This document shows positions 1 through 64,000 of a stretch of DNA of 64,000 nucleotides, in pieces. The notes under the pieces were generated by a model, which saw only the letters and a program-made list of their open reading frames with translations, did not search any database and was not told where the DNA came from. A program made the translations under genes and the position numbers. Origin of the DNA: Octopus bimaculoides (taxonomy: Eukaryota). Location: NCBI RefSeq assembly GCF_001194135.2, contig NC_068983.1, positions 128,498,211-128,562,210 of the forward strand. The letters run 5' to 3'. Positions within the stretch are counted from its first letter, which is position 1, and each line of letters starts with the position of its first letter.

Positions 1-12759: not shown

Positions 12760-13720
12760 AGTACTGTTAGAAGTATGTAGATTAAAGGTGTAAATAATGT
12801 TGTAATGAAATACTATTCTAAAAGCAAGCCTGTGAATGCAAATGATGTGCCAATTAGAGGATATAGACAACAGATGTTGCAAGAATGGCTGGTGATAGGG
12901 TTTTTGAGCCAACTGAACAGAGAATTCGTGATCAGGCAAGGACAAAAAGCAACAATAGATTGCTTTTTGAGATGGAGATTGAAATGATAAACAATTCCTC
13001 AAGAGAGAAATAGCACCGTTAGGAATGATGCCGATGAAAGAAATGAGTTTTATAGTGATGTCTGGGGAGTAAGAAAAGAGAACAATAGAAGTTTAGAGTG
13101 GCTGACAAACATACAAATTGGCATTGGGGATAATCAACAGGTAGAATTAGGGATAACATCTGGTAGTTCTCCAATAAATTGGAAAGCTCCCGACAGGAGA
13201 TGGTATACAAGGTTTCTGGTTGTAAAAGCTGAGGGACCTTCATATGTGAATTGCTGTGCAAATGAATAACATCTTGAATGGAATGGAGAGGAGAGGTTGC
13301 CAGAATGGCTAACCTTTTGGTGAGCGATCTTGTGTTTGAAGGATACCGGCAAAGAAAAAGCAATTGATATCTTTAGACCTATCTCTTGCTTTTTCCCTTA
13401 TGTGGATGCTTATGACAGGTGTCATTGCTGAATCAATGACTGAAAATCTGGAGGAGACATTACCTGATAACCAGAAGGGATGTAACAGAAGAAACAAGGG
13501 GATTAAGAATGAATTATTGATTGATAAAATATCATTAAAGATTGTAAAAGAAGGGTCACAAACCTTGCCATTGCTTGGATGGATTGATTACCGCAAGGCT
13601 TACGACATGATACCATTTGGTTTGATAGTAGAATGTTTGGAAATGTCTTGTTGTTTCGAGCTAACATTTTGCTGTTTCTAGAAAGTAGTATGGCTGGTTG
13701 GAAGACTGAGCTGACATAAC
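12760..13720 (+). mobile_element. R4/Dong-like 5' ORF region plus RT start (another subfamily), internally deleted
   Basis: VMKYYSKSKP...RGYRQQMLQEW...EQRIRDQAR (N-terminal domain), NWKAP...IQGFW, FRPISC, QKGC, LLIDK and WIDYRKAYDMIP. Confidence 0.85.
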
Positions 13721-14329
13721 GTGTGTTGGTTGTAATACACTTAACCCAATCCCGAAATTTCTGGCCTGGCGCCAAAATTTGACACAAGCATTAAAGCCTT
13801 AGAAACGCTATCAAACATAATGAAAATGCGAATGGACTTTTCAGTGCCGAAAGTAGATTTGAAAAATGATCAACAGAATCTAAACATAACGTTAGGAAGG
13901 ACACGAAGAGACTATGTTATTGGGCATTCGCTGGTGCAGAGGCAGTACAATGTGATTAAGTATATATTTGATATCACTTCATGAAAGAATGTTACGAATG
14001 ATTGACAAATAACCTGACTCTACTGTATTATGGGCACAAACGCACCCTTAAGTTAACCAGATCAAACTAGATTAAAGAAAAGAAGAACTGTGACCATAAT
14101 GAAAGAAAAACTATAAAAGCAAATTTTTCAGTACAAAACTATCACATTATCCTGCAAAATGCTTGGAAGTATCGTTCGGTATGATTGCCAATTACGTCTT
14201 CCAGCAAAAGGCTAATGAATTAACAGTGACTCATTGATGTCTGGAGGAGAGATATCTTGTTGATACATTCTAGGAAGTTTTCATCATATATTTGCAAGCA
14301 TGAGTACAGACAAAATTAGGCTCATAAGA

Positions 14330-14359
14330 GAAAGAGAGAGAGAGATAGAGAGAGAGAGA

Positions 14360-14405
<46 letters not shown>
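14330..14405. repeat. (GA)n microsatellite
   Basis: Read directly from sequence. Confidence 0.95.
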
Positions 14406-14406
<1 letters not shown>

Positions 14407-15313
14407 GTGGGAGAGTGGGGCATGGAGAAAGTCGAAAAAGTGAAATGGAGAAGATTATGAGAAACTAGGAAAACAAGTGAGGGAAAAAGTGGGGTAGACT
14501 CTGAAGTGAAGAAACATGCTAAATGAATTCATTCAATAATTTAGTATAGAAAGATAAAAAAAAAACAAAAAATAAGTAAAATATTATTGAACAAACCAAT
14601 TTATTAACCCATGCAGAGTTCAAGACAATTATATGAAAATAGATTTACAGAATAGAAATAATATATAAACGGTAAGAGATGTGTTTGTACGGACGTGTCT
14701 ATATATATATAGACACATATATATGCTTACGTATATAAATATATCCACACACATATATAGACATACAAATGCAAATAACAGTTATGCATTTGTGTACAAA
14801 CGCATACACATGTATTTGATTGGGTGTAATTAGATAGATATACAGGTACATACATGTAATATAAATATATTTAGATACAGAGAGGGCATGGTAGACGGAT
14901 CGATCCATAGTTTGGTGGATAAAATATTATTGTGCTTCTGTGTCCAACTATATTCCACTGCATACCTATTGACATATCTATAGGCACACACACACATACA
15001 CACATACAGATATGTATTCATATCTATCTGTATACTAATACTTATATACATAGGATTTGATGTGCACCATGTATTTTTTACCCCCACAATAATAGACGTC
15101 AAAGTAGGGTAGTTTCCCTTACATTATAACTTTTCAGCTAATAATTTGTCCGTCCTTGTCCATATTTGACCCTGTGACTTACCATGAACAACTTAAACAC
15201 AGTTACAACACTTCATCAAGTATTGCTTGCTTGAATGCTTTCCAGCGTACACACGCATGCAGAGATTAAAAAAAAAGACATATGTATATACATTTAATCC
15301 CTCTCGCTCTCTC

Positions 15314-15344
<31 letters not shown>

Positions 15345-18300
15345 CACACACCATTCAGTCATATATACACACATAAAGAATATATGTACATACATATATG
15401 AATATATGAGTATACATATATAAACATTAAGTACATGCATACACACTCACACAGCTCTCTCTATATGTATCTCTATATATATATACACATGCAGAGATAC
15501 AGGCACGCACATACATGTGGACATGTATAATATTTTGTTTGCAAACATTCTGTTGTTATTGAATTTAATAGAATTTTCGTGCACAAAAATATGTAAAACA
15601 AGAAAAGCAAATAGGAAAACAGGTTGAAAGTACAGCTCATTTAAGATAAGACTATTTAAACATTTAATAGAAACAGGTGTGAACGTTTTCTATTGAAAGA
15701 TTATAGTTCGTTTGATACGCTATTATGTTCGCGTGATGAAATGAGAAGAAACCATATCAGTTATGTCCAATATTATGTAAGATTTTTACATGGGCAATTC
15801 CTTTCATGCTATTCAATGTTTTTGATGTATCCAAGGAATAGTAGAAGGAGCATTTGTTTATTTTCTTTTTCCTACAGTTTATTTTTGTTTCTGTTTATAA
15901 TATTTATAAATTAATTATTGAAGAGTGAAAACAGAGTCTATGCCATTCCTGTTCTTACCACTATATTTTTTCGTGCTTGTAAAGAAACGTATGATTCTAT
16001 ACAAAAATATGCGCTCCAAACTCTTTGGAAAATTGTTATCGATATAGAAAGGGAATCAAATGAACCATAAAGAATTTTCTAAAAAATTCCTTTAGCTATC
16101 ATGGAAAAACAAACCGTAAATATTAAAGAACATTTTCGTTTCATCTTGTTTCATATTATACATTTGAATGACTTTCTAAATATTAAAAGAATGAAAACAT
16201 TTTATTTAAAAAATCGTAGCACCAATGAAGAAGTGATTTAAAGGCAATTCAGACGGACTAACGAGGGAGTCTGTATGTGATATCTCGTCTTGCTGCAATA
16301 AGAAACCAAACACCTTTTAAACCATATATCTCATTGACACGAAAATGGGGGAGAATACGAGGGGACAACGTTATTCAAGATGTAAATGAGAAGGAAATGA
16401 AAAAAAAAAAAAAGAAAAAAAGGAGATGGAAAAGACTGAAATTCTTTCATCAACAGCTTTTCTCTATCAGAAATGATTTGGGGTATATGCAGCGACAACA
16501 CCATCATTCGGATCCATATTTAGTTGAATGAGGTAGTTTGTTATCAAAGACAGAAGTGACATTAGTTGTTTGTATCCTGTTGTCAGTTAGGAAGTATATC
16601 CGAGGATAACACACTCAATTATATGTATGTATGAATAGGAGCAAGATGATAGAGATGTAAGACTCTTTTATTCAGCGCCTGAACTGAAATACTTACATGT
16701 TTACTGGCGATAGGAGTGGCGTTCAATCCTTCTTTTGCTGCAGAAGTAGAATAGATGTTCTTATATAAATCATTACATCTGACTCTTAATTTAAATAGCC
16801 ACATTTTCATGGGAAAGTCTAACTCGATTCAATATCTAATTGTCTGGAGTGTGTTGTTGTTGCTAATACGTTTACAATTGATTTTAACTTCAACTCTGGC
16901 AATTATTGTGACGAACTAAACTATTTCTATCTAAATAATTTTAGAAATATTTGTCAATTAAGAACACATAGTGTTTACATATTGCTCGAGTACAATTTAT
17001 CTCTAAATGTTGTTGTCAGTGATGATAATAAAGATGATGAGGAGGAAGACGAAGATCGTGTATTTGCCATCTTTTTACATTGACTATTGTGTGATGATAA
17101 TTCTTTTCAATTACTCCCCTAACGGCCACGATAAATCGCTTAATCCTACTCTGAGCACTCTAAAACTTATGAGTCCTCTGTTTCTACTGAAAGTTAAGTA
17201 ATATTTGCAGTGATAATCACATGAATAATAGCTGCAAAGACTGAGAATTTGAGGGCAAATCACAATTAAAATAATATTCAAATATTTAGTTAGAAAATAC
17301 ATCAAGGAAACAGGTTCTATATGAGAGTATATATGTTGTTGCGCGGCTTTCTAGAAGTAGAAAAGCAGTCTTTAAATAGATCATATCGTCTTATAATAAA
17401 GAGAATGGTTGGACATATTATTGAATATTATGGTCTGACATGCACTTTCTGGAAAATACACCGATATAGACATGGTCGGAACATATTTGATCCTACCAAA
17501 TTCATCAGTGTTAAACTTGGCATAAACAGCAGGCAGTACCAATAGTAATAATGATAATAGTATAAACCATATTGAGTTGCCGTGACGAGTGAAAAAATGT
17601 TAGTCCACAATCTTGTGCATATGTGTGTGTGAATGTGTATATGCATATGCATATGCACATACACTAACACTCATATATGTATATACACATCAATAACAAT
17701 TTGACATAATGTCATATAATCAACTGATTACGTTATTCTAAGTCCACATTGTTGTTCTGCTGTAGTAAATTCCTCATTAATTCTGGCAAAATTGATTCCA
17801 AGATGATCAATTGAGATGTAACCACAGCAGAAACATGATGTTATAATTGAAATTAATCCATAAATAAAGAAATAAATAAGTTATTACAGAAAAAAAATAG
17901 AAATCAATAAACAATATCTTTTACATGAATTAGAATTTCAAGAAATCAAATATTAAGCGTAGGAAATGTTAGGAATGTTTCCCTGTGTAACATTCAAGGA
18001 ACGTCCATGGAAGTCCACAACAACATGATGTTTAATTATGAAGCATCAAGAATGTGTTAGAAATCCCGTGTTTACAGATAAAAGTTTTCTTTTACAGATA
18101 CGATGAAAATGAATGGCGTTCTGTGTGTAAGGGAATGTACAGGGAGTTAGAGAAGGAGAATGAGATAAACGATGGGTGTGTGAATGAGAGATTTTAAATG
18201 AGGGAAACAAATCGAATGATTAATAGAAGAAAGAAAAATAGAGGCAGAAAGAAAAATAGAGAAAGAGAGAGGGGGAGAGAAGGGGAGGGAGAGCGAGAAA

Positions 18301-18874
18301 GAGAAGGAATGATAACAGGTGATAGAGAGATTGAGTGAAAGACTAATATAAACAAACTGGCAGAGAAATAGAAAAAAAGGAACTGAAAGTGATTGAATTT
18401 ACTACAGACGAACAGTAAAGTATTTCAAATAAAGATAAACACATTGAAACATTTGATAATGATGGTAGTAGCGGTGGTGGTTCTCACAATAGTCTTTGTG
18501 GTGGAATTGGTGTTAGTATTAGTGGGGATAGCGTAGGTGGGGCTAGTAATGTCGGAAGTGGTTGTGGTGATAAGGAGAAAGATGAAGAAAATGTTGTTGA
18601 CTATGATGATGCTATGAATATGATTGCATCAATAACACCAGGAGCACAATTTTCGTCGGGTTAAATCTGATGCTTGTTTTTGACTAATTTTTGGCCCCTG
18701 AATCCAGAAATGAACCCAGTTCTGCATCGCATTAACTTTCTGAGCTACGGGGATAGCCTTCTTTTGTCGCAAGAACTATACAAATACCGTAACTTACACA
18801 TGTGTGCTTATTTTACAGAATGTTTTAAAGATGGATATACAATGGAAAATAAATGTTTCACTCTAGTGATTTTT

Positions 18875-19260
18875 TTCTGTCTCAACCATTAGACTGCGGT
18901 TATGCTGGAGTCTCACCTACAAGAATTTTATTCGAACGAATCGATCTCAGTACTTCGTTTGATCTTAAGCCTGGTACTTATCCTATCGGTCGCTTTTGCT
19001 GAACAATCAGGTTACAATAACCTAAACACATTAGACCTAGTTGCCAAGTGGTCGTGAGGGACAAACATAGAGACACTGACACACACACATACCTGGGTAT
19101 GTATACCTCGAGTGTCTTTCAATTTCCGTCTACCAAATCGGCAGATTTTGGTCAACCGTATGCTTTAGTAGAAGATATTTTCCCAACTTGCCATGCGGTG
19201 GGGTTGAACCCAGAACCCTGTGAGTGGGAAGCAAGCATATTTTACCACACAGCCACATAA
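18875..19260 (-). mobile_element. tRNA-derived SINE family B, near full length
   Basis: The minus strand begins gtggctgtgtggtaaaatatgcttgcttcccactcacagggttctgggttcaaccc (A/B-box-like), carries an internal (TG)n and ends ...ccagcataaccgcagtctaatgg. Confidence 0.85.
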
Positions 19261-20219
19261 ATCAAATTTCTTCATATAAAGGAGATTGTCACTCTAAGTA
19301 AAACTGTGTGCAAGTAGGTAAGGTAAAAAAAAAAAAATTACACTTATAGCTTTCCAAGAGTATTGAATTTGTGGACAATTTCTCTTCATGTACCAACAAT
19401 AGTCAACTATCATATTTGCATAACATCTATCCTGATAACTTCCCTCCACGACCTTTAAATCTAGACGGAAGCGTTCACCTTGCTCATCGCTGACCTAACA
19501 AAGACTGAGTCTTTTGTTAGTGATAGTGATCATACTGATCAACATGTAAGTACATTTACACAGGATACTAATTCAAATCGTCAGTAATATTAACTACGAA
19601 ACTGTCACATTAGTAAAGGAGAACATTAGATGCTTGCCAAGTATTCAGAGACAATAAATAACAATATTTATGTCAGTAGAAAATGAGCATTGAACATTTA
19701 CGATTACTTGATAAGCACGGTATGTATGTAGATCAAAATTCCAAAACTGATTGCTAGAATCTAAGCAAAGTTTATCATGCATATTTTCCTATTATATAAG
19801 GATAAACGTAAGAATATCTGAGATTCCTGATATAATGAATATGCTCTGCTAATCTTGAAGTGTAAAAATATTTAGTTAATTTTGAACTGTAAAGTTACAT
19901 AAAGCCAACTTGAATGTTTCATGTGCCAGGTTTTGAAAACTATCAAGATGAGATCGGTGTAGTGAATGAGAATGCAGTGGGGCTACAGTGCCAGTTAGAA
20001 ATAACCACACAATTTTACCCAATTGCGTTCAAACTTCAGGTTGTATAAAAGAGATTCTAGACAAATATCTGCTTTGTTGATCCAAGTGATTAGGAGTTAA
20101 TCAACAACAGTTTCAATAAATCGAGAAGTGGTATGGAAAATGTAACCTAACAAATAATATAAGAAAACAGTGGTCTCTTATATGTAAATAACAAATAGTA
20201 GGTGACGAGGTAAGTGTTT

Positions 20220-22300
20220 TGAATAATGGCCTTTGTTACCTCATCTTTGGATGAACATACGTCAAGACATTCTGCTGCCCTCTTTTCGCCCAAGATTTCT
20301 TTTATTCATGTTAGCTCACTTTCATTCCCAATATGCTTTGTCTCTCTTTTACTATATATCGCAGAATTGTTACTACTCTATCTTTTTAGCGATAATCCCT
20401 CTTGCATAAGTTCGTATCTTCAATTTTTAACATTGATTAAGCCCAGATTTTCTCTCATCGCAGTTTCACACCATCCAAATTTGAGACCTAGCTTGCTTGC
20501 TGAATATTGTATTTACGACCAAGAAGTTGAGCTTAGCAGCTTTTGAAATCCAACCGAAGAAAGTTGAACAGTTATCATGACATTCTATATAACAGTCCAA
20601 CAATACTGCAAATTAACAATTTGCTGCCAGTTATTACGATCGTCGTACGAGTTAATGTCATTTTTGTATCTATGTGATTACAAGAGAGACAGTATAACTG
20701 GAGCTGGTTTGGCGATGCTATGTGCAACTAACATGTATTGCGGTGCTGTCATGACAATAGTTGGTAATCCAAACGCCCAAAATTAGTCGAGTTACATGCA
20801 TATATGTTATGAAATTACACTGCTTAAATAATGCGTTAGAAAAATGCGTATAGTTATTATTTTTGCTATTGGTGCTATTTTGTGTTCCAGGTCCGTCCTT
20901 AACGAGAAGGCCTACCTTTAATGACATTCCGGGTACTACATTGCCCTAGATTTGTATGGTAGTGTGTGATTTGAAAGCGATTTTGGCTATTTTTAGCGGG
21001 TCGAATAAACAAGTAGATACACCTTGGCAGCTGCTGTGATCTTAAAAGTCTCTATTATAATCCATATATTTCGTAACAATAACAAATGTAGTATTGAGCG
21101 TGATTTAAGCAAACCATAATAACGCTGCAATATTGTGGTTCATTCAATTATATTGGACAGATAGCCTTGCACAAAAGCTTTTGAAAGTACAGATTTAAAT
21201 TTCGCCTGAACAATACACAGCACAATTGAAAATTGGCTGTCACTACATTATTACTTAGAATTGCAATATATTAATATAGTCTAGTTAATGTTGGTTTTCA
21301 GCTAATTCAATATAACAGCTAAAGTATATTTTGCATTACGCCAGTATGCAATACTTCAAAGATAGTCAACAAGTAGATGATAATGAGAGAAATTGTTGAG
21401 ATTAATGTCATGGTGACACAGAATACTTATGTAAACATTTAACTTCAAAGGTTACTAAGAACATTGTCCAAATGCAGCTAAGTTCGAAACACACTAAAAC
21501 GACCTGATCTTGTTGACATGTCGGCATTTAGCTTAGATCAGTCTTATGTGCAAAGATGTTTTAGCTAGACAGTTGCATTTTTCTATTATTTCAGAAATCG
21601 CATCTAGGACAATATCTGACAGATTTATTGATTCTTTGCATAAACCATAGTGAGAAACGAGTGACATCGTGCTGCTACATATATCTGGTAGCTCGTGTGG
21701 ACGCGTAGAAGTTCTTTTTATCAATTTTTATTAATACCTCTGAGAAAACGGTGCAATGACCGTACTTTTTACTAGCTGCATTAGAGAAAATGCAGATAAT
21801 ATCATTGGAGTTCAGATTATAGATCTACATATTCAGGAAAATGTGACAGAAAAGTGTACTAAAAGATTATTGTTGATCTCAAAAGTTATTTTGGGGTAAA
21901 GATATTTAGTGTAGAATCTTTGAATAAAGACAATGAAGAATCCATTAGGAATGGAGGGAGAATCGTATGTTTATGAGTGAAAATTATATTTTGTGTTTAA
22001 TGGTGCTAAAGAAACAATTCAGACAGATCACCGAAGGGTTGTAAAGTGTCAGTGATTTTTTGACGATGAGTCGAACCTGTGTCATTTCGTGTGGTTTGAT
22101 ATGCTTTTGCAAGGTCGAGGAAGACTTATGATGCTTTCTTGCATTCTAAAATGTGGTTTCTACAATCTCCGATCTAGGAACAGCAACAAACTAAACATCC
22201 GTTCGGCACTCTAAAATAGAAAAATCACTTGAAATATGTTGATATCAGATTGCAAAGGCAAGCTGGTGTGCGGTCAGTCTTGAAACAGGAAGCAGTTATG
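20220..22300 (-). mobile_element. Possible very old hAT (Charlie/Buster-type) transposase relic
   Basis: Weak motif echoes in the expected order on the minus strand: SSTLQKHIKPH (BED-like), H..L.K...L..VL...I...L..RL, R.*L...VL..L (RWLSRGKVL-like) and CETA...LINVKN.R. Many stops. Confidence 0.3.
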
Positions 22301-23249
22301 CATATAGGAAATTGGCACATATGCAAGGAACTGCAATGCAGTTACAACGATCTTTCGTTATCGGTTGAATAGCAACCGCTACCTGCTGTGCGTTTGTGTT
22401 AATTAATGAACAAAATTTTCCGTAATCTATATTGAAGGAGCGCTCAGGATATATGTAGGTGGCACTAGAGTGTAGCATGTGTGGAGGAGGCCGTGGGTGG
22501 TCAAATTTAACAAGGTTCATGAAAATCAACTCTTTGTGAAGGCAGAAGTCTAGCGTGATATATACAAAACTGGCAATGACAGTAGAAGGCTGGGTGACAA
22601 GCGGATTAACATTGAAATCATATTAAAATGCATAGTTAATGAAGAAATATGCACTGATTAAAACTAGAAACTTCACAGTAGGAAACAACAATTAAATCTA
22701 GGTAAGATGTGTATGATGCACATATATTATTGCATAAATTGCATGAATATATTAGAAAAGGAAAGTGTTAAGCACTGTAGTAATAAAGCCATAAAAGAGA
22801 AGACAATGGGAAATAACCTTTCAGAAAGATATATAAATAGCCTTCAAAACACGGAAGATGTGACACCTCTTCAGATGTGGACCAATATTTTTGCGCATTA
22901 TTTATACATCAAACTCACCTATTTATCACAACTGCAAACATAAATATATATAACGGTATAAATTGGAAATTACTGGCATTAAACTTACCTAACTATCCGT
23001 TTGCCCTTGAAGTAGAGAGTAATTAATCCTATGGACGATCATTTATTTTGTTTTCCTTCGTGTATGGCCAGAAGTTGTTTTTCAATGGTTGATGCTCCGT
23101 AGATACATCATGCAAATAGTGATGCTACGGTATCACGACCTGGCTATAGCCACGTATGCACATATACATACATATGTGTGTATATATCTATATCTGTCTC
23201 TCTCTATATATATATACACATATATATATATATGTATATGTACATATGA

Positions 23250-23299
<50 letters not shown>

Positions 23300-24135
23300 A
23301 CGTGTGTGTGAGTATGTGTTTGTGTGTGTGTACGTGTGTGTGAGTTTGTGTGTGTGTGTGTGTGTATATGTTTGTGCGTGTGTGTGTGTGTGTGTGTTTG
23401 TGTAAAATCGATTCTGAATCTCGTCAAGTTTGCTGGCTAAAAACACTTGAATAAATTCTTCATTACATTACAGACATTCATCATAGATCTCTGGCAACAA
23501 CAAGGGCAACAGCAACAGCAGCTACAGTAAAGAGAGACTCAAAACAAACAAAATCTCGAATAGAAAACAAAACAAAGAAGCAACGTGAACACAATAAGAA
23601 GAAAACAAAAGAAGACTAAGGAAGCAAAGAATTGTGAAGTAGAGAGAGTGGCGAGTGTCCGGCGAAGAAGGATTGAACATAAATGAAGAATATTAGATGA
23701 AATACATTTATTAACTCTTCTACGTCCAACACTAGATTTACGCTGGTGACCCTGGGTTGCGTTCTGTAATGAAATAAATGAAATCTAAGATAGTTAATGG
23801 ACTTCCCTTAATATCCTGTTAAACAGTTCACAACTCTATTGGCACTATGAAAACGATGAAGGTTTTTTAAAACATATTATTCACCATTTCAGATATATTC
23901 CTACCAACTTTGAGATTATTTCATTTTGTTCTCCCATGATTTTTCTAGAAATTTAGATTTCGCTTCCGACATTCATGTTTATCCTCACAGTATTTCATCT
24001 TGCATATGATAATTTTGAACGAAACAGCGTGAAAAATACATGCCTATATTTGTGTGTGACTGTATGCGTGCGGAAGAGTGCTTACCTGAGTAAGAGTGCA
24101 TCATATAATTTGCTGTTGTTGTTGTGCCTAAGGCG

Positions 24136-24230
24136 GTGAGCTTTGAGAATCGTTAGTACGCTTGGGAAAGTGCTTAGCGGCATTTCGTCTGTCTTTAGTT
24201 TCTGAATTCAAATTCCACCGGAGGGGACGT
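24136..24230 (+). mobile_element. SINE family A 5' half
   Basis: ggcggtgagctttgagaatcgttagtacg...gaattcaaattccacc. Confidence 0.8.
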
Positions 24231-24237
24231 GATACTA

Positions 24238-24400
24238 ATAGTAATTGGTGCACTTGGAAGTATCGGCACTCAACTTCCAACATAGCTGAAAAAGATTGAA
24301 GGAAGTGTGAAGGTAGAAACCAACAAAAATAAGTATTGCTTGGAACTGTAAGAATTCTTCGCAGGATTTTTAAATGATGGCCTGTAAATGGGTCACCTTA
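24238..24400 (+). mobile_element. R4/Dong-like 3' end fragment
   Basis: LIVIGALGSIG...VLLGTVRILRRIFK*. Confidence 0.75.
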
Positions 24401-24487
24401 GTATGCTGGCTGTGGACAGCTGACAGATTCCATCATACCCCCATCATACCAAGCAATATAAGCTGTGAGTTTTCATATAATAATAAT

Positions 24488-24705
24488 TACCCTTTCTAGT
24501 AAAGGCAGAAAACCTGAAATGTTTGATGAATTGCCTAGTCAGTTAAGTCGACGGAAGTGATTCACCAATATTTAATGCATCGACTCCGAAAGGATGAAAG
24601 GCAAAGCCGACCTCGGAAGAATTTGACCTTAGAACGTAGACACAGACGAAATGCAGTTAAGCACTTTGCCCAGAGTGCTAACTACTCTGCCAGCCCGCCA
24701 CCTTA
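24488..24705 (-). mobile_element. SINE family A
   Basis: Reverse complement starts ggtggcgggctggcagagtagttagcac and aligns to 1095-1310. Confidence 0.85.
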
Positions 24706-24723
24706 ATAATAAAAATAATTATT

Positions 24724-24933
24724 TTTTCAAATTTTGCCACAAGGGCATATCGGAGAAGTGGGAATGAGTCAATTACATGGTCCCCAGTATTCGATTGGTA
24801 CTTATTTTATCGACCCCGAAAGCATGAAAAGCAAAGTCGACCTTGGTGAAATTTGAACTGAGAATGTAGCGACGGGCGAAATACCGCTAAACATTTCGTC
24901 CAGCGGGCTAACGATTCTGCCAGCTCGCTGCTT
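24724..24933 (-). mobile_element. SINE family A, tandem with the previous copy
   Basis: Reverse complement starts gcagcgagctggcagaatcgttagccc and has B-box agttcaaatttc. Confidence 0.88.
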
Positions 24934-26433
24934 TAACAACAACAATACTAATAATATGTGAATACGAATCTATAGACATATATTGCACACATATTTGTAT
25001 AAATCATTATATATGTATATATTATTTTTATTGTTGGGCAAAATGTGTTGTGGAATTACAAGTGTGATTAGCAGCAGCACCGAAGTGGTGTAGTACTCGT
25101 CAGTTCATATTGGATTACATCGTGGATAATGTGCTTGAAAAGAAGACTTCTGCATAGTAATGTGACGGCCATTGCAGGCAGACGTAGATTATTGAGGGCT
25201 GTGAGGAAAATGAAAGAAACTCGTGTATCCATTGGTAGGAATATGAGGAAACAGTATAGAAAATACATTTGAAAATATAATTGAAAATATATTTGAGTTC
25301 TAAATAATGCTGGAGTATAAATCTGAAAGACTAAAAATTCTATTCTAATCCACTGAAGAAAGAAAGAAATGTGGAATTCGTATTTTTATTTGAGAATACG
25401 TTTTCCTGGCTTTCAGATGGAAAGGAACAGAAAGAGATTTCGGTTGGTGAAGTAAATGTTTAACGCAATGCGTCGAGAACGTTAGGGTTGCTACTAGCAA
25501 TGTACAGATTCGTTCACATTCAAAATCATATAATTTAGTATTGAATTTATCTGAACGTAAACATGATTGTTTCAGCTCACGTTGAATCTTGTATTACGAC
25601 TTTGGGCATCAATTCAGATATTCGATTCTTAGCAATTTTAGCTGCAGGATTTGAATTACATTTTTAATGGTCTTAGTCAAATGTAAGGTGTTAACTTGAA
25701 ATTCATTTTCATGCTGGCAAGAGTGGAAGCTATAATGCTCAATGGCATTTTTCTGAAGATACACTTCAGAATCTGTAAAATAATTACTGCCGAATGGCTT
25801 TTATGCAACAGATTGAGTCATAATTTTATTCTTATTTCAGTCTTCAATTAATAGTGCACAAAAATCACATGCGGAAAGTATTTTGTTTATTTATCAAAAT
25901 ACATATAATCATATTCTATTATTTGTCCCCATCGTTGTGCCAGAAGATCAATTCCACGATTATAACTTCTGGCTGGTTTAAACATCTCCCTGCGTCAGTA
26001 CACAAACTCATATCCACGTTGTTCAAACTCCGTTCGTGCTGGAAATAAATCATGGTTCGGAAAAGTGGGTAATCTCATGCTAATAGGTTGGTGAGGCAGA
26101 AACATCAAGCCCACCAAGTTTCTCAAGTTTTCGCGTCGGTGCATTGATAGAGTGTGTAAGGGCTCAGCGATGCTGTTCGACTTCACATCTACGATTGACC
26201 AATGCCGAGTACCGGATTTGTACGTAATCTCTTAGAGTAGCTGTAGAACACACGTCGTATTCCCCAAAAGGTAGGACTACAATATTATTAGAAAACAACG
26301 AAGTGATTCGTTCATAACCACTTTCTAATTTTATTGAAAACAGTGTTAATTATATCAATATCAGGTTAAGCAAGGGATCATTATTTACATTATTTACATT
26401 TAACGGATATTTGTCCTCATCTTGTTTGCTGTT

Positions 26434-26466
26434 AACACAACTTTTCGGCTGCCTTCATCAGGCGTC
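26434..26466 (-). ncRNA. Degenerate minimal hammerhead ribozyme
   Basis: Reverse complement: GACGC CTGATGA A GGC A GCC GAAA AGTT GTGTT. Core intact, stem II collapsed, ACGT changed to AAGT. Confidence 0.5.
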
Positions 26467-26513
26467 TTGGGGAATTTTCGAACCTAGGTTCTCATACTTA
26501 AGGTATTTTTCGA

Positions 26514-26592
<79 letters not shown>

Positions 26593-26647
26593 TTTACTGC
26601 CTGGAATCGAACTCGGAATCTTGGGGTTAGTAGCCANNNNNNNNNNC

Positions 26648-26746
<99 letters not shown>

Positions 26747-26804
26747 CAACAGCAACATTGAAAAATACCTTAGGAATGAGAACCCAAGTTCGAAATTTCC
26801 CGAA

Positions 26805-26850
26805 GACACCCAATGAAGGCTGGAGAGTATATCAGCCGAAACGTTGTGTT
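26805..26850 (+). ncRNA. Minimal type I hammerhead motif with mutated core
   Basis: GACAC CCAATGA A GGCTG-gagagtatat-CAGCC GAAACGTT GTGTT. Stems I and II pair, but CUGAUGA is changed to CCAAUGA. Confidence 0.6.
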
Positions 26851-27032
26851 AACAACAAACAAGATGAGGGCAAATATCCGTCAAATGTAAATAATGTAAA
26901 TAATGTACATAATTTCTCATCTCTTAAATATAGAATTTATTAAGCAAAGGCTGTTGAGATATATTTGAACCTGTTTAAAAGGCTTCTATCGTTACATTAC
27001 TGTGAAATGCATCTCGTACAGTGTTGTTGTTG

Positions 27033-27097
<65 letters not shown>
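27033..27097. repeat. (TAG)n microsatellite
   Basis: Read directly from sequence. Confidence 0.95.
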
Positions 27098-27814
27098 TAA
27101 AAAAGACAAGGTTTAACTTCGGTGGGAGAATTTAGGAAATCGTTCTAGAAAGATTCACTTGCACAAAATAGATTGTATGAGGATATTGATTGGATTAAAA
27201 TTTTAGTTAGCCGTTTAATAATAAGAATTAATTTTAAAGAAAAATAGCTGCATGGTTTGACAGATGAGTTACATCAGAATATAATACATATAATGATTAC
27301 AAAGCTATAGCTGTTTAATTTTGTGATAATTAATAATGCTGTTTAACACAGACACAACGAAATAGACTATAGGGGAAGGGATAATCGATTTGATCGATTA
27401 AAATAATTAAAACTTCACTAGTGTTACTAATAATTTGTAGCATGTTGATATGTCTTAAAATTTGAAGCAGAGGAATACCCATGCGATTGCCTCCAGTTGG
27501 ACGCCAATAAGTTTTAACTCATGTCTTCGAAAATAACCCCAATTGTTCCCCACTGGAACGATCTCACTGTTTAAATCTAGGAGGACGTATATGTGAAAGT
27601 GGCTTTTATAAGAAACGTTTAGCATAGAAAAAAGTATAAGATAAGCATTCGAAAAAAATATTAAAACAACAGAACGTGTTCCTAAATCAGAAACAAACAG
27701 TATGTCTGTGTTAATTACTAAAAAGATACATGTATTTTTAATATCTTATATAAGTTTAAAGTGCGAGCGCTTAAACAACAACGTGCATACATACATATAT
27801 ATATACATATATAT

Positions 27815-27860
<46 letters not shown>

Positions 27861-28569
27861 NNNNNNNNNNNNNNNNNNNNNNNNNNNNNNNNNNNNNNNN
27901 NNNNNNNNNNNNNNNNNNNNNNNNNNNNNNNNNNNNNNNNNNNNNNNNNNNNNNNNNNNNNNNNNNNNNNNNNNNNNNNNNNNNNNNNNNNNNNNNNNNN
28001 NNNNNNNNNNNNNNNNNNNNNNNNNNNNNNNNNNNNNNNNNNNNNNNNNNNNNNNNNNNNNNNNNNNNNNNNNNNNNNNNNNNNNNNNNNNNNNNNNNNN
28101 NNNNNNNNNNNNNNNNNNNNNNNNNNNNNNNNNNNNNNNNNNNNNNNNNNNNNNNNNNNNNNNNNNNNNNNNNNNNNNNNNNNNNNNNNNNNNNNNNNNN
28201 NNNNNNNNNNNNNNNNNNNNNNNNNNNNNNNNNNNNNNNNNNNNNNNNNNNNNNNNNNNNNNNNNNNNNNNNNNNNNNNNNNNNNNNNNNNNNNNNNNNN
28301 NNNNNNNNNNNNNNNNNNNNNNNNNNNNNNNNNNNNNNNNNNNNNNNNNNNNNNNNNNNNNNNNNNNNNNNNNNNNNNNNNNNNNNNNNNNNNNNNNNNN
28401 NNNNNNNNNNNNNNNNNNNNNNNNNNNNNNNNNNNNNNNNNNNNNNNNNNNNNNNNNNNNNNNNNNNNNNNNNNNNNNNNNNNNNNNNNNNNNNNNNNNN
28501 NNNNNNNNNNNNNNNNNNNNNNNNNNNNNNNNNNNNNNNNNNNNNNNNNNNNNNNNNNNNNNNNNNNNN

Positions 28570-29100
28570 GGAGTGGGAAGGTAGAGTAGGAGTGTGTTGG
28601 GGGTGGGTTTGGATGAGCTTATGAGGGAGGGCTGACGATTAAGGGGGAGGGGTGCCAATGAAGGGGGAAGGGGAAGGTGGATATAAGAGAGGGGGAAGGT
28701 GGGTATGGGAGGAGGGAGAAAGAGAGGAAGAGAGTAAGTGAGAGAGTAAGAGAGTAAGAGAGAAGAAAGTGAGAGAGAGAGAGAAAGAGAGAAGAGAGTG
28801 AGAGAGAGCGAGTAAGAGAGAAGAGAGTGAGAGAGAGTAAGAGAGTAAGAGAGTAAGAGAGTAAGAGAGAGGAGAGAAAGAGTAGGGTTGAAGAGAAGCA
28901 GGAGTGAAGAGAAGTAGGAGTGAAGAGAAGTAGGAGTGAAGAGAAGTAGGAGTGAAAAGAAGTGAAGAGAAGTACAGAGATGTAGGAGTCGGAGCAGGAG
29001 GAGGAGGTGGGTGGGATGAGAGGGGAGATGAGTGGTAGGAGGGAGGGCGTGAGTATAGGCAGGGGAGGGGGTAGATGAAGAGGAGAGGGGAGTTGAGCCC
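28570..29100. repeat. Purine-rich low-complexity tract with a 16-bp minisatellite (gaagagaagtaggagt, about 4 copies)
   Basis: Read directly from sequence. Units at about 28890-28955. Confidence 0.9.
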
Positions 29101-29932
29101 ACGTGGCGCAAAGAAGCGAAGAGAGAAGATTAATCCTTGTTCACGGCGCAAACGGGAGTCTGGATGGCCCCTGTGCATGGACAATCGAAACACGGACAGG
29201 TGTTGCTGCAAGGAGTATATATATACACATACACATGCACGCATACATATATCTATATATCTTATATATAAATGAGAATTTCTTTCTTTCTGTACGGCTG
29301 TCTGTTACCATCTTGCTGCCCAAACCAGGGAACCGATCTCCACCAACTTTGTTTGCATATTGAACTAACGCTCAGTTCAGTTATAAGGTTAAATGGATTT
29401 CAAGAAGAATCGATAATGGACCGACTACGGGGGGTTGGACTATCAAATAATAAACGAGAGAGGCACAAATATGTTAGGTTCAGGAAAATGTGGCGTAATG
29501 AGGGTGACTGAGATCTGGAAAGGGGAGGAGACAGGAAGAGGAAGAAACACAGGAAATATGAGAGACAGACTGAAAGAAAGACAGACAGGGGCATCTTCCA
29601 TATATATATAAAATAGAGTTTGCGCCTGTGTGTTCGTGTGTGTGTGCGTATCTTCCTTACGCCTTCGAAAACTGAGTTGCCGATTTTGACGTATGGAGTA
29701 CGAGAAAGATTCAGTAATATTACCACTACCAAATATACTTTATTTTTATTTACATATTTGCATGACAAAATATTTACATGATAAATTTTTCTATAAGTCG
29801 ATTATCGTAAACATTTTATATCACCACTACAACGACGACGACGTCACATTTTGTTTATGAGTGTATACTTTAAAAGACATCCATTTCTGCATATGTTATG
29901 ACGAATTACAGTTACTCACTCACTCACTCACT

Positions 29933-30055
29933 CATTTACTCACTCACTCACTCACTCACTCTCTCTTTCACACTCATTCGCTCACTCACTCACTCTCTCA
30001 CTCACTCACTCACTGACTCACTCACTCACTCACTCACTCACTCTCTCTCTCTCTC
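29933..30055. repeat. (CTCA)n tetranucleotide repeat
   Basis: Read directly from sequence. Confidence 0.95.
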
Positions 30056-30476
30056 TTATATACACAAGCACACATATATACAAAAAGATGTATCCATATG
30101 CATTTATGTATGTGAATATGAAATATGTGTGTGCGAGATAGAGAGAGTGACCGAGTGTCACTTACACATAGAAGACAATACAGGGTCTTCATTCACTCAT
30201 TCACTCTCTCTCTCCTTATTTGTCTTTCACACGCACATGCACACTCACACTCACGCACACCCGTCCATTTCATATACACGTACATACATCTTTCACTTTC
30301 ACCTCACTTTCACTTTCTGCTCACATCAAAGCAAACGTCGCAATTCACTTTCTCTCCTCTTTCAATTCCCGCTCTCTTCAAAGCATAAGGAAATAAAAAC
30401 AAATTACGTGAATTAACTAATTATCTTTCGAAAACCGAGTTACCGATTTTGAGGTATTGTAGTGCATTGTTGTTCA

Positions 30477-30520
<44 letters not shown>

Positions 30521-33500
30521 NNNNNNNNNNNNNNNNNNNNNNNNNNNNNNNNNNNNNNNNNNNNNNNNNNNNNNNNNNNNNNNNNNNNNNNNNNNNNNNN
30601 NNNNNNNNNNNNNNNNNNNNNNNNNNNNNNNNNNNNNNNNNNNNNNNNNNNNNNNNNNNNNNNNNNNNNNNNNNNNNNNNNNNNNNNNNNNNNNNNNNNN
30701 NNNNNNNNNNNNNNNNNNNNNNNNNNNNNNNNNNNNNNNNNNNNNNNNNNNNNNNNNNNNNNNNNNNNNNNNNNNNNNNNNNNNNNNNNNNNNNNNNNNN
30801 NNNNNNNNNNNNNNNNNNNNNNNNNNNNNNNNNNNNNNNNNNNNNNNNNNNNNNNNNNNNNNNNNNNNNNNNNNNNNNNNNNNNNNNNNNNATATATATA
30901 TACATCTCTATCTCTCTTATATATATGTATGTATGTATAATTACACACATACATTCATGATTAATGCATACATATGCAAATTCGATAGCCCCTGTTGTAC
31001 TGCCTTTGACTATATACTTGCTCGGCCAGGAATAGTGGAATACCTGGGTAAATGCAACCTCAACAACACAAACCAACAGGAACAGCAAAATTATTGCTAT
31101 ATGTTGGAGAGGAAAATTAACTGTCTTGTGCAAGAGCATTATACAGTTGAAGTATTTTCCCTCATATGAAAGGAAGTGAGCGAAATATATTCTACACAAC
31201 CGGTAATCAAGATACAATATCATTCATTGGCAACTTAGGCTGTGGTCGACATGATAATCGTAGTGTCGTATATTAGCAATATATCTATAGAAACTACCAT
31301 AGTTTCTGTGTTGAGTCCAACCATATATTGAACTGACTCATAGTATACTTAGATGTTTTGTGTTGTTGAGTTATAATTGTTTTGGCAAACTCTGCGAAAC
31401 TCTCATGTAAAAGCAGTATAACTGAAAAGTCAAAACATGTGCTTTGCAGCCACGGGTTATGCATTTCAATCGCACCTAGTACCATCTTGGGCAACTGTTT
31501 TTTCTATAACCTCCTCGACCTTTACGATGTGTAGAAACCCATCTCATTGATTGATCTTTTAATTCAAACGTCCAGACGTGACAAATTTCATTACGTTGAT
31601 TCCATCGGGCAATTACATCGATGTTAGACACGTATATGGAATACTCAACCATTTACATGCTAAATGAATTATTATAGCCTGCCAGTTGTCCGGACAGCTG
31701 AAAATACATGATCAAGATGCATTGATATCTCATAACTGAGTATGTTTGCTGGGATGTAAAGGCACCATTAATAAATTGTGTTCGGGCGTCTGTTTTAAAA
31801 TATACACAAGAATATTCTGTAAACTCTTATGATCTTAGTTTAAAGAATGATATGCATACAAATATACATTGACCAATGTATACTTAAACCAAAGCAACTG
31901 GCCTATGCAAATGAAAAGTTCTCTAAAGCTGCCTTCATCGCATACGATGCTTTGAAACACCGACTTTGCTTTTTCGTAGGACAAGAACAACGAAATAAAT
32001 AAATAAATAAATAAAATGCATAAAAATGTATCCAAACTATAGAAGTAAAATTCCCTAGGAACATTACGTGAGAGTCACATATGCTTCATGCTGGATAAAA
32101 GTATGCAGAACAGTAAAAATAATGACCAAAACAAAAATAAATCAGAAACTATGTTGAAATGGAACAACAGGTATGTTAACTTCTTTCTTCTTTCTATCCC
32201 CCATTCTCTCTTTTTATATATATAAATACATCTTTACATGCATACATACAACCACATGTACGCACACAAACACATAAAATGCATACATATATTGTCATAC
32301 TAAAAGCACAGTATCTTTGAATTTGTAATTTTCCCCTGACTAACGCAAACGGTAAGATTCCTTCATATTTTACAAAATTGCCAGACATATTTTTGCAGCT
32401 GAGGTCATGTGTATAAGAAAAGTCACTGAATAGTCTTTGTTTTAGCTACGTCTCTTTTAGTAATTCTTTCATTTTGTTCAATGTATTTTCATTCTATATT
32501 GTTTGAGCTTAAAATTTATTTATTTCAATGTTAAATATTTTTTCTAATTTTGGTTTTAAAATATTTCTTTCATTTTTCACGCTTTTTTCCATTTAAGGTC
32601 TGTCAATTGTTAATAATTCAAATATAGTTTTATAAAATTTTGATATGTTCAAACAGTATAAGTTCTTGAAAACATTTACTTTACGATGGTGTACTTATTT
32701 TGAAACTCCGCTTTCAAATTGTGGTGAATTAGAATGGGAGCTGAGATAGTGCTCAAGACTACTCGCTAGTAGCAGAATCTGGCAACGTGGTGTTAAACAT
32801 AAGAAGTTTCGAATCTCTAAATTTATGTAGACTGTTCAGAGTAATACAGAAATATATAACATGAATGACGTGCCACCTTAGCAAATCGATATTGCAGTGG
32901 GCATTTTTATTACATTTAGCCACTACGGCACTTTTATATTCTAGCATCGCTTTTAACGAATACCAAATATCTTGTGTACAATTTTATAAATAATCTTTTT
33001 TGTGGCGAACAAAATATCTGACATATGAAACATTATGAATTAAATATTTTATTTAAACAACTTGCAGAAACCAAATTTAAGAACCAATGGCCGTAATACA
33101 ATTAGCTCTAAGAGAATAGCATTGTGAGCGTTTTCTTTAATATTTTAATATTCTTATTACATCGCTGATTCATAGTTTGAATCTGATCCTTGAACTGTAA
33201 GCTCCAATAAATGAATCCTGCGCGTGATTCGCTTTTATTCATCAACTCCAATCAAGCCCTATTTTCGTTCAGTGAAGAATATTGCTTCTGTTTTTTTTTT
33301 AAAGAAAGGTTAAGACCCAGTAGAATTGGCAATTAATTCACAAAACGACATAAGAGGATATAAAAAAAAAAGCAAACTCCAGGAGTATCGATGTGATAAA
33401 ATTTCTAAATATTGAAAGCTATGAAGTCATTCTTTAATGTCAAGTTTATATACTTAGATGAATCTATAGATGAAAGAAGCCAACCAAGCATCAATGAAGC

Positions 33501-33999
33501 TAATGATACAGCATAAATAGGGTGGGGAAGCTCTTTCTGGCAATCATCCACCACTGTTGACATTTTTCTTGTTCATGAGGATCATATTGTTGAACATGAA
33601 TGTACTTCGGTACAAAAACAAACGGAGCCGCGATATGATAACAAGTAAAAAAAAAATAAATAAATAAATCACTTCAGTTATTTCAAAAAAGTACAGTAAC
33701 CTCACAAACTACCATATAACAGTTGAAAATGGTTTCATAAAGTATTGTTTAATGCAAGAAATCGATATTTTAAATTTAAAAAGAGAAATGAACCACATAT
33801 GATGTATATAGCAAATATAGTAGGGTTTACAAGGAACCAAAGAGATGTTTCTCAAATAAAAATAAATAAATACGATAGCCAAACTACCATAAATAAATAA
33901 GATGGCCAAAAATAACATGAAATTCTACATTATTTACATTATTTTCATTTGACGGATATTTTTCCTCATCAACAAAATAAAAAATGTCTTGAGGGAACA

Positions 34000-35250
34000 T
34001 TAGATTTCAGTTGGAGTTAACCGTGGTCAATTTTTTCAAAAAATTATCGAAAACACAGGGGTTAGAGAAAACTCTACCAGCAACCACGAGGAACATTATC
34101 TTGTACGAAAGCTATGCATCCATGTGTAGTTCTAAACTCAACCTTGTTGGGGAAATGCAGTCAAAACTATTCTTGAAATTGTTGAATATTTTGTCTTTTA
34201 GGAGGAGCTGTAAGATTTGTTTATGAGACTACCACTAAGATGGGGTATTTTAAACATACAATGCAATGTAGAATTTTCACTGAATGCCTTAAGTTGCAAC
34301 TAGAGTATCTGCATCTTATGTATATTAGAACAATTCAAAATGGATATTATTGTATTTAACAATCTCTGAAACATATTTTCGAAAACTCAGAGAAGAAACA
34401 TGAGAGTAAAGAAATTTAAAATGTTACGCATCAAAGTGGTAAAGCAAGAATATGTTCTTCAATATTTGGAAGGAAGAGTTGGCGCAATTTAAGGAAACAC
34501 GTAATACGTTTCAAAGCTGGGGTTTTGATATATCTGAAGGTCATTTTCTGCTACCGACTTTATTGTCTTTTCCTCAATATCTCCGAAAAAATTCAAGGTA
34601 CACTGAATCAATAGCAAAATATTTATGTGAAGAGATTCACTGAAGTTATTCTGATGCGTTGCTTCCAATCTGTCACAAGTAGTAGTATGTGTTTGAGAGG
34701 AACTGAACACTTTAGAACAGACGCCTTAAAGCAGCTGATCGATAATCCAATTACATAAGATGATTAACCCTTATCAGTGGATTGTAGAAAGATTCAATTG
34801 CTCTCAGAAGTAGTGAATAATTCTGAAATTGATGCGGTCAGTATTTAATGTATAGTATCTTATAAATTTAATATTGACCACGAATAAATAAGTGAACGCT
34901 ATAAGATAAGAGTATACTTGCATATCGGGAAGTCCAGAGCACATAAACATGACCTTCAAAATGCAATACACAGAAATTATGATTTGCGAAGAAAAAGTAA
35001 GTGAGATGTTTCCTAACGTTACTAGCATTCATAAGCTCAATTTGAGAATAATTTGTCATGAGCTGTGAAGTAAAAGGGGATTCCTCAAAACGATGCTTTA
35101 TAAAGAATAAATTTCGGTCCGAAATGAGTGAAGAACACTTAAATCGTTTATCTATATCATATCTAGAAAATAATGTTGCACGGAGGCTAGCATATGACCA
35201 AGTTTTTTCTGTGAATAAGGTGTTATGAAACGAAAGTATGCTTTGTATAA
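34000..35250 (+). mobile_element. Decayed hAT transposase (ZMYM1-like type), C-terminal half
   Basis: Plus frames give MFFNIWKEELAQFKETRNTFQSWGFDIS and EMFPNV...SCE...SK..FIKNKFRSEMSEEHLNRLSISYLENNVARRLAYDQV, matching the hAT C-terminal dimerisation-domain pattern. Confidence 0.7.
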
Positions 35251-36183
35251 TGCAATTCATATAATATGTTTTCATGTATCTGCTTAAAATGAAACGTATT
35301 AACTCCGACCTAGTATGGAACATCCATGCATATAAATACTATAAATACCAACTTGAAAACCATGTTAAATGAACTTCTTATTCTCATCAGTATTTTTAAC
35401 ATGTGAGGTTACTCTGTACAGCAATGAATTAAAAAATGGGTCCTTCTGATTAAGTTTATTTTAAAATTGTAGCGATATGTCATGGAACAAAACTCACTGA
35501 AGAAGTGGTTCCCCTCAGCTCATTGCTGGCAGGGAAGAGTTCAGTGTAAGGCCCATTAGAAAGGACTTCACTTCAGTACGTGTTTAACTGCCTTTCGGAC
35601 CTCAAGATACTTTTTCCGGATGACAAAGCATTGCAGAAATTCTTTTATAGAGTGAGATGGTTGATTCTGCAAAGGGACCTAATAACGAGTCAAGATTTAT
35701 AGCTGCCAAAACTGTAGGTCGGCCGCTGCATACATAGTCATATATACGTAAGTACATACATACATATTTATGCCTCAGGCGCATGCATAGTTGTGTGGTT
35801 AAGATGATTCATTCTGAACNNNNNNNNNNNNNNNNNNNNNNNNNNNNNNNNNNNNNNNNNNNNNNNNNNNNNNNNNNNNNNNNNNNNNNNNNNNNNNNNN
35901 NNNNNNNNNNNNNNNNNNNNNNNNNNNNNNNNNNNNNNNNNNNNNNNNNNNNNNNNNNNNNNNNNNNNNNNNNNNNNNNNNNNNNNNNNNNNNNNNNNNN
36001 NNNNNNNNNNNNNNNNNNNNNNNNNNNNNNNNNNNNNNNNNNNNNNNNNNNNNNNNNNNNNNNNNNNNNNNNNNNNNNNNNNNNNNNNNNNNNNNNNNNN
36101 NNNNNNNNNNNNNNNNNNNNNNNNNNNNNNNNNNNNNNNNNNNNNNNNNNNNNNNNNNNNNNNNNNNNNNNNNNNNNNNNNNN

Positions 36184-36223
<40 letters not shown>

Positions 36224-37760
36224 TATATAAACTCGTATACATATACGTGTATGTATTAGTGTTTTTGTGTCTCTTTGTCTTGATATTTAGTGTTAGTTGT
36301 AAATGTATATCTTTAGCGTAAACAAGTGTTGTTCATTTCCAAAGTTCTGTAAGAGTGTGCCTGGTTTGAAACAGAAGAATGTTGATTTGAAGACTGGTAT
36401 CCGTTTGTAGAATACGTACCTCAATAGAGTATGTCCGACTCCTGCAAGTGGGGAAAGCGTACATTAAAACGATGGTATACACCCCCACACATACACACAG
36501 TATGCGTGCACACACATATACACACATGCACCTCTATATACATTCTCAGAAATCATGAAGTCTCCCGTTCGACTACATTGATATATATATTTAATACATT
36601 ATTCAAACAAATTGCATTCCGGTGTGTCTCGGTTTATAAAGATGCATATACTGCGGCAAAAGCACTTTCAATTCAATAGTGTAGAACGTCTTTAGGTACA
36701 TGTGTTAGGTTTAAATCAATTTAATTTTTAGTATTGGTCATTATTCTTAGTTCAAATTATGATAAAGGTTGCTTCACTACTTACAGCTTTACAAGTAAAT
36801 TTTTCAGAGTTCTGACATTGATTTTACTTTGAACAGATATAAAACTTTTGGCCGAGAGGTAGAATCTATATTTCCTGTTCAGATTTGTACATTAACCAAT
36901 CGGCTATTACAACGCTTTTATCGTTTTCCATAAGAAAACATGTGTGTTATTTCTGCAACGAAGTAAGCAGATAAGAGTATTATACATCATTTACCAAAAT
37001 AAACTTCATTCTCTGCTTCTGCATCCCATGGATGCAGCTTTGAGAACATCTTTAAATTGCAAGAAAATACATAAATCAACACATTAATGTGGCTAATCTA
37101 CAGTATCCCAGCAGATTCCTACAGGTTGCTTGACAACTTACTGTTTGAAGATTCTTTATTTGGTCAGCAATAGAAATCCATAAATGTGTTATATAAACTC
37201 TATGGGGGCAGGAAGGAATGATGGTTCAAAGCGGATAACATCACGTGCATAAGAAAACAACGCGAATTACATTAGAGAAGGTAGATATAGTTTAAAGGAA
37301 TGGTTACTATATCTTGTCGCTTTATACACTGTGTTCAAAGCCCATATGTGTCGTTTATTTTCCTTTCACACATACAGGGTCACTTAAATTAAAACAAATC
37401 AAATATCTGAATAGGTACTCGACGCTGAACTTTTCCACCAAGTGTTTCGATGTAATCATTTATTAGTAATAATTATTGAAATGATAATAATAGGGCACTG
37501 GTTTCACAGGATTAAGTGTATCGGCTACATAACCTTAGATTGTAATAGTTCCCTAGATGTCTTAAACAGGAATATATAATATACAATACAAGCATACATG
37601 CACACATATACGTACACACACACATAGGCATATATATATATATCTACACACGCAAAGTNNNNNNNNNNNNNNNNNNNNNNNNNNNNNNNNNNNNNNNNNN
37701 NNNNNNNNNNNNNNNNNNNNNNNNNNNNNNNNNNNNNNNNNNNNNNNNNNNNNNNNNNNN

Positions 37761-37793
<33 letters not shown>

Positions 37794-38204
37794 TGTCTGT
37801 GTGTGTATGTGTATACACACACGTGTATATATATATATATTTATATGTATATAATGAAAATAAATTCACTCATGTAATCACATCATACAAACATTTATAC
37901 ACTTATATAGATAAACATACGCACAAATACATATAAATGTATATATATACATATGTATACATGTATACAAACATATGTATATATTCATGTACATATATGT
38001 ATGTTTACATGTATATATACGTGTATATACACATGTATGTATACATGTATATATGCATGAGTATATATGTATTTTTATATATGTATGCGTATATACTTAT
38101 GTATATATACATATGTATGCATGTGCATATGTTCGTACATACGTACGTACGTGCATACATACATGCTTACATACATACCTGCATATACATATATATTTTA
38201 TTAA

Positions 38205-38400
38205 ATCTTTTATCTTCTACTTGGTAGTCTTGCTGGGACACCTTGAAGATTTTAATCGAACGAATCAACTTAGAACTTAATTACTTGTTACAGCCTGGTA
38301 CTCATTCTATTGGTCCCTTTTACCGAACCTCTTTACGTGGACGTAAACACACTAACAGTTGTTTAGCACTTGTGGTGGACAAAACCAAGCACAAAGACAT
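38205..38400 (-). mobile_element. SINE family B 3' half
   Basis: cctggtactcattctattggtcccttttaccgaacc...aaacacactaac matches the 18.9 kb copy. Confidence 0.7.
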
Positions 38401-38472
38401 ACATATAATATAATATATTATATACAAACTATGCTATTTTATGATGCCGAGCAACAATGCCGGGTATATCCG

Positions 38473-38528
<56 letters not shown>

Positions 38529-38710
38529 NNNNNNNNNNNNNNNNNNNNNNNNNNNNNNNNNNNNNNNNNNNNNNNNNNNNNNNNNNNNNNNNNNNNNNNN
38601 NNNNNNNNNNNNNNNNNNNNNNNNNNNNNNNNNNNNNNNNNNNNNNNNNNNNNNNNNNNNNNNNNNNNNNNNNNNNNNNNNNNNNNNNNNNNNNNNNNNN
38701 NNNNNNNNNN

Positions 38711-38748
<38 letters not shown>

Positions 38749-38789
38749 CTTTCGGTTCCTCCACTACCACTTTCAGGGCCTTTTTTTCC

Positions 38790-39660
38790 ATATTATACTC
38801 CCTGTATTTTTGTTCGTTTTAAGCTCCTAATTTTCTTTTGTTACTCGCATTATATTTCTTTTTCTTGGCATCTACACCCACATTTTCTGCTACAACAATA
38901 CTTGCTGCTCTGATCAAATTATTTGTTTCTGTGATGTTTTTGGTTCTGGTGTATTTCAGAATTTCCTTCACATTTTTCATTACTTGATACTGCTTCCAAC
39001 GACCAACCATTTTAAGGTTGCAAACAATGTTGCTATCTTTCTCCTATAGCCTTACCTTTAATTGGTCGTAGATTGCCCTTTGCCCATCTGTCATGTCACC
39101 ATTAGTCTTATTGTCTTCTTCGAAACCATCTATATGTCTCTCATCGAGTAAGCTATCGCTGTTCCTTTCCTTTGTTTTATTTGTGATTTCACCTCTGCTT
39201 TCTTCTATGAGATCACTTTTATCAGTAAGAACTGTATTTTCATCGTTTCCTCTGCTGCTGTTTTCCAATACCGGTCGTTTGATAGCTTCGAGCTCTACTT
39301 CTGTGAACAAACAATTTTTTCTTATTACTCTAGGTTGATCACATAATCTCTGAGTTGACACGATTCTCTTTTTCTCCATTGATCATACATACGTTGTTGG
39401 TATCCCATAAGATGAACACTATCTTCGCCTACAGGTTTGCTCAGGCAGAAACATTCCATGACCACAACATTGATTTGTTTGTTTCGTCTACGCTGTGTTT
39501 TCTGGCCGCTGGCTGGATACCGACACACTGGCGGCGGACCAATGTCTCTGAGCCTGTCGGGTGCAACACTGTCATCTTCAAAGGCTTCAGTTTCATTACC
39601 ACCGTTTTTCGCAATATTCATTGTCACTCATATGAGTTAGTGATTATCAGGTAGTGCAAT
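38790..39660 (-). mobile_element. R4/Dong-like 5' region (N-terminal ORF), same family as 60.1-61.4 kb
   Basis: NKQINVVVMECFCLSKP...GYQQRMYDQW and [24 protein letters not shown]. Nucleotide similarity to 60200-60960. Confidence 0.85.
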
Positions 39661-39686
39661 TACCAGTGTTTTTATCATGAAACCAT

Positions 39687-39858
<172 letters not shown>

Positions 39859-39859
39859 A

Positions 39860-40740
39860 TTTTTTATCATGGTCTTCTTTCAACTATGTTTCCATTTCCT
39901 GCAGTGTGTCTTCCAGTAACTTAGGGCAGAAACGCTTATTGTATACTCTAAAATAAGTCATTAAAATAAACACATTAGATTCTTCATTTACAAAATGAGG
40001 TGATTCAAAAAGGGTGGGGGGAGAATGACAGAGAGAAAAAAACGAAAAAATAAAAGGAATTCCTCTTCTCAATAATGCTCTTCTCAGTACGTGTGGCGTG
40101 GAAGTTAAAGCAATCTTTTGCATTTCCTGCATAGATAGCAAGCCAAGGATCATGCTAAAATAATTTCAGTTCCTTTTTTGATCATTCTTCGTACATTCAA
40201 TGGTAATGTAACTGTCTTGAGATGCCACATCTTTTCGATTTCGATTAGTACTCCATTAGGGTGGTATAATTTGAGATTCGTATTTCACACTGACATGTTC
40301 TGCTTCAGAAAATTTGAAAACATGGGCGAAAGTTTGAAGATGTCCAGCGATTTCAACATCCATGAATGGGGTATGCTGCCAAAAACATTTTTATAATCAA
40401 TCCATACGGAACTGAGATTTCTGCGCGTGTTATGACAGTTCTCATGTAGCATGCGATTGATTAAGAGTTGGTATTTGCATGCATATGCACCTTCGTCGAC
40501 ACACTATTTGTTCAATGAGGAAAATACCATTCTGCTCCATAAATTTGAATCTTTTCTCTACGAGGATGGATCTTAAAATATTGTCCGTGGTAGACGGACA
40601 TGTTTTGGAGAAATTTGGTTTCATAATTCTTCGAGATTAGATAAGTAATGCCGCTTGCTAATCAGTCAGGTGTTTTTATAGGATCTCTTAGCAGCTGCGT
40701 AAATGATTTCGTTTAACTCAGTGAGATCTAGCTTTAGTTC
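39860..40740 (-). mobile_element. Internally deleted R4/Dong-like element with 3' UTR
   Basis: Minus strand gives LTELNEIIYAAA, YQLLINRMLHENC...SVWIDYKNVFGSIPHSWMLKSL, then a jump to IEIEKMWHLKTVT...MQKIALTSTPHVLRRAL*. Confidence 0.8.
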
Positions 40741-40852
40741 TTTCATGATTTATTTTGTTACATAGTTGACAATTTGAATTCATTTTCTATTTTCGATTGT
40801 ATTTAATTAAGAGTTAATAAGTTGGTTCTATATCATGCATATTGGTATATTG

Positions 40853-40916
40853 AGGATTTCAAGTTTATTCAGGATTTTCAAGTTTATTCAGGATTTTCAA
40901 GCTTATTCAGGATTTT
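40853..40916. repeat. 19-bp tandem repeat (aggattttcaagtttattc, about 3.4 copies)
   Basis: Copies start at 40853, 40871, 40890 and 40909. Confidence 0.9.
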
Positions 40917-42107
40917 TGCTGATTATCTATGACTACCTTCCATCTATTTACAAACTTTTTAGTCCCATCAATGTAAAACTCCTTTGGTTTCAAAGGGAAG
41001 AACTCTGAAACGTCAGTTTCCACCTCCTCCTGGCTTGCGAAAGTTATGTCACCCATATCCTTTTGTAAACTACGAAACAAATGGTAGTCTGAAGGTGCAA
41101 CGTTGGGAGAATCAGGTGTATGAGGAATTTTTTCCCAACCAGGCTCTTCGATCTTCTGTGGTGTGATTTTGCAGTGTGGGGTGACGCATTGGCCTGATGA
41201 AAAATCACTCCTTTTCGATTCACTAAAGCGGGTCATTTTTCTTCTTGGTTCAAACGCTCTAATTGCTGACAGAAGATTTCAGCATTGATTGTTGCATTAG
41301 GTGGTAACGATTCAAAGTGAATTGCTCCTTTGCAATCCCATCAGATACAGAAGAATCTTTTCCCTATGAAGTTCCATTCTCGGTTGTGGTTGATGTTTTT
41401 TCCCTTTTACCAAGCCACTGTTTACAACGTTTGACATTTCTACAGAGGATACATTTTTCGTTAGCAGTCACAAGTCTATCTAAAAAAGGCGAAATGAGTT
41501 CGCGAGAATAGAGAGAAGAGCAGGTGTCAACTCGGAATTTGCGGTTGCTTTCGGATAATCCATGAGGCACCCATTTTCTAAGTTTAGGAAGCTTTCCAAG
41601 TTGATGAAGATGGCGATGAACAGTTGTATGGTTTGAACCAAGCTTTATTGCCAATTCTTTAACTGATGATGCAGGATTTTTTTCAAGTAATGGCTCAAGG
41701 AGCTTATCATCAAACTCAACTGGACGTCCTGTTCGATCGTCACCTTCAAGGCTGAACTCTCCACTTCTGAATTTTGCAAACAATCTTCTGCAAGTTCTTT
41801 CATTCAAGCATTCTTTCCCTTAAACTGAGTGTATGTGTCGAGTTGCTTCAGCTGCAGAGTTTCCTTTTTTGTACTCATAAAGTATTATGTGCCTTAAATG
41901 CTTTTTGGATACTTTCATGTTATAAAGGGTTTTAATGAAAGATATTTTAATTCAATCATTTAGTAAAATAATATCTAAGTAGTTTAAATGTACACACATA
42001 CATAAAAATAAGTTTTAATTCCATTAGACATTGTAAAATACTATTAAATTTCATTCAATTTTTAAAAAAAAGGTAAAATCGGACAGAATTTATGGGATGA
42101 CCTGATA
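40907..42107 (-). mobile_element. Mariner transposon with one intact TIR and a pseudogenised transposase (41918 to about 40907)
   Basis: MKVSKKHLRHIILYEYKKG, FRSGEFSL, WVPHGL, VTANEK, HQANASPH and PNVAPSDYHLFRSLQ. TIR cggacagaatttatgggatgacctga followed by TA ends at 42107. In-frame stop and frameshifts. Confidence 0.95.
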
Positions 42108-42240
42108 TTTTCATCCTCATACTCCACATCTTGAATATTTCAATTCCATGCTTCTTATATTTGAACAGTCTCTCCATACACTTCTGGGGAATGTTTTCTT
42201 CAGTAGGGATTGCGATGTCTATCGGTGTACAAAATTTCAT
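42108..42240 (-). mobile_element. R4/Dong-like REL endonuclease fragment
   Basis: PIDIAIPTEENIPQKCMERLFKYKKHGIEIFKMW. Confidence 0.75.
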
Positions 42241-42299
42241 TATTGTTATCAGTCATTTACATCCTTTTTTTATATATTCAGTAAATATTTGTACGTATG

Positions 42300-42437
42300 A
42301 AGTCTTTATCCCCCTTTTGCTTTTCTCTATATTTCTGCATTTGTCTTCGTATCTATTCGGAGTATGCCTATAGCTATGCGCCTCTGTAAGAACTATGTAG
42401 GTATGAAATACACCTTCGAAGCAGATAAAAAATAGTG

Positions 42438-42515
<78 letters not shown>

Positions 42516-42850
42516 ACAGCAGCAGCAGCAGCATTTCTTGGTATGTTCATGGACTTTACATTTTATTGCAGAGTATAGCACAAATAAGAAAAAAAACGCA
42601 TGACGCAGATATATCTAATGATTATATGCGAATATATATATATATANNNNNNNNNNNNNNNNNNNNNNNNNNNNNNNNNNNNNNNNNNNNNNNNNNNNNN
42701 NNNNNNNNNNNNNNNNNNNNNNNNNNNNNNNNNNNNNNNNNNNNNNNNNNNNNNNNNNNNNATATATATATGTATAGCATAGCGAAAACCGGACCAACAG
42801 CTTCGTCTATATTGGCATGTGACATGATCGATATAACATGCATTCTTGCA
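42300..42850 (+). repeat. Copy 1 of a local diverged duplication (partner at 46200-46545)
   Basis: Shared colinear blocks tttctgcatttgtcttc, (TAG)n, cttggtat, ttacattttattgc, catgacgc.gatatatct and aaaccggaccaacag. Confidence 0.8.
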
Positions 42851-42989
42851 TGAATATCGGGCTTACAACCTACAGCCTACAGTTCCATGCTATATGTTCG
42901 TCTCAAATAGTCAATACTTTCCTTATGCTCCTAACTGTGCTTATGAGGAAAACCTTTTATGACATTTTTACTTGGCACTTTATTATTTA

Positions 42990-43540
42990 TATTCCTCTTA
43001 ATGGCTAGAGGTAGTGGTGTCTAGGACCCAACCAACTCCGCTTTCTTCATTTTCCACAGTCGAGCTACGTGGTATATTTTTTCGCCTTCCTTTTTGACTA
43101 TTCATGGATTAAAGGGTCACTCATCATAAATTATAGAGCACCCATGGTTCACCTTGTCCACCACCAATAGGTCTGGCTTGTTGTGCTCAAGTACAGGATG
43201 TGTTTGGATTGGTAAATCTCACAGGATTGTGCAGGTTTCTCTCTATAGTATTTGCTTATACGAGGTCTGGCATTATTCAAGTCTCCACTCTTGGCATTAT
43301 TATCAATGTAGCATTTTCGCTATTTCATCGAGTCACCACAAGTTGTATTGCTTTTCGGTAAATCGAGAGCACTTGTTTATAATATAGACAATGATTTCCT
43401 CAACTCTATTACAGATTAGGGACAGGGGAGACAATCACTCATTCAAGGTTTACATTCCAATTGGTGGCCTATGCTTTGTCTTGCGCAGCCAGTATAGCAC
43501 GCTAATTCACTTTTCTCAGTGTTCCCATCTTATTATTATG
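42990..43540 (-). mobile_element. R4/Dong-like C-terminal relic
   Basis: Minus frames give AILAAQDKA, TIL.DLPIQTHPVLEHNKPDLLVVDK and KKEGEKI. The 5' side abuts (ATT)n at 43550-43640. Confidence 0.75.
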
Positions 43541-43553
43541 ATGATCATCATCA

Positions 43554-43639
<86 letters not shown>

Positions 43640-43999
43640 AACAATAACATCGAAAAATACNNNNNNNNNNNNNNNNNNNNNNNNNNNNNNNNNNNNNNNN
43701 NNNNNNNNNNNNNNNNNNNNNNNNNNNNNNNNNNNNNNNNNNNNNNNNNNNNNNNNNNNNNNNNNNNNNNNNNNNNNNNNNNNNNNNNNNNNNNNNNNNN
43801 NNNNNNNNNNNNNNNNNNNNNNNNNNNNNNNNNNNNNNNNNNNNNNNNNNNNNNNNNNNNNNNNNNNNNNNNNNNNNNNNNNNNNNNNNNNNNNNNNNNN
43901 NNNNNNNNNNNNNNNNNNNNNNNNNNNNNNNNNNNNNNNNNNNNNNNNNNNNNNNNNNNNNNNNNNNNNNNNNNNNNNNNNNNNNNNTATACCTAATTA

Positions 44000-44085
<86 letters not shown>

Positions 44086-46199
44086 TACTGATATTATCCT
44101 GCGTATCCCATTCTGTGTGTGTTCCTGCTTTTTCTTTCTATTTTGTTCATTGTTTCTAAAATTGGTTGATTCTTTCTGCCTCTAAATACTCGGAATTATC
44201 ACAAAGAGTGGTGAGTTGTTTGTCTTCAATTTATTTTCTGTTCTCTTTAGGCAGAATACATATTTTCGAAAATATTTGTATACTTTTTTCGCTTAGCTAT
44301 ATTCCAACGTGTTTATTTGTATTGAGTTAGCGAGAAGCAGTGTTCGCCATAGTGGTGATGCGTCAACGTAAACAAATTTCTGCACAAAATATTTTTTACA
44401 AAATTATAAAAGAATTAATAGAAATAAAAAATAAACCTAACAAGCTTGAACAAACAGACACATACTGAGGCAAAAACCAACGTTACAAAGGACTGTGACA
44501 AAATTGATTTATGCATTCACAGCAAACAGCATCCCCCAAAACAACCGCAGCTGCAGCACTAACTGCATTTACAACAATTGCAACTAAAATAACAATAATG
44601 CTCACACAAATTTTGTCTAGAATAAATATAATTGGTTTTTGAATCACTTTTACGAACATTTTTTGTTCAAGAACACTTTCTGGACATATACAATATGATA
44701 TAGATAATGACAACAACAATAATAATATTAATAATACATCGGAGATGTGATTCACAACAGGTGATTTCTACAAGCTTGAGGAATATTTCCAGTTATAGAT
44801 AAAATGGATTAAACATGCCTCGCCAAGAGTGGGGTTAGGTTTTCCGTTGGGATCTCAAAGGAGCAGATGAGTAATATATGACTTATTTATCAGGCAGGAA
44901 AATCGCATGTTGGCACCTCAATCATGTTCTAGGCGGATGGTAAGGTGAATCAACAAACGGATATGGTGTTACGTGCACAGCCTAATATTCTAATGCGTAT
45001 GCTATTGCGATGCAGGGCCGACAATTAATGGCATTGTTATTGATATTGACGACTTGTTTATTGTCCTCTTTGTGGTATAATACCGAGAGTGTGTAAATGC
45101 AGAAATTACCACCTTTACGACTCCGAACAGGTCCTGAAATTAATAGGACTAGTGCTGAATAGTGACACGTGCTACATACAGAAACAAAAGCGATGGTATA
45201 CAGGTTACTGAGAAAGCAGTCCGATTTATACACTTATGTGAGTAGGATGTACTTGAAGGTGTTCGGATCTCAGGAAGCAGAAAGGCAGAGAGAGAGGAGA
45301 AAGGAGAGTTGCAGAAAGAGAGTGAGAGAGAGAGAGAGAGAGGGGGGGGAGAGAGAAGGATGAATACAACATAAACAACAGCAATAGGACAGGTTGTAGA
45401 TCTCCCTTGTGCTCTCAGAAGCTAGGAAATATTTCACTTATCTAGTAATTACAGTACCATCTGTTTGTCTTCAAAAGTGAAGAATTCGTAGTGAGCGACC
45501 AGAGTAAAACGTTTTGCAATTGGTGCAAGCGTCATAAAAGCTCCAGAAATGTAACAAACTAAAACTGATGTGGATGGACTGCTTTTCGCGGTCATGTTTT
45601 TCACGATTGCACAAAGTATCACATTTTTAGGCTATTTGTTTTATGAAAATTATAAAAAAATAAAGTACGTCTAGTCTTCTTAAATAATATGAAAAGCCTC
45701 ACCACATCCAAACGCCCAAATGTTCTTTTGTTGCAGAGAAGTTATGCAAAAATAAGAGGAACCTACCACGCTGATGTTAAAAGATCTTTCCACGGCAAAT
45801 AACAAATTGAACAACCGGGGGAAGTGAATGGAGAGCAAGAGAGCTAGTTGAATTAAGTGAGGAAGAAGAGGACACCAAAAGCATTAGTTGTCTCTGCAAG
45901 TGAAAAGCTGCATTAGTATTTTGTGTAGGTTTTGTGGCATGGTCTTCCCCAAAAGTTTTCACAACCATACTCGGTTACATTACAGTGGTAGGCTAATGTG
46001 ATAGCGCTCTACACCGGCTTAACTGGTGAGTATTCATCAGCCTCTGTGTGCATAATTCTAGAATTTTTGTCGTTTATTCTCCTGTTACATTAAGTATTTT
46101 TATATAATTATCAATTTATTCCTCGTTTAATTTACATCACACTTATATTTTTCAATAGCCAGTTATTGATTGAACGTGTAATATCTTTATCCACTCATT

Positions 46200-46332
46200 G
46201 TTTTTCTCTGTGTTTCTGCATTTGTCTTCACATCTCTAAGAACTATGCCTATGTTATTTTTTCTATAGTAGAAATGAAAGGCACCTTTGAAACACATAAA
46301 AATATTGTTGTTGTTACTATTGCTAGTACTGT

Positions 46333-46372
<40 letters not shown>

Positions 46373-46545
46373 CCTTGGTATTTTCACGGAGCTTACATTT
46401 TATTGCTGAGTATAGCGTGGAAATAAAAAAAAGAGAAAACACATGACGCGGATATATCTGATGGCTATACATAAATATATCTAACATAGAGTAAACCGGA
46501 CCAACAGTTTCATCTATATAGACATATAACATGATTGATGTTGTT
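46200..46545 (+). repeat. Copy 2 of the local diverged duplication
   Basis: Same colinear blocks as 42300-42850. Confidence 0.8.
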
Positions 46546-47204
46546 CCTGTACACTCACATGACCGTAGCCTTATATGTTTCTCGTTTCTTTTAAACTATG
46601 ACAACGTATATTATACAAATAATTTAGCATCGCATTTAATATTTTGTGAAGGAAGAGAACAATAAAACAGATACATACTCTCGCTGTATGTATCTAATCA
46701 TGTTTTAGCCATCAATATATCACCGGTAAGAACTATTATTTTCCAGAATATTCTAAGATAAAAAAGAATGTCATATATATCTTTTCATAAAGTTAAGAAG
46801 GGAATATGTATCTGGCTGACCGATTTGGCTTTATAAATTTAAAAAGATATTCCGCTAGTAATATATAAAGAATATACGAGTTCGAATCACAGGAAATGTA
46901 TTGCCTCGATCTTCTTTTCTTTGTATGCGTGTGTATATATGTGAGAGTATGCTTGTGTGTGTGTGTACACGCGTATACGTATGTATGTATGTATGTATGT
47001 ATGTACATCTTTATGTGTGTGCTTGTTTGCGCGTTTGTACATATAAAGTGTTACAGTATTCACCCCGCGTTCGTTGTAAAACCTATCTATAGATTATCTG
47101 ATATAAACACATCTCCCTTCTGTTACAGTTATGCTGCGACAGAAAAGAAAGAACACAAGAACATGTAATCTTTGATAGGCTATATATGCAAATCTACTAC
47201 ATAT

Positions 47205-47400
47205 GTGGGAAATTCTGTCTGTGGGTGTGTTTGTGGAGTTGTTAGCTAACTCCTCCTACATCGTTTTATCGATTTTGATGAAACTTGACACGTGAGTAGA
47301 ACTTATGTGTGGAAACCTCATGGCATAGACTTATTTTTGAAAGAAAAATTGATAATAGGGCCCCTGGAAGGGATCCTTTTATATAACGAATATATTTTAA
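47205..47400. mobile_element. Possible non-autonomous Helitron/HINE-like repeat fragment
   Basis: gtctgtgggtgtgtttgtg...tcgattttgatgaaacttg resembles the subterminal motif of such elements. No other support. Confidence 0.3.
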
Positions 47401-48402
47401 CCCATTCATTTTTCTAAATTATTTGGTATAAATCAAATTGAACATGCTTATTTCTTTGTATTCGAACTATTAGAGTTATTTTGCAATTCATACAGTGCAA
47501 CCTTAAACATGTATATAGTATTTCCCTAAATAATTGATCCACTTATTTCGGCTAATGACTTATTCACGAATATACCAACACTAGCGTCGCTGAGTGTTAT
47601 ATTCTCTGGGAACACACAAAAGCCTTTTTCAGAGTTATGTACTTTGAATTGTTATTATCTCATATCTGATTAGCCTGCTAGTACGTAACATGCTTCACGA
47701 TTTTAGTATACCGTATTAGTATTTCCTCCTAAGTTCTATATTCTCTGGAAATGCATTAAAGCCCTTTTCGGGGCTACTTTATTTGAATTCTTACTATCAG
47801 GTTACACATTTCATGTTATTACATAACTATCTTCACAATTTGGGTGTTCATAACTTATTGGGAATTCCTAAAAACAAGATCATGTGCAAGATAGTTCGTT
47901 ATTCTCAGTAAATGCACAGAAACCGTTTTAAGGGATACATATTTTGTATTGTTGTTATTCGAATAACGAAACAATTATGAGAACGGCACCAAGGGATAAG
48001 CTCCGCTTACCCCAGAATTACCGAGTACGTCAGCAAATATATAATATAGGAGGAAAATGTTAAGCCTAAAATTGGATTTAATCATTGCTGAGCGGTATCG
48101 ATGGTTACCATCAGCAAAATTTGGAATATATCCTTTTAGAATAAAGAAAGCTGCGTTTAATAACGTCGTCTTCTTACACAATATCTGGAAAACGAAACAA
48201 ATGTGTGTCAGTAATAAAATGAATTTGGGTTATAAAATGGGTACTCTGTCTAAACAAAGACATAAGCAAATTGCTACGTATTGAATGGACATTACTATAC
48301 TTTAGAATTAAAACCACTGGAAAAGGAATGATTCAAAACTTCTTCGGCTTTATTTACATTATTTACATTTGACGGATATTTTTTCTCATCTCGTTTGCTA
48401 TT

Positions 48403-48448
48403 AACATAACATTTCGGCTGATATACACTCCAGCCTTCATCAGCTGTC
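48403..48448 (-). ncRNA. Minimal type I hammerhead ribozyme motif, catalytic core intact
   Basis: Reverse complement: GACAG CTGATGA A GGCTG-gagtgtatat-CAGCC GAAA TGTT ATGTT. CUGAUGA and GAAA are intact. Palindromic ACGT is changed to ATGT. Confidence 0.7.
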
Positions 48449-48898
48449 TTAAGGAAGTTTCGAAGCTGGGTTCACATTCCTAAGGTATTTTTCGATGTTA
48501 TTCTCTACATCTACACAGGAAAGTTAGTTAGTTTGAAAGATGAGCTAGTTTATGATGGAGTGTCTCTATATATCTCCATTGAAGTCTAATGTCGGCTTCG
48601 TAATGATTAGATAATACAGTTCTATTTCTAACAGATGAGGAATTATGTACCTTATTTACATTAAATATCCGTCAAATGAAAATAATCTAATACTGCACAT
48701 AATTCCTCATCTTTTCATTATAGTACTGTATTATCGAATCGGTACGGAGCCGACATTAGACTTCAATGGAGATATATAGAGAAACTCCATCAAAAACTAG
48801 CTGGTCTTTCAAACCATCTAACTTTCCTGTGTAGGTCTACAAAAATAACATCGAAAAATATCTTAGGGATGAGAACCCAGGTTCAAAAGTATCCCCAA

Positions 48899-48944
48899 GA
48901 GATCCGATGAAGGCCGGAGGGTATATCAGCCGAAACGTTGTGTT
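48899..48944 (+). ncRNA. Minimal type I hammerhead ribozyme motif, one core substitution
   Basis: GAGAT CCGATGA A GGCCG-gagggtatat-CAGCC GAAACGTT GTGTT. Confidence 0.65.
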
Positions 48945-49218
48945 AGCAACAAAAAAGATGAGGACAAATATCCGTCAAATGTAAATAATGTAAATAATGT
49001 ACATAACTCCCCATCTCTTAATTATAGAACTGCATTCTTCGGCTTTCTTTGTACATTTTATTTCTTAAATTTGGGAAATGAATCTACATTAACGTTACAT
49101 TAAACTAAGAAAGATTGCGGTTATATAAATATGTATAATTATATATAGCTATAATATGTGTTTGCATGTATGTTTTTGGACGTGTCGATATGTACGTACG
49201 TATGCATGTATGTGTGAA

Positions 49219-49595
49219 GGAGCAATGGCCTACTGGCTAGGGCAGCGTACTCACAATCGTAGTATCGCTATTTCGATTCTCACGCCGGGCGTTGTGAGTG
49301 TTTATTGAGCGACAACACCTAAAAGCTCCACGAGGCTCCGGCAGGGAGTAGTGGTGAACCATGCTGTGTTCTTTCACCACAACTATTTCACATACTTTCT
49401 TTATGTTTCTGTTATACCTGTATTTCAAAGGGCCAGCCTTGTCGCACTCTGCGTCACGCTGAATTTCCCCTAGAACTACGTTAAGGCTACACCTGTCTGT
49501 GGAGTGCTCAACCACTTGCAAGTTAATTTCACGAGTAAGCTATTCCGTTGATCGGATCAACTGGAACTCTTGTCGTCGCAACTGACAGACTGCCA
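49219..49595 (+). mobile_element. tRNA-derived SINE family C, full length, in an (ATGT)n context
   Basis: Head ggagcaatggcctactgg (A box) ... tttcgattc (B box), a ~300-nt body and an (ATGT)n tail. Confidence 0.75.
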
Positions 49596-52500
49596 TGATG
49601 TATGTATGTATGTATGTAAAGGTGTGAATGTGTACTTTAACTTTGACTTGATTTCCTTGTTGGCTTGTGCATGCTGTGCTCGCATTAATTCGATGATCTT
49701 GATAACTAACCTTTAGTTAAAATTCATGAACCAACAAGTCTGTATGTGTGTGTTTGTATGTGTGAGTTTGTATGTGTGTGTGTGTGTGCATGTGTGTGTG
49801 TGTGTGCGTGTGTTTAAAATATATTTGTCATTCAAAATACATTGTGAAGTTTCTGTTTTGATTTGCTTTCCTATATAATTTTATCTTTAATTCATTACTA
49901 ACAAACTTAGTCAAGAATCAAGGAGAACAAGAAAAAAAAATCTGAGAATAAAAGTAAAAAAGACAAATTGGTATGCTGTCAAAATCAAAATTATTTTCAT
50001 TCATCCAGAGTTCGCTAGCGTTTTTCCAAAGAGCATCAAATGTCAGCCTAACAGCCGAAACCAATTGTAAGGATGTCGTATACGAAACGAACATTGATAG
50101 ATGAGCTATTTTTAATGTATTTTTGTATTTTGTATATTATATATATTTTGATATATTGTGTAATGTATTTTCTTTTATTTCTAATTCACTGAAAAATATC
50201 ATAAGAAAATAATTTTCTGACATTTGGGATTTCTTTTTGTTTGCTGTCCAACAGTCATTGGTTTTAACATGACTCTGTAGTTAGACTTGTCAAAATGTTA
50301 TGGACATATGATGACAACAAGCCAAACATCCGTTCGACTATGTTATATTATTTGATTCGTTACAATAAAAACAAAAAGACAGATAATTGGCATGAACCTC
50401 AGTACGTAACTGGTACGTCTTGTATCGATCTTCTGCCATCGTATCTAGGCCTAGCTTAAGTATATTAAGAGAACCGGTTATAAGTCAGACACTAGGATCC
50501 TTCTCTTTACCTCTCTTTAACGATCTAATAAGATGCAGAGATGTTAGGCTCATGTGTGTGTATAAGAACTGCTGTAAAAATGTTGAGTTTGAAAGTTTTA
50601 AAAACATACTTCGGATTTATTTGAGGATTCACTCTCTAGCTCTGATCACATCAGAGACTGAGGTTATTTACCCCTGCTGAAGAAACATAATCCTGGATAT
50701 GGAACCTAAACCAGTTTCCAATGGCAGAAACCAGATGATGAAGCAGGAATTGAGGGCAGTATATATTTATCGATAACACCAATGAAATACAAAGTCTAGA
50801 ATCGCTTAACTTAAAAAATATTCATAAAAGCAACAGAAGTAAATACTGGCGTCATTCTCACAGTTTATCATGATATTGTGACTCCACCGTTAGGAATCCA
50901 AACACTTTCTGCTCCTCTTTTGCTGCTTCAGTATTCGAATGTGCTGATGTTGGAGCATCGTCATCATGGGTGTTGTCGTTCTTGTCGAGCCCTTTACTTA
51001 CTTTTGTCCGGTGGTTCTCTTATCAAAAGTTTAGGTTAGGTTAGCTGAAAGTCCCTTTATTTATGTAAAAGTAAAGCATAATTAATATATAATAATGTTA
51101 TAGATTTGACATTCATTCGCATGTTAGACCTATTACTCACATCTATATATCACTCGTTGTCGGAGAATTGTTTATTAGATTCTGACAAGTCAACGAAGGG
51201 TTCTCTCCATATATTCGCTCGACTTCCTGGAAATGTCAACAAAATTTTTCTCATGTCATAATTCCCCGTCTCTTAAAGGGAAGCTGATGCTGAGGAATGT
51301 AGTCAAGATACAGTATGAGCAAAAAATGATGTGATATGAATACCAGGATAAACCTTGATCGTGATTGTGTGATCTGCTTTATGCACATAGGGAGTTTTCG
51401 GCCATCATGCTTTAAAATATGCATCTGTAGTCTTTATTGCAATAGTTTGTCTATAATTTGTTGTCTATAATTATTGCTTATAATTTAAATTCCCTGAAAT
51501 ACCTGCCCTAGTGTGAACATTTTTAAACCGACATTATTACTATTTTATCGGTGTTGGTTTGACAGAATCTTCAGAGTGTCTGTGAAGACAACTTGCAATA
51601 TTTCTTGCGGCTTGTTTTTAGTTTTGTATTCAAATTCCTACCGAAATTAATTTGCATTTATATACTTTAGATGCCAATGAACAAAGAACCACATAAATAC
51701 TACTGTCTTTAATATTTTCTAAACACCCCCATCAAAAATATCGATAATCTGTCTATGTTCGAAATAATATATAAATATAGGATATTATTGTTGCTAACTC
51801 TCTATTTGACAACATAATGTGGCTGTCCTGTAAGGGACGATATTATTGTTGCTTTAGCCCCAAGAAAAATCGTTTGTAGCTGGCTATACAACACAATATT
51901 TTCGAACGAGTTCAGCGCTCTGACCAAGTCTAAAGAAGAAATACTTGTGTAACTCATTTAAAAGTTACATGAATTTTCTATTGATATTCTTATATTGAGA
52001 TTGACAATCCTATAAGAGACAATTTTGATGGTCGACATACTAGAACTGAGTAAATTATCATAGATTTGAAGGTAACATATTTTGAAATAGTAAAATATGT
52101 TGTATCATGAAGTCTCTGATTTCAAGAAAGATAATAGGAAAAGTATGGTAAATGTTTGAGCCTCGCTGATCCTACGTTTAAACAACAAAAATAAGAGCAG
52201 ATAACTTATTAATGCCATTAACAATTTTATAAATCAGATACAGACTAACTTGTTCTAGATAATAGATTAAACTCTTAAACTGCAGTCAGAAGCTTAGGGG
52301 TTTGGAGGAATATGAAATGCCCCCATAATAGCCACTAATCACAGATTCACGCTGGCTTGGTCTGCAAATAGGTATTAAGAACCAATTTATGGGTCAAATA
52401 ACAGATGTTCATGTGATTAAGGAATTTAGGACACTCGTGTGAAAACATGTCCCACTGGTTTGTTAGCGCACCCTGATTTCCTCAATTATTCCTATACCAA

Positions 52501-55500
52501 AGTGTTTAATAAGTCTCGTACCTTAATGCTAAGCGCAGAAAAGCAGGTGACTAAAGAAGTAAACCGTAAAGAAACCGTGTGAATGTAATAGAAAGTTGCT
52601 GTTCCATATTTTTCACGAAAAATCATAAATCTTAAACCGTTTGAATGCTGAACTGTGATTACAGTAACCTGTTCAGGAAATGAAACATACAAATTATTAG
52701 TTTATTTAACGAACATATATAAATGCTTATAATTTAGAAGAGACGAAAATGGCGATAACATCACATCGTTGCCGGTCTTGTGTGTAATTTGTGGAGTATC
52801 GAATCTATTGTAATATATCTGTATATTGTTATGGTGGCTGGTATCATGTGAATGTCATGTGGTGACCTTAAGAGTTACAGCCTCCCTGCACACTAATTGT
52901 TGTTGTTGTAAACTCCAATCTAATGAATTTATAATCAAAGTAAGTCATTCTGTGAGCGATTCATCTCATTAGTTGTTGGCCTAATATCACATGGTGGACC
53001 TTATCTAACGTGTGCTTTCACATCATAAAACAATAGCATATGATATGAAGGAGATATAGTTGTTATTTCTAACAAACATATACATACTACTCGAGACACA
53101 TTTTCAATGAACATCATCTGTAAGTATTTCATGCAGCACGTTACTGTGCGTAGAATATCAATTATTTTATATACAGCCACCAGCAGCGACATGTGAATAA
53201 CCCCAATATTTCTCCTGGACGAAGATAGCCGATATATCAAATACTTGCTATACAAATAACTATAAATAACCCTCAGAGAGGATCATCCAACAGGAAGTTT
53301 TCAACTATGCTTTAAGCAAAATCCCGCAAAACATGATTTTTAGATGTGTGCTATAAATATCAATATTTGGAAAATGACATATTTATGGAGAAGCAACAGG
53401 AGATAAATATTACCTATCTTTGTTTTGAGAATGGAGTGATATGAAAGGCAATGTCAGTGTTATGCCAGAAAAAGGGTCCTCTACTTGTTGAATCTTCCGA
53501 AAGAAATAATATATAAATCCCGCTGAAAATTACACTCTACTGCCTTTGAAAAAGTTCCTGTGATTTCCTAATAAACATAATATCTGAAGTACACTCTCAG
53601 AAAAAAGTGCAATTTTTTATTTGGAAGTCAATCGTCTACCGATATATTCGTTGTTACATTTGAGCGTCGTCGTAACTGGTGGATTTTGTAGCATATATAC
53701 TATTTCTAAGAGAAACATGGAGAACGATGAGAACTCAAATATTTGAGTTTTATATCTGGACACATGTAACTGGAACGTAACTGACCATGTGTCTGATTCG
53801 TGTTTGCAATATCACAAAGTAAAAATGTATATATATACGAAATGTATCAAGTTGTAGTATAACTTGACTGGATATGCAATGTTGACGTTTACGAGCACAA
53901 CTTATCCTTAAATTTATTAATCCCATAGTCAACGGCGTTTTAAAAATACAAAAGCTTTTCGTGCGATTCAAATTTGGAAGTTAGACATCATGTTTTGCAT
54001 TTGTCTTCGAAACTGATGCAAGTTGCAGCATTTATACACTTCTTAAAGGAAACATAGATCTTATTACTACTATATTTATATGTCACAACACCAGTAATGT
54101 CATTTCAGTAAACACAAAGATCTTGTTACTTGGTAATGGTGTAAATGTAATTTTCCGTACATTTCACTGAAAAGAAAGGAACAATAAACGTAAATGAGGT
54201 GCAATGAATTACTGTTGCATTATAAGTGCTACGATTCTGTCAAATGTATATATATATATATATATATNNNNNNNNNNNNNNNNNNNNNNNNNNNNNNNNN
54301 NNNNNNNNNNNNNNNNNNNNNNNNNNNNNNNNNNNNNNNNNNNNNNNNNNNNNNNNNNNNNNNNNNNNNTATATATAATGTTTGTTTTCCTTTTGGAGAG
54401 TAAATACCTTACATGTTGAGTAGTCTTAAATGAAAACTATTTCATATACGGAATTTTCTGGTCGTTTCATAGAAAATCTGAGGACGTAAATGAGGTGTAA
54501 ATACCGAATTGGAATCGAAATTATATTGCAACGTCTGCGACTCAGTCTAATTGAAATTCGCTTAATATTTATCTTTCCTTTTGGAGAGAGAGTAAATGCT
54601 ACACATTTGGAGTAAAATGAAATATAATTAAAATATTCTATTATCAATCATTTATAATCGGGAATAATATTATAACGGTATTTCAGAAGTAGCAATTCTG
54701 TAGAATTTGCTAGAAATTAGGAAATAATATCATTCAAAGCTATAAAAACCATTATCTAAATTAAAGTAAATAACAGTAAAAACATTAAAAAAAACGAGTG
54801 AAAATAATGGCAGTATAATCAAGATCTATATTTAGATTGAGATTTAAGAAATAAAAATCGTGCAGAAAACCAACGCTTAAAATATTTAAATAAATAAAAT
54901 AAATGAATATTAATTGAATAATAGCAATGATAATTATTATATTAAATATTCATGATACCGAGACGTTTCATATTAGTGCATAAAATGAATTTTCATCACA
55001 TTTATAAAATATTTTTATACTTATTTTTACCGAAATTCAGAAGAAATATTGATTTCTAATAATTAATGTATTTCAGCTGATTTTCGTTTCTTTAAGATTA
55101 AATATCTAAATTAAAAATGGGAGATAGACAAGCCTTGATCTTTCTTATCTGTCATTCTTATCACAACTGCACAAAAATATTTATATTTTCAATAGGTTCA
55201 ATTAGAGTATGAAACTGCTATCTTAAGCTGCATAGGTTTAAGAAGATAAATCGATAGAAACTATGACGTGAACCACTAAAATTCCATAAAATAGCACATA
55301 TTTTTGTATCCACATCTGAATACGTAATACACTTTCTGTTCGTCTGCCTAACTTTACTCAATTTATATCAATCCATCCTTATATGAATATCAGAGTATAC
55401 TGTTTCATTAAGGGCAGTTTTTGTAGAACACCAGTATGTCCTGATTGTGTTCTGTGTTACAAAATGCGTATTACCACCACTAATATCTATCGATGTTTGT

Positions 55501-56982
55501 GAATTTTATATTCCAGCAAATCTCTTGATTCCGTTCAAGTGTATGTGCATTGTATGAAATTTGGTGACAAGTTGAAATATCATTATGGGATGGGTGAACA
55601 ACGTAGATAGAACCTGTCATACTACTTCTTGAACTTGATAATTCTGACAGTGTGATACCAATGATGTTTTACGAACAGAAATGACATAGTGGCTATAGTC
55701 ATCCTACTTCAAGTAGGTTAAATTTATACTGTGAATGCATATTATTATGAACATGAAATATGTTAGGCATGTCTAACCGATAGTTGTTATTGTTGCTGTT
55801 CAAGCCCTGATCCCCACCGAAAATGGAAATCTATCACCAGAAGCGTTCCAAACGTGAGGTAATGTATCTAAGACTATCTGTGTATGCTGTATACCATTTT
55901 TAATTTAAGAAGAAAAGAAAAAAAACGTATGAGGTTTATATAACTAGATAGATGTTTGCAATATCAACCATATCAAACGATAGCAATGGTAAATAATTTC
56001 TGCACTTGTCTTCCTTTCTTTATATTCTACACCCAACTTCTACTAGTTTTTGTCTTTTGATCAATAAGTACGTAGCTGAGCAGAGTATTTGTAGCATTTT
56101 ACTTACCTGTGCTTTCCTAAAGCTTTTAGATCATTGTTTGTCTCTTTTAAAAGTTTATATCATCTTTGATTCTAAGAAAACTGAGCTCTATTTTCATTCT
56201 CTCACAAAACCGCTTTATCTTTATATACAACATTCAATTCATTGAATTCAATACAGATTAGAGCCACCAAAAACCACTTTTCGTTTCGAAGATTTAGTAA
56301 ACATTTTCGAATTTCTGGGAGATACTTTGGAGTGATCCCTGTGTAAAGCTATTGTGACTTTGATAAACATCTACTGCTAAGTTCTATTGTGCCGTAATGT
56401 TAAATAGACTATCATGCACATCATTAGCTCTGGATGTGAAACTTACTTTCGGTCAACTGGAAGTTATACTTAGATATTTGCATATCCACAATGTGTATTA
56501 TTTCTGGATAGCAAGCACGTACTTCAGTTTTGGCGATTTATTTATTACTGTATTCCTGTGTAGAAAATATTTTGTATTAAATTGATTCTGCATGCATGAA
56601 TACATTGCCAACATTATTCGAGGAAATATGTAGTTAGTGACAGGAAGCTCTTCCACACAGGCATATATTAAGTAATATAAAGGAATGTGATCGTTCATAA
56701 TAAACTAAACACAGCTGTCACATTAAAATTGTCAGCTCAAAATCTCACAACCTCATGTAAAAGATGCGCCCTACAAATGAGAGGTTTGTTTAAAAAACTA
56801 TCGTACTCGACATTATTTTTTCTTGGCGAATGCAGGGAACGGGATTTGAACTCAAAACTCAGATATAATTAACAACGACAGAAGATATATATATATATTT
56901 CTCACTGAACTATACTGTACGGTGCGTAAGTACATATGCACTAACACACTGTACAATATAGTTAAGTAATATATATATAAAC

Positions 56983-57205
56983 AATGTGGTATCAAAATGT
57001 TCCAGGATTAGATATATTTAATAAAAACTAACTTATTTTTACCTAAGTTTCAACACCATCTTCGAAATAATCACTTTTTGGAGTAATACACCGGTCCCAG
57101 GGTCCCTGTCACTTTTGGAATCTGGCCTGGAAATAATTTTCCGGAAGTGTGTCGAGGACGTTGTGCAAGTCACTCTGGATCTCGACAACGGTGCTAAAAC
57201 GGAAT
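56983..57205 (-). mobile_element. Mariner 3' end fragment
   Basis: RFSTVVEIQSDLHNVLDTLPENYFQARFQK*QGPWDRCI...DYFE, followed by TIR-like cctggaacattttgataccac. Confidence 0.8.
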
Positions 57206-57419
57206 ATTGGGTTCAATAGAACCCAATCTGAAAAGCCACCTGAAAACATTTGAGATACCTCACAATGTAGATGTATTGCAAAGATCGGCATTACTTGTAA
57301 CTGCACGCATATTGCGTAAAGTACAATCTGTCTGCGGTCCTTGTTGTGACTTGACAAACACCCGGTAGATACAATATCTTCAATCAATTATCTCGCATTA
57401 TTGTATACTATGCAACGTC
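57206..57419 (+). mobile_element. R4/Dong-like 3' end with (TAA)n tail (57420-57518)
   Basis: LGSIEPNLKSHL...VLQRSALLVTARILRKV, then 3' UTR. Confidence 0.8.
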
Positions 57420-57432
57420 TATAATAATAATA

Positions 57433-57520
<88 letters not shown>

Positions 57521-57534
57521 TATAAAAAGTAATA

Positions 57535-60085
57535 AAATAGACATTACTGCAGCACCAACAGCAGAAGAACTGGAAGAATTCTGGAAACAAATATGGTCGG
57601 TGAAGCAACAACCCCAGAAAAGGACCATTAAAACAAAAGAACTTAGCACCTGAGCAACTCTGGGCTCCTATAACAACTGAAGAGGTCACCCAGACACTGC
57701 AAAGACTAAGCAACTGGAAGGCACCTGGACACAACAAGATCCCCAGCTTCTGGTTAAAACACCTACCAGGAATGCATAAAAAGCTGGCAGAAAACTTTAA
57801 CAACATACTAGCAGAGCCAGAGAAAATACTTGAATGGTTCACGAAAGGGAAAATCATCTTAATCCCCAAATCCACGGAAACAGAGGAACCACAAAACGAT
57901 AGACCTATAAACTGTCTCCCTACGATCTACAAAGCCTTTACTGCAATAATATCGCAGAGATTGAGTAAGCACCTGGAAAATAACAACCTGTTTCCAGAAG
58001 AGCAGAAGGGACGCTGCAATGGCTCATACGGCTGTAAAGATCAATTATTGATCAATAAAGCCATAACTGAAGACAGCCGCAGAAAGAAGAAAGGCCTCAG
58101 TATGGCCTGGGTGAACTACCAAAAGGCTTTCAACAGTGTTCCCCACACGTGGATTCTGGAAACACTAGCCATAAACAAGGTGGCACCAATTATTATAAAA
58201 TACATAATGCACTCAATGAACAAATGGCAGACAGTGCTACAGCTCCAAACAAAAGAGGGACTTGTGAAAACGAAAGCCATCCCCATTAGAAGAGGAATAT
58301 TCCAGGAAGACACGCTCTCTCCACTCCTGTTCTGCCTGGCACTCACACCTTTAACTGAATTGCTAAATAGAACTGGATGCGGTTACAAATGCAACGGGAA
58401 AACAGTCAGCCACCTTCTATATATGGATGACCTAAAATGATATGCTAAAAATGACAAACAGCTAGAAACACTACTATAGACAATACACGGCTTTACCAAG
58501 GAAATAGAAATGAAATTCGGATTACAAAAATGTGCCAAAGCAACCATGAAAAGAGGAAAATTAGTTAAAAGTAGCAATATAACACTAGATAAAGCCAATG
58601 AAATAAGAGAACTAGACGAAAGCCAACCATACAAGTATTTGGGAGTCAATGAACTAGATAGGATACAACATACACAAATGAAAGAAAAAATAAAGAAAGA
58701 GAACTGTAGACGAGTTAGATCAATACTAAAAACAGAGCTCAATGCTAAAAACAAGATAATGGGTATCAACACTTTAGCTGTCCTAGTTATAAGCTACAGC
58801 TACAACATCCTTAACTGGACACTAAACGAACTACCTAAAATAGACAGGANNNNNNNNNNNNNNNNNNNNNNNNNNNNNNNNNNNNNNNNNNNNNNNNNNN
58901 NNNNNNNNNNNNNNNNNNNNNNNNNNNNNNNNNNNNNNNNNNNNNNNNNNNNNNNNNNNNNNNNNNNNNNNNNNNNNNNNNNNNNNNNNNNNNNNNNNNN
59001 NNNNNNNNNNNNNNNNNNNNNNNNNNNNNNNNNNNNNNNNNNNNNNNNNNNNNNNNNNNNNNNNNNNNNNNNNNNNNNNNNNNNNNNNNNNNNNNNNNNN
59101 NNNNNNNNNNNNNNNNNNNNNNNNNNNNNNNNNNNNNNNNNNNNNNNNNNNNNNNNNNNNNNNNNNNNNNNNNNNNNNNNNNNNNNNNNNNNNNNNNNNN
59201 NNNNNNNNNNNNNNNNNNNNNNNNNNNNNNNNNNNNNNNNNNNNNNNNNNNNNNNNNNNNNNNNNNNNNNNNNNNNNNNNNNNNNNNNNNNNNNNNNNNN
59301 NNNNNNNNNNNNNNNNNNNNNNNNNNNNNNNNNNNNNNNNNNNNNNNNNNNNNNNNNNNNNNNNNNNNNNNNNNNNNNNNNNNNNNNNNNNNNNNNNNNN
59401 NNNNNNNNNNNNNNNNNNNNNNNNNNNNNNNNNNNNNNNNNNNNNNNNNNNNNNNNNNNNNNNNNNNNNNNNNNNNNNNNNNNNNNNNNNNNNNNNNNNN
59501 NNNNNNNNNNNNNNNNNNNNNNNNNCAGACACGACAGAGCTGGGACCTATATACACTGGAAGCTATGCCAACACGATGGAATAACAACAGAAAAAAGATG
59601 GTATAAACACACGCCAGAAAAGGTGACAGAAAACGAGAAAGCAACCATACTCTGGGATATGCCAATACACACAGATAGAGAAATTAAGGCAAATAGACCA
59701 GATATAGTTGTCAAAGATCATGAAGTAAAAAAATGCTTTCTAATTGATGACAACGTTTCTCTAAAAGAAATGGAAAAACTTTCAAAATACAAAGACCTGG
59801 AAATAGAGGTAACTCGAATTTGGAATCTAAACACAGAAACAATTCCTATCATAGTAGGTGCCTTAGGTATAATAAAAACATATTCAGACAAATACATAAA
59901 ACAAACACCAGGACTTACAAATATATATAACATACCGAAAATTGCACTACTCGGCACTGCACACATCCTACGCAAAACACTTTCAATACAGTAACCATAA
60001 GAACACCACAGCACATACCCAAGGCGCACAGAGCTGGGCTCGGTAGTGAAGTGAAAGCACGTTATAAAAATAAAACTACTGAACA
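57535..60085 (+). mobile_element. Best-preserved R4/Dong-like non-LTR retrotransposon (5'-truncated), flanked by (TAA)n
   Basis: RT and REL motifs, a 3' UTR at 59995-60085 and an (AAT)n tail. Gap at 58850-59525. Confidence 0.95.
57772..59994 (+). pseudogene. RT-REL polyprotein remnant of the R4/Dong-like element
   Basis: RPINCLPTIYK, EQKG, KDQLLINK, YQKAFNSVPH, GIFQEDTLSPLLF, LYMDDLK, RHD...IHWKLC, RPDIVV and KLSKYKDL. In-frame stops at 58438-58440 and 58477-58479. Confidence 0.92.
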
Positions 60086-60109
60086 ATAATAATAATAATA
60101 ACAATGAAA

Positions 60110-61360
60110 GGAATCATGTAGTGCTTCTACATAACCTGATTAAGGATACATCTATTGATGGTGTCACAATAAAAACACAACATGAAACTTGCTACTTCAT
60201 ATGAGTGACAATGAAAAAAATATTGAGAATTATATTGAGAAACTGAAGCCACTGATGGTGATAGTGTTGCTCCCGGCAGGTTCAGAAATTCTTGTCCGTC
60301 TCCAGCCTGTCGATATCCAGAAAAGACCACCACAAAAGGCGAATATGGAACAAGCAAATTAATGCTGTGGCCATGGAGTGTTACTAACTGAGCAACCCGG
60401 TAGATGATAATGGTGCTCAAATTAGGGGTTACCGACAACGTATGTATGTTCATTGGAGGGAAAGGGATTGTTTCAACTCACGGAACAGATATTATGTGAT
60501 CCAGGTAGAGCAATAAGAAAAAATCGTTGGTTCACAGTCGTAGAGCTCGAAGCTATCAAAAGACGGGTTATGGAAATAGCAGCAGAGATAACGATGAAAA
60601 TACCGTTCTTACTAATAGAAGTAATCTAATAGCACAAGAAAGGAGCAATGGTAGATTAGTTGATGAGAGACATATAGATGATCTAAAAGAAGACAATAAA
60701 AATAATGGTGACATGACAGATGAATGAAAGGTAATCTACGACAGAATAAAAGCAAGACTACAGGAGAAAGATAACGACGTTTTTTGCAACACTTAAAACG
60801 TTGATCAGTGGAAATTGAACCAAGTAACGAAACATGTCAATGAAATTCTGAAATACATTAGAACACCATCACAGAAACAAATAATTTGATCAAGGCAGCA
60901 AGTATTGTTGTAGCAGAAAAGGTAGGTGTTGATGTAAAAAAAAAAAAAAGAAAAGAAATAATGGGAGTGACAAAGGAAAAGATCCATGGTGGAAAAGAAG
61001 AATACAAGTAGGGTTAGATATGCCCTCGAATGAAATTTATGTGTTAGACCGGAAAGAGAAAGGGGAGCATAAAAGTGAACAAATCACTGGGCGCTGAAAA
61101 AGTAGTATGATACTGAAAGAAAGGTCTTCAAAGTCGTAATGGAGGAACTGAAACAGCGTCACGTTGCAAAGAAAACAAAGATGGACATACAACCAAAGAA
61201 TGAAGGTTTACCACTAGAATAGGTTATTCTGAGTAGATCAGAAGAGATTCTATATAGAAATAAATGGAGAGTGTACAGATGAAAACTTGATACCAGATAA
61301 CAATGAAAGTGAAAGGTTTTGGAGTGAAATCTGGAGCAAAGAAAAGAGCAGAAGAAGGAT
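60110..61360 (+). mobile_element. R4/Dong-like 5' region (N-terminal ORF), frameshifted
   Basis: WNKQINAVAMECY.LSNP...[11 protein letters not shown]...[28 protein letters not shown] and SERFWSEIWSKE. Confidence 0.85.
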
Positions 61361-61689
61361 GCTCTGGTCACGCGCATTTACAGGGCTTTTTAGAATTGCT
61401 ATTACAAGCGGAGGGAAAGAAACAAAAGAAGGGTTGGTCACTTACCATTGTCTTCGGTTGGTCCTATTTTGGGGCTTTAAACGGGTCTTTAAACGGGTCT
61501 TCCAATATCCTGTTGTCCAATGTGGGAAACGTTTCCTCAAAAGACCATACATAGTACTTTCTCTTCTAAGGTGTGGTAATAATGAGATCATCAAGACCCC
61601 ATTCCGTTGTCAAAATTTTGTCCTTATTTTTATCAACAAATTCCTTCAATTCCTCGTTCACCTTTCGTAGAATTATGCGATGCAGAGGC

Positions 61690-62000
61690 TCGACCGAGAG
61701 GTGTTGTTCTACAAGATTCGTCTCACGCATTTGAAATTGTCATTTTCGTTATTTTTATTTAGGCTTCCTCTGTTGTAGACACTGTTGTGCCAATCTCTGT
61801 TGCTGAGAATGCTGTTTCAGTTCTTTCTGTTACTGTAGTTGGTTTATCTCTTGTTGATAATGGTTTTTCTCACTTCTTTACCTTTGCTTTTTTTTTTTTA
61901 ATTATTGGTATCTGGTATCACACGCGGAATCCACGCTTACATCATTACTGGTGAGGTTTCTCTAATTTTGCTTTTCTTTTGCCAATTTTAGCCGCTGAAA
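61690..62000 (-). mobile_element. Possible R4/Dong-like pre-RT fragment
   Basis: KELKQHSQQQRLAQQ resembles the EELKQR..AK..RL.RY block. Weak. Confidence 0.35.
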
Positions 62001-62087
62001 TTGTAACTATTGCTTAGCGGCAGGACCGTTCCGAAAACATTCTCCAATATATTTTTCCATCCTTTTACACAATATGACAATCACTTA

Positions 62088-62195
62088 TTTACATTATTTA
62101 CATTCGACGGATATTTGTCCTCATCTTGTTTTTGTTAACACAACGTTTCGGCTGATATATCCTCCATAATTCCTTATCTCTTAAATATAGAACTG
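62088..62195. mobile_element. Short inverted Penelope-type repeat insertion with 15-bp TSD
   Basis: The minus arm ends at 62165 and holds half of the hammerhead (cagccgaaacgttgtgtt). It is joined to the plus tail ataattccttatctcttaaatatagaactg. TSD tatga(c/a)aatcactta at 62073-62087 and 62196-62210. Confidence 0.8.
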
Positions 62196-62559
62196 TATGA
62201 AAATCACTTATCTAACTAGAGGAACTGTAGGAGAATATCTATTTACTTCCTCATGCTCAGTCAGCCCGAGGCACAGTAGTCATCCATGCGTAGATGTCGC
62301 CACTGAATTTGGTTTTTGCAAAGAATCTACAGGTAATAACACCACCACCACCTCCAACACCAACACCAACAAGAACAATAACAATGCCAAATGTCAAACC
62401 AAGACGAGCATCACACGTGACAACTCCATCAACAACAGTAACGAAACCAGCAACGACAATAACGACAATAGTATAATAATCATCAGCAGTAATGAGATCA
62501 ACAATAGTGCTGACTGCTACTACAGTATCAACAGTAATACGTTTTACGTAGGCTGTAAC

Positions 62560-63520
62560 GAGAAAAAACACCCGAAGGAAAAAGTTTACTTCGCAAACAT
62601 AATAAATACATTGGCAACTCATTTCTTGCAAGGGAAAGCAGAGGGAGTTAAAAACTACGAGAAAGATATCATTCGGTTCGGTGTCATGGCACTCCCAGAA
62701 GAGGAAAGGATGTCCACCAAAAATAGATCGACAAGTTCGCATTGAGAGTAAGCTTCTCCATCCATAATAGAAAAATGTCTAAACGAAGTGTGGCCTTTTG
62801 TACGCTACACTTTTCTGTCGAGGAAAGCAATATCGGACCGCGGTAGCTATCTGCAGCAACAAAGTGGCAGCGCACAGGACGGCTACAACGAACTCCTCTT
62901 CTAACTGGTACGTGTTGCTCCCCTATACATGGAATGTCATGAGACTAAGGTCAGGATCTCAGACACACCTCCTCAAAGGGAACAGGCCAGAGTAATGACC
63001 ATGCTAGTGAATCACTTGGATAAAATAAGCATGAAATCAACCCCCAGCAAAGTAGACAGGAATGCAAGAGGAATTCCACATGTCAATTACTCCGGAAGAA
63101 GCCCATGCTATCCAGGTATTTTTCCTATTTCAGAGTAAACCAGCCGATACAGGTGGTCGTGGAGGATAAGGAACGCAGATGTTGCATCTTTGGGAAGACC
63201 TATCATTTAAATGCTTATCGCCCCACTGTGGAGAAATCGAGAAATTTGTCAAACGCTAATCAAATATTCCTAAAGCTAAATTCGTTGCAATCCCGAAGAG
63301 GAAAACAACGATTACCGCAACGTCAAGAAAAGGCGGAGCACAGTTGAAGTCCGACTGACTCCTTGGACATAGAAGGGACATCGGACGACACAAATCCACC
63401 CGAGTGGGTGATCATCGAGCGACCCTTAAAAAAGAAAAAAAGGAGAGTCCTTGAAAATACAACTGTAATCCCTAAATCCCAATTGTCGTGGGCACGAAAC
63501 TGAGAAACCTGGAAAGCACA
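62560..63520 (+). mobile_element. Degenerate gag-like ORF1 of a non-LTR retrotransposon
   Basis: Frameshifted blocks IEKCLNEVWPFV, YMECHETKVRISDTPP and VVVEDKERRCCIFGKTYHLNAYRP (decayed CX2CX4HX4C knuckle), followed by a basic linker. Confidence 0.5.
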
Positions 63521-63589
63521 GGAGCTAATCTCGAAACCAAAGCTACGAGCCAACGATATCAGCAGCAGCAACATCAACAGCATTTGGGC

Positions 63590-63750
63590 CTGAAATTTTG
63601 CGGAAGGGGAAAGTCGATTAAGTTGCTCCCATTGCACACCTGGTGCTTATTTTGTCGGCCCCAAAGGGATGAAAGCAAAAGGTTAACCCTGGAGGCATTT
63701 GAACACATAATGTAAAAACGGCCGAATGCTATTAAGCATTTTGCCTAACT
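63590..63750 (-). mobile_element. SINE family A, decayed
   Basis: ggtgcttattttgtcggccccaaagggatgaaagc...ggcatttgaac is reverse-complement similar to 1095-1310. Confidence 0.7.
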
Positions 63751-64000
63751 ACAACAACAACAACAATAATAATAATCTTCGTCTACACGTGGTATTTGAA
63801 ACGAGATTTTCAATTGATGCAAACACATCGAATCATATTTTCCACAATTTACTGCTTACGAAAAAAATTTAGGAACATATTTATGTTAATATTACCTTTT
63901 CCTTGACCTCAATGTAGCAGGATGTTTTCTTTGTATTGCAAGGGAAACGGAGTTTCTAATAAAATCTATCTTTTAGTATTCTGCTAATTAGTGATATCTT

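What the first reader, a model, noticed from the sequence alone, without database searches (positions are those of the whole stretch)
48340..49046. A ~690-bp foldback of two hammerhead-bearing ~304-nt units inserted as one event (12-bp TSD)
Seen: two ~300-nt arms in inverted orientation, roughly 85% identical by eye, each with a hammerhead-like motif near its outer end. The whole structure sits between identical 12-mers ttcttcggcttt. The plus arm restarts its own beginning: aaatatccgtcaaatg recurs at 48663 and 48966, and g(c/t)acataa(t/c)tcc at 48695 and 48999, a period of 303-304 nt. Established: Penelope-like elements carry minimal type I hammerheads in their pseudo-LTRs and often insert with an inverted copy. 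Metazoan non-LTR retrozymes are similar-sized tandem hammerhead units that can yield circular RNAs. Inference: this is a non-autonomous Penelope/retrozyme unit copied from a tandem or circular template. I cannot tell whether this family has been described.
Basis: partly seen in the sequence, partly recalled or inferred. Interest (0 to 1): 0.85.

Follow-up and report, generated by a model that had tools for sequence, protein, structure and literature searches.

The report
Penelope-type hammerhead repeat inserted as foldback
This is an old, decayed insertion of a short non-coding retroelement that depends on Penelope-like elements and carries a minimal hammerhead ribozyme motif. Its two inverted arms and 12-bp duplication match the known Penelope insertion pattern, so it is a tidy example of a known kind, not a new one.

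Summary
At 48352-49034, two inverted arms (311 and 372 nt, 84% identical) sit between exact 12-bp duplications, and the direct arm restarts its own beginning after 303 nt.

Two more insertions in the window (26.4 kb, 62.1 kb) and relatives fetched from public assemblies have the same build. Each has an inverted, 5'-truncated arm that ends at a fixed inner site. The direct arm carries an extra 35-37 nt "tail". The duplications are 10-12 bp. This is the published signature of Penelope-like element (PLE) insertion, including the two reverse-transcription start sites that define the tail.

The hammerhead is the PLE-type minimal form: GACAC/CUGAUGA/A/GGCUGG-8 nt-UCAGCC/GAAA/CG/UU^GUGUU. It has no helix III, and Rfam does not detect it. 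A descriptor for this form found nothing in 24-36 Mb of random sequence. Sister families with intact tandem copies show three compensatory base pairs.

Every copy in the window carries at least one lesion. The direct arm reads CCGAUGA, which changes the essential U4.

No RT/GIY-YIG ORF is present, so the element is non-autonomous. The host is probably Octopus bimaculoides or a close relative.

Verdict: a new member of a known kind, of low to moderate interest. A circular RNA template remains untested.

The parts
48340..48351 (.). Left copy of the 12-bp target-site duplication, ttcttcggcttt.
   Evidence: Identical to 49035-49046 (D8).
48352..48662 (-). Inverted (L) arm, 311 nt, about 1.03 units. 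Its outer end stops at ...AATGTAAATAATGTAAAT, the inner RT start site, so it has no tail.
   Evidence: 84% identical to the R arm; nhmmer E = 2.8e-109.
48403..48448 (-). Minimal hammerhead motif of the L arm: GACAG/CUGAUGA/A/GGCUGG-AGUGUAUA-UCAGCC/GAAA/UG/UU^AUGUU. The core is intact. The first helix I pair is G.A, and the 15.2-16.2 pair is U.G.
   Evidence: Read from the sequence; alignments; helices I and II appear in the unconstrained fold.
48663..49034 (+). Direct (R) arm, 372 nt, equal to 1.23 units of 303 nt.
48899..48944 (+). Hammerhead motif of the R arm with lesions: CCGAUGA (U4 changed to C), helix I 5' strand GAGAU, and a C.A mismatch in helix II. The predicted cleavage site would lie between 48939 and 48940.
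   Evidence: The unconstrained fold does not recover the hammerhead helices.
48966..49034 (+). Restart of the unit: a pLTR-like partial second copy of unit positions 1-70.
   Evidence: Spacing 303 (D4); 84.5% identity over 71 nt.
48998..49034 (+). The 37-nt tail, GTACATAACTCCCCATCTCTTAATTATAGAACTGCA. It is present on the R arm and absent from the outer end of the L arm.
   Evidence: Alignment. The same asymmetry occurs at 26.4 kb, at 62.1 kb, and in L005 and L007. It matches the PLE tail described in PMC8557442 and PMC11167929.
49035..49046 (.). Right copy of the 12-bp TSD.
26366..26950 (.). Second insertion of the family.
- TSD ttaagcaaGgg (26366-26376) and ttaagcaaAgg (26940-26950).
- L arm 26379-26516 (-), without tail. 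CUGAUGA is intact, but 13 nt of helix II and its loop are deleted.
- R arm 26746-26939 (+), with tail. All hammerhead helices are intact (26805-26850), but the core reads CCAAUGA.
- The centre holds (TTA)n, a tRNA-like piece, a 10-N gap and (TAA)n.
62079..62211 (.). Third insertion, strongly 5'-truncated.
- TSD aatcacttat (62079-62088 and 62202-62211), overlapping the element end by microhomology.
- L arm about 62085-62165 (-), starting inside hammerhead loop 2 and lacking the tail.
- R arm 62166-62199 (+), which is essentially the tail alone.
33928..33970 (-). Solo 5'-truncated fragment of about 43 nt that ends at the inner (tail-less) site.
   Evidence: E = 1.3e-10.

Best explanation
The foldback is one insertion of a short (about 303-nt unit), non-coding retroelement that is moved in trans by a Penelope-like element (PLE).

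**Shown**
- The insertion is bounded by a 12-bp TSD.
- Both arms have their 3' ends outward and their 5' ends at the centre.
- The arms are 5'-truncated independently in different insertions.
- One arm ends at an inner site and the other 35-37 nt further out (the tail).
- The 3' module carries a PLE-type minimal hammerhead.

**Inferred mechanism**
1. A PLE RT/GIY-YIG complex nicks both target strands 10-12 bp apart.
2. It primes cDNA on each strand from an RNA longer than one unit, either two RNA molecules or one multimer.
3. One strand starts at the outer internal RT start site and the other at the inner one.
4. The two cDNAs meet head to head and are joined.
5. Fill-in of the staggered nicks produces the TSD.

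The RNA template came from a partial-tandem (pLTR-like) master copy, because the direct arm runs 1.23 units.

In sister families the hammerhead (CUGAUGA-A-helix II-GAAA-CG-UU^) is intact and tandem, so it could cleave as a dimer. In the window it is a relic. All copies are 4-9% from their consensus and each carries at least one inactivating lesion.

The host is probably Octopus bimaculoides or a close relative.
For: **Architecture**
- Three TSD-bounded insertions in the window (48.3, 26.4 and 62.1 kb) and two fetched relatives (L005, L007) share the same build: one inverted tail-less arm, one tail-bearing arm, and TSDs of 10-12 bp.
- L-arm lengths are 311, at least 137, and 81 nt. R-arm lengths are 372, at least 194, and 34 nt. 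This shows independent 5' truncation while the 3' ends stay fixed.

**Literature**
- PLE insertions form partial tandems (pLTRs), often with an inverted 5'-truncated copy and a 30-40-bp tail at one end only (PMC8557442).
- A purified PLE protein cleaves and extends both strands. It starts reverse transcription at two internal sites whose spacing equals the tail (PMC11167929).

**Hammerhead**
- The family consensus meets a min-HHR descriptor with these terms: helix I of 5 bp, one extra nt between A9 and G10.1, helix II of 6 bp closed by G10.1-C11.1, GAAA, palindromic ACGU, and UU at the cleavage site.
- That descriptor gave 0 hits in 36 Mb (helix I >=4) and 0 in 24 Mb (helix I >=3) of random sequence with matched composition.
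- These are the features listed for PLE min-HHRs in PMC4209133.
- Sister families give five strict hits: 2.7 units of 129 nt in L005 and more than 3 units of about 114 nt in L006.
- Across 10 sequences, three pairs change on both sides (CG/UA in helix I; CG/GC and CG/UA in helix II). 84% of cells are paired, against 17-48% when the partner is slid. The core positions C3, A6, G8, A9, A13-A15.1, G16.2 and U16.1 are invariant.

**Non-autonomy**
- No ORF longer than 44 aa lies inside the element.
- No GIY-YIG motif is found in six frames of the window.

**Host**
- The module's open frame matches Octopus bimaculoides A0A0L8FV75 at 82% identity, and also a mis-annotated exon of an O. bimaculoides gene model.
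- PLEs are abundant and recently active in Octopus (PMC13282606).
Against: - No autonomous PLE sharing this 3' module was found. The window has none, and the representative-protein search returned only short spurious ORFs (34-274 aa), no long RT/GIY-YIG protein.
- Rfam hammerhead models do not match. They also miss the intact tandem copies in L005, so this negative result carries little weight.
- No single copy in the window is an intact ribozyme. Three of five window-family (family A) DNA copies with the core box read C, or its CpG-decay product, at the essential U4. The family's master may therefore already have been catalytically dead.
- Within the window copies alone there is no covariation.
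- The two-strand priming model comes from in vitro work on a lizard PLE, not from this host.
Confidence: 0.82

Rival explanations
1. The element is a DNA transposon of the MITE/foldback type, with terminal inverted repeats of about 300 bp, moved by a transposase.
For: There are long inverted arms flanked by a TSD. A mariner-like ORF lies in the window at 41364-41807.
Against: - The termini are not symmetric. One end carries a 35-37-nt extension in 5 of 6 insertions.
- TSD length varies from 10 to 12 bp, and reaches about 17 bp in L006.
- The arms are truncated independently from the centre while the outer ends stay fixed.
- The direct arm is a partial tandem.
- Sister families are head-to-tail arrays with hammerheads.
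Confidence: 0.03
2. The foldback is an assembly artefact, such as a chimeric join or a palindromic misassembly in a short-read draft.
For: The window is a gappy draft with 3362 N. PLE structures are known to confuse short-read assemblies (PMC8557442). The 26.4-kb copy has an N gap at its centre.
Against: - The arms differ at 46 of 310 aligned positions, so they are not a duplicated read pile.
- There is an exact 12-bp TSD.
- The same build occurs at three loci here and in independent assemblies and runs: L005 from ENA, and L003 and L007 from Logan.
Confidence: 0.03
3. The element is a true non-LTR retrozyme. A 303-nt circular RNA, made by hammerhead self-cleavage and ligation, was copied by rolling-circle reverse transcription, and the inverted arm is secondary.
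For: - The unit size of 303 nt and the low GC fit retrozymes (about 170-400 nt; PMC7229834).
- The direct arm exceeds one unit.
- Both arms begin 26-50 nt downstream of the hammerhead cleavage position of the preceding unit.
- Sister families form real tandem arrays with intact hammerheads.
- A 12-bp stem (48704-48715 with 48953-48964) closes the circular fold (I12, 39).
Against: - Neither arm in the window has two hammerheads in direct tandem.
- The hammerhead is the PLE minimal type, not the canonical type I form.
- The circular fold is only weakly better than shuffled sequence (z = -1.9).
- The fixed 3' ends and the tail are explained by PLE internal initiation without any circle.
- Hammerhead catalysis was dispensable for PLE insertion in vitro.
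- This reading partly overlaps the best explanation, because retrozymes are now viewed as PLE dependants.
Confidence: 0.12
4. The hammerhead-like motif has no role in this family. The element is simply a PLE-dependent SINE whose 3' module is kept for RT recognition, and the ribozyme boxes are an inherited, already dead remnant.
For: - U4 is C, or its CpG-decay product, in 48R, 26R and L007.
- Both arms of L003 have UUUCGAAGRA in place of the CUGAUGA box, yet the element still inserted as a foldback.
- Hammerhead mutants did not affect PLE insertion in vitro (PMC11167929).
- Conservation extends about 45 nt beyond the hammerhead into the AC-rich AACAACAAACAAGAUGAGGAC region.
Against: - Families B and C and the copies in L009 and L010 keep U4 and the whole core.
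- Three compensatory pairs maintain helices I and II, which argues for selection on the ribozyme fold in the wider superfamily.
Confidence: 0.3

Closest known systems
Minimal type I hammerheads of Penelope-like elements (Cervera & de la Pena 2014, PMC4209133; dimer cleavage in Lunse et al. 2016, as cited in PMC6765202)
   Same: - CUGANGA and GAAA boxes.
- An unpaired nucleotide between A9 and G10.1.
- A G10.1-C11.1 closing pair.
- A longish helix II (6 bp) and a short helix I (3-5 bp).
- No helix III, with palindromic ACGU allowing dimer pairing.
- Frequent occurrence as two motifs 100-700 bp apart on opposite strands. Here the two motifs are about 460 bp apart.
   Different: Here the motif sits in a non-coding unit of about 303 nt, not in the pLTR of a roughly 3-kb RT/GIY-YIG element. 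All copies in the window are mutated. Cleavage was not assayed.
PLE insertion architecture and internal RT initiation (Craig et al. 2021, PMC8557442; Frangieh et al. 2024, PMC11167929)
   Same: - Partial tandem (pLTR).
- An inverted 5'-truncated copy at the 5' side.
- A 30-40-bp tail on one end only (37 nt here, 35 nt in L005).
- Two fixed 3' ends, corresponding to two RT start sites.
- The hammerhead lies a short distance upstream of those sites: the cleavage position is 58 and 95 nt upstream here, against about 85-92 nt in the lizard PLE PAc.
   Different: No RT/GIY-YIG ORF is present. The target sites show no clear ATT motif. The host is a cephalopod, where this has not been examined in the papers I could search.
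Metazoan non-LTR retrozymes (Cervera & de la Pena 2020, PMC7229834; Li, Clavereau & Pollet 2026 preprint, 10.64898/2026.07.22.740005)
   Same: Non-autonomous, low GC, a monomer of about 300 nt, hammerhead-bearing, TSDs longer than 4 bp, and thought to be mobilised by PLEs. Sister families L005 and L006 are genuine tandem arrays.
   Different: The window copies span 1.0-1.2 units with one hammerhead per arm, not arrays of two or more. The hammerhead is the minimal PLE variant, not the canonical type I form with loop-loop contacts. The sister-family units (about 114-129 nt) are smaller than the published 170-400 nt range. No circular RNA evidence exists.
Schistosome Sm-alpha/Sj-alpha SINE-like hammerhead retroposons (as summarised in PMC6765202)
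   Same: A short non-coding dispersed repeat that combines a promoter-like head with a hammerhead. A tRNA-like piece lies sense-oriented upstream of the module in L005 and possibly in the 26.4-kb copy.
   Different: ARAGORN and Rfam find no tRNA, so the tRNA-like head is only a visual impression. The 48-kb unit has no recognisable head.

Membership tests
PLE-type minimal hammerhead (min-HHR) | CUGANGA and GAAA catalytic boxes at the right spacing. | tested here: met
   - Intact in 48L (CUGAUGA...GAAA) and in 26L.
- 48R reads CCGAUGA and 26R reads CCAAUGA.
- Intact in all L005 and L006 tandem units.
PLE-type minimal hammerhead (min-HHR) | An unpaired nucleotide between A9 and G10.1, and a G10.1-C11.1 pair closing helix II. 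| tested here: met
   The extra A and the GGCUGG/UCAGCC helix occur in every copy that spans it. Pairs 19-38 and 20-37 are paired in 9-10 of 10 sequences.
PLE-type minimal hammerhead (min-HHR) | No helix III, or a tiny one, with palindromic 15.2-16.2, followed by U and H at the cleavage site. | tested here: met
   GAAA-CG-UU is present. G16.2 and U16.1 are invariant across 10 sequences.
PLE-type minimal hammerhead (min-HHR) | A short helix I flanking the core. | tested here: met
   - GACAC/GUGUU (5 bp) in the consensus, 26R and 26L.
- Weakened in 48L and lost in 48R.
- 3 bp in families B and C.
PLE-type minimal hammerhead (min-HHR) | Consensus families with compensatory changes. | tested here: met
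   - None within the window copies alone.
- Three both-sided changes across families.
- Covariation score 0.226 against 0.152 +/- 0.025 for shuffles; 1 of 500 shuffles reach it.
PLE-type minimal hammerhead (min-HHR) | Self-cleavage, usually as a dimer. | not testable with these tools
   This needs in vitro transcription of dimeric constructs.
Rfam hammerhead families (RF00163, RF00008, RF02276 and others) | A score at or above the family's gathering threshold. | tested here: not met
   - No hit at the gathering score over the window.
- No hit at E<=10 around 48 kb.
- A single 13.9-bit Hammerhead_II hit at noise level at 26443-26483.
- Control: the intact tandem min-HHRs in L005 are also missed at E<=1.
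Penelope-like element (autonomous) | A single ORF with a telomerase-like RT and a GIY-YIG endonuclease. | tested here: not met
   - No ORF longer than 44 aa in the element.
- No GIY...YIG pattern in six frames of the window.
- The only RT in the window (57772-59994) matches generic RVT_1 and shows no GIY...YIG pattern; its downstream ORF 59530-59991 has no Pfam hit.
PLE-type insertion (architecture) | A partial tandem (pLTR) plus an adjacent inverted 5'-truncated copy. | tested here: met
   The R arm spans 1.23 units. An inverted L arm is present at three window loci and in L005, L007 and L003.
PLE-type insertion (architecture) | A 30-40-bp tail present at one end, reflecting two internal RT start sites. 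| tested here: met
   A 37-nt tail occurs on one arm only at 48, 26 and 62 kb and in L007; a 35-nt tail occurs in L005. L003 has tails on both arms.
PLE-type insertion (architecture) | Sequence shared with the pLTR and ORF start of an autonomous PLE in the same genome. | tested here: inconclusive
   - The sense frame is open through the whole 188-nt module (62 codons; shuffle P = 0.022).
- Its geometry resembles the lizard PLE PAc.
- No long PLE protein begins with it among 1.84 billion representatives.
- The host genome could not be searched.
Metazoan non-LTR retrozyme | A head-to-tail array of two or more units, each with a type I hammerhead. | tested here: not met
   The window arms span 1.03-1.23 units with one motif each. 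The feature is met by sister families L005 (2.7 x 129 nt) and L006 (more than 3 x about 114 nt).
Metazoan non-LTR retrozyme | Expression as circular RNAs of 170-400 nt. | not testable with these tools
   No transcriptome access. The circular fold gives z = -1.9 only.
MITE / foldback DNA transposon | Symmetric terminal inverted repeats and a TSD of fixed length. | tested here: not met
   The ends are asymmetric because of the tail. TSDs are 10, 11 and 12 bp. The arms are truncated from the centre.

The most novel reading that the evidence does not exclude
Two linked readings remain open.

(a) This octopus family kept amplifying from a master whose hammerhead was already dead (U4C). That would be in vivo evidence that ribozyme catalysis is dispensable for trans-mobilisation by PLEs.

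(b) Five of six foldbacks pair one tail-bearing end with one tail-less end. This could be a genomic footprint of a coordinated, dimeric PLE complex that primes both strands while using its two RT start sites asymmetrically.

In addition, the sister families would be unusually small (114-129 nt) tRNA-headed retrozyme/SINE hybrids.
Probability: 0.2. Interest if true: 0.45.

Novelty: new member of a known kind. Interest (0 to 1): 0.28.

Why it matters
The locus adds a clean, TSD-bounded cephalopod example to the picture that hammerhead-bearing short repeats in animals depend on Penelope-like elements.

It shows the two-start-site "tail" signature, described in vitro for a lizard PLE, in old genomic insertions of an unrelated host.

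Practical points:
- Rfam-based annotation misses this minimal hammerhead class completely.
- Copies of the repeat have been annotated as protein, both as a UniProt entry and as an exon of a dystrobrevin gene model.
- Such foldbacks trigger false microRNA-like hits.

None of this changes current understanding of the mechanism.

Tried and rejected
**Rfam.** The gathering-score scan of the window gave 0 hits. At E<=10 around 48 kb, only long-hairpin miRNA models (MIR7533, MIR807) matched, and they matched the foldback itself. Around 26 kb there was only a 13.9-bit Hammerhead_II hit.

**Cleavage at the conserved CCGUC^AAAUG (48973-48975).** This would need a 3-bp helix III closing a 36-nt loop, and no helix I can form with the sequence 5' of the core. 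Rejected.

**A type III model with cleavage at AACAUC^G upstream and the long GGAAU...AUUCC hairpin as helix I.** Rejected, because the 15.2-16.2 pair is C.A in most copies.

**Searches for more copies.**
- The metagenome scan gave one chance hit in a phage-like coding contig (L001).
- Scans of bacterial and archaeal genomes and of viral contigs gave none.
- A 20-kb Octopus vulgaris locus (L002) holds no copy.
- Exact-protein look-ups of window ORFs found nothing.
- The P0086 locus was too long to fetch.

**Left-arm versus right-arm lineages.** Pairwise identities are star-like at 85-90%, with the two arms of one locus no closer to each other than to arms at other loci. This gives no evidence that the foldback itself is the transposing unit.

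**Global RNA structure.** Circular and linear folds of the unit are only z = -1.1 to -1.9.

**Other checks.**
- The RT at 57.7-60 kb is a generic non-LTR RT with best homologues at 56% identity, so it is not a visible PLE partner.
- Pfam scans of ORF calls in L005 failed on in-frame stops, apart from one RVT_1 fragment.
Full report
**1. The observation**

- The minus-strand arm (48352-48662, 311 nt) and the plus-strand arm (48663-49034, 372 nt) align at 264 of 313 columns, or 84%, with 3 gap columns. BLAST gives E = 4e-79, and the repeat finder reports inverted pairs at 85-89%.
- The structure is bounded by ttcttcggcttt at 48340-48351 and 49035-49046, identical at 12 of 12 positions.
- The plus arm restarts after 303 nt: AAATATCCGTCAAATG occurs at 48663 and 48966, and 71 nt re-align at 84.5%.
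- A 24-nt signature of the family occurs 7 times in the window against 0.01 expected.

The window is an AT-rich (33% GC), gappy draft of a eukaryote with many microsatellites.

**2. More copies with the same build**

BLAST and nhmmer find the family at four loci only.

*Insertion at 26.4 kb.* It has TSDs ttaagcaaGgg and ttaagcaaAgg, an inverted arm at 26379-26516 and a direct arm at 26746-26939. Its centre is occupied by (TTA)n, a tRNA-like piece, a 10-N gap and (TAA)n.

*Insertion at 62.1 kb.* It has the TSD aatcacttat, an inverted arm of about 81 nt that starts inside hammerhead loop 2, and a direct arm of 34 nt.

*Fragment at 33928-33970.* This is a solo 43-nt piece.

*Shared features.*
- In all three insertions the inverted arm ends at ...AATGTAAATAA(TG).
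- The direct arm continues for about 37 nt more: GTACATAAYTCCYCATCTCTTAAWTATAGAACTGYAT.
- The outer (3') ends are fixed, while the central (5') ends vary from insertion to insertion.

*Divergence.* Pairwise identities among arms are 85-90% and star-like. The two arms of one locus are no closer to each other than to arms at other loci. Each copy is 4-9% from the five-copy consensus. These are old insertions from similar sources, and the two arms of a locus may well have been identical at insertion.

**3. What the architecture means**

This is the published Penelope-like element (PLE) insertion pattern.
- PLE insertions form partial tandems (pseudo-LTRs), often with an inverted 5'-truncated copy at the 5' side. 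A 30-40-bp "tail" is often present at one end only (Craig et al. 2021, PMC8557442).
- Frangieh et al. 2024 (PMC11167929) showed that a purified PLE protein cleaves and extends both DNA strands. It starts reverse transcription at two internal sites, and the spacing between those sites is the tail.

Fixed 3' ends at two sites 37 nt apart, variable 5' truncation, TSDs of variable length (10-12 bp) and head-to-head arms are what two target-primed cDNAs, one per strand, would leave.

A snap-back or hairpin origin would not give the inverted arm a fixed outer end. A transposase would not give asymmetric termini or variable TSDs.

**4. The hammerhead**

Rfam finds no hammerhead at the gathering score or at E<=10. 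Reading the sequence against the features listed by Cervera and de la Pena 2014 (PMC4209133) gives a PLE-type minimal type I motif:

5'-GACAC | CUGAUGA | A | GGCUGG-(8 nt)-UCAGCC | GAAA | CG | UU^ | GUGUU-3'

Its features are:
- helix I of 5 bp;
- one unpaired nucleotide between A9 and G10.1;
- helix II of 6 bp closed by G10.1-C11.1;
- no helix III, but a palindromic ACGU that can pair between two copies.

On the plus arm the predicted cleavage site lies between 48939 and 48940. It is not at the conserved GUC at 48973-48975, where no helix I can form.

*Chance expectation.* A descriptor with these general features gave 0 matches in 36 Mb (helix I >=4) and 0 in 24 Mb (helix I >=3) of random sequence with the window's dinucleotide content. 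The family consensus passes it, and 26R passes it with a relaxed core. Unconstrained folding of the consensus recovers helices I and II.

*Lesions.* No copy in the window is intact.

| Copy | Lesion |
|---|---|
| 48R | CCGAUGA, and helix I broken |
| 48L | G.A at the first helix I pair |
| 26R | CCAAUGA |
| 26L | 13 nt of helix II and its loop deleted |
| 62L | 5'-truncated inside loop 2 |

Source. Within these copies alone there is no covariation.

**5. Relatives from elsewhere**

DNA pattern scans of metagenomes, prokaryotic genomes and viral contigs gave no true copies.

*The open frame as a handle.* The sense frame of the 3' module is open over all 62 codons of the consensus (shuffle P = 0.022). 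Its translation matched two Octopus bimaculoides entries: the "uncharacterized protein" A0A0L8FV75 at 82% identity, and a stretch of a dystrobrevin-beta gene model in assembly GCA_001194135.2. The host is therefore probably that octopus or a close relative, and copies of the repeat have been annotated as protein.

A search of 1.84 billion representative proteins returned 62 short spurious ORFs (34-274 aa), several with two or three repeats of the motif. None was a long RT/GIY-YIG protein. Their contigs could be fetched.

*L005 (ENA ERZ21867824).*
- 2.7 head-to-tail units of 129 nt, 98% alike, with two strict min-HHR hits.
- An inverted tail-less arm and a 35-nt tail on the direct end.
- A 12-bp TSD, CTTAAAAAYTGT.

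*L006 (same assembly).* More than 3 units of about 114 nt, with three strict hits.

*Logan contigs L003, L007, L009 and L010.* These carry variants like the window family (family A).
- L007 is a foldback with a 10-bp TSD, one tail-bearing end and one tail-less end.
- L003 has tails on both ends and lacks the CUGAUGA box in both arms.

*Control for Rfam.* Rfam also misses the intact L005 hammerheads at E<=1. The Rfam negative in the window therefore carries little weight.

*Covariation.* In a 10-sequence alignment of the motif, three pairs change on both sides: CG/UA in helix I, and CG/GC and CG/UA in helix II. 84% of cells pair, against 17-48% when the partner is slid. The covariation score exceeds 499 of 500 shuffles. 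The catalytic positions are invariant apart from U4 and G5 in the window family and G12 in two decayed Logan copies (L007, L009). This shuffle control is known to be lenient for related sequences, so I treat it as moderate support. The descriptor statistics are the stronger evidence.

**6. An open point: core position 4**

- It is C in 48R and L007 (CCGAUGA) and in 26R (CCAAUGA, plausibly CpG decay of CCG).
- It is U in 48L, 26L, L009, L010 and all family B and C units.

U is therefore ancestral for the superfamily. The window family, however, may have spread from a master with a dead ribozyme. That would agree with the in vitro finding that hammerhead mutants do not impair PLE insertion. Five copies cannot decide this.

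**7. Geometry compared with a characterised PLE**

In the lizard PLE PAc, the hammerhead overlaps the ORF start, the cut site is 26 nt into the ORF, and reverse transcription starts 111-118 nt into the ORF. Here the predicted cut is 58 nt upstream of the inner 3' end and 95 nt upstream of the outer one.

An AC-rich stretch, AACAACAAACAAGAUGAGGAC, follows the cut and is conserved between families. I infer, without proof, that the module is the pLTR/ORF-start region of an autonomous PLE that was captured as the RT-recognition tail of a non-coding element. A tRNA-like piece lies upstream of the module in L005 and possibly at 26590-26637, which hints at a SINE-like head. ARAGORN and Rfam do not confirm it.

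**8. Comparison with known kinds**

The element works like a PLE-dependent non-autonomous retroelement.
- It passes the architectural tests for a PLE-type insertion and the motif tests for a PLE min-HHR.
- It fails the test for an autonomous PLE, because it has no ORF.
- It fails the strict test for a non-LTR retrozyme, because it is not a tandem array of two or more hammerheads. Its sister families pass that test.

That animal retrozymes are PLE dependants has been proposed since 2020 and is argued in a 2026 preprint. PLEs are abundant and recently active in Octopus. I found no paper describing hammerhead-bearing PLE dependants in cephalopods, but the literature search covers open-access text only.

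**9. Verdict**

This is a real feature, correctly read by the first stage, and a new member of a known kind. It is a decayed repeat and not an active ribozyme locus. Interest is low to moderate.

Noticed in passing
L005 9705-10393 (ENA ERZ21867824, ctg121048l): A sister family: 2.7 tandem units of 129 nt, 98% alike, each with an intact minimal hammerhead. It also has an inverted tail-less arm, a tRNA-like antisense piece between the arms, a 35-nt tail and a 12-bp TSD. The units are smaller than the published 170-400 nt retrozyme range.
   Followed up: partly
L006 3085-3560 (ENA ERZ21867824, ctg117157l): A third family: more than 3 tandem units of about 114 nt with intact minimal hammerheads. 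The tail sequence appears only after the last unit and is not part of the repeating unit. The TSD is about 17 bp.
   Followed up: partly
window 48905, 26811; L007 about 1056: The essential hammerhead position U4 is C in three of five window-family DNA copies. In both window foldbacks that have two motifs, the tail-bearing arm has C and the tail-less arm has U. This is unexplained.
   Followed up: partly
window 26776-26940 (+), and the consensus of the 3' module: The sense frame of the module is open end to end. It has been annotated as protein in Octopus bimaculoides, both as UniProt A0A0L8FV75 and as a stretch of a dystrobrevin-beta isoform model. These are likely annotation artefacts.
   Followed up: partly
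window 48554-48791: Sub-threshold Rfam matches to plant microRNA precursor models (MIR7533 at 85 bits, MIR807 at 57 bits) on both strands. They are caused only by the long foldback hairpin.
   Followed up: yes
window 26516-26743: The centre of the 26.4-kb foldback holds mirror-image (TTA)n and (TAA)n microsatellites at the same unit position in both arms. It also holds a tRNA T-arm-like piece (26590-26637) and a 10-N gap. An (ATT)n run also precedes the module in L009.
   Followed up: no
window 41364-41807 (-): A mariner/Mos1-type transposase N-terminal fragment. Its best named homologues are SETMAR-like proteins of Limulus at 72% identity, and a 139-aa hypothetical protein of Octopus vulgaris with the Mos1 transposase HTH domain (79% identity over 40% of the query).
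   Followed up: partly
window 57772-59994 (+): ORFs of a non-LTR retrotransposon reverse transcriptase (RVT_1), interrupted by an N gap. The best database homologues are only 56% identical. There is no GIY-YIG domain, so it is not the PLE partner.
   Followed up: partly
window 47590-47959: Three direct copies of a 70-nt segment (66-74% identical) spaced 139 and 161 nt apart, just upstream of the foldback. They were not identified.
   Followed up: no
window 49216-49390: A SINE-like sequence with a B-box-like TTCGATTCTCACGCCGGGC motif, followed by GT-rich microsatellites. ARAGORN calls no tRNA.
   Followed up: no
L001 2702-2725: The only metagenome match to the 24-nt family signature lies inside a coding, phage-like contig (SMUX01082388.1). 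It is a chance match.
   Followed up: yes
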